Shown here piece by piece: positions 1 to 64,000 of a DNA stretch of 64,000 bases. How positions within the stretch are numbered: position 1 is the first letter of the stretch; each line of letters opens with the position of its first letter. The translations under genes and the position numbers were made by a program. Origin of the DNA: Ylistrum balloti (lineage: Eukaryota); NCBI RefSeq assembly GCF_031769215.1, contig NW_026782051.1, positions 496,001 through 560,000 on the forward strand, in the 5' to 3' direction. The notes below the pieces were generated by a model. That model had not been told where the DNA came from. It worked only from the letters and a program-made list of their open reading frames with translations, and did no database searches.

Positions 1-3000
1 CAGAGTATGAAACCGATACGTCCATATTGCTACTCGTTGGCAGAGATCTCATTTCGGCGCATCATGTGTTGGACCAGCGAACTGGACATGAACGTGAACC
101 ATATGCACAGAAATTAAAATTCGGTTGGGTAGTTGTAGGTGAATCGTGCCTAGGTCTCGTTCACAAACCTGCGGTCATAACTGTGAGCAAAACGGTCGTT
201 TTACCGGATGGCAGACCTACTCTCATGGATCCGTGTCCGAATTACTTCAAGGCTCAGTTTGAAAAATCCGATGATAAGTTGCCAATTGGAACGGTCATAT
301 TTCAGAGAACAAAATTCGATGATATTCCTGGTTACTCGCAACAGGATAAGGAATTCATGCGTGTCATGGAAGAGGAGTTTATTTAGGACGAGTACGGTAA
401 TTGGAGTGCATCGTTACCGCTAAAAAAGAACGACCTACTTTGTCAAACAATATGGATCAGGCAAGGCATCGCGCAGAAAATCTACGGAAGTCGTTACTGA
501 AAAATCCTACTAAGCGCGAACAGTTTTGTGCGTTTATGCAAAAATTTTTTGACAAGGAGCATGCAGAGGTAGCTCCCGAGTTACAAGACGGCGAGGAAGC
601 ATGGTATCTACCGATATTCGGGGTTTATCATTCCCAAAAACCCAACAAAATCCGAGTCGTGTTCGATTCGGCTGCAAAGTTTAATGGACATTCGCATAAC
701 GACATTCTCATGACAGGTCCGGATCTCATAAACAATTTGGTTGGTGTGTTAATGAAATTTAAGAAGGAACGAATTGCGATTATGGCCGATGTTGAACAGA
801 TGTTCTTCAACTTCTATGTACACAAGCGTGACAGAAACTTTCTACGTTTCATATGGTTTCAAGATAATGATCCCACACAACCGCTAAGGGAATTTCGTAT
901 GTGCGTGCATGTGTTTGGCAACTCGTCTTCTCTGTGTATCGCCACACTTGGATTAAGGAAATCTGCTTGAGATCATATCGATTCTTCCGCGTGCGACGAG
1001 GTGTGTTGTTTCGTCAAAGAGAGCTTCTACGTTGACGATGGATTGACCTCTGTATCTGACGAAGGTCACGCAGTGCAGTTGTTGAGAGACACTCAAGCTC
1101 GATTACAGCAAAACGGAAACATTCACTTGCACAAGTTCTCTTCGAACAGTGTTGATGTCTTAAGGCAGTCTCCAATAGAGTATACCAGCGAAATTTGCGA
1201 TATGGACTTCGATGATATTGTTCATAGGAGTCTCGGACTACGTTGGAAAGTCGGTTGTGATACGTTCACGTTTAGTGTTTCTGATGAGGCGAAACCGTTC
1301 ACCAAACGAGGCGTACTTTCTACAATACATAGTGTATTCGACCCCCTCGGCTTTGTGGCACCAGTTATTCTCGGAGGCAGACTATTAATGCGAAATGTGT
1401 TATCGTCAAAGGATCTCGACTGGGATGACCCTTTACCTCCGGACTTGAACTCTGATTGGAAGAAATGGAGGTCTTCGCTTAAAGATCTGGAACAGTTAGA
1501 AATTTCGAGATGTTACTCCAATTCGTCATTGAAAAAGGCAATTCGTCGTATTCTCAGACGCGGCAAAGGATGCTATAGGTGCAGTAGCATACATGAAAAT
1601 TTATGACGTACAGGAAAATGCTTCTGTTGGATACGTTCTTGGCAAATCGAAGGTAGCGCCTTCCCACGGACATACCATTCCAAGACTAGAACTGTGCGCG
1701 GCTGTTCTAGCTACTGAACTCGGTCTATTCATATCCGAACACGTCGATGTTGTGTTTGACGCCACCTACTACTATACCGACAGTCAGGTAGTACTAGGGT
1801 ATATATTTAACGACACGCGCCGTTTCTTCGTGTATGTTGCTAATCGGATTGACAAGATTCTGAAGTTATCTTCCAAACAGCAGTGGAGTTTTCGTGTCTA
1901 GTGAATGTAACCCTGCCGATAGTGCGACGAGGCCAATGCGTGCGAAAGACGTTGGAAAGCCAGTGTGGTTGAACGGACCCGTTGACATCATGAGTGATTT
2001 GCAAAGTTCGTATACAGACCAAGTATTTCCGTTGATCGGTAACGACGACAGTGAAATAACGTTCGTCAAGGAAACAAATGTCATGAAAACTCACGTTCGG
2101 AAGGACGTCGCTCTCGATTCTGACCGTTTCGCGAGATTTTCGTCATGGACTAGGTTGGTTAGTGCAATAACCTTACTGAAACAAGTCGCGCATCGTCATC
2201 ACAACGGAACAGACAATCCAGACGTGTTGCGTTTTGTTAACGATTCAAAGAACCTCATACTGAAGGTTGTTCAACAAGAGTTTTATTCGATGGAAATCGA
2301 CTGTTTACAGAAAGGACTGCCGTTAAACAGAAACAATTCTTTGTTGAAATTGTCGCCGTTTCTAGTCGACGAGGGGCTCCTGAGGATTGGTGGTAGGATT
2401 CAGAATAGTGACATTGACTTACCTGGAAAGGATCCGATCATTGTCCCAGCAAAACATCACGTGGCTACTCTAATCGTGAGACATCACGAGAAATCGGAAC
2501 ACCAAGGCCGACATATTACGGAGGGTAAAATACGTTCTTCTGGTTATTGGCTAGTGGGAGGAAAGCGATTAATTTCCTCTATTTTACATCACTGGGTCGT
2601 GTGCAGGAAACTCCGAGGAAATTTTGTGGAACTAAAATGTGTACTTTACCGAAGGCTCGTTTGACACTATGTCCGCCTTTCACTTACATTGAATTGGATG
2701 CGTTTGGGCCATGGAATGTGCGCGCGAGAAAAACTAGGGGAGGACAAGCTAACGCAAAACGTTGGGCTATAATATTCTGTTGCATGGTATCGAGAGGGAT
2801 ACATATTGAGGTCGTAGAGGAGATGAGCACATCTTCCTTCATTAACGCACTGCGGAGATTCATCGCGCTCAGAGGACGGTAAAGCACATTAGGTCGGACA
2901 AAGGATCTAACTTCGTAGGAGCCGTTAAGGAACTTAACTTGAATGTTATTGACGTCGAGGACAAAGCCGTGAAAGACTTTCTTTGAGAGGAAAGCATCAC

Positions 3001-3610
3001 ATGGACTTTTAATCCTCCATATGCCTCCCATATGGCCGGATCTTGGGAACGGCTTATTGGTACCGTTAGAAGGATTCTGGACAGCATGTTGCGTAATACT
3101 GACACTTTACATCTCACGCATGAAGTGCTTACGACTTTTCTAGCCGAAGCGTGTGCTATAGTGAACCAGCGACCACTGGTACCCGTATCTGACGACCCTG
3201 AAAACCCAGTGGTATTGTCGCCAAGTACACTTATTAAACAAAAGACTGACGTTCCAAATGTAGATCTAACCTTGGTAGACTTCTCAGTGAAAGACATGTT
3301 TCGATCCTAATGGCGATGTGTTCAGGTATTGGCCCAGAAATTTTGGAACGCGTGGAGAAGAGACTATCTACAATCGCTACAAACGCGACAAAAGTGGAAT
3401 CACGAACGTTCAAACTTGAAACAAGGTGACATTGTTTTGCTGAAGGATCATGACTCTCATCGTAATAACTGGCCAATGGGAATTGTTGAATGTGTTTTCC
3501 CTAGTCACGAAGGTCTTGTTCGTAAAGTCAGAGTTAAGACAATTCGTAATGGACGATCGGTTTCGTATATCCGTCCTATTACTCAGTTAGTATTATTGAT
3601 GGCAGAGTGA
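1..3610 (+). mobile_element. BEL/Pao LTR retrotransposon, internal pol region (RT, RNase H, integrase, C-terminal DUF5641-like domain), frameshifted and 5'-truncated by the window edge
   Basis: Consecutive ORFs carry Pao-type motifs: KIRVVFDSAAKFNG and ADVEQMF (401-970), FYVDDG (1001-), KSKVAP..TIPRLELCAA..YYTDSQVVL (RNase H, 1593-1901), integrase HHCC region then IELDAFGP...GSWERLIG, and QKFWNAWRRDYLQSLQTRQKW...WPMGIV (3329-3610). Many stops and frameshifts. Confidence 0.95.
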
Positions 3611-3776
3611 ATTATTGTGTTGAACATTGACAGCGATAAGTGAATTTTGTTGCTTAGAGACTTTAGTTGATTGTTATTCAGATAAGTTGTGATATTACAT
3701 ATTTTCATCGGGTTATAAATAATATGAATGTTTACAGGGTTTAAATGTAGTAGTGATTTAGCAATCAGGCGAGGAA

Positions 3777-4146
3777 TGTAGTGAAACGCTAGTTTTATAT
3801 TGTCTGTCCGCTCTAGTGTCAGGTCAGGGTTCAGAGTTCATTCTTTGTACGTCGTGGAAAAATGCATCATAGGATATGTTTACGTGAAAGTCCAAAGGAA
3901 ACAGACGTGCAAATTTGGCAAGGCTTATGTGACCCATGAGGTTGGGGCGCAAGCTAGGTGCAACATGGAACCCCTACACTGTGTTTGGGGTGATTATGGA
4001 CTATGGCTATAGGAACTAGGAACTTTGTATATGTAATAAAGGAACCAATTAAAGGTATTTAGAATCTGTATTTCGTTTGAACTCATTCGACATCAAATCT
4101 CGGACTTATTATTGTTAGATAGTCTTATCAGTCCTGTTTCGACACA
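3777..4146 (+). mobile_element. 3' LTR of the BEL/Pao element (about 370 bp), preceded by a polypurine tract
   Basis: Purine-rich CAGGCGAGGAA ends at 3776, directly followed by TGTAGTG at 3777. AATAAA occurs near 4035 and a plausible ACA terminus at 4144-4146. The right boundary is inferred because the 5' LTR lies outside the window. Confidence 0.65.
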
Positions 4147-4575
4147 AGACGTGAAAACGAAAGATAAAAAAAAATAGATTTAATACCAGATTATAGAGCT
4201 CGTGTTTCTGCTCATAAAGCTAAGCAACACGCAAATTGAAAATATTAAGACAATTCTCGTTCTAAGTTTTACACAAAAATTGATAGATCTAGCGTGTTTC
4301 TTTGACAACTATCATTATATATTTTCCGCTTTGTCATAGCAGTACAGTAAGGACCATTTCAATCGTTTTATCACAAAATTATTATTATTATTTGCTAAAA
4401 TCACTGGGTATGTCTTTGTTTGCAATTGCCATTTCTAGCCTTATAATATTGATAATCCAATATTTTTTATCATTGATGTATTATTTCATAGGACAGAACT
4501 AAAAAAAAATAATTATATGTCAGATGTAGGTTTTGAGTTGTCAGTCATGTTCACTAACATGGTTTTTGTATTTCA

Positions 4576-6158
4576 GTCAACATCAACAGCATCATCACAT
4601 TCATCATCCTTAAGTCAACATGATAGGGACAGTCCAACCTATGGAAGAGGTAGAGGTGGCAAGAGAAGAGGAAGAGGTGGCCATAGCAGAGGATGTGGAG
4701 TCCGAGAGACTCGGGGAAGAGGTCAAGAGACATCAGCAAGTAGACCTCGAGGCAGAGGGCGAGGAAGGGGAAGGACTAGAGGGACACGAGCAGACAGTGC
4801 TGTTGATGCCCTTCAACAAAGGAGGCAGACGTTAAGGGTTTGTATGGATTTTACATTAGGAGTACAATTCCTTTTTCAAACCAATTACAATATATATAAA
4901 CAGCAATGCAGGTTTTATGCCCCTAACATGAAGTTGCAACCTGGGCAAGTGCTGACACTTGCCATTTATTGCGTCTTCATTGGAAGAATGTATGGAATTA
5001 AAATGTGTATACATATGTAGTATGAAAAGATGTAGGTCAAGTTATCTGGTATGCTTTGTTTCTGTAATTCTTTTTTTCTCGAGTTTTCATTTTTCTACAA
5101 TATCTTCATTTTCTGAAAGCTTGATATTGGGACAGGGCACTACTGAAATATGAAATGTGACATTTTTGATGAGATACAGGACTAGTTAATGTATTGTTTA
5201 TAGTTGACCTATGTTTTATTGTTGTATTTGGCACTTGCAGAAAAAAATTCAGGAAACTCAATAAATGCTCATTTTCTCTGCACTGGATAGGGGCATAGCA
5301 TGGAAAGTTGATATGTAGTTGTATATTGTTTATATAAGTGTAGCAAATAACCACGTGTCACACCAACCTATACTGTATCTGATGTACAATGGGTATTACT
5401 GTATTTATTGGACATAGTTTAATAGTAATTTGCTAATAATACATTTGATTTTATATATATATATAGAACAGAGTTAATGAAATGGAGGCTGCAGATGCCA
5501 TGTCACTACTTTTGCGGGTAGTTGAACGCTTCTCGTCAATGGTCTTTGATCTTGTGGAAGATGCTGGAGCAGCTGGAAGTGGAGGATATCACCCACCACC
5601 CGGAGCAAATTCACCTCCTTGGTGCTCCTTTGGAAACTGCCGGGAAATGCCAACAGCGCCTGAACGCTTGTGTTGCAGGAAGGATCCAGCAAACTGCATA
5701 ACCAATCTGCCGGTAAGACCTAGTTTTATGTGATATAAATTCATCCCTTTATACTTCTTTCCAATAATTAGATTAATCCTTTGGTTTGGTTTGCGTTTTA
5801 CCTTTTTCAATGCAATTTGACTTCTTTGATCAGTTGATGACCTAAATAAATCTTAACATGCAGTATGCCTGGTCAAGTTACATTTTCTCCTCAGGACTTT
5901 CAAGTGTTGGTGTTGGATGAAGCGGTTTTGGCACTAGCAAGATTATACCGCCAGGATACGTTTGCCTTGCCAGAAGAGGAAGACTGGAACAAGGCAAATC
6001 GACATGCTGCATACAGACAATACATTTTTTGGCAGCTTGGTCGCCTAGGAACAGGTGATCGCCGCGTTATACCAAGTTGTGCCGTTTGGAAGATCCGAGA
6101 AAGGTATCCGGACCAATTTGGACAATACACTGGTTTTAAGGCTTCACGCTTGGCATAG
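4576..6158 (+). CDS. Spliced P2X7 cytoplasmic ballast-like (Zn-coordinating Cys domain) protein with an RG-rich N-terminal part; probable Kolobok accessory gene (KolX-like); 5' exon missing
   Basis: Exons about 4576-4835 (RGRGRG-rich), 5467-5713 (ends CCG|GTAAGA) and 5895-6158 (after TTCTCCTCAG). Spliced product: PPWCSFGNCREMPTAPERLCCRKDPANCITNLPDFQVLVLDEAVL...RHAAYRQYIFWQLG..RRVIPSCAVWKIRERYPDQFGQYTGFK. This matches my recollection of the P2X7 C-terminus (WCQCGSC..LCCRKKPGACIT..RHCAYRCY..ILPSCCRWRIRKEFP..GQYSGFK). Confidence 0.85.
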
Positions 6159-6288
6159 TTCTGGGCGTTTCGTTTTAAAAATAATGTTGTGATTGTTTTG
6201 ACATAACATACTTTGTGTGTACACAATGACAACAAATAAATCTTTTCATTTTATTGGATCGTTTTGTTTTATTTACTGTATTTATATA

Positions 6289-6464
6289 CAGTGTAACCTG
6301 TCTAAACCGGCCCCTGTGTAATCCGGATCACTTTCTATTTCGGCCTTATTGTTTGGTACTGGCATTTCAAAATCTTAGCAATAGTTACCTCTATAAACCG
6401 GACACCTGTATAAACCGACCAAACGTTTGTTCCTGATAGCATTTGGTTTAGAAAGGTTATAATG
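6289..6464. mobile_element. MITE (Tc1/mariner-type, TA target), 176 bp
   Basis: TA|CAGTGTAACCTGTCTAAACC at 6287 and an imperfect inverted copy GGTTTAGAAAGGTTATAATG|TA ending at 6466. Confidence 0.65.
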
Positions 6465-6749
6465 TATATATAAATTTTAAAAACTCTTTGCAAACTAATT
6501 TCATCAGTACATTTGTGGAATAATGATGATTATTGGTATGGATAACACATGAAGTACAATTTTGGTTTACAAATGCATTTCTTTACACAGACAACATTGA
6601 GAGAGAGTCCAATTGGACATGCACATAAACAAAATATCTATGAAGTGTTCATCCACAAGACACACAAGCTAAGTACAATACTATAACCTTTTCATTATCT
6701 GGACACAAAAGTAATTGTGAAGATCAGTTACTAGACTGCAATGGGGTGT

Positions 6750-6925
6750 GCTGATATCAATGGGTTAGGCTGATGACCATGGATTGTTGACATTACTGGG
6801 TTAGGCTGATGATCATGAAGTGTTGACATCAATGAGTTAGGCTGATGACCATGGAGTGTTGACATCAATGAGTTATGCTGATGACCATGGAGTGTTGACA
6901 TCAACTGGTTAGCGAGTGTTGACGT
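6750..6925. repeat. 36-bp tandem repeat, about 5 copies, between the two convergent Kolobok genes
   Basis: Unit approximately GAGTTAGGCTGATGACCATGGAGTGTTGACATCAAT; it generates the repetitive ORF 6731-6928. Confidence 0.9.
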
Positions 6926-8171
6926 CATCTTTATGTTTATTGAAGATAATTTTACTGTTGGACATCGTAAATGAATATTATAAGGACCAGTATCTTATAA
7001 CACTAAGGTTGAGGTAATATTAGGAATAAACATATGTACCATTACACAAAGACATCAATGTATGGACACATCAGGCTAGAAAATCAGGAGACAAAGTCTT
7101 GTATTTTTTTTTCCGTTCATTTTAAACGGGACCTTTTCTTTTCTACCAGCTGGGTGGTGGGGGAACATCAGCAAGAACCGCCGATATCCTTCTGGGATCT
7201 TTTGGGTCCAGGGGTTTTGGTTTTGACATTCCAGTTCGATCTGCAATTCTCTTCTGGACAATCAGATTGATGAGCCCCTGGATATGTGGGTACGTCTTTC
7301 CCACTTTGTATGGTACAACTGACCAACGGGCACGTTTTTTGTTGTATATCCTGTGGTACCTGTAAGAAATGCCAAAAATGAAAAAACATATTTTCCTACT
7401 GAAAATCAATGTTAATTTCAATCACTCAAGCAAACAAATTTCAGTAAAAATTTGCCAATCATATCGTAAAAATTACAGTGGTCATCTGGTAGCATGCAAA
7501 GGAAGCATTGTAAGATTTCTTGGTTTGATTGTTATGAATAATTTTAAAATATTTACCGGATGGAACCATCTTGGTTCTTCTGGATTTCTCTGTCAAGATG
7601 GGCATTGTAATCCAATGCTGCCAGGAAATTTCTTGCCCGATATACTGGAGGTGTATACGCAAATCTCTTACTGGCATACATAAGAATCAGTTGATGGAAA
7701 TTTTCCAGTTCGGCTGTACTTCTGGAAAGAATATAAAGATAAAGTAACAACACTAAATGTAAATCCATCCACATGTATGAAATAAATATTTTTGACAGAT
7801 GAACAATAGAGCATTTGTTATAATGTATCTCTCAATCACAGAGATTTCACCTAAAAGGTAGCTCTCATAGATCATGTCACCAATCATACGCAAAATACTG
7901 ACAGTAATAATAATCATAACGATACAAACCTGAAATTCAGGTAATATGGTATCTTGTTCAGAAATGGTTTGTACAGGACCAATTTCCGCAAGGTCACATG
8001 TGCATCAGTCCCTTTCTCCAAGTACCTTTGGTCACCTTCACCTGTAGTTAGAGGACCATGTGCACAATCTGTCACCCCTGAGTCTGTGTAGGGCACTGTC
8101 CAAGAATGCTCATCCACTACGTGATGAAGTATTCCACACCAGCTTCCCTGTTATAACAGACTTCATTATTA

Positions 8172-9691
8172 TACTCGGCGTCAATGAAAACGCAACACCT
8201 TTAAATTACTGTCAAAATTTACCAGTTATAGTTTTGAATACAATATTTAATAAAATACCTAAAAGTTGATTATGTCCATAACAAAATTCACTCAATGCAA
8301 TCAGCACTACATCATGGGAATACTTTGATTTCGGTGACTAATGTCCATACCCCCAAAATCAAAATTACCACGTTCAATATCTAATGTGGCCACCATTTGC
8401 AGCGACACAAGCGCGGCATCTTCGAGGCATAGACCGAATAAGGCGTTGAATTTTGATTTGAGGAATGTTCCCCCACTCTTCCTGAAGAGCGATTTCAAGC
8501 TGCCGACGCGTCTGGGGCTGTTGTGGTCGCTCTCTCACAGCCCTACCCAATTGGTCCCAAAGATGCTCGATCGGACTAAGATCCGGGGAAAACGCGGGCC
8601 ACGGAAGGGTTGCGATGTTCTGATGTTGACGGTAGTCTGTAGTGATACGAGCGGTATATGGTCGTGCATTGTCCTGTTGTAATAACGCTACGTTTGGGTG
8701 TCCAGCAAAGAATGGAACAACAGCAGGAGTTAAGACCTCGTTGATGTAGCGCTGTGCTGTTAGATTGCCGTCAATAATTACTAGAGGGGTACGGTATGCA
8801 AAAGAGATACCTCCCCACACCATCACACTGCCGCCGCCCCACCTATCCGTTTCCGTTACACAGCAGTCCAAAAACTTTTCACCTCGACGTCGCCACACTC
8901 GAATTCTATCGTCATTTCCTCTGAGGCGGAATCTCGATTCGTCGGTGAACAGGACGCCAGCCCACCGACGTTGGGTCCATCCTCGGCGCTGTCTTGTCCA
9001 ATTTAGATGATTTTGACGGCGAATTTGAGTCAATTCGTTTCCTCTAAATGGACGGCGCGACGCCAATCCGGTTGTGCGAAGGCGACGGCGCACAGTAATA
9101 GCTGACAAACGTCTGCCATGACTTCCTATCGTCTGTCTAGCCGTTCTTGTCGCGGTTTGAAAACGATCTCGCAGGTGACTTAGTCGAATGTAACGGTCCT
9201 GGTTTGGCGTCGTCACTCTGTCGCCCCGGACGAGGTCGATCTCTCACGGATCCGGTTTGTCGCACTCGTTCTGCCAGTCGATTGATTGTGGAAGCAGAAC
9301 AACCCATTCTCCTGGCAACTTCCATCTGAGAAAGCCCTCCTGCCAGCATACCCCGAGCTTCGTGTCTTTCATTGTCTGTCAGTCGAGGCATTTGTAGCAA
9401 ATAATGATGACAATTTAAAAGATTGATGACGGAAAAAGTCTGTAACTACAGTGTTCACTAGTAGTGACTGAGCAAGGATATAACGCACTTTAGAGCGCCG
9501 ACGTGCAAACTCATACTTTTACGACAATGCCCTGTGGTACGACAAGGAGTTGATATTACTCGACCATTATTTCGTTAGTTTTGTAGTGCATTGTGTTGTG
9601 GCTAAATACAGCAGAATAAGAATCTAATCCTTGTTGTGAAGAATATGTTATGTCCAAAATTTTAGTGTTGCGTTTTCATTGGCGCCGAGTA
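8172..9691 (-). mobile_element. Tc1/mariner element, 1520 bp, full length, inserted in a Kolobok transposase intron
   Basis: 27-bp TIRs TACTCGGCG(T/C)CAATGAAAACGCAACAC with one mismatch; TA duplication at 8170-8171 and 9692-9693. Confidence 0.95.
8374..9391 (-). pseudogene. Tc1-family (DD34E-type) transposase with one frameshift near 9215
   Basis: MPRLTDNER..HTH..RPRPGRQ, then a frame change to TTPNQDRYIRL..VLFTDESRF..LLQQDNARPY..SPDLSPIEHLWD; the catalytic D, D and E are retained. Confidence 0.93.
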
Positions 9692-9887
9692 TATTACACT
9701 ATATAATAATGCAACAGTATGTTTTATTTGAAATAAACACATCCTGATAGGATAAAGAATTTTTTATACAACTAAGCAGACCAATACTTCACCTCTTTAC
9801 ATTTTGATACACCATAACATACTAATATGTATATCAGGTATCCCTATTCTCCCAATGACAGTAGCTATATAATAATTGACATATGAA

Positions 9888-10320
9888 AATATCTGGACGC
9901 CGTGTTCTATTTCACTGATAATAACTGCTTTTGATTCTTGAAAAAGACGCTCTAGAGTGTCATCCCAGCAAAATGAAGTTCCAGGTTTGAGCAGTTGTCT
10001 GAATGCTTGCATCCTTTCAGTCATGCTGAATGCATATGACACTTGATTTACAAGGCCGAACCAAGATATCATATCAGTTATGTTCTTAGGTGAAGGGAAG
10101 TCCAGAATTGCTTCAAGATAACGGCTGCATGGTCGCACACTGTCACGAGTAATTTCAAAGCCAGCAAACAGAACAGTATCTTTTGCAAACACAAATTTGT
10201 CTGGATTCAGAATGATATCATTTTTTCCACAGGTTTCTAGCCAATTGCACGATTGAAAGAAACTTTGCTTGATACTGTCCGACCAAGGAAGAGCATCATC
10301 TATACACTTTGTTTTGATCA
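9888..10320 (-). mobile_element. Gypsy/Ty3 reverse transcriptase fragment without LTRs
   Basis: KCIDDALPWS..ILNPDKFVFAKDTVLFAGFEI..FPSPKNITDMISWFGLVNQVS..LLKPGTSFCWDD, i.e. RT palm-thumb sequence. Confidence 0.85.
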
Positions 10321-11430
10321 GAAATGACAGACAGTTCTGGAGGCGACGTTTAAATGTGGATTGGCTAAAGATTTTGCAGCTTCAGCTTCATACGTACCTC
10401 CATCATAGGTAAGTAGGCCGATACTATTTTCAGATAACTTTATTATCCAAAATGATGGAGGTCTGAAACATACAAAAAGTAACATTGTAAATAAAATCAA
10501 CTATCTGTTGGTAAGACATAAGTAATAGACTAACAAATAAATACATAATCCTCTAATATATGTATATCATATAATACATGTAGAGTATGTATTCACATAA
10601 CTCAACCTTATTAGAAAGACACAAACACAAAGAACAATTTCAGGGGCTAGACTTGTTGTGTCTGACAATTTAAAAATTGTGTGAAAATGACATACATTCC
10701 CTCATAATCTAAGCCTAAAAATATCATAATGACTGTAATTTTTAGTGTCTATGATCAATTTATTTTGATACAAATAAAAGACAACATATATCAAATCATG
10801 AATGTATCTTGGTATGGACTAATTGACCTGTATTATTACGTCATAATTAAACAATTACCTCAATGTGGTGTCACGACTGGGTCCCGCTGGTTGGTCGGCT
10901 CTCGCGATCGTAGTTTCATAACTGTATAACGAGATGACACACTTTGAACATGTATTTTAAAAAACCCGCAAAATTTACGTTCGCTTTTAGCTTAATTGCT
11001 GTAATAAAAACCCTACATTCAGAATTCCCCATTGGGTGCCCTATTTCTCTTTCACATTCACTGATTCAGACCCATGGAGGCCAATATTGACAGATTTCGG
11101 TTGTGTACAGGCCTTCAGTATCTTTCATTAATTGCATATCGACATCCATTACTTATACATTAAGTAATTAAAATGCTCCACTTTGGCTTATCGGCTATTT
11201 AATTTATGAAACTTCAAAGTGAATTGACTGTCTGAACTAACCTGTCAAGTAGCACCTTGGCAAACTGTGCATCTGATTTGCTCCCCTGGCTTTCTTTCAG
11301 CTTTTGCCATCTGTCTGTCATGTCCTCCAAGTAAATTCTCGTCCAAGCAAAGTTCAATTCACGCATTCTTTTCCTTTCTTTCCCTGTGCTTTCAGTTAAG
11401 CGAGTCTTAGGACCCCTTCGCTTCGGTCTA

Positions 11431-11483
11431 GAGTCCGCCATCTTTGTTATGATTTCTGAATTTTCCCGCATCGCGCATGCGCA
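11431..11483 (-). promoter_or_regulatory. Putative internal promoter of the Kolobok transposase: NRF1-type palindrome plus YY1-like start context
   Basis: GCGCATGCGC at 11473-11482, about 30 bp upstream of AAAGATGGCG, which contains the ATG at 11441. Motif match only. Confidence 0.35.
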
Positions 11484-11799
11484 AAGACATTGTTTACACT
11501 TTCCGAACAATAATGATATGAATTAGTATTGGGTCATTCCTATTTATTTTTATTTTTTTTTGTTTTTTGTTTTTCAAAAAATGGTTTTGCAAACTTTTGA
11601 ATTTCATAATTAACAGAAAGTGCATAACTTTCAACATACTTTTAAATGTTATAACATGTTTTACCGGTTATGAAATGAAAATCTAACCATTTAGTCCCTT
11701 TAACACAAGATATTGAAATGGTACGTCATAGTCTATTATATAGACCAACATATTTCAGGTAATGTAGAATTTTACAAATCTCAACAGTTTCAAAAGGGA

Positions 11800-12740
11800 T
11801 TTTAGACATGTAATGTTACGATAAAAACGTTCTCGAGTAGACAGAAGGTCACTGCAGTCCAATAAAAAAATGTTGAACGGTGAATGGTTCATCACATCCT
11901 ATGCACCAAGGATGATCTTCGCCTTTTAACATATATGAATGTGTAAGGGCAAGGACAACTTCGTCTCGGTAGTTGTCTCTATAGCCTGGAGACCATTCAC
12001 CGATAACAGGTTTAACGGAGTGCAATTTGTTATTGGTAAAGGTATTCCAATCCTCCTGCCACTGAGCTTTTAAAATTTGTTTAATGAATGGTTTAAAATC
12101 GGTAAGATGAAGTTTAAAAACAAGTGGTAGCAATAAAGATGTCTTTGCGGCACGATCTGCTTTTTCATCGCCTGGTATTCCCATTTGCACAGGAACCCAG
12201 CAAAAAGCAATACGAAAGTTAAAAGCAAGTTCATTATATAGCATTAAGGTATTTCTAATGAAAATATTTTCGATATATCTATTGCTAAGAGTTTGTATAA
12301 CAGAAAGAGAGTCTGAATGGATAACAACTCTCATAACTTTATTTCTTTGAATATATTCAAGGGCGAGGTAGATAGCTCGCGCTTCTGCCGAGATTATTGA
12401 GGCGTTGTTCGGCAGCCGGCATCCATAGGTTTCATCTTGTGTAACCATGGCCGCAGCAACTTTATCATTATCTTTTGGAGCATCAGTAAATAAATATAGA
12501 AATGTTTTCTATTTTATCTGCAATTTCCAGAAGGATGAACGAAACGTGTACCTGTTTGTGTCTGATTAAACCATCTCATGAAGTGAAAAGTCAAGTTCAG
12601 GTGAATTCATGAGCCAGGGTGGAATCTCTATCTTCCCAAATGACTGAATTTGGTTAACAAAAGTATCAACAGCATGTGTCCTAGAGCAACAGTCGAACAA
12701 AGCATTTCATACATTATGGGGCTGCTGCACCTCCCTGTCT
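11800..12740 (-). mobile_element. 3' fragment of an RNase H-bearing non-LTR retrotransposon (I-group, e.g. I/Nimb-like)
   Basis: FTDAPK..CRLPNNASIISAEARAIYLAL..IHSDSLSVIQ..CWVPVQMGIPGDEKADRAAK (RNase HI), followed by a terminal C-x2-C..H knuckle (WCIGCDEPFTVQH). Confidence 0.88.
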
Positions 12741-13210
12741 AGATTAGGAGTTTCTTTGATCACTTTGGATTTCCCCCATTCCTCTCCTAGACTTAAGAAT
12801 TTTAGCATCACTGAGGAGTCCTAGAAGGACGAAACAGCTGTATGATGCAGTTTAATTCATTGCTTTGGCACTACTGTAAATCAATCTGAATTATGAAAAT
12901 GTGCTATTAACTTGTGTGACTTTTATACAATGTGATAATGTATCCTTTTTATGCTACTTATTTAGGTTAATGCGTGTAATTACACATTTCAAAGATTTAT
13001 ATATAATCATAATGAATTCTTTACTGACAACCGAAGAAAAATACATGAACATGAACACAAAGTCAGGAAAATGATTTACTTCGTTAATTTTTGTTTCAGA
13101 ATTTTCCCGCTTCATTAATTGAAAAAACTTTGTTATTATCTTTAAGAACTATATCAAGGTAGTAGCTGAATGAAATTCACATTTCACATATGAAAGACAG
13201 TGATGCGTCG

Positions 13211-13505
13211 ATTTCATATATATATCACTGGTGTGTTTATTTCACATATGTATGACAGTAGTGTGACCATTTCACTTGTGTATGACAGTGGTGTGTCAAT
13301 TTCACATATGTACGATAGTGGTGTGTCGATTTCACATATGTACGATAGTGGTGTGTCAATTTCACATATGGACGTTAGTAGTGTGACAATTTCCCATATG
13401 TATGTCAGTGGTGTGTCAATTTCACATGTGTATGACAGTAGTGTGTCAATTTCACATGTGTATGACAGTATTGTGACAATTTCACATATGTAAGACAGTG
13501 GTGTA
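13211..13505. repeat. 30-bp minisatellite, about 10 copies
   Basis: Unit ATTTCACATATGTATGACAGTGGTGTGTCA. Confidence 0.92.
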
Positions 13506-14829
13506 ATGACTTTTTGTTATCGGTTGTAATTTTACCTGAACTAGATTTGACTATCCTTGTCTAAGCGATCTTTTACACATTGCTATCTGTAACACGTAAC
13601 CACTTAACCCTCGTCCATCTCATTATTCAACAACAGATAATGTTAACAAGATATGTATAATAACATGTACGCACAGATACGTTGTCTAGAAAATGTACCC
13701 TTTTTCAATACAGTCAAATTTCACCATATTGATTGCGTGTACATAAAAACACGCAAAATGTTTTTATCAAAAGACTAAAATCAAGTCTGTCAAGCAATAC
13801 AGATTCTGAAATTGATGATAATCAAGACTTGCTTGGCCTCTACAGTTTCTAGAATAAACTAAATTCAATAGTTATTGACCCAAACTGTAATATATTTTAT
13901 ATGTGATGATAATGCGATGAAAACATGTTAATAAATACTATTGCGGCATCATCATTTCAAGAAGCTTATCAAGATTGTTTTTGGTCTATTATGTAAAAGC
14001 TTGGCTTTAATGTTGTACTGCTTTAATTCTAGAAACTTTTCCGATATCCAGTTCAGGATAAGATTTAAAATTAACAATTAGATAAACATACTGCAAATAT
14101 GTTGGCAAAAGCGATATCATCTTTCAGCATGTGATTAACCTTAACAAATTCTTCTTATTAAAGAAATGTGCCCAGATTGAACTTTTCGTAATTATGTCAT
14201 TTGCTTAATGAGATATCATGAAATATATAGATATACAATAAATATGTAATTCCATGTGTAAAACATATAGATATCCACAAATAACTGTTTGGCCAGTACC
14301 ACCAAGCCTACACAATAATCACATATATTACTCGGTATACAGTATAATTGAAAGTAATGAGTATTCCCTGATCAATATAGCTCTATCACTTATTCCAGCT
14401 TAAGTTGTATATTGTTATCCTATTCTCTGAATATTCTAAATTCCTTCTTTGATTGCCTTGGTCTTCCGTTGAAGATGTAAAAAAAGAATCTGATGTACAT
14501 ATCATTTCTTGACCGTAGTGGACTTTCACTGACTGACCACTGTGTTATGTTACTTTGGTCCAGCTATGAGGAGGAGTAGGAGTAAAGCGCTATGTTCAGA
14601 CATTTCTCGTTACTATAGGATTAAAATCTTAAATCTTTGGAATATTTCATATAAAATCCTTCTTGATGTAGAAGAAATTTGTTCAAACGATTGCTTCTCG
14701 TCATTACCTCTGAATACAATTTTATCTATTGTTGATTTATTGTATTTTTACAACAAATAATGAATTCCAAATAAGAAATATAAAATCCAGAGTCGAAAAT
14801 ACTTTCTACGTTATTATTCTTCTATCTTC

Positions 14830-15535
14830 TAGCATAACAGACCACAGAGATGTTGCAAAGCCCTTCCATTTCACTTCCAGACATATTGATGATGTCTTGA
14901 ATTTAAATAACAAGAGACAAATTGACCATCTCCATCGTATATATCCACCAGAATTAAAATAGGTAGGTCGGGTGGCGCCATGGGTAACGCACTCGCCATC
15001 CAGGGTTCGATTCCCGGAATGGACGTGAAAAGGTAAGGAGTCACCTGCCCGACCACGTGGGTTTTCTCCGGGTTCTCTAGTTTCCTCCCACACGAGACCC
15101 GTCGCGCGCTTCCATGTGGGCCATCAAGAGTGAGTAATATAAGTTGGAAAAACTTGTTTCGCAATTGTTGTAAAATAAATAAAGTTTCATTTATTAGAAC
15201 TGGAAATCAAGTACATAACAGAACCTTCTACATCAGCTGCTTATCTTGATTTTTTCCTAAAACAAAAAAAAGACATAAACAGCTTTCCACCAAGCTGTAT
15301 GATATGCTTGATGATTTCAATTTCCCTATTGTGAATTTTCCATTTCTGGATAGCAACAACCTTGCATCCATAGCTAATGGTGTTTACACGTCGTAGTTTA
15401 TTCGATATACAAGGGCCTGTTTTTGTGCAAGGTATCAAGTTATGTACAAGTGTATCACACGGTTTCAAACGCTGCATATTGATGAAGATTGTGAGGAAGA
15501 TTTACTGTCACCACAGTGATCTCATTTTAAAATAT
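14830..15535 (+). mobile_element. Penelope-like (probably Naiad-type) RT fragment, split by a SINE
   Basis: FHFTSRHIDDVLNLNN..IYPPEL | ELEIKYITEPSTSAAYLD..KLYDMLDDFNFPIVNFPF..GVY..FIRYTRAC, degenerate. Confidence 0.7.
14962..15195 (+). mobile_element. tRNA-derived SINE with a V-domain-like core
   Basis: A-box-like GGTGGCGCCATGG, B-box GGGTTCGATTCCC, core GTGGGTTTTCTCCGGGTTCTCTAGTTTCCTCCCACA, AT-rich tail and a degenerate target duplication (AGAATTAAAAT / AGAACTGGAAAT). Confidence 0.8.
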
Positions 15536-16409
15536 TCTACTTCTATTTTTTGAGAAGAAGTTGGACGTGCTTGATGGTCGTTAGTTTGCTTGTTGGTTCT
15601 GTTGTTGTATACCTTGTTCTTATTGAGAACTTCAATTGTCCAAGATTTACATAGAGGGTGCCGTCAATGAAGCAAAAGATGCTTATTCTTCCTGAACACG
15701 TGGCCTTATTCTCCTTATACTTTCTTGGGAGTCTTCGTGTGAACCTTTCTTTTGTTTATAGTTCGTCCTTGTTCTATTAAATTTGGGTAATGATTTTGTT
15801 CAAATGTTGATACTACCATGCTGCTTTTCCTACTAGTATTACACGTAATTCATGTTGAAATAACACATAAAGTAGAGTTTCGTAATAATATGTTGATTGA
15901 TTTATTAAAAACACAATCAAAGATTTACATCCGTTGTGTGAACAGAACATTTAAACATTGTTATCCGTCATTATTCCTCAAAAGTTTCAACATCTGGTTG
16001 TGATATTTATGTGATGGCCCTGCCTTGACCAAATACAATTGAAAATTTATTATCGGTATATGTATTTGTGATGTAAGATTACTACGGATTAGACCTATCA
16101 GAGGCCAGTGATAAAATAAACAAAACCTGTTCAGGTTATGAATTAGACCTACACACACAGATCATATCAAAAATAATGCACATCTACTTATGTGTTGGTC
16201 GAAAGACAAAATCTGTTTCTTTGAAAACTTGTTATCATCTACTATCATTTCTGCTTTAAAATTATACTTACAGATGTTTGCAGATATTGCCAATATTAGG
16301 ATAACGTTTTTTGGAAATGGGCTGTAAACAATTACCTTTTAAAAGGATATATCATTTATACTAGCTCCATGAAAGACTGTATTGATAAGGATATTTCAAG
16401 AATCAATAT

Positions 16410-18020
16410 TATTGTTCTAAGAATGTTGATTGATAAGGTGCCACTTTTAGTTGTCTTGTTGCCAAACACCACATTTGAACATCTTCTTTCCTTCACCATG
16501 ATTTCTCATTATATGTCTTTTCAAATGTTTATTTCTGTTAAAACCTTTCCCACACTTTTCACATTTGAATTATTTCACTTCAGCATGTATTATATGGTGT
16601 CGTTTCAAGGTTCTTTGACAACTGATGGCTTTTCCACAAATATTACATTTAAACGGTTTCTCTCCTGTATGTAACCTAAGGTGTGCTAGCAGTGTGTTTT
16701 TCTGACTCAATTCCTTCCCACAAATATCACATCGAAACAATTTAACCTCAGCATGTATTGTCTGGTGTCGTTTAAAGTTAGCGGGCCAACTAAACTCTTT
16801 CCCGCAACTTGAATGGTTTTTCTCCAGTGTGTATCCGAAGGTGTGCCAAAAACGTATCTTTAAGACTCAACTTCTTCCCACAAATATCACACTTACACGA
16901 TTTAACTTCGTCGTGTGTTATCTGGTGTCGCCTAAAGTTACTTCGCCAGCAAAACTCTTTCCCACAAATTTCACATTTCCTGTGTGTGTCCGACGGTGAG
17001 CCATTAGATTGCTTTTGTGATTCAACTCCTTTTCACAAATATCACATTTAAAATGCCTTTCACTTTTATGCCTCTTTAAATGGTCATTCAGATTTTCAGC
17101 TTGTCTGAAATCCTTCCCACAAACATGACATCTGTATGTTTTCTCTCCTGTGTGGATCTTCATATGCTCTTTGAAATTACCTGCTCGACTGAATTTTTTG
17201 CCACAAATGTCACATGTAAATGGTTTTTTCTCCTGTATGTACCAGACGATGAAGCTTAAAATGCCCAGATCGACCGAAATGCCTACCACATATTTCACAA
17301 CTATATGGTTTTTGTTCTATGTGTATCATTGCGTGTTTCCGTAAGTCTCCTTTCTGGTTAAAATCCTTGCCACAGACATCACACTTGTGATGTTGGACTT
17401 CTGTATGGATGGCTACTTGTTCCCGGAGATGTCCTTTGTCCCTAAATTTCTTACCGCATATATCACTACTTCGAGGTGCTTCTCCTGTATTTTCACATCC
17501 ATCTTCAATAGGGTCGTTTTCCTTGGTCGTGTCTAGTAAATTACGTCTTGACATATTGCCAAGCATGAGGAAATAAGTGTCTTAGTATCCTCAATCTTTC
17601 GTGCACTATCTCTTCCTTTCACTGAATTAATATAGTGTTGCCCAGTAAAGATAAATCTCTGTGACTATTGGCTCCTTCATGTTGGTCTGTATCAAACAAT
17701 CTAGAGTTCATTTATTGGTTTGATTTTCACTATGCACTGCAAACCTCCCAGCCTTTTATATGATAAATCTTTACGTTTTTCTTTTTATACTATACACATT
17801 CTTTTATATAGATATGTATTTAGAATTTTTGTACATCTCATGACACATATTCTTCATTCTTGAATATATTCAAAAGTTTAAACATTTCTTGTATTCCCTG
17901 GATTATGGAAACCGTTTTATATTATTGCGGTTTGTAACTCATAAACTTGAAATATAATGTCTTCATATCTCTGTCATTGGGTCCTGCAATTCAAGGCTAA
18001 GGCTAGGTATATTTGCTGAA
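16410..18020 (-). pseudogene. C2H2 zinc-finger pseudogene, inverted paralog of the 31-33 kb locus
   Basis: MLGNMSRR..NDPIED and finger helices (KGHLRE, QKGDLRKH, GRSGHFK) align with the 31.5-kb ORF. The acceptor TTTTGTTTCAG|CA near 18017 is shared. Multiple frameshifts and stops. Confidence 0.9.
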
Positions 18021-19179
18021 ACAAAAAGATGTTTTAATCAATGAAGTGCTCATTTTAACGTACCTAGTCAAGGGGTTCGAAATAAAGATAAGAGATAAAT
18101 TGATACCTTGCGTGATAGTACAGTTCATGCCTTTATAATACAACATCCCCGTATATGTATGACCTGAGGTTGATAAGAGTTGTCTCCCATGAACCGGTAT
18201 CTTGAATCTTCACTTTATGCAGTCGATTTAGGTAAGGACACATAGGTGGTTTAGGTATACGTGCGACCATAGGCACCCGTATCTGGAACGTAAACAACTC
18301 AAGCAAAGATCAGCTAGATCTACTGTTATACATCATACGAACAAAGTGGACTGGATTTTTTGCTCGAGTTTTTTTCATTTAGCATTTGTAACGAACCAGT
18401 ATGGGCTAACGGATTCACAATTTTGTGTTTTGCATTGTAAGACACACTTACCATAAAGCAAATTTATCAATTTCGTGCTCTGATGTAGCATTATAACACG
18501 TGATAATATTCGGAATTCACGCCTGTGATTATATCTTGATTACTTGACTGGAGTCAGGCTTGCCCACAAAAACTCAATTTCTAGCCGGATTAACTTATTC
18601 ATACTTCCGGTTCTCTTATCTGATATTCTTGTCTGGTATCAAGTCAAACTACTTGAAGAGCAGCAAATTCTGGCGTTATAACATGAGTCTGGTGAACATC
18701 ATATGATATTTACATCTCTCAGACCGGTTGTCGGTTGGAAGTTGTCCGCATTCGTAAAGAAAAACTTCGAATAGAGCGCGTTCGAAGAGGTACCTAATAC
18801 ATAGGCAGAAGGAACAATTAATTAGCATTTTTCCTGAAATTATAGGTCATGTTTGAAATATATATCTATAGCAGATTTGTTATGAAAAATATATCCTTAC
18901 ATGTATATATGTTTATAAATATATAACAATTAAATCAAAAGTAGAGGAATAAAAAATGTGCAAATAAAAATTATCCTCTGATTTCTGACATGTGATTGCC
19001 ATAGTTATCAGCTCAAAAATGCTAAATATCCCCCCCCCCCCTTCTAAAAAACAATTACTAATTCCAACATAACACTGCAACTTTATAGAAGAAATTTATT
19101 TCTGAACAACATGGTGGTATACAATCAGCAACACTGTCATGGTAACAAACTAATATTCAAGTTCGGCAAAATGAAATTG

Positions 19180-19850
19180 GGAACGCCTTTACAATATGAC
19201 CACGTGTAAACACCATTAATATTTCATCACCTGTAAAGATAGTTTTCGGTGTGTAGACCGTGCAAATAGTAATCACCAATCCAACGTAAAATCATTTTTC
19301 TAAAAAATATGAAAGCCCACATTGTTCACTTTAACATGACAAGACCAATGTTAGCCGGCTTAACCTGAGGATCAGCGCTCCTAATTTAATGGTTTATGGC
19401 GAGACTGGACGTTTTCCTATCGAAGAGCAAACAAAATTAAGAATGGTGATTTTCTGGAAAAAAAAGACAACACAAAATGATAATAAACTGTTTACATGTA
19501 TGTATACGTTAATGTTTCAGTTACCGGAAAGGGATAACGTGACTTTTAAATCAATCAGTTAGTGTAAAATAAATATTTTATGATACTGATTTAAATCATA
19601 TTTGGTCCAATCAGAATGTAACAGCAGTGAATAAAAACCGCTTTAAACATTTAGAACAACAATGACGTTAAGACTATTTTATATAAAAATGGTATGATGA
19701 TATTGAAAACAGTAGCCATGGTCAATTGTACTCTATTTTAAAAGTTAACTTTGAAATTGCAAAGTTTCTTTTGAAAGTTAACCATAAAACAGAAATATTA
19801 TGTACATTTACCAGTAGAAACAAGTAGATGGACAGGAATTCCGCGAGAAG
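19180..19850 (+). mobile_element. Highly decayed 3' LINE ORF2 fragment related to the 20-25 kb element
   Basis: Remnants such as LRISAPNLMVYGETGRFPIE and HLPVETSRW parallel LRCSTANYMVYCELGRYPL and HLPIETGRW at 24.5-25.1 kb. Confidence 0.6.
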
Positions 19851-20230
19851 AGTGTTAAAAGCGATGTCAGATTTATGTTTTCGTATGGGTCAACGATTGA
19901 TCATCGTTTGAAAGACTACGGCAACAGTGTTAAGAAATAAAAGATCGTACAAAGGTCGATTATAGCGAAAGCTGTGAGAAAACTAAAAACCAAGAAAGTG
20001 TGGAGGATATCACTTTTCATGGAAGTACACACTTGGCGCGACTTCAAAATGAGTTTTTTTTGTGAAGGGGGTTACGTGTTTGGAATTAATGGATATGTAG
20101 CAAGATCATAATTATTAAATTATTATATTTATTGTCAAATTCTGATGGATATAAGATATATTTATTTGTCGTTCGGTCAATATGCTGAATTAGTTGTTTT
20201 TTACTTACTTGTATAGTATCCGTACTGACT

Positions 20231-23200
20231 GGAAGATGGCGGAACACAGTGCGGACGTGTGAATCGGCCCCGGTGCTGTTTTCGCTGAATTTTGTTGTGT
20301 TGTAATCCTGGAACGCCCCAACAACGTTATGAAAGGCAGCAAGTTGATTTTACAACAAGACGGTGACTCGAAAACAGTCCTAGTAGTATCTATACCAGCA
20401 AAAACTTGTAATCACCAAATCTGTTTTACCTGATGTTACCAGTGTGCATGAGCTTTACACGTGTCAACGTATCGGAGGTGAACCGACTGTCGATTGTCCT
20501 ATGTATATGTAGTACATACGTATCGTACCCTACATGTTATTCCATGTTGTTCCAATTATCGTCACTTGCGTCATTATATAATTCCTGTCAAAAAGAATTT
20601 ATTTAAATGGGAAAGAAGGGTGATAAAGGAAAGCTGATCACTCGACCGTGACCAACACAGGTACATTTAGCCCCTGTACGTCTACGGGACACGCGTTCAC
20701 GTGCGCACACACAGGACTTAGTAATACCAGTGACATTATAACGAGTGCTCAGCGGGAACTCTACGGGTCTCCCCCCTCAACTATGTCTATGCCTGTTCCT
20801 AAACCATTGTATTATCAGCAAACAACGAACCAGCCAGCTACCGCTTCTAGCCTCTTGCTACCACCCTCGCCCCAGGCATTCCCTCCAAATCTGGACTCTG
20901 TTCTACGGGACATCTACAATAAACTTTCGAGACTAGACACACTAGACACCATCGTCAGTAGGCTCGATGTTATAGAAGGGAAGTTCACATGCATGGAGAG
21001 TAACATATCCAACATCAAACAAGAACTCCGAATCCATAGCGAAAAACTGGAAGGGACCGATTTTGATCACACCATTCTAGAAGAAATAACCAGTAAGGTT
21101 GAAAGTGAGAGAGATCGGTTGTGGGAGGAATGTGACTATCAGAGGGAGAAAATCATTGAACTCCAGACGAGGTCTATGAAGGACAACTTGCTGATTGGTG
21201 GTATACCCGAGACCAATGAGGCTACGGATGATCCCGAAGCCCTATTGAAGAACTTTATCAAGACTGAGCCGGGTGTAGAAAACGACATCAACTTCCAGGT
21301 TGTCCATCGATTAAGAAGACGGTCAGACGGCAAGCCACGTTCTATGATAGCGAAATTCACTTCACGGAAAGACCGCGATATGGTCTTGAATGCTGCCCCC
21401 GTTTAGCTAGTCGGTAAGCCCCAATTCACTGTCAACGTGCAATACTCCCCTGAGGTAAATGAAAGAAGGGGAATCCTGTACCCTGTGTTCAAGGAAGTTC
21501 GTAGGCGCGGCCAAACGGCTCGTATGAAAGTCAAAAAGTTGTACATCGATGGATATCTGTACAACACACCTACTCACGACCCTCCCCGAAACGATGGCCC
21601 ACGGGATCGCTTTGGTGATCATTCCAGATCCCAGGACCAACGATGGACCAGTCAGCCACCCAATAGGCACAACTATCATGGTCCACCAGCGCCCCCTAGT
21701 GGACATCAGCATGACAGCCAGTCAGTCCCATCTGATGGGCAGGGCCCACGAAACCCTCGCAACAACCGTCTGTAGGGAGACGCTACGAGAGGTCTAACCA
21801 ATGACCAAGACTGTACAAAGAACTAAAATTTACTTTTTAAATGTAAGTGGTTTAAAATCAAAACTTGATTTACCAGAATTTGTTACACTGATAAAATCTA
21901 ATGATATTTTGATATTTGTTGAATGTAAGACTGATGACCCTGATGTACTGAAGGTACCATCTGAATATACTTATTATGCAAAAAATCGTCTCAAATGCAA
22001 GAAGAAGTCTGGTGGTATTGTCATTATATATAAAAAGTCTGGTGGTATTGTCATTATATATAAAAAGAAGTTGAAACCTTTGTTACATTTTTATAATACA
22101 ATGGGTAAAGCTGACAAAATCTGCTCTAGGTTTAGAACGCGATTTGATATTAGGGTGTACATATATTCCACCCGAGAACTCTAGATATTCTTCCCTAGAT
22201 GCATTTAATGAAATTGAAAAGGAAATGATTGAATTACAAAATCCTGATTGTAATATAGCTTTAATTGGTGATTTTAATGCAAAAACCAAACACCTACGGG
22301 ATTTCATAGAACCTGATGACTCCCTCATGAATATTTGATATTGACAAAAATGATGATGTTTTCAACTATATGTATGATTTTGAAAAAACTAATACAATTT
22401 GGTGTTCCTTTAATGAGAACGAGTCAATGTAAATGTAATGTGAACAACTTTGGCAAGAAGTTACTCGAATTGTGTAAACAAAATAATATGTACATTGCAA
22501 ACGGTAGACTTGGAAGAGACAAATCAATAGGAAAAACTATTTGCAATGACACAAGTGTGATCGATTACTTGCTATTGTCATCTAGTATTTTTAAACATGT
22601 ATCATTTTTTGATATTGTCGATTTTAATCCTTTATTCTCTGATGTACACTGTAGACTTGAATTTTGTTTCAAAAGTAATGAGAACGTGCAAACTTTAATT
22701 GTGGACGGTAATATCAGCATTTCTAATTGCAACGATTATGTTAAATGGAGAGCGGACCAAGAAGAATCTTTCTATAATTATATACATGAAGATACAAGTG
22801 GGAAAATTAAACTTCTTGATGAAATGTTAGAATCAATAGCAGTTAAAGAGATTAATTGCATTACAGATAATGATATAAATGATGTTGTAAATAATGTAAG
22901 CGAAATTTTTAAAACAACAGCTAGAAATGTATTTGGTATAAAAAAAGTAACAAAATCATTTAAACCTAATACCAACAAACCCTGGTTTACAAAAGATTGT
23001 AATAAAAAGAGGAAAGAATTCCATACAGCAAAGCGCAAATATGATAATTGTAAGACCATACCAAATAAAATAGCGCTCAAACATGCGAGTAAATCATACA
23101 GAAACTCGTAGAATAAACAATTCTTGAATTATCACGATAAGAAACAAAACGAACTTAGGAGAACTGCGAAGTCTGATCCGAAATCATTCTGGAAAATATT

Positions 23201-25300
23201 GAATGAAATAGATGGAACTTCTAAAGATCAAAATACTGATAGTAAACCTGACGATTTGTATGAGTATTTCAAAAACCTTAATAAGGGAGATAACTCCGAC
23301 GAAAGTTTTGATTTCGATGCCGTAAATGACGGCATGTTTGATGAGGTTCTAAACGGTGAAATTACTATAGATGAAATTATACAGTCCGTTAAAAGTCTGG
23401 ATAATAACAAGGCGAGTGCGGCCGATGGAATGGTCAATGAATATATGAAAAGCACACTTGAATTATTTGTACATGTATATCATAAGTTGTTTAATATTAT
23501 TTTAAATACCGCACGTATCCCGGATTCTTGGAAAGTTGGCGTTATAAAACCTTTATATAAAAATAAAGGCGACCCGAAAAACCTTGACAACTATAGAGCG
23601 ATAAGTCTTGTATCATGCCTAGGAAAAGTTTTCACGGCTATATTGAATAATCGTTTGAATAAGCTATCTGATGAAATTAACCTTATTAGTGGTGCGCAAG
23701 CTGGCTTCAGAAGGAAACATTCTACCGATGATAACATTTTCATTTTACATTCTCTAATACCTATTTATTTTTCACTGGGGAAAAATTGTATTGTTCGTTC
23801 GTAGATTTAAAAAAAAAAGCTTTCGACTCGGTCTGAAGTATCGGATTATGGAAAAAAAGTCCAGAAAAGTACCGGGAAAATTTTGAAAGTCATAATAAAT
23901 TTGTATATGATAACACTAAATCATGTGTCAAACAAGGAAACAATATGTCAGGTCTGTTCAATTGTAATGTCTGGGTAAAACAAGGGGAAAATTTATCCCC
24001 ATTTTTATTTGCAATTTATCTAAATGATTTAGAAGATTTTTTTCTAGAAAATGATATCAGATGTCTCCAATCAATTAAAAACTTGGGTAATGACATAGGT
24101 ATATATATTAGATTGTTTCTTATTTTGTACACAGATGATACTGTTATAATTTCTGAATCAGCAGATGGATTACAATCTGCACTTAACACGTTTCAAAATT
24201 ATTGTAATGAATGGAAACTCACTGTCAACACTCAAAAAACTAAAATTGTTATATTCTCTAAAAGAAAATATGATACAGGAGGTCAGTTTTTACTCTGTAA
24301 TGAAGAACTTGAAATCTTGGAATCTTTCTCATATTTAGGTGTTTTATTCAACTATAATGGCTCTTTTGTCAAAGCAAAGGATAAACTTGCACAACAAGCG
24401 AAAAAAACTTTATTTGCTGTGTATAGAAAGATTAGAAACATTTCTTTACCAGTTGATCTACATTGAAGATTTTTGATTCCCTTGTACAACCTATACTCCT
24501 ATATTCAGTAGAAATATGGGGATTTGAAAATACAAATATTATTGAGAAAATTCACTTGCAATTTTGTAAACGTATTTTGAATTTGAGATGCAGTACAGCG
24601 AATTATATGGTTTACTGTGAATTAGGTCGATACCCATTAAGTATCGAAATTAAATGTAGAATGGTTATGTTTTGGTATAGTTTGATATCTAGTAATAAGT
24701 TATCTAGTAACATTTATAAATTATTGTATTATCTACATGAAAATGGAAACAAGAGTTTCAAATGGATTACTTACGTGAAAAATATATTTTCCAAAACTGG
24801 TTTAAACTTTGTATGGAATCTACAGGAAATGTGCACAATAAGTAAAGCTACTTTAAAATCTATATTAAAACAACGACTAAGGGCCAGTTTATTCAGAAAT
24901 GGTTTAACGATATAGATGTGTCATCTAGAGGACAGATATACTCAATTTTTAAGTCTAAGTTTCAAATAGAAGATTATCTGATGAAATTAAATGAAAGAGA
25001 CAGGAAGTATATTTTAAAATTACGTACATCAAATTTGCATTTACCCATAGAAACAGGGCGATGGAACGGTACACCTTGTCAGGATAGAATGTGTAATTTG
25101 TGCTCTAGAGATATTGGCGATGAGTATCATTATTTATTTATTTGTGAACATGTATTGGTATGTCAAATCCGACATTTATATATTCCAAAATATTACTGTA
25201 TATATCCTAGTCGTACGAAAATGGAAGGTCTTTTTTCTCCGTGTAACGTTTGCTAATTCATATTCATAGATTTCTAGAAAAACTTGAAAAACTTCTGAAA
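20231..25300 (+). mobile_element. Near full-length, decayed non-LTR retrotransposon (ORF1 plus APE/RT ORF2; CR1/L2/RTE-X-like, clade unresolved)
   Basis: The 5' end has GAAGATGGCGG. ORF1 about 20607-21775 (coiled coil; RSMKDNLLIGGIPE..VHRL..KPRSMIAKF..LYIDG, L1-ORF1-like RRM/CTD). ORF2 about 21801-25256 (FLNVSGLKSK, GDFNAK, SVIDY; PLYKNKGD..NYRAISL, QAGFR, QGENLSPFLF, YTDD). Several stops and frameshifts. Confidence 0.9.
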
Positions 25301-26660
25301 ATATGAAAATTCAACGTTTATATGTATACATGTATCAAAACTGTTATTATTGTGTTCCGCCATGTTTAATATTTGTTGTTTATATGTGACCTCTTGTAAC
25401 ACACTCTGTGTGTCTGAGCGTACAATAAAATCTGAAATCTGTAAATCTCGCGTTACGTTTTGCCTGTCGATGTACACTTGTATACGTATACCGGGTATAG
25501 CGCGTGTGTGCTGTACGTGAGTCGTGGTCAACTACAAACTGGACATGTGACACTTGACAGACTTTGACGAAGTTGTTAGATTGGTTGAAAGTTTCTGTCT
25601 TGTGGGTTTCTTTTATTGTCCTTAGTATTTCGGTACGTTTGAGTTTTATCTCTCCAAGTGAACGGTTGGATTCTTTTGTCAGGAAGACTGTCTCTGTATT
25701 CTTCAGTGTAAGTTTAATACATTTTTTTTTATATTTCCAGTTGTTTCCCTAGTTTACCTCTCTGGTCGAATGAGTAATTGTGTAAGTGAAATATTAGTAA
25801 ATTATCTAAAAATGTAATTGATCAGTATATTGTCATCAGTGTTTCATGTAGCGTATACGTGCACGGTAATGTTTCTTGTGATATTTCTTAAAACGGTACG
25901 TTCTGTGATTAGGTTGTATTTGAATATTGTAAGTAAGAATATGTAATGTATTCATTGTAGCATTTGTACCTGCTATTGTGATGTCAACTCCTTGACTAAA
26001 TTATGTAATATCATCTGTGCTGTTATATATTATAGTTAAATATTTGTGTAGAGTGATACTATTTTCATTTCTTTGTTAACGTTGTGATTTGTTGGAGTTT
26101 GAATTGTCAATAGATGTCATATGGTGGGAGAGTCGGGTTTTATTTCTTTCTATATGTTTCAGAATGTTTCTCTCTCTTGTAATAAAACATCGAACCCAGC
26201 TGCTCTGATCATACCGCTACAGATATTTTACTATATTTACAATGTGGAAGTTAAGTTAAACACAATTGTTACAGGTTGTCTATACCATGCTCAAATAAAG
26301 ACATGAAATCTGTTCAGAGTTCTGACCATAGTTTACTGTCGAACCGAAAGAGCATGAACTCCGTACAAAAATAAAACAATATAACTACAGTATACATAAG
26401 CACCAGGCAAATATAACTAAAAACATATTAGTATGGAACATCACTATCATTTCAATAAAATATGATACGCTAATATAATAATTGATTACTAGCGAGTAAC
26501 TCTATACAGTATAACGATATCTACACGAACTATGTCCAGGTAAATACGGACATAAAGTATATAGAATAGATACAGTACAAGTATAAACAGTATCTGTAGT
26601 TATGTGAAATACATCTTATATAGATGAACCGGCTAAATTACCTGTGTGTGACGTAAAGTA

Positions 26661-26865
26661 NNNNNNNNNNNNNNNNNNNNNNNNNNNNNNNNNNNNNNNN
26701 NNNNNNNNNNNNNNNNNNNNNNNNNNNNNNNNNNNNNNNNNNNNNNNNNNNNNNNNNNNNNNNNNNNNNNNNNNNNNNNNNNNNNNNNNNNNNNNNNNNN
26801 NNNNNNNNNNNNNNNNNNNNNNNNNNNNNNNNNNNNNNNNNNNNNNNNNNNNNNNNNNNNNNNNN
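26661..26865. other. Assembly gap (205 N)
   Basis: Run of N bases. Confidence 1.
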
Positions 26866-26939
26866 ATACTAAAAACAAAACAAACAAATTATTTTCAAAA
26901 TACTGTATATAGTTTATCGGCACTTCATTAGTGGGTCAG

Positions 26940-28130
26940 TATATTTTTCTTGAAATCACAAATTACAAACTTTCTCCCATTTTTTCCATTTCTTTTTGAA
27001 ATTTTCCATGGCAATTTCACCTTGACTATTAGCAGTGTATTTTTGTGAATTATAATGGTATTTTATTGTGATAATAAGACTATTAATGTTCAGAGAGTTG
27101 TGAAGGCATCGCATCTTGTATATATATTGTTTGATTAGAAGAAGTGTTTCATTGTCAACTTTGTGTATATTGAGATTTGGTGATGTCAGTCCAAAAATGA
27201 AAGATTGTTTATTGAAATCAAATGGAATGAATAGAGCTTCTAGTAAAATTTTAAAGCTATCAAGTATTTTTTTAACTTCTTTACACTCCCACAAAGTATG
27301 TATTATTGTTTCAGTTTCTGCATTACATAAAGTACACAACGGAGAAATAACAAGATGTTATTTGAAAAGAAAGAATTTCTTGTTAAGATATGGTGGTCAA
27401 CTCTGTACTGAAACCATTGTAGCTTTGTGCTTCTAGTAACAGAGAAAGGAATTTTGTATATTTGATCCCAAGTTAAATCATTCAGATCAAAAACTTTGTT
27501 CCATTTCCTTTTCCCTGTTGGTATAGTGTTGTTTTTTTTATCAAAATGTTGTAAAAATCTTTGGAGCCTTTTCTTTTCATCATAAATATTTCTAAATTTG
27601 TTGGTATAAAAGGATATGGGGGTTTTGAGTTTGGGATTTCATTGGAAGATAGAAACTTTTTCACAGCTCATAAAATGCTGTGGTAATGAAGGAAGTTTGT
27701 TGTCACATCATATGTGTGAAGAATTTCCTGATAACTGTAAAAACTCCCTAATTCATGATTTTTTATCAAGTCATTTATGACAATAATATTTTTTTCAAAA
27801 AGATTTTTAGAGAAAACTGATTTCTTACCAACAGTTATATTTCTGTTGTACCAAATAGGTGTTTTTAAAATAGAATCTCCTTTTGGGGTATTTTTTTTCA
27901 TTAATCAATGTTAATTTGTTCCAGGCTTTAAAAACATCAATCCAAAACTTACTTTTAATTTTTTGCTGTACAAAGTCAACACTACAGTTTGCTAATAGGT
28001 CTATATTAACAGTATTTTTCAGAATTACTTGCCATTTAGCTGTGGTCTGAAAAAGCCTTCAAATCCAACCTAGTTTTAAAGAAGTCTGCAAAGTTACAAA
28101 TGAAATATATAACTTATGAGTACAAATGAA
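26940..28130 (-). mobile_element. 3' fragment of Tx1/L1-clade LINE ORF2
   Basis: FWIDVFKAW..TPIWYNRNI..INDL..KLQWFQYR..HHIL..CTLCNAETETIIHTLWEC (zf-RVT-type C-terminus). Confidence 0.85.
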
Positions 28131-29539
28131 TAGACTGTAATTCTAATGAAAATATCAGAATGTAGATTTAAATAAATGACATTCAAGAAGATCCAAATAG
28201 ATTAATTTGAAATAACGCAACATCGTAAAGATATGAAAATACAGGTAAGTATAATCGTAATGTTTACAATACCTAGATCATAGTGCCCATACTAATGATC
28301 AAATACAATAACATTAGGTGGGAGTGTAAAGGATATTAGAATAACAAAACTTACTTTACTGACTTGCAGGTATTTCACGATTACTATTACCAAAGCGTCC
28401 GATCCATCCGTCGGTCAGTCAAACAATGACCGGAACTTACAAAAACCGTGAAATCAAAAGAACCAATAAAATAAGGCATAAGACTGTGACGTACGACAAA
28501 ATTAAGCTGACCAATGACCACACGACACTATTTAAAAAGGCAATAACGAGACTAACCACTTAAGTCTACACGTGACGAATGAACAAGATACAGTATAGAC
28601 GTAAACTAATGAATAAGATTTATTAGTTACGGAGACAATACAATTCACATTATATTAAAAGTCGGTCCTGCCACACAATCTTTGTTTTATGCGTGCCATT
28701 GCAATAAGATAATTAGAACTCTGAGACCTGTCCAGCATTTGTTTTGATAGAAAATGCAGCTCTTCGAACGCGCCCTATACAAACTATTTCCACACGAATG
28801 CGCATAATTGTATCAACATCCGGTACGAGAGAAAGCGAACAAAAGGAAGAAGATATGCGATAATCCGGAGATAAACGCGTGTATGAAGGCTAAATCAGGG
28901 TACGAATGTGATCAGATGATTTGCATCACGGTAAGTTTGCCATACGTTGTGTTATATGATACATTAAATCCGTTATTGAGGCCTAGCTACTACATGAACT
29001 TTTTAGGAGATGGACAAACCGTGTATATCCGTCTTTATAAAGCTACAGCAAATATGTTAAAATGATCAAGCCGGCTATATCTTAGCATCGTCCCATTTGG
29101 GAAAGTTAAAACATACATCGAAAATGCTAAAATGTGTCCCTCGTAAGTTCCATATGAATTTATAAATGTTTTAGAGGAAATAACTCTTATATAAATCATA
29201 GACCGGACTAGAGCTCTACCGTAGTATTTTGGTGTCATCATTTATTAATAATTATTATCATTATTAATGTCATTCATGTACAACGTGCACCATGAGTGTT
29301 TTAAATTATATTTTTAAGAAAATTGTTTATAGAAAGTATAGTTTAGTCTGACAATTGCGGGTCCGAGTGATATATAGAGCGACGATAATTCATTGTATAG
29401 TGGGGCATTATATAGTACGATACACTTATATATTTCTTTAGTACTATTTTGATTTACGTTATGAAAGGGTTTCTTTGGGAAAATCAACAAGGAAAAGGGG
29501 GTTAGGGACATCTTTAGGGGGACACATACAGAAATAAAG

Positions 29540-30125
29540 ATTTTTTAGTGGGACGATGGTCGGAGTAGAGCGACGACCATTCGTGGTATAATTCACAGAA
29601 CATAATTATGATAATTGGCGCTATATTTGATTCTATAACCCCTGCAAGTAATGGTATGTTACATGTCCATTAACAAATCGAATATCATGTACTATTAAAA
29701 CCACTGTCCCACTAAAAATCTCTATGTGAGATTGTCGTTGTGTGATAAGTCTACAGATCAATTTAACATTTGTTCAGTCAAATAACTTATCAACAATGTA
29801 AGTATGAAAAAATGTCTATTCTATGAAGAGAAACTGAGTTTTATTTCGTCAACCATATTCGCAATATAGAATGAAGCAATAAATACTACTCCGACCATTG
29901 TCCCACTAAAACAAATTTTTGCCTTCCCCCCTCCGCTTTCCCTCAAAAATATGTTCCTAGCCTCAATTTCCTTGTCGATACCCCCAAAAGTAAGACCTTT
30001 CAAATTGTAGAATGAGAAAAGAAAGTAAAGAAATATTGAACTGTATCGTAGTATAGAATGAAGCGTATAAAAAGCAATGATTGTCGCTCTGTATACTACT
30101 CCGACCATTGTCCAACTAAAAAAAT
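29540..30125. repeat. Probable non-autonomous element with a 27-bp motif in inverted and direct copies
   Basis: CTACTCCGACCATTGTCCCACTAAAA occurs inverted at about 29543-29569, direct at about 29886 and 30096, and partially at about 29703. Confidence 0.5.
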
Positions 30126-30430
30126 CACTATAAGATTGTCATACTGTGAAAAGTCTTTTGCATAGTACCATTTATGGACTGATCCTTGAAAAAACATAGC
30201 CAAAAGGCGGCCATCTTGGATTTTTACAATAATAGTTATCACAATTTTCATATGTAGATTTCCTTTGGTTCTTAGTTGTGTGTCACTATCGGCTGCATTA
30301 CCAGAAATAAATAGGTCGGTTTTTGACGAGTAATTGCTGCAATACATAAATAAAAAATATTCAGTTCTAGAATTAGTTTATTGAAAAATAGTATACGAAT
30401 AATAATAACAATGTGTTGTCAATAACTAAG

Positions 30431-30493
30431 ATAGACCGTAGGACCCATGAAATAGACCGTGCGACCCCATGAAGTAGACCGTGCGACCCCATG
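30431..30493. repeat. 21-22-bp tandem repeat x3
   Basis: ATAGACCGTGCGACCCCATGAA units. Confidence 0.85.
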
Positions 30494-31496
30494 AAAATAC
30501 GACTGATGTCACCTGTGCTATAGACTCTTGTGTAGCATTCATTGACATTTAATTAAAACTTACCGATGGAATGCATCAGCTGGTAACATTGTTGGTCCAA
30601 TTCGATTTTTTATCTCTGTATCAGCGCACGGTTATAGTTATTTTTGAGGATAGGACTGAAGTTTTTCCGATCTTACTAAATTAAGTACAGCTTCCCAAAA
30701 GTTGGTAAATGTGTACGCTGTGTGCCAAAATTGCATCTGAAGCCTGAGAAACCCTATGTTTTTAGTGCATATTGCTCAAATTAACAACTTTGATGGTATG
30801 TAAATATCAACATCTGACACATATCTGTTAATATGATTTGGATATAACTCTTTGAAATTACCCATCCAAATTATTTGTCACTTTTTGGTTGAATCAGGCG
30901 TTTACACGCATACCCTTTTCACATCTTTAACGAAGTTCAGAGTGTTTCAATAATAACATCATGTATTTCTTTTGTTTCAGCACATACGTATATACGTCTG
31001 GCATCGACGTTAAGGAGCAAATACTCGACGACAGAGATAAGGAGACGTGCCCCATTATATTTACAATATCTGAATTATTGTTCCAGGAACGTGAAATCTA
31101 TAGCTTGAATCTTATAAATTAGAGTATCAAAACCTTTGCCGTAATCCCCATTATTCGGGAACATAGGAAACATTGTGAGCATCTGAATGCACATCATGCA
31201 AGAATTGACAATAAGAAATCAAAGACGCCAGCAGTACAAATAATAATTCAAAAATATATAAGCCTTATACAATAGGATATTTTTGTTGTAGAAATAAGTA
31301 AAATTGATGACAAATAATCGGGATTGACCAAAACATAATCGTGTTCCATGACGGGTTCGGTGAATAGACAGCCTGGGGCTGGGGCAATGATGAAACAAGT
31401 CAAGATTCATCGTATAACAGGGGTAGCACTGAAGTTACACAGCATCAGGACACACAAACAAATAAGAATTCGTATGATACTCAACCAAACGTAGGA

Positions 31497-32756
31497 GTGA
31501 ACAGTCACAGAGACATATCTTTATCAGATAAAATTACGTCGACTGATTTAGGAAACGGAAGGACAAGGATTGAGTATACCGATGACGTTAATCCTAGTAT
31601 GCTTGTTAATATGTCAAGACATGACTTACAAATTTCAACAATGAAAAACAATCCGATTGAAGATTTCCAGGAAAGAACAGATCTGATCAATAAACTACCA
31701 GACATTTTAGAAGCAAATACTAATGAATTACAGCAGTGTCCAAGTGATTTACATAGTGTCACAGGGAAGGTATGTCAACGACTTGAAACGTTGACCAGTG
31801 AAAGTCCAATCAAATGCAAAATTTGTGGAAAAGTTTTTACCAAGAAGAAGAGTTTAGAAACACACCTTAGGACACACACAGAAGAAACTCCCTTCAATTG
31901 TGATATATGTGGAAAAGGATTTAAGTTTTCTGCAGCTTTAAAGAGACATCTACGAGTTCACACAGGTGAAAAACCTCACGGATGTGATGTATGTGGGAAG
32001 AAATTTGGTAGCAAAGGACATCTAAAGGAACATTTGATAACCCATACGGGAATAAAACCTCATAAGTGTGAAGTGTGTGGCAAGGAATTCGGCCAAACAG
32101 GAGACTTAAAGAAACACGCCAAGATTCACACAGGGGAAAGACCATATGTATGTGAAATATGTGGAAGGGGTTTCGGTCGATCTGGGCATCTGAAAACACA
32201 TCGCATTATACATACTGGAGAAAAACCATATACATGTGATTTTTGTGGAAAAAACTTCAGTCGAGCAAGTCATTTAAAAGGACATTTGACGATTCACACG
32301 GGTGAAAAACCATTTGTATGTAAAATTTGTGGGAAGGATTTCAACCAGTCTGAAAATCTTAATCAACACTTAAAGATACACACAGGCGAAAAACCCTTCA
32401 AGTGTGATGTTTGTGGAAAGGAAGTGAGTCAGAAAAATACACTGATTGCTCACCTTCGCATACATACAGGAGAAAAACCTTTCAAGTGTGATATTTGTGA
32501 AAAAGAATTCGCTTGGCAGGACAATTTGAAACGACACCTGATGGTACATGCTGAGGTGAAAACATTTAAGTGTGAAACATGTGGAAAAGGTTTCAACAGA
32601 AAGGAACATCTGAAACGACATATTGTTTGGAGACATCAGGGAAAGAAGATGTTTAAATGTGGTATCTGTCAGCAAGAGTTTACAGAAAGTGGAAACTTAA
32701 AACGACATCACATCAGAAAGCATTCTGCTAAGACACATAATGACATTGGACATTAG
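31497..32756 (+). CDS. C2H2 zinc-finger protein, 11 tandem fingers (N-terminus uncertain)
   Basis: Uninterrupted ORF with 11 CxxC..HxxxH units and TGEKP linkers. The frame is open from 31368 and the first ATG is near 31596. The upstream part of the exon (from the acceptor at about 30981) contains stops and frameshifts. Confidence 0.85.
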   Translation: MNSHRDISLSDKITSTDLGNGRTRIEYTDDVNPSMLVNMSRHDLQISTMKNNPIEDFQERTDLINKLPDILEANTNELQQCPSDLHSVTGKVCQRLETLTSESPIKCKICGKVFTKKKSLETHLRTHTEETPFNCDICGKGFKFSAALKRHLRVHTGEKPHGCDVCGKKFGSKGHLKEHLITHTGIKPHKCEVCGKEFGQTGDLKKHAKIHTGERPYVCEICGRGFGRSGHLKTHRIIHTGEKPYTCDFCGKNFSRASHLKGHLTIHTGEKPFVCKICGKDFNQSENLNQHLKIHTGEKPFKCDVCGKEVSQKNTLIAHLRIHTGEKPFKCDICEKEFAWQDNLKRHLMVHAEVKTFKCETCGKGFNRKEHLKRHIVWRHQGKKMFKCGICQQEFTESGNLKRHHIRKHSAKTHNDIGH

Positions 32757-35115
32757 GAGCTATTGATGCAACCATTAAGATACCTCATAGATAATTTCAC
32801 TTAATTCATAATAATGTATTATAATTTTCTGAATTGACCCTAAGAATTTATAACTCACGTTGAAGGCAGTAATATTTACGTAATGTTATCAACCCCTGGC
32901 ATGAATGTTATAACATAATTACAAAATTCCACATATACATACAAGTAGGTAGATATGCATTTACTGATTTAGCTATCACTGCATGAGTCTGTTGTTAAGA
33001 ATTTGCGTATAATATAATTTGAAAGTATTGATATTGGTCAATACAAATGAATTATTCATAACCCTTTAACAATTTTTTAAACTTGATAGGTATTTATGTA
33101 AGTGAAAGTTAAAAGAGAAGAGAAACATTGAATCGAAATACTAAGCATACATTCAACTTACTTTGCCAGGAACACAAAATTGATACATGTACATTAGAAG
33201 ATCAGTGTTAAGGGTGGACTCCGCTGATGTTTAACAGGAAGTAGGACATAATTAAATGTAAAAAAATTCCAACGTAATATCCTGGCCTCTCGTTTTTAGG
33301 ATTTTAGGATACGTTATCTATGGTTGTACTTACAAGTTGAAAACGGATGTTTTAAACGGCGTCTTAAAGAAATTTCGTTTGTATATTTTTGGCAAATACT
33401 GTTAGCAATGATTCTGGTAAATGTGTTCAATTTCCGTTTAGTACCTTATCGATTCTGTCAGGACCTAGCCATTAATACTTCAACGACGGAAGTTAATGAT
33501 GGTCAGTTCACGATCATCAATTGCGTCTCTACCACCACTTAGTCTGAACTCCCCCCACCACCACCACACACAGAGTAAAACTCACGAAAAAAATATGCAT
33601 GGCCTACACTTCATGTGGTTGTGTCCACATTTATTAGGTACAGTGTAATCCCCATTTAAGTGATTCAAGTTTTGTAACATTTGATATGATTATTTTCGTA
33701 TGATTTACACTATACAGATAAAAACTACTAACAATGAAGTAGTTGTACACTGTATTTCATTAAGGTATATAGAGGGCACCTCTACAAATCAGCGAAAAAC
33801 ACACCATATGTGAGGTATTTGTCTTCATATGAACGATATCCACATAAAATATCGTATCATACGTTTTAAATAAACTGTATCCATAAGTTTTGTTCTGTTT
33901 TCTACATTGCTCTTTTTATCTCATCACTCATTTCCACTCTTGGTGTTCCTCTTGACACTGTCCTTTTGTTCTGAAGGGGTATGCCATTTACAAGATGGAT
34001 TTAAGAATAAATCACATCGCATTTAATATTAACGGTAAAGATGAAAATCTGAAATCGACGCCTGTCAAAATATATACATAAATAGGTGCGAAAGTACAGG
34101 TAGTATAAGTAAATCCCAGGAACAATCAGAACAATTAACAACTTCCATGGTATTACAAATAATGACAATAGGAAACAACTACGGAGCAGATAACAGATAC
34201 ATACAATCTTATAATCTTGTCTGAGTAAAAATCAATTAATGACAGTGAATTCTTGTATAAATTACAGAAATAAATCAATATTAAGTTCATGTGAATAGGG
34301 ATACACACATATTTAAAAGTTTACAAAGTATAAATGAACTTCGACTATTTTCATGTTTTTTCTGTCGTTAATGCAGTGTAATATTTCCTGTAAATGTTAC
34401 CAGACTCGAGATAAATATAAAAATAACTATTGAATAAACATGAGGACAATGATAAAAGTACATTTAAGATTATGTATTAAAAAAAAAAAGATATTTAATG
34501 TATTTTATAAACATTGTTATTTTATGAAATGCTAATTTAACTAGTACATGGGTATGCTCTAATGCATGCCAATGTCGGGACAAATTAAAACATGGCATGC
34601 AAGTCCACCAGCAGTATCCACCACCTGGATATAGAAAATTGTATAAAAGACAAGAGAAGGGCATCTTTCACTATATATTGATAGTTTACTACAGCAGAGC
34701 CAAATAATGAATTAAACTGCATCACACAGCAGTCTTTGCAGGCTCATCAATGAAGTGCTCCAATGTTACAGATTTAGCAAGGTTTTCCTTCAGAAATGTA
34801 TATTTTCGATATTTGATCGAATAGTTACACATGAAAAAATAAGTTTGACAAGTAAATAATAAGTACGGGTAACAGGTGTAGTTATGTACACAGGGAATTA
34901 CAACTCTACTACACGTCACCTTTGTAGTTCGTGAGTTGTAAATGATAAAACCTATTTAGGTATTAAGGAAATGACATGATTTATATATACTTGGAAGCAC
35001 ATTTACATGTAATAATGCCGCCCACAGATGTAAGAACGCAATCGCAAGACTATGAAATAGGTTCCCTGTGTGTTTACATTGCATTCCTCTGGACAGCATC
35101 TAGATACATTCAAAG

Positions 35116-37998
35116 ATGAACGTCGTGTTGATTTCTTTGCTGTTTGGTGCCGTATTGTACACAGAAGGTATGATAAATATCATAGAAACCAAACAGACAA
35201 ATGGAACTTTTGTAACCTATTTTACATTGTAGATATGTAGGGTAATGAAAAATTGATTAACACGATTCAGGAAAGGTTTTGACGGATAAAAGTAGTATGT
35301 TACATAGTTGTAACCTACATATAGGTTTTCTCCTGAATTTTATCTTCCACTTTACGGAAAGTCACACATCCAATCTAGAGTATTTCGACATCTTCTATAG
35401 ACCCAGTGGTTTCCTTTTTCTTTTGATTCCCTTTTTTCTATAGTCTGTGTAGTTTGTCCCTTTTATCAGCGACTATTTTGGTCTTTTTGTTTGCTAGTTT
35501 TTGACATGTCCTTTCCTTGGGTTTTAGTATAGTATTTGTTTCAAAGTGACAAGAAAGGACTTTGAAATGTATTTGTTATCTGTTCTGATAAATTCTACAT
35601 ATTTTGCTATCAGACTCAACACAAAGATAATGACAACTCGAAATGCCATCATTTTGCATGGCTTTGGACGTACAAATCACATCTGTCATGTAGATATGTG
35701 CAAACTTAACATGACTTTACATGCCTGTGCTTAACTGACTGCAATTGGTCAGCATTGCGTTTGTGGTGCAACAGGAATCATTTTCCTCTTCAAGAATATA
35801 TCATTTCTTCAGAAGAATCTTGTGTTATGACTTTCATTGTGCTTTTTGCTATTACCCCAAATGTTATAGCTGTCACATCAATATTGCACAAATGCGAGTA
35901 ATTAATAAAAGGAGATGATTAATTATGTTGAAAATTTCATTTTCATTTATATTAATGAAAAACCCAAAGTGAAAAATATGTCTTGGTTTCGTAACCTTTA
36001 AGCTATATAGGCTTGTTGACACGCTTTCCATTTCAGTGGCTGGCTGGCAGACACCGTGAAAAAATCCTGGTATGAAGCAACGGTAAGATAATTTCACGCT
36101 GAAGGAAATGTTCATGGTGCTGTGAATTTTGATTACTAAACTAAGCTTGTAATATAATTGACAAAGGAAAATATCAATTAAATCAATTGTTCGTGTAATT
36201 GCGGATTTATGCACGAATTATAATAATTACAAACATGTGCAAAAAAAAGAGTAAATGCCTATGTTTCTGTGATGAAATAAAATGAAAATCTGCATTTAAA
36301 TTCTTTTCGTATTATATAATATGTTTAAGCGACGTTACGAGTTTTTCCGGTCAAAAACATTCTTTTACAAAGTGATCTTTTTTTATTACACAGTAAGAAT
36401 GTGCCAGACTCGGAGGAGCTCTTGTCTCCTTTAACTCTCAAAAGGAGTTATGGTGGGTCAAAGGTTACGTCAAAGAGCTATGTAATAGTAAATATTTTAC
36501 CAAGACCACGATTTTTAAATATATTTTATACATTGATGATGGTTCTACAAACCCTACAAACTCAACGTGAAAAGTTTATCACTATTGAAAATTGAAGATA
36601 TAACTTAATGCAATGAGACAACCATCAGTAATTTGATTTTCTTGGAATGGGATTGGGGTTGAATGGATGTTGGTGGCTGGATGATAAGTAGTAATTGGTG
36701 GTACAATAACAAGGACGTCGTAAAACAGATCTTATGGAAAACGTATTAGGTATTTTCTCAAGGGTTTCCATCAAGATCTGCTAAGTATAAGTGAGGCGTA
36801 TCGAGTGGAAATTACCTTGCTTTAACAAATCCATTAAATAACACTTGGTACTTATATCTAGAAAGAAATTACTGGTTCAGTGGAAATGACGTCAGACATG
36901 AAGGGATATGGTCGTGGAACCCTAACACTGGAGAAATAAACCGAGACTGTAGAGACTGGGCACATGGCGAGCCAAACAGCTGGAGAGGACTCGAACAGGA
37001 CTGCGCTCTAATGTGGGCTAGCAGGGGCTACAGTTGGGACGACGAACAGTGTCATCTACCTAAGGAGTACATCTGTGAACGACACATGGTAAATATACTA
37101 AAACTAACATATTCTTGGTGTTTGTAATATACCGAGAGAATTGGTCATACGTTTTCTTTGTGAACTGAACCGAATACTCATACAGTCGTTGGTTAGGTTT
37201 GGTTGGCTGTTTACATGTTTACAGCCTATTCATTTTCACGGCCGACACACGTCAGTGTCCAGGCTTCATGCGATTATATGTGATTCTCATCATAGTGTGA
37301 AACCGTCTTACCGATGTACCAATATAGAGTAGATTTTGCAATTGATTCCAGCCCTTATGTGGCTATATCCTGATAAATACTGGAAATCTTAGGTAGCCTC
37401 GTCACATCCACGTCTAGATTTCCCGGAAAGGGAGTCAAAGGATTGGGCGTGGTCTTAACAATTTGAAACAATCAAAATAAATTTTGAAGTCCATCTTATT
37501 TCCTAATAACAAATATATATTATTTGTATATCGGGCCTATCCCTTTTAATGTGCTCACTTACGTCACATTTTATGACTGTGTATATGCAGCAGTGTAAAC
37601 ATACATGATTCTTTGGTTGTTCTGGAAGATAAGATAGGATGATTTAAGATAATACTGGATAATTGAGATTACTTACGGATTACGGTAAAGTGTGTTAGAT
37701 TATGTTATTATATTAACTCTTAGCAGTTGTTTTAATAAGTTTCAACCAAATTCTCAAGCATTTTTACGTTTTTGTCTCAAATTTTTGTCATATTCTTTTG
37801 TCAACTTTCATCATTCTATTATTTTATTTGTACTTGAGAAAATGAGTCTGAAAATCACAAATATAATTGTTATCAAAAATCTACATATCAGTATTCCTAG
37901 TAAGTCACTTCCTTAATTTAGTAATGTTTTCACACCACGTAATAAACCAATCCGTTGTTTTTCAGTTTTCAGAGACAGTATGCTCCTGTCGGATCTAA
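35116..37998 (+). pseudogene. Perlucin-like C-type lectin pseudogene (copy A), 5 exons
   Basis: Exons 35116-35167, 36037-36082 (net 46-nt deletion removing CPPGWVPNGGHCYLF, causing a frameshift), 36394- (first codon TAC changed to TAA), 36862-37088 and a terminal exon ending at 37998. Confidence 0.9.
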
Positions 37999-38849
37999 AA
38001 GGACTGCAATTTCCTTCAGATGTACAAACACAAATGTGTCAGGGAAACAGATTAAACTGTCACCATTTTTTACTTTGTTGTAGTTTATTTCTCAAGTCAT
38101 TATCATTACCAATCACTCACGATGACGTTAATCATACATATTATACTGTAATATACTACGGATTTCGTAACAAATATGGACACTTTTGATTTGGAATCAC
38201 CACCTCAGAATTTAGTAGAATAAACAAATTTAACTTGTAGATGACTTCCGTCGAATTATCATATAAGCGATTTACAATTCTGCCTGGTCGTGTTTCCTTT
38301 TTCATTTTACCAGTCTGAAATTTGCTGACCCACCTGAAAACAGTTTTCCGAAACGGTAAAAGTGTCAAGTGTATTGCGCAACTCTGCTTGTGTCTTTTTT
38401 TAATGTACATGGACAAGGCGGGTATTTAATTTAATATCAGTCTCAGTGGAGAAGTGCCTTACTTGTTCAATTCATAGCGATTTTTGTGTTAAAGATTTCA
38501 CACGTGTATTGCTATTACTGCCTTTGTGATATGTTTATCATTGCCTGTTTGTACCACGTAACAATGACTACTTATTGAATTTCCCTTTTACACACAAACA
38601 AATGAAAATATTATCCTTTGCAGGTCAAAGGCCATAAAACTCCTTGGCACATATAGATGTTATGAACATGCCCATTCCATAATGATTCCGTCCTCAAAGG
38701 CAACGTCATTATAACCATGGATATTGAAGGGGAACGATTTACACATAAGACTCCTGGAAAATTATTAAGAGAATAAGCATCTTCTGCTTCATCGACGACA
38801 TCACCATATAAAGTTTGGTCAATCCAATCTCAAATGGGAACAAGGTATA

Positions 38850-39420
38850 CAACAACGGAATCAACAGGCAAATTAATGAGCATCAAATTCCCCAAGCTTC
38901 ATTTCACGAAGAACTGAGAGAATATTTCTCAATGAGATCACTATGGCGACAATAAAACTTTCCCATAATTTTCATTAACCTGCATCTCCATCAATTGACG
39001 ACTTCTTGCACGAAAATCATGATAATGGGAACAGATCCTTGAATATCGAATCGGAAATGGAAAATTCACAATAGAGGATTTGAAATCACCACGCTTATCA
39101 TACAGCTTGATGAAAAGCTGTCCATGTTGGTTTCGTTGTAATAAATAATCGATGTAGAAGGGACTATGGTATCCTTGATTTTCCTTTAATTTGAATTTGC
39201 AAGATCTTTGTGAGTGTTTTGATAAGCTCTTCAATAAACTCAGCCTCGTGAGAAAACAAGTCAGCCAACAGAGGGGCGCAGTTAGTTTCCAGGTATGCCA
39301 ATAGTCTGTTGGAAGATCTTTCCACCAATCTCGACGAAGATGTTGTCGACCAGAAACTCCTCCGTATATTCCTTCTTTGATTTGGACGGTTTTTTTCCCA
39401 AGAAATACGCTTAAGTATAG
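38850..39420 (-). mobile_element. Penelope-like RT fragment
   Basis: LVDNIFVEIGGKIFQQTIGIP..KLYDKRGDFKSSIVNFPF..IRYSRIC, degenerate. Confidence 0.7.
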
Positions 39421-42400
39421 TTCACAATTATATATTCATATAGCCGTTCATCTTTCTTCGAGAATAAATGCCCATAACAAGAGAAAAATGACGTTCTTTT
39501 TGTATGGTGGCGTACATGGTGAAAAAGATTAGTCAAAAACTCTTGGGAGTTCTTCAAAATCCATATACTATTAATTCCGCTTCTTGAGTAAACAGTATCA
39601 CTACTAAGGCTAATCCAGATTTCATAGTGCGTACAATGGTATATATTAGTTTTGGTAAAGGCTAGGTAGTTGTGAAGTTTAGGAATCCAATATAAACGAG
39701 GGATGTCCGTATCCTTATCACTAATACTAATTTTGTGAATACCTAATAAAGACTATAATAAAGATATCGTCAGGTGTCTAACACATTTGAACTATTTCGC
39801 ATTTGCCCGTGTGACGAAAACTACAAGTGAATTATGCTTTAATTCTTCCTGATGACAATTGTGAACTGATATTATTGATAATGAGACTTCAACATGTACG
39901 AAACTCAGTCGCCCGAAATATTTCAATTTTTTGAAAGGTCATATGCCAGAAAGTAATCTGAGGCAAAAATATAGAAATAATATATATGTTGCTTCAATGT
40001 TTTCATTGCTATAGGTGGCTTATCTTGCGTATTATTTTCGAGGCGAACTTTGTTTTTAACAAATTTCAGATAAAATAATATGCTAATGGGATAATGGGAT
40101 AAGAAGCAAAAAATGATTTCAAAAATACAAATCTCCATGCCTATCAAAAATGTAAATATTCAAAGAAATCGTTTAATAATCGAGTCCCTGTGCATATTTT
40201 TGTATTTTTTTAAAATTAATGACCATACTGAAATATTTAATTTTGTATCATAAAATTCTTGAAAAATTGTACACCAAGTCACCCTTCACGTATTTCAAAT
40301 CAATAACTTGTGGTGATAATTCATTTATAAGGGGAGCAAGTACCCTCACAACAGAAAACATTGTTGACTCTAAAAACAGAATCACAGAATATAGTCCCCA
40401 GAAATATAATTCATTTCATACCAAACTTTGTCGATTCTGGAAACAAGATAGCTGATACAATTAATACATTATTATCATTATACTTTTCTTTAACGAAGCA
40501 TCTCTAACTTACAGAAATGCATCTGCCATTTCTTAAGTCAAGTTATTCATCTCAACCCTTTTTCAATCACCAACAAACGCTGTTGTGAATTAATTTAGAT
40601 TATCTAAAAATACGACTCCTCATCACTGGCTGGACACATGTATACCGGAGATCTAAACTTTATCAAAATAATTAGCTTTGGATGTTAAAGCAGGATCCAA
40701 AATATCAAGAAATTCTTGCAATAGATCTTACTGTGATTTTCAAGAAACAAATGGAAAACAAACGAATTTAAATAGAAGGTGAAAGGAGAACATAATGAGT
40801 TGGATTAACTTTCAGAATGGATTAAAATTCCTTTTGGTCGTCCATTCTCTAAAAAAAAAAGTTTAAAATCTGAAAAGAATCAATGCAGAATATGTGGATG
40901 TGTATGCTTATGGTAAGGCTGATAACTTGATATTAAATTTCCTGGCAAATAAGCAAATTTACACGATATACTTGGAAACCCAACCTACACATTATAGAAT
41001 ATTTCGTAAGACAAAGCACGTGCTAGCTAATAATACTTCATTCAAATGAATTGTTCATGATAAGGACCTTCCTCGTTTATATTGGATTCATTCAACGAGT
41101 TGCTTAACCAAACAATTATCCATCTTCTTACAACTTTTCTTGTCAGCATTTAGTGTGATGGTTAAGTTATTCTACAAACAACTGACATATCCACGGGAAC
41201 TAATTGTGTCCGTTTCTTGGCCGAATTAGTTTTCATTTTCATACGAGGTTTAATTTAACAAGCGATTATCAAAATTTTGATTTGTCCATGACGATATATC
41301 GATGGCATCTTGTTTCAAATAACAAGAAATGTTGTTATTATGTAATTCATTTTTACTCACAAGATTTGGAAATCAACAAAACAACAAATATATTTACCTA
41401 CTGTTGTACAATGCAGTCAATGAAAACTTATTTCCGCTACCTTTTGATAATAACGATTCCCTTATTGTGATTTATTTATTTTAGAAAATTCAACGATCGC
41501 TCCTTAAAGTCCTTAAAGCAGAAATAATTATGAAAAAACAATGTTACGGGCATTCTCCAAAAGCTTTCCAATTTTATTTATATAGATATTACAATGATTA
41601 ATTAATTGACTAAAGATATTTCCGGCGTGCACCAAAACAAATTACTAAATGTAATCTCAGATAGATAAGCTCATGTCTAGACAAATTTTACGAAAGAAAA
41701 ATGGTTATTTTACTTCAATCTACAAAAGTTTATAAGGATCTTGAACGACCCATTTTAATGAGATAAGTATCGTGTTATTATAGGAAGTTGCACATATTTT
41801 CTTCTTTTTAAATTGACCCGAAAACGCTTTCATACTTTGTCCAGAAATTTTTTCAACCTCATCATTATCTAACATTATGCATCGGTTAGCTTGTAATAAA
41901 ATGACATGTAACAGATATCAGAGGTGCCATCCGCAAGTAACATATATAATGACACCTGTTGATTTTTTTAATAATTATTAAATAAGAAAAATATCAAATG
42001 ATGATCACGACCCAAGCAAAAAGAACTCCAATAATGATAAACATTGTTCATATTTTGTATTTGAATTGTGAAAATGTAATACTATTGTATTACACTAAAA
42101 AGATAAGTAAAAAATGTAGACTGTACATTTTTTTTTATATAAATCACTGCAAACTCAAACGTACAAGTTTGCTGGTGTATTTATGTTTGAAACAAAAGAA
42201 AGTACGCCAAGTTGACTGTCATTCTGTTATGTTCTTAAATTCGAATTTACAGACACGATATCAACAGCAAATAGTTAAAAAATTAAAATAAAGCTAGAAG
42301 TGATATAGATGACAAGATAGTACGCTGAGCCAATGGGCTTCATTGCAATTGTAGGAATGTTTGTCACAATCGTTAATATTTCCGTTGAATATTTTTTTCG

Positions 42401-42779
42401 ACTACCGATTTGGTATAACTGAAGATACATCTATTCATATGTCTGTCTGTATGTTATACGAGTTTGAGTTTTTGTCGCTTTTCTTCTCTTAGAAGCATAT
42501 CATATACTTAGAAGCCATCAATATATACGATAATATTTCTAAAATTCTCTGATTTCTGTGATTAATCTATTAAAGCTGCGGTGATTCTAAATTAAAATTG
42601 CCCATATTTGGTACGGAAAACGCAGCCTACTTCTTCTACAAAATCTACATAGTATGATATATATGATTCACGTCGTCGTCGATAATGGACAATGATAATA
42701 AAATTAACATCTTAGTTATTACCAATCATTTCATAAATGGCGATTGATACCAAACTTCAGTTAATAAAATCTAAATGAA

Positions 42780-42973
42780 TACTGTATACAGGGGAATTTT
42801 CGCTTTAATTACCCCCCTTTTCGTCCAAGAACATGGAGGGCGAATTGAAGATGGGGCGAACATTTGTTGCACGTATGTAACTCTTTTATATAATCCTCAG
42901 AATTGAATGGGTTGAATTCGTATGTAATTGTGCAAGGACGAAAACAAACTGGGATGTATCCCGGTATACAGTA
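42780..42973. mobile_element. MITE, about 190 bp
   Basis: Ends TACTGTATACAGGG and CCCGGTATACAGTA are inverted repeats with one mismatch and TA termini. Confidence 0.7.
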
Positions 42974-43217
42974 ATAATCCGAATTCATCACTTACAATCA
43001 ACTACGGATATAAAACATGAGTCCGGATTTTTTTTTTAAATGAATAGATTAATTAGGATCTATATCTGATAATCAGATCCATAAGATCTAAGGATACTGT
43101 TTTTTGAAAAGCAACTGCTTGAGCGACAAACAAACAAGAAGAAAATAAAATGGTGACATTTTAATTTGTTTCCATGATGAATTTCTATTTGCACAGTGAA
43201 TGTATACTGCAATCCTC

Positions 43218-45872
43218 TTAGATCCGACAGGAGCATACTCTTTCTGAAAACTAGAAACAATCAATTAGTTAGATAAGTAAGGATAGTGTGAAAATATCAC
43301 GAAGTGAAGCAGGTGGTTTTCTATGAAAGGCATATGGATAAGCAGATTATCATTAATTATTTTTGAAGACTCAATATAAATCGCCATTTGGCCATTTTAT
43401 AAATTTGTGTTTCTTGTAAGTAAAATCCAGAATTATTAGTGGAGTTTGACAAAAGAACATGATAGTAAAGAACAATAACGTCGATTTTCATATTGAGTGA
43501 AAACACCTGAATATACTGAAACAGGAATGCGAGTTTTGATTCAAACAAATTATCCATAAGTTATGTCGTATGACAGATTCCTACCATTTCTTTACCAGAA
43601 ATTCACGCTCCTACCTTCTTAATGAAAAGTCCTAACCATGCACAATTATATAACTGACATCATAATAACAAAGCGGCAGCTAAGTAAACACATGCATTGA
43701 GTCGGAAAGAAATGACATAACCATTAACACAGTAACATCTAGTCCTGTAGACGGAACTTTCACGAAGAAGGTCCATCCTCGCACGATAAAGAATTCTCTG
43801 TGGTTTGTAGAGGTAGACACGATATACAACGACATTGGAACGGAAGTGATAAATAAGATGGACATCAATAGTTATCTTTTTGAAAAAAAAAACCTCAGCT
43901 CCCTTCCAGGAATTCAAGAGATTTGTCTTTAGCGAGGCTACAAATGATACCCGATAAATAATAAGAATAAGGCCAAATTAAGGTCGAGAGAACCGTCTTG
44001 CGAAATTCTGCACGGACGGTATCACAATAGTAGGACGAATCAGGAATACCAAGTGATTGATAATCGCAGAACACATGTAACCGACCAACAAACCAACAAA
44101 CTCACGTGATGATTCACTTCTTCACAAACAATAAATCTTGGAAATTATCTTACTAAAACACCAAGAATATGTTAGTTCTAGTATAATTACCATGTATCGT
44201 TCACAGATGTACTCCTTAGGTAGATGACACTGTTCGTCGTCCCAACTGTAGCCCCTGCTAGCCCACATTAGAGCGCAGTCCTGTTCGAGTCCTCTCCAGC
44301 TGTTTGGCTCGCCATGTGCCCAGTCTCTACAGTCTCGGTTTATTTCTCCAGTGTTAGGGTTCCACGACCATATCCCTTCATGTCTGATGTCATTTCCACT
44401 GAACCAGTAATTTCTTTCTAGAAATAAGTACCAAATGATATTTAATGGATTTGTAAAAGCAAGGTAATCTCCACTCGATACCAATTACTTATACTTAGCA
44501 GATCTTGATGGAAACCCTTGAGAAAATACCTAATACATTTTCCATAAGATCTGTTTTACGACGTCCTTGTTATTGTACCACTAACTACTACTTATCATCC
44601 AGCCACCAACACCCATCCAACCCCAATCCCATTCCAAGAAAATCAAATTACTGATGGTTGTCTCATTGCATTAAGTTATAACTTTAATTTTCAATAGTGA
44701 TAAACTTTTCATCATGAATGTATAATATATATCTAAAAATTGTGGTCATGGTGAAGTTTCTATCATATTTATTGTCAAAAATACTTACTATTACATAGCT
44801 TTTTGACGTGATTTTTGACCCACCATAACTCCTTAGGAGAGTTAAAGGAGACAAGAGCTCCTCCGAGTCTGGCACATTCGTACTGTGTAATAAAAAAATC
44901 ACTTTGTGAATGTTTTTTGAACGAGAAAATTCGTAACGTCATATAATCATTTTATTTCATCAAGGAAACATAAGCATTTCTTCTTTTTGTGCATATTTAT
45001 ACTTATTTCAATTGCAACATAAATCCGCAATAACGCGAACAAGTTATTTAATTGATATTTTCCTTTGTCAATTATATTACAAGCTTAATAATCAAAATTC
45101 ACAGCACCATGAACATTTCCTTCAGCGTGAAATTATCTTACCGTTGCTTCATACCAGGATTTTTTCACGGTGCTGAAGAGATAGCAATGTCCACCATTTG
45201 GAACCCATCCTGGTGGACATGCCCAGCCAGCCACTGAAATAAAAAGCGTGTCAACAAGCCTATATATCTTAAAAGTTACGAAACCAAGACATGTTTTTCA
45301 CTTTGGGTTTCTCATTGACATAACTGTAAATGAAAATTTCAACATAATAATCATCTCTTAGCATAAAATAACTGCATCCCTAGGCGACTCGTTTTAATTT
45401 TTATACGACACTGAATTGATCAGAACTGATAACAAATATCTTACCAAGTCCTTCCGTGTCACTTTTGAATAAATACTACACTAAAACACAAGGAAAGGAC
45501 ATTGACTCAAATGTCAAAAACTAACAAACAAAAAGACCAAAATAGTCGCTGACAAAAGGGACAAAGTACACAGACTATAGAAAAAGGGGAAGAAAAAGAC
45601 CAGAAATACTCTAGATTGGATGTGTGACTTTCCGTAAAGTGAAAGGTAAAATTCAGGAGAAAACACATATATGTAGGTTACAGCTATGTAACATACTACT
45701 TTTATCCGTCAAAACCTCTCCTGAATCGTGTTAATCAATTGTTCATTACTCTACATATCTACAATGTAAAATAGGTTACAAAAGTTCCGTTTGTCTATTT
45801 GGTTTCTATATTTATCATACCTTCTGTGCACAATACGGCACCAAACAGCAGCGAAATCAACGCGACGTTCAT
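43218..45872 (-). CDS. Secreted perlucin-like C-type lectin (copy B), intact, 5 exons, 163 aa
   Basis: Exons 45872-45821, 45233-45142, 44882-44789, 44417-44191 and 43244-43218 all join in phase with GT/AG. Product: MNVALISLLFGAVLCTEVAGWACPPGW..HCYLF..SWYEATYECARLGGALV..KRNYWFSGND..WAHGEPNSWRGLEQDCALM..WDDEQCHLPKEYICERYMKRVCSCRI. The last exon is inferred from conservation in both copies. Confidence 0.9.
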
Positions 45873-47229
45873 CTTTGGATGTATCTAGATGCTGTCCAGA
45901 GGAATGCAATGTAACACAGACAAGGAAACTGTTTTATAGGCTTGAGATTACGTTCTTACATCTGTGGGCGGCAATATTACATGTAAATGTGCTTCTAAGT
46001 ATATAAAAGTCTTGTTATCTCCTTAATACCTAAATAAGTTTATTACTTACAACTCACGAACTACCAAGGTAACGTGTAGTAGAGTTGTAATTCCTTGTGT
46101 ACCTAACTACACCTGTTACCCATACTTGTTATTAACTTCAATAAGTGTCAATACCTTGTTACTTGACAATAAATCATGTCCACGTGAAATCAGACTTCCC
46201 AATTAAGATATCTGGATCATTTATACGAAACTCTTTAAGTTCATATTGATGACTAATTGGTAGGATTTTTTCGCCCATTTCGGTCACAAAAATAACAATT
46301 CAATGAAAGGCCTTTAGCAACTGACAGAACATCCATTGGATTACGTTCAACACGTACAACCATCTATATAGGATGTAAAGAGATATCATTTGCAGCTCTA
46401 TATTGCGAACTACTACAATATCAACTACACTTCAACATTATAAAACATAATAACATAACAGACCGATCACTTGTTCGTATATCATACATAATGAAATAGG
46501 CACTGCCTAAAAGCGAGCACAAGTTGGTCAACAATATATTCATGCTCGAAACTTAACAGCCCAGACATGACTTTGCGATGAGTAAATTGGCACTTTTCAG
46601 TGGAAGGTTTTACGTGTTTTATTGTAGAATGGCTGCCCTCTCCACCCCCTCCCTCTTATTTTGGCAATGATGTATATAAAACTAATAATATGTTGATTTT
46701 AGTTTCTTTCTTGTAATTTCTGCACTTCACAAAACGTTATAGTTTTTGTACCACGTGAAAAGTACCACAGTACACTAAGGTCGGAAGAGGAGTAACGCGG
46801 TGCACACAGGATGTATACCCGACATCAACAACAACATCTGTGACAACAACATATGGTCAGATTGTAATAGGTTGTTTGTCGTCATCAACATCACACATAT
46901 GTTAACATGTATATACATATAACAACTATTTGCCTAAAGCGATTGGTCATCTCACTTGGAAAACAATTCCACGTTTATCATTAGTAATGAAAACCTGACG
47001 AATACTGGTAAAACAGGTGCACGATTTTAATAAATCAATGTTACCTGTGTGCTGATTACAAGTATACGACGCACCTTTGTCAATTGCATCATTCTGTTTT
47101 CGGACATATGTACTTGTGCTGAATTAATTAAATCACATCGAGATTAAAATGGCTTGATTTTAATCTTTAGTTTGTTTGTTATCTTGAAACAGTAATTACC
47201 AATCAATTCAATCTCAATGTGTTATTGAC

Positions 47230-47236
47230 TATAAAA
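47230..47236 (+). promoter_or_regulatory. TATA box of the LPMO gene
   Basis: TATAAAA starting 38 bp upstream of the ATG at 47268. Confidence 0.5.
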
Positions 47237-47267
47237 GCAAGACTCCCTCTACTATCGTAAAGCCACG

Positions 47268-50020
47268 ATGATTCGAGTTCTGTTATTGCTAGCCCTCTGT
47301 CAGTCGGTGCGGGGACATGGACGAATGTTGGAACCCCCACAGCGGTCCTCCCTGTGGCGCTTTTACCCAGGAGACGACCGTTTCATACCCAACTATAACG
47401 ATAATCAACTGTTCTGTGGAGGATTCTCGGTAAGTTACTACCTGTAGTTAGTTGATCACAGGTGAAATTCACGTACTATTCACACCAAAGGGATAGAAGC
47501 TTAGACGGGAAAGAAAGATGGACTGTTCATCCCTCCCTTACCTATCCCCCTTCCCCTTTCAGAACCGAGGTCACTCAGCTCGGGTAACTTGAGTATTAAA
47601 TCAAGGAGATACAGATAATGCTACTCATGGTATTACATAAAATGATTTCCCTTATAACAACCAGTCAAAATTTTGTGATATTCCACTTTTTTTTCATACA
47701 AAACCATTTTGTGTAATTACACAAAAGACAAAGCATCATTCTATAAAATTTTGACGGCTAGGTTTCTACCCAATACATATTTTCATTTAAAGTGGTGCTT
47801 GTTTATCAAAGAGGATTTCCCAGGATTTCACTTCCAAAATTTCCTGCGCACAGCCCACGGACTCCACGATATCTGTATCCCGCCTTTTGAAAGCTAGCTT
47901 TATTTTTCTTTACATGAATGTTGTATGTGCTGTTGTTTCATTTCTGAGTTTCTGCATATAGAAAAACAAAACACCGACTCTGAAAACAAATCATATATGG
48001 TACTGTGACGGTATATACTCTGTTATAGTACAGCTTTTTCTTAGTACAGTTTCGTAATCTATTAATGTATCCATGCCTTTGTTAATGTAACTAGTCGGCA
48101 GATGTAACAAACGAATTACAAATACCTACCTTCCGGAAAATATTCCGATTTGTGTAAATGTCCAAATAGGTAACTGATGTCATTCCAGAGTGAAACCAGC
48201 GACACTTACTACTATGCTGTTTTAAAACTGAATTTGATATTTATAGAATAAAAATATTACATGTTTAAAGAATAATTGGTTTATTTTTAAATTTGAATCC
48301 AATGAAAGTTTAGCTATCTATCTAAATCTGTTACGGGTAAAAGTCATCCAACTTCGACTTTTCGATTTTGGCTGTCGCCTCAGTGGAATTATGTGCTCTT
48401 TGTATCACGAAAATAGAAACAAAATTTCTTAAAATGGTTGTCCTTGTAGAATTACATATACTTCTATTTCTCTAAAACAAAAACAACACGAAAAAACGCA
48501 TATTTTGGCAAATCAAGTGGTCATTTATTCAAAGAACAATGTATATTATTATTGAACGTGTATCTTCATTAACATATAACATAATTTATATACTTATATC
48601 TGTATAACGGTAGATATACAAGGGCTTTGATAGGTCTCTATCTTTTTCGCGATTTCTTATATCTTAATGAGATTTATATTATCAAAGTGTTAATAAGATA
48701 TTTCATAAAACAAATAAGATATCTTATATTGCTTCATTATCTAATGAATAACAACATGGCTTACCATACATATGGTCACGTCAATCACATCTCAACGGCT
48801 GAAAATCAGTGCCACGATTCGTTATACATCTTATGTTATAATTAAGAAACTCTGTAAGTACATTTTCAAATCGATCTTTCAGGTTATGCAAAGTAACGGC
48901 GGGAAATGTGGTGCATGTGGTGACCCGTATGACGGGGTACGGGAAAATGAGGCTGGCGGCAAATACGCAACAGGTTTCATCGCTCGAAACTACAACAAGG
49001 GGCAGATAATTGACGTCACGATCGATCTAACAACCTCACACATGGGGTTCTTCCAATTTAAAATATGTCCTCATGATGACGTGACGACACCAGTTACTCA
49101 GACCTGTTTGGACGACCATGTTCTTAAATTTACAAATGGTGATTCGAAATGGCCGGCTACCATCACCGGGGTTTATGATCTCCAGCTTCAGCTTCCGTCG
49201 GATATGACCTGTGACCAATGCGTCATTCAGTGGTACTACAGAGCAGGTAATGCAATGGTTTATGACATATGTAGGCTTTAGGACATAGTATAACAAGTGA
49301 TTTAAGGCTGGGTTGTTCATTTATGTATCTATTCATTTTAATGGGCAATACGTAACTAGGGCATATTTATTAAAATGGTCTGTTTTCCTTAAATTATCTT
49401 ATTTTCACCTTATCTTGGATCCATTTCAAAATAATTTTTTTCAGTCGTTATATGGTTTATTTACGAACAGTGATGCCAATAATGAATTATTGACAGATTA
49501 AACGATTATACAATTTGTTTACGTTACATAAATGAAGTTGCCATCATATGTGTTTCCAGGAAATAACTGGGGCGTTGACCAAATAACCGGAGAAGCATGT
49601 CTCGGATGTGGTGAACAGGAAACATTCATCAATTGTGCTGATGTCAGCATATCCGGAACGGGCCCATCGGCACTACCAACAGCACCACCAACGGCACCAC
49701 CAACAGCACCACCAACACAAGGTCCCCCTTATACTCCAGCACCGTTGACGACAAAAATGCCAAGTGATGATGGTACGTGTCCAGATGGGTACAGAACACG
49801 ATGTCGAGGAAACGGAGTGTTAGACGGGTGTTGTAACATCATATGTCAGAACCAGGCCTGTGACTCGAACTTTTGCACGTGCGACTGCTTTCCGGATATG
49901 ACGTGTGAAGGCATAGGTCCTTTGAAGGATGTGATATATGCAGCGGAGTACTGCTTCTACCACTGTTTGGATGGATGTCCTGGGTTAAGTAACAGTTGTT
50001 TATGTCACTCTAGTATGTGA
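47268..50020 (+). CDS. Secreted lytic polysaccharide monooxygenase, family AA15, with a Pro/Thr linker and Cys-rich C-terminal modules; 3 exons
   Basis: Exons 47268-47429, 48883-49246 and 49560-50020 join in phase. Signal peptide MIRVLLLLALCQSVRG, then His1 in HGRMLEPPQRSS; NDNQLFCGG, GKCGACGDP, second His in LTTSHMGFFQF, CDQCVIQWYY, NNWG and CGEQETFINCADV. Confidence 0.95.
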
Positions 50021-50583
50021 AAAGAATACCTTTTAACATGCCTAACAAGACGATAGTAATGCCATGTTACTACAGAACTACAAATGAATAGTAATTATAA
50101 AATGGATTCTTTCACATTACGTGATCTTGATCGACTGCCAGACTGTGTTAATCCGAATGTATTTCTAACCTCTAATTGATTATCAATTCAGACGAGTTTT
50201 TCGACTATCTTGCACTCTTGCACAATGTGTGGGTCATACTTATCGATATTCCATTCTATTTCTCGAAACTCCGGGAAAAACAACTTGTATGAATAAACAC
50301 TACGACATACCAGACAACTCCTTGTTTTTTCTTGCTTTTTTACGAATACGTATTATTTATTCCAATAGGCACTATCACTTCAGAACAAAACATCTCTGAT
50401 AAAACAACAGTACTTCTTACTCGGTTAGGTTAGTTTAGGTAACGTTAAATATGTTCAACATAACTGTCAAATTTTCGCAGGTGACGAACATGCATACAAT
50501 GTGATGATAACAAAAAGGGTAAGATCGATTTCACACATCCACCCACAGTTACCAATATTGGTATTGTGACTGTTGCTAGCTAC

Positions 50584-50625
<42 letters not shown>
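50584..50625. repeat. (TTGA)n microsatellite, about 10 copies
   Basis: Direct reading. Confidence 0.98.
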
Positions 50626-50678
50626 ATACTAGTATTAAACTCCGTACCAGACGCTGCCAACTCATGACTTCTGGTATA

Positions 50679-51080
50679 ACTGTCTGGACCTTGACTGGAC
50701 CTTTCGTGTTCCCTTATTTTATCACTAGCCTGGACATTGCCTTGACTGTCTGGACCTTGACTGGACCTTTCGTGTTCCCTTATTTTATCACTAGCCTGGA
50801 CATTGTCTTGACTGTCTGGACCTTGACTGAACCTTTCGTGTTCCCTTATTTTATCACTAGCCTGGACATTGCCTTGACTGTCTGGACCTTGACTGGACCT
50901 TTCGTATTCCCTTATTTTATCACTAGCCTGGACATTGCCTTGACTGTCTAGACCTTGACTGGACCTTTGGTGTTCCCTTACTTTACCACCAGCCTGGATC
51001 TTTACTGGACTCCCTGGACATGGACTGGCTGGACTTTTTAAATTCCGTTACTTTAACACTAGCCTTGACCTTGCCGGGAC
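50679..51080. repeat. 66-bp minisatellite: 4 near-identical and about 2 degenerate copies
   Basis: Unit ACTGTCTGGACCTTGACTGGACCTTTCGTGTTCCCTTATTTTATCACTAGCCTGGACATTGCCTTG at 50679, 50745, 50811, 50877 and 50943. Confidence 0.95.
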
Positions 51081-54000
51081 CAACTGGGAGCCCAATATAC
51101 ACCTGTTATCTTTATTTACCACTTTAATTCTTTACGTTCATCAAGAACGGAAAGTAGTGGAGTGGTAAATTAAGACCTGTATTTTAATCACATTGGAGCT
51201 TGGTTTAAACAAATTTGTTTTCCAGGCTTAGGAATATTAAAACTTTATGCTATATGTCTATAGCATGTATGATATCAGGAGATGTAGATATATATCATGT
51301 ACCGGAAACAAATAGGTCACCAATATGTGACCAAACAGAGAATTATACAGTGTATATCAGTATTTCTCATACCAGCAAAATAATTAGTGAATTAAAAATA
51401 AATAGACAGTCTGTAACTACGGACCATCTACAAGTTGAGCTCAATACCGTCATGATTTATATCAATACTACGGACGTTATCTTGGATAAGAAAAGTAGTT
51501 AGGGGTTATGATGAGATCGATAAAAATGTTTCACCTTCCTTCTTTTCCTCTTGTCCGCGTGTTTCCATACCGGGTTTGGGATACAAAGATTCGATGTTAA
51601 GTGAAGGGAAATACCAGTGACGAATCTCACTGCTTCACGTTGTGCTTTTTCTGTCAAAAGGAGACGTTCTTATTTATGTCACTGATACGATTAAAACCCT
51701 ACACAAACACAATTGCACAAAATAATAGCACTATTTGTAGGTAAGATACAATAGCGCCAAACAATAAATTTAACTGCATCATACAGCTGCCTCGTCTTTC
51801 TCTTGTCAGTGATGCAAAGGGCTCTATTATATCTCGTTCTGATTTCGCATGAAAGTATGTTATTCAATCTGTTGTTGTACAATTTTACTGAAAACGAAAT
51901 TTCTGACATTCTCATCTATTCTTGATATAGAAAATGCAACTGATCCTGATAGGACAGTGTGTGCTGCTGGCTATGGTCAGAACAGTATGGTCGCTCTACC
52001 TTTTTATTGTGTTGTTTAATAGCTCGATTAGAGAAGCTGCTTTCCTTTCTGATCGAAAAAAAAGTGAAAAAGTATTAGTATCTTAACATTACTTAGAAAA
52101 ATGATATGCCCAAACTCTCTCCAACTGCAGACCTATATGTTTACTTAGTTGTCTGTAGTATATGTCTTTAAAATCATGGAAAGATATATTTTTCAACTTT
52201 GCCAGAGAGAATTAATCTAGATAACTTTGCGAACATTTCACAGTAAACCAGTTAATATAATTGTACCATAACATTGTCGCTGCTGTTAATGATAATGATG
52301 CTGTATTGTGTTCTGTGACTTGTCAATGGTTTATGACAAAGACATAGAGGTATTTTGTTTAATCTATATCGACGACAAGTGAAACATGAAACTTCCTATC
52401 GCACAAAGAGGTCAAAGAGTGAGTGAAGTCACTCTGCAATATATCTAATAGAAGACATTAAGTGTATTTCAATTATTTTTTAAAGTTATCCAAAATTACT
52501 TATGTGTTTCAATTATCGTGGAAATATTTGTCGTATCCTATGGCTTTTATTAGGATTGGGTGCAGGTTTACATCGAATAGCACTGGTCCGCAACAGGCCT
52601 TTTTACAACCAAGCGCAGCAGTTCAAACAACATTGCAGGGAAATCAAAGAAAACACTACATCTCAACAGATTCCACTATTCAAACTCAAAGTCGATGACA
52701 CTAGGCCAAACATGAACAAAAGAAAGTTTACACGGAGACTCGTGGAAAAGTAATAAGCGACCATACTCATGCGCACATGTTTGGTGATATAAATCTGATA
52801 ACTGAATTAAAACATGTTCAATGATTTGAAATAATTTCGGAAAAAAAGTGCGAGTGATATTTTATTTTTGAACGTTCAGGTTTTTCTTTAACACGGAGAT
52901 TTCAATTATTTAAGCGATGGTTTCCTGTTGAGCATGACTTCATAGATACGGATCCTGAGGTGTTCATTACAATATTGGACACAAAAATCCCACATGAAGG
53001 AAGTTCATACCAAACGTATAGACATCTATATAGAAAATACATGGTCAGTATCTTAAAAGTCTTAAAATCGGGACAGATGCTCGTGAATTTTGTCTTTCTT
53101 CACCCTCGCCAAAATACAGCTTATATTTTTAAGACACTGACCATGTATTCTCTGTTTATATATATATGAAAAATGACAGATTATAGAAAGTTCTGGATGG
53201 TACATAAAACAAATATTATCGGACATACAGTCAGCAAATGTGGTCAGTACAGCTTATTTCAGAAACCAGTTAAGTCGCCAACACATGTTGTATAAAGGCA
53301 AAGATTTGACCTGTGGGTTTCTTGTGGTAAAAAAAGTCAGTTATCAATACTAGCCTTGCTTTAAAACATAGGCTGATATATGAATAAATGAATAAATGAA
53401 AGCAATTTCCGTACGTAACACATCTGATAAGTTCTAAGAAAACATTAAACAGATTAGTTTGTTCTGGGCGTGTGTTCACCGTTGGTAGCCTATCCACAAA
53501 ATGCTATCCGCCTTACGGGTCCGTTCTTAGCAGAGCGCATCCAAATTACAATTGTGCCCAACCGAAGGTTTTTTTATACGGTTAAATAAGTGAAGTCTAT
53601 ACATAGATACTCGTAACAAGTATTAATTGTTAGTGTATGTAGTCTACTGGCATGAAGACTTATAGTGCGTTAGGCATGAACTAATTGTGCACAGTCGCAT
53701 CCTATGCTTAAAAATGTAAGCCCTTATCATCGCTGATGAATGCTAGAAGGTCGAAACAGATGCAGTTTAATTCATTGATTGGCTCCACTGGGTCTAACTT
53801 AATTTGTAAGAGGTGTCATTTTCCTAATCTGTATTACTTTACACCAAGTTGTGTTTCTTGATTCCAATTCTGTATTCGAACCAGCCATATATGTACTCAA
53901 TATGAATCTGTACGAACGCGCCTTTTCATGATAATTTCGAGTTCCGGTTGAAGACTGGCCTAATAATAGCTGAACACGACCAGAGAATTACAGTTTTATG

Positions 54001-54947
54001 AAGGTATAAAGAAAGAACTGGGCCTCTTATTAAAAAACTGTTGTTTAACTGTAAACAACAAAATATTCCTTGAATGCTTTACGGTGATATCACCTCAGTA
54101 GAACTTTCCACAACACTGTTTCCGTTGTCAGATTCCACTAAGTCAATGGTCTGATGGTTGTTTTTGTTTCACATTATGTTTTCAGAATGGTGATATAACA
54201 GATAGTATCTTTATTAAAGGCATAGGGGGTTACTTACTAGATGCATTGCTTCTAATTAGATTATCTAAATGTCATATAATCAGGATTTTTCATAAGAGCG
54301 GATCGCCGGCCAATTTGACCCGTTACTTTGATCATTTGGCTGCCTACACCAATCCAGTTCCGTAATAATGTTCTGTACACAACTACACGTACACGGCAGG
54401 CCAGCCTCCTACTTTCACTACACAGCCTACTACTAACAAAATTATGGAAAACCCTGTATAATGCATTATTCGATGAAAGGTTCGGCAGGGGAAACAACCC
54501 TGTTTATGCTTATGCATTTGAGGGAAGTTATAACATTTGCACTGCGTTGAGTAATCAATTAGTTGCTCAATAAAAGGTATTCTGCCACAATTCCTGCTAA
54601 TTACCAGGTAAATATGAAAAATGTTTTTATTTGGAAATTTGATAAAAATATGAATTATCAGGTATTATGGGGTATATATTTATATACATGTAAAAAACTG
54701 TATAGCTAAAGAATTGTAATGTGAGAAAAAAATGAAATTCAGTAATACGTACCCTTAGATATGGGTAATTGATATTTTATGAAAGGTCACAGATTAGCAT
54801 TTTCAATGGATCAGTTAAAGATTTTGATAGAGTGCTTTATATTGTTATATGAATGAACCCTATACATATGTAGAAACAGGTATATGAAATATCTAAGTAT
54901 CATTTTTGCCAATTTTTTTTTATTCTAGACACTGATTTTCTTACAAG

Positions 54948-55868
54948 ATGGAGTTCCAGTTGAATGAAGAGGGCACATTTCCATCAACGCAGATGATAAC
55001 AGAGTTGGCTAGACAACAGCTCACCGCAGAGTTGTTGTGTACCAATTCTACAGAGGTGTCCTCCTCCTCAAGTACAACACAAGAGACTTGTACAACACAA
55101 ACAATTGTACACAAAGCCATCAAGTCTAATAATAAAGAAATTGTTTGTGATATATGTGGTAAGATCTTTAGTACACCACGGAAACATAAACTTCATATTA
55201 AGACACATTCTACAGAAAAGCCATTTAAATGTGGGGTTTGTGGAAATGGATTTAAGTCCTCAGGAGACCTCAAGAAACATCTCATGATTCACACTGGAGA
55301 ACGCCCGTTCACGTGTGATATCTGTGGGAAGAGTTTCTCAAGGAAGGGCACTTTGCAGAGTCATGAGATGACCCATGGAACATATAGAGCGTACAAGTGT
55401 GACATTTGCGGCAGAGGATTTGGACAGAAACGGGCATTACTGGTGCATAACAGAATTCACACTGGGGAGATGCCATTCAAGTGTGACATTTGTGGAAAAG
55501 GATTCCGACAGTCAGAGTGTATGAAGCGACATATTATGATCCATACAGGAGAACGTCCCTATGATTGTGACATATGTGGAAAGAGTTTTACTCAGGCTGG
55601 ACACATACGATCTCATCGAAGGACACATACTGGTGAGAAACCCTATCAGTGTGAACATTGTGGCAGGGGATTCAACCATAAAGATGGGCTTAAGCGCCAT
55701 GTGCGAATTCACACCGGTGAGAAACCTTACGCATGCCATATTTGTGGGCGTGCTTTCACTCAGACTGGGAGTCTAAACACACATTACAAGGTACACAGAG
55801 ACAAACCAAAACCTACTAAACCAGACCTACTTGTACCTATAATGTACTTACAAAAGGAATCCTCTTAG
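54948..55868 (+). CDS. C2H2 zinc-finger protein, 8 tandem fingers (intact coding exon)
   Basis: 306-aa ORF after a polypyrimidine acceptor, with 8 CxxC..HxxxH units and TGE(R/K)P linkers; no lesions. Confidence 0.9.
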   Translation: MEFQLNEEGTFPSTQMITELARQQLTAELLCTNSTEVSSSSSTTQETCTTQTIVHKAIKSNNKEIVCDICGKIFSTPRKHKLHIKTHSTEKPFKCGVCGNGFKSSGDLKKHLMIHTGERPFTCDICGKSFSRKGTLQSHEMTHGTYRAYKCDICGRGFGQKRALLVHNRIHTGEMPFKCDICGKGFRQSECMKRHIMIHTGERPYDCDICGKSFTQAGHIRSHRRTHTGEKPYQCEHCGRGFNHKDGLKRHVRIHTGEKPYACHICGRAFTQTGSLNTHYKVHRDKPKPTKPDLLVPIMYLQKESS

Positions 55869-56754
55869 TTACAGAAAAGTATAAAAATCAGTGTTGTAAC
55901 TTGTTTTGACAAAATCTGAATGGTAATTTGGTATCTAATATTAAAGATATTATTTCTGCTTCTCGGTAGTATGACATTGTGATATTGTATAGACATAATG
56001 CATTATAGATATATACTGTATAATTACCACAATAAGCATTTACCACCAAATTTTATTTTACAATGAAATGGTGGAGTACCATATTTTCGTAGGTTATAAG
56101 TCATACCTGTATATAGGCTGCAGAGCCATGTTTTAGCAATTTTTTTTCCATTTGATCCACATATTAGACACAAGAATATGAGCTTCATCCTTTCTGATGA
56201 TATGGTAACCATTATTTTGACCAAAATTTGTTGATAAAACAGACAACGGAAGGTAATTAAACAAGAGCATCGGTCAAATTAATGAAGTTTGCAAATGATT
56301 TATGCACAAATAAGCCGCTCATAAAATAAGCAAACATGGTGGTCCTTCTACAAGTTGACCTATCACTCGATGACCTGTCTGTCCAAGGTGCAATAGTCTA
56401 TTGTAAACTTCTACCATACCTTCAAGATGTTATTGTGATTCATATTAAAAGGTACATTGTATAAAAATATTAAATACACTAGAACGTTATATTTTTTGCA
56501 ATCTTCAAAACTTCCTGTATACAATCACAAAGGACAGTTGTACACAATCCATCTCATTCACAAACACATGATGGGCAGGTACTTGTACAAAAGCTTTAGT
56601 CTTGTAGTGGTACAAAATTTTATATTTTTTCATCCACATATAAGCAGCACCGGTATATCAGTCGCACGCTTGACTGGCGTTGAAAAAAGTTGTGACTTAT
56701 AATCTGGAAAATATAATATCCAAGTTGTAAAGGTTGTAGTTTACTTTACTTTTG

Positions 56755-56758
<4 letters not shown>

Positions 56759-56785
<27 letters not shown>

Positions 56786-56786
56786 T
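56759..56786. repeat. (AT)n microsatellite
   Basis: Direct reading. Confidence 0.95.
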
Positions 56787-57454
56787 TCAGTCAGGTTCTA
56801 GGATTAGATACATTATAGTAATCTAGATTGTAAAAATCTTACTTGGAGTATTTACATGATGTATTTCACAAATTAATTGATATTTACCCATGAAATCAAC
56901 AATAATAAATCCACCATAAAAGTGAATGATTTTACAGTATTCTCAGATTTACGTTTCACACCGATAACAAGATGTACCATTTATATACATTATTTGTGTA
57001 ACTAGTCTGATTTGTGTAACATATGTGCCACATTTTGTACAGCCAAAAAGACCATAATTCTGGTTCCTAACATAACCTATCCTGACTGTGTTCTTTCAGT
57101 AGATTTCAAGGAGTTTTAATGGACTCAATAATTGACAAGGTTATTAGTTCCCTACCCTATAAAAAACAAACTATTTTTTTGCATACTTTCTTAAAAAAGA
57201 TAATGCCAAACAGCACCATCTATATAAATCCAGACAGTGTAATAGCTTGCTGGGGCTGGTAGAAGGCATGTATTGCTTTATTATCATGCTTGTTGTAAAT
57301 ATTTCATAAAAAATACATAAGGTTGTTGGTTTTTGTTTTTTCTCTAGATAAAGTGACTTCCTTAATTGATATCTTTTGTTCTGGTTGGGTTGATTAGAGA
57401 CCTAGATAGAAATTTTCTATTAAGGTCTCTGGTTTGATTAGCCAAATAATGCTA

Positions 57455-57600
57455 AATACTTGTGTTCAATCTTTGTCGGTGGCATTAAAGTTTAAATTAT
57501 ACTAAATACTTGTGATAATTTTTTGTCTGTGGCATCAAAGTTTAAATTACACCGGATACTTGTGTTAAATCTTTGCCTGTGGCATCAAAGTTTAAACTAA
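57455..57600. repeat. About 50-bp tandem repeat x3
   Basis: Units such as ATACTTGTGTTAAATCTTTGTCTGTGGCATCAAAGTTTAAATTA. Confidence 0.8.
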
Positions 57601-58540
57601 ACAGAGGTCATTTAATTGTGAAGGTTTATTTTTTGATAAATTATCCTTATGACACACAGGTAAATGATCACAGAGAAAATTCCCAACCCCATGATTAATG
57701 AACAATATTTTGGAGTAGAATTTATGCCAAAATCATGTGTTTGTCTTCCTGTTTTACATTATAGAAATATTCAGATTGAATCGATGTCTGACTATTTCGG
57801 TATTAACTTTTGTAAGAGGGAGTTTATGTAGAAGTTTTGTTAATGAGTATATCTGATTGGTTTGTTATCTTGTTTACTTGATTCTTACAAGTATATTTTA
57901 TGGTAAAATAAATTGTAAACTTTCATTTAAAACTGAAAAAATAATGAAATTTTGTGTTTAACAGAACATAAAGAAGTAGACAATAACTTTTAAATCATAT
58001 ATACTTTTGGTATCTGTAACTATCATGTGTATGTTTGGTTTCTGTGTCCATCAGCTGGCTTCTCACATGATTTTGATCACATTCCCCAATACCTGTTGTA
58101 CTGTATCAATGTCTTACATTAAATTTCATATGTGTATGTACATATACACACTAGTGTAATGATATGTGTCTTTGTTTGTACTTGTGTTGTAATGAAATAA
58201 ATATTAATATAATTTTTGTGTTTGGTATACATGTATCTATATACGTTGTGTTTCATTCATTCATTAGGATACCTACAATGTATTACATGATTTTCCATTA
58301 TTAGGCCAAAACAGTTAATAGATCATGTACACTAGGTCTTATAAACAGCCAGTGTCATTTAAGAACATGGCAGGTGTAAGTGTAAGGGGAAAGCCAAAAG
58401 CTCTATAGAAAAAAAACAACTGGCCAACGACTCCGTGACATGAAGAAAGAAGCTATATAGTGATAAAAACAGATGCCTAAACCATCGAGCACTGACGCCC
58501 CTACAGCAAGAACAAGAACTGGACAGATATATATAAAACA

Positions 58541-59185
58541 ATGACTGCTGACGTCACGTTATTACAACAATGATAACAAGCAATGGTGTGAGACAATGAC
58601 TGCTGACGTCACATAACCACAACAATGATAACAAGTTAGGACACAGAACAATGACTGCTGACGTCACATAACCACAACAATGATAACAAGTAAGGACAAA
58701 GAACAATGATTGCTGACGTCACATAACCACAACAATGATAAGTTAGGACATAGAACAATGACTGCTGACGTCACGTTATTACAACAATGATAACGAGCAA
58801 TGATGTGAAAAAATTACTACTGACGTCACATAACCACAACAATGATAACAAGTTAGGACACAGAACAATGATTGCTGACGTCACATAACCACAACAATGA
58901 TAAGTTAGGACATAGAACAATGACTGCAGACGTCATATAACCACAACAATGAGAACAAGCAATGGTGTCAGACAATGACTACTGACGTCACATAACCACA
59001 ACAATGAAAACAAATGATGGTGTAAGACAATGACTTCTGACGTCACAATACCACAACAATGATAACAAGTTATGACATAGAACAATGACTGCTGACGTCA
59101 CAATACCACAGTAATGAGAACAAACAATGGTGTAAGACAATGACGAATGACGTCACAAAACCAAAATAACGAGAACAAACATGGA
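58541..59185. repeat. 55-bp minisatellite, 12 units, with a TGACGTCA core
   Basis: Units start at 58541, 58596, 58651, 58706, 58758, 58813, 58868, 58920, 58975, 59030, 59085 and 59140. There are two tail variants. Confidence 0.95.
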
Positions 59186-61879
59186 TATAAAAACCAATGA
59201 CGACTCCCAGATTAACTTCGGTTGGTGGCGCACATTCATTAATGCCAATTTTCATGTCGCTTACGATGTATCGAGATAAGGGGCTAAAACATCGATTTAG
59301 CAAATCATTTGAACTGGACACGGTAACATGCAAGATTGGTGTCAACGTACCGTCCAGACCCCTATATACTACTGGACACTGCTGTATTTTCATTTTGCCG
59401 GTGAGCGAGACGGACAGTTTTTCTTGTAACAGCTGTATTTTTTTAAATTTCTTTGTTACTCAGCTAAAAGCACGACATTGGGCTACAAGGCAGTTCTCAA
59501 TAAGATTACTTTTTTGTAGCATTAATACTTTATTCTGGCAGTGATAAGAAATAGTAAATAACGTGTTACGATGAAAAGACATGCTAATTAACAATATTCT
59601 AGCAAGTTCCTAATGATTTTGAGGAGTTTCCTTTATATCCAAGTCAGGGTTCTTTTCTTAAACTCACTACCTGACAATGGTTGGCTGCTCAAATTGTCAT
59701 GCAGTTTCTTAAGTACTAGGTGGAAGTTTCTCAAAAACATATAAAGATGCATTTTTGAGTCGGATTTAAAAGATAATTGTGACAAGTGGCAATCTTGGAT
59801 TTTGACAACAAAAGTTTGTTACTGCTTGTGGAGTACTCGCTAGGCCTTTCTCAAATTTTATATGTAGACTCCCACTAGTTCCCTGTGGTGCTGTCTAACT
59901 TCTGATTGAAAATCTTGAATGTTTTATTATTTCTTCTGTGTAAATCGTTCTCTGTTTCCGGATGTAGGCTATCCTTGGTCCCTTCTTTTGCAATTCATTT
60001 TGTGTCTGATCAGAAAGGTCTCGGTTTTTTGTTTTTGTTTCTATATGGGGGTCACCTATCTCTACTTTTCAAATTCGGTAGCCTTTGTCCCAATTACACG
60101 AAGTTGTACATTTTTTCCTCTTTTGCACGGGACTTCCGCATATTATTCCGCCTGTTCTAGTTTCAGTTAGTTTTTTAATCAGTTTAAGTATCTTGTGAAC
60201 GATATATTTTAGAAAAATTCAGAGTATTATTAGTATAGCTGTAGATGAACTTGTACTTCCAAATATCACAATATTCGTAATGGAAGTCGGCAGCTAGAAG
60301 GACGAAAAACCTATAGGATGTAGTTTGTGTTTTATTTTAACATATAATAATTGGTTTGTATTGAAAGTTGTTATTATATTCACCTTGTGTCTTTCCTTCC
60401 TTCCTTTTCAAGGATACTGGTATATGAAGACTATGAGATAATTGTCTCACGATTTTCACGGCATGGAGGGAGTTTCCTTATTTAATATTAATATCAGTTT
60501 GGACTGGCGAGGATTAACCAGGCGGTTGTCGTCGATAAGGACAATTACTCAAATGGAATTACTGTATTTATTCTTTAATACGTGTTCAAGGATCTTGTAA
60601 AATTTTCTTTACTGATGTTTTGTTCTCGTTTTATACTGACTTTGATGCAGTGTTGGTATATGTACATAACCTGATTTTTTTATAACGTTATGAGTCAAAT
60701 CCAGCATACATTCACTGTAATATGCCGACAGAACAGCAATCTTTTGGACGGGATAGTACATCTATACAACCTAATTTAAAGGCCAAAGTTTTCAATTTCA
60801 GTACACCACATACAATGGGCCCTTTGTACGTCAACTTAGCCAGAATAAAGCGGATAAGGATGTCCTGTGTGACACATAGCGACGGTTATATAATTACGAC
60901 AAATGATACAGTTAGTGGTATTAATTTGACCATATTAACATCCCCACTAACCTCGGTCACATCGTGTACTGTGTGTCTTTCCGCTCACTCCTTATGTGTA
61001 TATTTAGTTTCTGGGAAGTATCTCATTGTTGTCGGTATTCATTTATTCTGTATACATTGAAAGTTGTACAGTGCCAATTTTCATCACATTTTTTGACTAG
61101 CGTGGTATTTTTTTTTACTTTTCGGTGTCCTTGTCAATATCAAAACATTTTTGTCAGTGATTTGCCAGGGCATATACCTTTTGCGAACCACGCATTCTTG
61201 GAACTATTTCATCAGGATCGATTTTATGTGGATCTTGTCCCTTCTTCTTTTTGTGACACTGTTTTCCAAAGAAATATGATTAATGGTGTGTAGATTTAAA
61301 AAATCCAAAGAGCTTTCGACCAATCTTGAGCACATTCTTCAAAACATAATTCTACTACAACAGATGATTTTCCCACTGTGTACACAACCTTACACTATAC
61401 AAAGCTAAAGGAATGCTTTTGCCCCCTTTTTGAGTTTTGTGACGGACAAACTCGTAAAACGATTTCGAAAGACGTAGGTTGGTGATAATTATGGGAAAGG
61501 TTTACGATCGTCATAGAAATCTTCTCATTGAGAAATGTTCCGCTTCTTTGTATAATATGAAGCTAGACGTATATGATGCTCGTTAGTTTGCCTGCTGGTT
61601 CCGTTGTTATATACCCTGTTCTCATTTGAGAACGTGACATAACTTACATGGATTGACCAAGGTTTACATGGCGGGTGTCGTCGATGAAGCAAAAGACGTT
61701 TACTCTTCCGGAATACCTGGTCTTCTTCTCTTTATATTTTTCAGGACTCCAGGCTTCTCCGTGTAAATATTTCTTTTGTTTATATTATGCCCTAGTTTCA
61801 TCAAATTTTAGTTTATATTGTGATCCTGTTGACTTGTTGGTATTTTCTTGTTGTTTTTCAAAGAACGGTGATGGACAGT

Positions 61880-62110
61880 ACAAGTATATGGTTGTGAATT
61901 GTACTGACATTTATTTCGTGAAAATACATCTAAATCAAAGAAGAATAATTAAATTTCTGGTTGACAATATTTTCGTTGAGTTTGTTAACAAGGTCTTCCA
62001 ACAGGCTGTTGGTATACCTTGGGAACTCACTGTCCCCTTCTATTGGCTGACTTGTTCTTGTTTTCACGCGAGGCTGAATTTATCGAAGAGCTTATCAAAA
62101 GAGGTCACAC
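61880..62110 (+). mobile_element. Penelope-like RT fragment
   Basis: IKFLVDNIFVEFVNKVFQQAVGIP; same family as the 38.9-39.4 kb fragment. Confidence 0.65.
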
Positions 62111-63000
62111 AGACCTTGAGCATTCCTTCAGTTTCACATTGCAAATGTACTGAATACTTAATCACTGCATATCATTCCTTCAGTTTCACTAACGTTGCAA
62201 AAGTACTGAATACTTAATCACTGCATATAACACCTATTTTAATATATAAACTAGCTTAATGTTAGCTATGTGTCTCTAAAGCTGTGATATTTTGTGTGGA
62301 GATCTTGATATTTCAGTAGCTGGAAAAAAGTAATGCTTTGTTAATCAATGCCTACAAAAATTCTTTCACAAAAATTATATTTTTTTATCTAGAAGTATTT
62401 TATTCGTCACTAAACAAAATGGATAGGGACAAATTATCCCAACATAAAATCACTTTTTCAAAATTATTTCATTAAACATGTTATATGACAGCAATAAAAG
62501 TACAATCAATGAAATATTTTAAACAGAGGATTAAGGAGAAAGGAAAACGACAAGGATGTTCCGGATAAGGGGTTGAAAAGATTGGAGAAGTTCTAAACTC
62601 TTAACATCTCCATGGAGACGGCCACCAAAATAAAACATCAACAAAATATCAATTTTTGATTTTCTTACAGGACCTTGCTTGGGATTCTTACGACACGTTT
62701 CAAGTCATCATCAGTCAATCTCCTTTTTACGATGACTTGGTCACATGACAGAATCGTATGACGTCACAATAATGTATTCATAATGTAATGAAGAATCAAT
62801 TACATGAGGATAACGCCCTTCGTAGGTGTGTTGGAGTGATCCTGTCTCGCAAACGCGAGAGGGGCCTTCTATATCTTCGTGTGAGGAGCGCCGACGAGAT
62901 CAGTGACGCCACAATCTCGTTACTCTTTCGAGAGGGGAGTCCTTGAACAAGGTAGACATACGAGATAAGCGGTCTTGAAGTACGAGCTTTAGTCCTATTC

Positions 63001-63188
63001 TCACATGAGCGAGACGTCTTTTAATTGAATTTGTAATATGATATCAATAGCTGCACTGAACACCACCTGAATGTTGTTTGTGTCGGTAGCGCACGTGAAG
63101 TGAGTGTACACCTCCTTGTCTTTGTTTCGGTTTAGCTTCTCGTACTTTTTTCTCACAAAACTAGCGGCCTGCTCGAACACATTTTCAC
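63001..63188 (-). CDS. Last coding exon of a heterotrimeric G-protein alpha subunit (Gi/o-like body, Gv-like tail); the rest of the gene is beyond the window
   Basis: After the acceptor TTTCACAG: GENVFEQAASFVRKKYEKLNRNKDKEVYTHFTCATDTNNIQVVFSAAIDIILQIQLKDVSLM*. It contains the G5 motif TCATDT and helix alpha5. Confidence 0.95.
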
Positions 63189-63278
63189 CTGTGAAATATA
63201 GTAATGAAATCACTTTTCATTGAGAAAACATTAGGCAACATGATAATGTGATAATCGATATTCCAACAATAATAAATA

Positions 63279-63545
63279 CATTGACTAGAAATTTGCTTTA
63301 GTGACAAAAACACGTCTCCCTACATTAACTAGAAATTTATTTTAGTCACAAAAGCTCGTCTCCCTATATTAACTAGAAATCTGTTTAGTCACAAAAGCTC
63401 GTCTCCCTATATTAACTAGACATTTGTCGTAACAAAAGCAGGGGTCCCTCCATTAACTAGAAATTTGTTTGAGTAGCAAAATACGTCTCCCTCCATTAAC
63501 TAGAAATTTGTTTTAGTAACAAAACGACCTCTCCTTTCATTAGCG
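63279..63545. repeat. About 43-bp minisatellite x6 in the G-alpha intron
   Basis: Unit ATTAACTAGAAATTTGTTTTAGTCACAAAAGCTCGTCTCCCTAT with variants. Confidence 0.9.
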
Positions 63546-64000
63546 AATTACGTAATTTTTTTGTAGTGGTTTGCATTTACAAGAATGAAAATAAAATTTT
63601 TTTACTGTTCTTATTTATTGATTATAGAGAAATTCACATTTATTTTCCAGTGACCCTGACGACAGTGTAACTAAGTAACGACTTTGTTGATACACTGCCC
63701 CATTTAAAATGACTTTACCAATATAAAACATATATCAGCTTCATAAACGTCCGGAAGTTAAAACAAAAACTACTTTTTAAAAAATCTATATATCGGTTTT
63801 ATTACTGAAAATTTAATGTTATTTCTTCAATTTATAATGATAATACAGTGTTATGTATATATATAATTACTGTTCTTTCTTTGGGATAAAATGACCACAA
63901 AACGACGAATCTATCTTTGCGAAAATATCAATATGACTCCCAACGATCAACTATCCACAAACGAATGAGTAAGTAAACTACCTGTGTACTCGGGGAAGCA

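Follow-up and report, generated by a model that had tools for sequence, protein, structure and literature searches.

Kolobok elements, KolX and the P2X7 ballast

Kolobok DNA transposons of the Kol0 (Kolobok0) lineage, with the members Kolobok-1_XT, -1_SKow, -1_BF and -1_NV (Repbase; PMC9587614), have a TTAA target, follow the terminal rule 5'-RR ... YY-3' (PMC9587614) and encode a DDD/E transposase with a CxxH motif and a final E in a LENFH context. KolX of this lineage has the ballast fold, and the P2X7 tail was proposed to derive from it (Kojima & Bao 2022, Mob DNA 13:24, PMC9587614). The sequence-only reading of the present locus suspected that the KolX-ballast link might already be in print; it is indeed contained in that paper, so that the P2X7 ballast as a KolX-linked module has been known since 2022 and is not new here. 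Capture of the transposon-borne KolX ballast by a P2X4-like gene is likewise published, and the locus described below adds one decayed mollusc example, molluscs not being included in the Kol0 host list of PMC9587614. The same paper proposed that nanor is a domesticated KolX, and oyster and limpet ZCD proteins had been known before (PMC7016195). Nanor and nanor-like ZCD proteins of fish are small and, like the KolX described here, essentially the ballast domain alone; nanor is expressed as a host gene at the midblastula transition, whereas the present KolX lies within transposon remains.

The stretch analysed here is 64 kb long (the window; N run at 26661-26865) and its features are listed in Table 1. 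Very probably, the region represents a Kolobok DNA transposon of the Kol0 lineage that is dead and rearranged, in the genome of a bivalve, probably a scallop. In its intact form such an element would carry two convergent spliced genes between TTAA-flanked 5'-AG termini, one for the DDD/E transposase and one for a KolX of about 260 aa, in which a disordered Ser/RG-rich arm and a long helix are combined with a Zn-cysteine ballast homologous to the C-terminus of P2X7. The window copy has in common with the described Kol0 elements a TTAA and a 5'-RR terminus at its one visible end and the CxxH/LENFH motifs, and its KolX family has the ballast Cys pattern WCxCxxC..CC..C..SC, with PSCAVW in the window KolX as in Kolobok-1_BF2p and a short CC-to-C spacing like that of Kolobok-1_SKow and P2X7. 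In contrast to these elements, it is devoid of the D-D exons and of a visible left end, and contains nested insertions.

Table 1. Features of the Kolobok locus and of the elements nested in it or adjoining it (window coordinates).
Feature	Position	Strand	Basis or remarks
BEL/Pao LTR retrotransposon, frameshifted pol and 3' LTR	1..4096 (3' boundary approximate, 4044-4097)	+	Peptidase_A17
KolX exon 0	4517..4525	+	ATG TCA GAT (MSD); splice signals read from sequence
KolX intron after exon 0	4526-4576	+	51 nt, GTAGGT..CACTAAC..TTTCAG
KolX exon A	4577..4837	+	Ser-rich, RG-rich arm (52% R+G); conserved tail motif ADSAVDALQQRRQTLR
KolX exon B	5467..5712	+	helical linker and first Cys cluster WCSFGNC..LCCRKDPANC; Pfam P2RX7_C and P2X7 structure matches
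Phe codon TTT at second Cys of WCxCxxC	5629..5631	+	Cys in 67/67 aligned relatives
KolX exon C	5895..6158	+	helices with R-H..Y and PSC motifs, GQYTGFK; Pfam and P2X7 structure matches
36-bp tandem repeat, spacer between KolX and transposase	6748..6927	.	repeat search
Transposase last exon, with stop codon	7143..7421	-	open frame, acceptor not fixed; tblastn E 1e-11 to 1e-20
Transposase exon with last catalytic glutamate (TAELENFHQ)	7556..7720	-	tblastn, 58-76% identity to relatives
Transposase exon with CxxH motif (WCGILHHVVDEHSW..DCAHGPLT)	7917..8150	-	motif comparison, relatives
Nested Tc1/mariner	8172..9693	-	DDE_3, HTH_Tnp_Tc3_2; TA flanks
Retrotransposon pol-like fragment, in place of missing transposase exons	9800..10381	-	194-aa open frame
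Transposase exon 1	11217..11441	-	basic N-terminus, motif RIYL..RW..LK...SDAQFAKVLLD
Right terminus AGGGACTAAATGGTTAG (5'-AG) and flanking TTAA (11700-11703)	11683..11703	-	matches Pecten maximus L013

The KolX gene and its ballast domain

The plus-strand gene was modelled as four exons encoding a KolX of 259 aa, with a complete reading frame that is fully open across all four exons, phase-0 introns each with GT..AG ends, and a TAG stop codon (6156-6158) at the end of exon C. The splice sites are predictions from the DNA, because the only sequencing run found to match the stretch (X1) consists of genomic contigs; no RNA run containing it was found. Splice signals and two relatives point to exon 0 as the start of the gene: the Ostrea edulis protein P0079 has a parallel arrangement ('ME', an intron, then an RG exon), and the predicted mature N-terminus MSDSTSTASS resembles MESDTSSTSS of P0078. 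A missing first exon, which the sequence-only reading sought beyond the neighbouring BEL element, is unnecessary, since the ATG at 4517 and the short intron that follows give a complete start inside the window. A shorter model beginning at ATG 5482, as in the NCBI models P0006 and P0007, was rejected: exon A has a conserved tail motif and donor, and the RG arm is present in longer bivalve proteins and in mRNA-like contigs.

The product had been said to track the P2X7 cytoplasmic tail, on the strength of the strings LCCRKDPANCIT and GQYTGFK among others, and both strings are present in the window. Profile and structure comparisons bear this out. Two plus-strand ORF pieces, 5482-5733 (E 5.9e-08, 33.3 bits) and 5865-6158 (E 1.4e-23, 84.3 bits), matched Pfam P2RX7_C (PF20478) above its gathering cut-off of 23.5 bits. 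Against solved structures, exon B aligned with P2X7 residues 468-509 (E 6e-4) and exon C with residues 513-593 (E 1.2e-13). When the AlphaFold model of a close relative (P0077) was compared by Foldseek, P2X7 structures were the only matches (probability 1.00, about 120 columns, rmsd about 3.4 A), and this relative is thus predicted to have the same fold as the P2X7 ballast. The window KolX itself is about 35-39% identical to the P2X7 ballast (PDB 6U9V/6U9W, 9E3M) over about 120 residues and has the Cys cluster in common with it; the P2X7 ballast is fused to a channel, whereas KolX is a free-standing protein.

Thirty-two of the 33 columns conserved in at least 90% of the relatives are kept in the window KolX. 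The exception is the second Cys of WCxCxxC, which aligns with C479 of P2X7 and is replaced by Phe, leaving six of the seven conserved Zn-site cysteines. The substitution probably impairs the Zn site of the window KolX and leaves the fold assignment unaffected. C573 of P2X7 is also missing, as it is in many KolX proteins. Among the GDP ligands listed for P2X7 (Rump et al. 2020, PMC7016195), equivalents of R546, H547 and R578 are kept, while R574 and K583 are replaced by Val and Asp, respectively. In active elements, Zn and possibly also a guanine nucleotide are predicted ligands of the KolX ballast domain.

Termini, transposase remnant and related elements

The reported TTAA-AGGGAC terminus was found as described, with CCATTTAGTCCCT ending at 11699 and TTAA following at 11700-11703. 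It agrees at 20 of 21 positions with the right end of L013, an element of Pecten maximus for which both ends are available, homology extending over about 126 bp, and its 5'-AGGGAC on the element strand follows the 5'-RR ... YY-3' rule at the single visible end. No left end was found in the window: a 17-mer search of the whole window with up to 3 mismatches returned the right end only, and the left end of L013 scored below shuffles against 3600-4700. A candidate left terminus at 4049-4053 (TTAA followed by AGGTATTTAG) was rejected, as it ranked 96th among the 952 TTAAs of the window scored against the right terminus. In related families, left ends consist of TTAA followed by AGATGATC, AGGCCCAC or AGGGACTAT, with unrelated flanks; TTAA is present at both ends of L013 and at the left end of L004-7 and L016/17, and termini with AG after TTAA were seen in four related families.

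The sequence-only reading described a spliced transposase convergent with KolX. The gene is real, lies tail-to-tail with KolX on the minus strand and contains the CxxH and LENFH motifs, but it is a remnant of exon 1 and the last three exons without the catalytic D-D part, and the window copy is therefore no intact two-gene element. The CxxH motif and last E can be aligned by eye to Kolobok-1_XT1p, in which '...TGDLENFHS' (Data S5 of PMC9587614) is the counterpart of TAELENFHQ. The window copy has lost the exons that carry the first two D residues, which its relatives keep ('GDGRMDSPG', 'VVTDAH'); nothing similar to the D-D and zinc-finger exons of relatives was found in the 64-kb window. Relatives of the last exon were found by tblastn in Argopecten, Ostrea, Ylistrum and an ENA family. 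As a word search with exon 1 gave no match, an exhaustive search was used for this exon. In P0068 the exon 1 motif (E 2e-12) is followed by a 'VGSALYLKW' region homologous to an Argopecten transposase exon (E 2e-7), and in the Ostrea element L016 the exon 1 homologue sits 5' of the transposase exons within the repeated unit. Searches of the transposase pieces against Pfam gave no match or sub-threshold ones only (DUF713, DUF5645).

Both genes were found together, in convergent layout, in 11 of 11 related loci analysed, which represent seven families, and in the multicopy families KolX lies inside a TTAA-bounded unit. The identification as KolX is supported by the ballast domain together with the convergent position beside a Kolobok transposase. 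The best matches came from Pectinidae (70-79%). That the features of the window belong to one element is suggested by their order, their orientation and the Pecten relative. If instead two unrelated partial Kolobok copies had been juxtaposed, one at 10.45-11.7 kb (terminus, exon 1) and the other at 4.5-8.15 kb (KolX, transposase 3' exons), this would account for the loss of the transposase middle, where a retroelement-like fragment is found, and DNA continuity between the halves cannot be shown. However, order and orientation are exactly as in intact relatives (L016), and in L013 a terminus of this type occurs together with the most similar KolX (79% in exon C) within one 6.5-kb unit, which makes juxtaposition very unlikely.

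The fragment in place of the missing exons has, as judged by eye, a tentative Ty3/gypsy-like RT C-terminal pattern; it gave no Pfam match. The nested Tc1/mariner has TIRs at 8167-8198 and 9665-9696 (inverted repeat) and an intact 280-aa transposase ORF (8374-9216), and is polymorphic: an X1 contig lacking the insertion joins 8172 directly to about 9696. On the KolX side the element is abutted or interrupted by the BEL/Pao element, whose pol is split over many ORFs and includes a Peptidase_A17 'Pao retrotransposon peptidase' match (E 3e-20). Its edge, previously placed at 4147, is nearer 4044-4097, given a drop in contig depth from about 199 at 3900-4043 to about 24 thereafter and an X1 contig that fits only from 4097. 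No second LTR copy that would fix the LTR boundary was found in the window.

Decay of the window copy and the RG-rich arm of KolX

Contig depth over the element is about 10-25, compared with 199 and 700 for neighbouring repeats, and the element is therefore considered single-copy at >=90% identity; no second copy was found within the window. The X1 version of the locus, represented by contigs from another sequencing run, is about 2.5% diverged. Among the differences listed (40 of 130), 14 in KolX are non-synonymous and 6 synonymous; the non-synonymous to synonymous ratio is near 0.8, and the X1 KolX has a premature stop (E to stop at 6099). X1 may be a close relative and not the same species.

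The window KolX shows signs of neutral decay; against this, its open frame and the 32 conserved positions kept indicate that function may have persisted until recently, or may persist now. The same two features, next to a wrecked transposase at a single-copy locus, could be those of a domesticated, nanor-like host gene preserved by selection beyond the life of its transposon, and the nanor proposal in PMC9587614 is a precedent for this. Yet an invariant Zn-ligand Cys has been lost, X1 combines a premature stop with the ratio given above, terminus and transposase remnants still flank KolX, and no RNA run matches the stretch; neither purifying selection nor independence from transposon sequences was found, and domestication is highly improbable. 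Hardly more credible is that the element can be mobilised as a non-autonomous Kolobok, helped in trans by intact copies and with a functional KolX: the right terminus is well preserved and the KolX frame open, but between KolX and any left terminus there are at least 4 kb of BEL element, only a single copy of the element exists at >=90% identity, the invariant Cys is lost and nested insertions are present. Under the preferred reading of a dead Kolobok copy, the window element would be unable to transpose by itself, and its KolX would be no host gene but a passenger in decay.

KolX of active elements is most likely an accessory factor of transposition. The arm encoded by exon A is long in the window KolX and finds no mention in Kojima & Bao 2022 (PMC9587614). 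Exon A is the sole open frame of such RG density in the 64-kb window and can be aligned to the N-termini of bivalve proteins of 233-291 aa. In five of five families examined the ballast exons are preceded by an equivalent ORF, ADSAVDALQQRRQTLR and the phase-0 donor are conserved in relatives, and the arm was found in all bivalve KolX families examined as well as in mRNA-like contigs devoid of introns. In bivalve KolX the RG-rich N-terminal arm is thus a real exon, and a conserved one, which is a modest addition of this analysis; also of modest practical use is the clean KolX model of four exons that includes it. The RG arm is a putative nucleic-acid-binding or nuclear-targeting region, and that the disordered RG/RGG-rich arm and the conserved helix after it form a functional module of this kind is conceivable but rather doubtful. 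If they do, bivalve KolX would assist Kolobok transposition as an accessory factor that binds DNA or RNA, with the ballast domain as a partner regulated by Zn and guanine nucleotide, and the ballast fold, still without a function, would gain a testable ancestral role. The young, apparently intact relatives in Ostrea edulis (L016/L017) and the ENA family would be better material than the window copy for studying KolX function.

The KolX gene and its RG-rich arm

The window consists of AT-rich, eukaryotic DNA that is dense in mobile elements. Plus-strand ORF pieces at 5482-5733 and 5865-6158 matched Pfam P2RX7_C, the cytoplasmic C-terminal "ballast" domain of P2X7, above the gathering score (E = 5.9e-08 and 1.4e-23), and exons B and C directly matched residues 468-509 (E = 6e-4) and 513-593 (E = 1.2e-13) of solved P2X7 structures. 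These matches bear out the resemblance to the P2X7 tail claimed in the sequence-only reading, whose quoted P2X7-like strings were found in the window. Among the GDP ligands of rat P2X7 (R546, H547, R574, R578 and K583; PMC7016195), the equivalents of R546, H547 and R578 are kept. In the AlphaFold model of a relative's protein, P0077, residues 1-80 are predicted to be disordered and to be followed by a long helix (81-106) and two further helices, the Cys-rich/helical domain being predicted confidently; Foldseek with this model against the PDB returned P2X7 structures only (14 matches, probability 1.00, about 120 aligned columns, rmsd about 3.4 Å).

Coordinates of features in and beside the Kolobok element
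Feature	Position	Strand	Remarks
KolX, predicted exons 0, A, B, C	4517-4525, 4577-4837, 5467-5712, 5895-6158	+	predicted product 259 aa
36-bp tandem repeat	6748-6927		~5 units; between KolX stop and transposase stop
Kolobok transposase C-terminal exons	~8150-7917, 7720-7556, 7421-7143	-	match to relatives' transposases
Tc1/mariner	8172-9693		32-nt TIRs 8167-8198 / 9665-9696; intact 280-aa DDE_3 transposase ORF
Retroelement pol-like fragment	9800-10381		label by eye
Transposase exon 1	11441-11217	-	basic; RIYL..RW..LK...SDAQFAKVLLD
RNase H / RVT_3-like ORF	11849-12448	-	just beyond Kolobok right end

Splice sites were read from the sequence, the run covering this stretch (X1) consisting of genomic contigs; all predicted KolX junctions are GT..AG and phase 0, and the first intron would span 51 nt (GTAGGT...CACTAAC...TTTCAG). 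The predicted N-terminus, MSDSTSTASS, resembles those of full-length bivalve relatives (MESDTSSTSS, MESEVSESESD), and the annotated Ostrea edulis gene for P0079 likewise runs from 'ME' through an intron to the RG exon. Since the whole gene fits 3' of the BEL/Pao element, an exon 1 beyond that element, as initially proposed, is unneeded.

Besides exon A, no RG-dense open frame occurs in the six reading frames of the window (64 kb), and in all five families examined (window, Argopecten, Ostrea, Ylistrum and one ENA family) an equivalent ORF precedes the ballast exons by 0.5-2 kb. The non-repetitive tail of exon A (window, ADSAVDALQQRRQTLR; Argopecten, NEAVSSLEQSRQTME; Ostrea, TTDAEVALEERRRNIE; ENA family, RADEAEEAVVQMEQNLE) is conserved, as is the phase-0 donor that follows, and the exon A/B junction is identical to that in the Argopecten annotation. 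RG arm, helix and ballast form a single chain in nine bivalve proteins of 233-291 aa, including NCBI models from Ostrea, Crassostrea and Saccostrea, along which the three main window exons tile without overlap. Another relative's protein, P0078, is encoded by an unbroken 702-nt ORF on Logan contigs of 1.4-1.6 kb, as expected of a spliced mRNA. A genuine exon, conserved in bivalve KolX, thus encodes the RG-rich arm, which is the sole, modest addition to published knowledge; the arm might have the nucleic-acid-binding or nuclear role suggested for it.

In Argopecten irradians (L001), where the Kolobok and KolX copy lies within a hexosaminidase gene (Glyco_hydro_20) as annotated, the RG run and the conserved exon A tail are in different frames, which may be why the annotated protein begins at 'ME' in the tail.

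Transposase remains and the mobile unit

The C-terminal transposase exons bear '...WCGILHHVVDEHSW...DCAHGPLT...' and '...TAELENFHQ...', which align by eye to '...WRSLLYHIANKHTF...KCQHKKIT...TGDLENFHS' of Kolobok-1_XT1p (Data S5, Kojima & Bao), and the exons match the KolX-adjoining transposase genes in every relative's locus. Relatives keep upstream exons with 'GDGRMDSPG...VVTDAH', carrying two D residues; a search of the window for these D-D-type exons found nothing similar left, their site being occupied by the Tc1/mariner and the pol-like fragment. The partner of KolX is a Kolobok transposase of which only remains persist; the spliced, convergent transposase of the sequence-only reading is borne out as a remnant. 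The exon at 11441-11217 matched nothing in Pfam or by word search and gave 26 weak matches in an exhaustive search. It was assigned as exon 1 because a relative's protein, P0068, joins the RIYL-type motif (E = 2e-12) to a 'VGSALYLKW' region homologous to the next Argopecten transposase exon (E = 2e-7), and because its homologue in Ostrea L016 lies upstream of the transposase exons within the repeated unit. The N-terminal motif (RW..LK...D.EFAK.LLD) also occurs at residues 639-692 of P0051 (1058 aa), a large C2H2 zinc-finger protein, where it could reflect domestication of a fragment or a fused gene model.

The right end of the element, on the element strand, is TTAA/AGGGACTAAATGGTTAG, the TTAA-flanked terminus noticed earlier. 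An internally deleted 6.5-kb element of Pecten maximus (L013), with KolX inside, begins and ends in TTAA/AGGGACTAT..., at positions 8826 and 15363; the two right ends are identical at 20 of 21 positions, with homology over about 126 bp. Comparison of copies set the KolX-side boundaries of two multicopy families, at TTAA/AGATGATC (four copies, unrelated flanks) and TTAA/AGGCCCACTATGAC (Ostrea L016 and L017). These termini agree with the TTAA target and 5'-RR ends that are the rule in Kolobok (PMC9587614), and show that KolX lies within the mobile unit. No left end was recognisable in the window; as that of relatives lies 0.3-0.8 kb upstream of KolX, it would be expected where BEL/Pao now sits. 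That it may lie beyond BEL, as proposed earlier, is a reasonable idea. A 731-nt X1 contig fits the window from 4097 onward only, its first 479 nt mismatching the BEL LTR; it may come from an allele that lacks the BEL insertion, and such an allele would contain the left end of the Kolobok absent from the window.

Copies in the ENA family with end AGATGATC (L003-L007, L009-L012; ERZ25073280 / ERZ25073285) are 99% identical over >24.7 kb without reaching the right end, unusually long for Kolobok, and may contain nested elements or cargo. Ostrea edulis L016 and L017 (99.6% identical) combine KolX in four exons (P0079) with a convergent transposase, to which window exon 1 and the three C-terminal exons match; they look young, possibly active, and would be better material than the window copy for tests of KolX function.

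Identification of the gene as KolX in Kolobok is supported by the ballast domain, the adjoining transposase and the position of KolX inside TTAA-bounded units of relatives. According to Kojima & Bao 2022 (Mob DNA 13:24; PMC9587614), Kol0-lineage KolX resembles residues 476-595 of P2X7 and has the ballast fold, and the ballast-like proteins described by Rump et al. 2020 are part of Kolobok transposons; in their account P2X7 originated when a P2X4-like gene fused with KolX, and nanor probably represents a domesticated KolX. In the collection of papers searched, no other deals with KolX. The observation is thus confirmed and its interpretation supported, yet already published, as the sequence-only reading suspected.

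State of this copy and nested elements

X1 represents a version diverged by about 2.5%, possibly from a close relative. Its contig depth was about 10-25 across KolX and what is left of the transposase, versus about 199 (LTR) and about 700 (Tc1), and heterozygous indels had half the depth; these values make the element single-copy at 90% identity or more. The window KolX keeps 32 of 33 columns of at least 90% conservation, but its codon at 5629-5631 (TTT) puts Phe in place of the second Cys of WCxCxxC, which is present in 67 of 67 relatives. Among the 40 of 130 differences listed, X1 and window KolX coding regions differ by 14 non-synonymous and 6 synonymous changes (ratio about 0.8), one of them an E-to-stop change at 6099 in X1. 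Together with the gutted transposase, these changes point to a relic that would be decaying neutrally, not a domesticated gene; the window copy is dead.

One X1 contig joins 8172 to ~9696 and lacks the Tc1/mariner, whose insertion is therefore young; it looks like a young, polymorphic, possibly active family. The pol-like fragment had no Pfam match, and the RNase H / RVT_3-like ORF probably derives from the 3' portion of a non-LTR retrotransposon.
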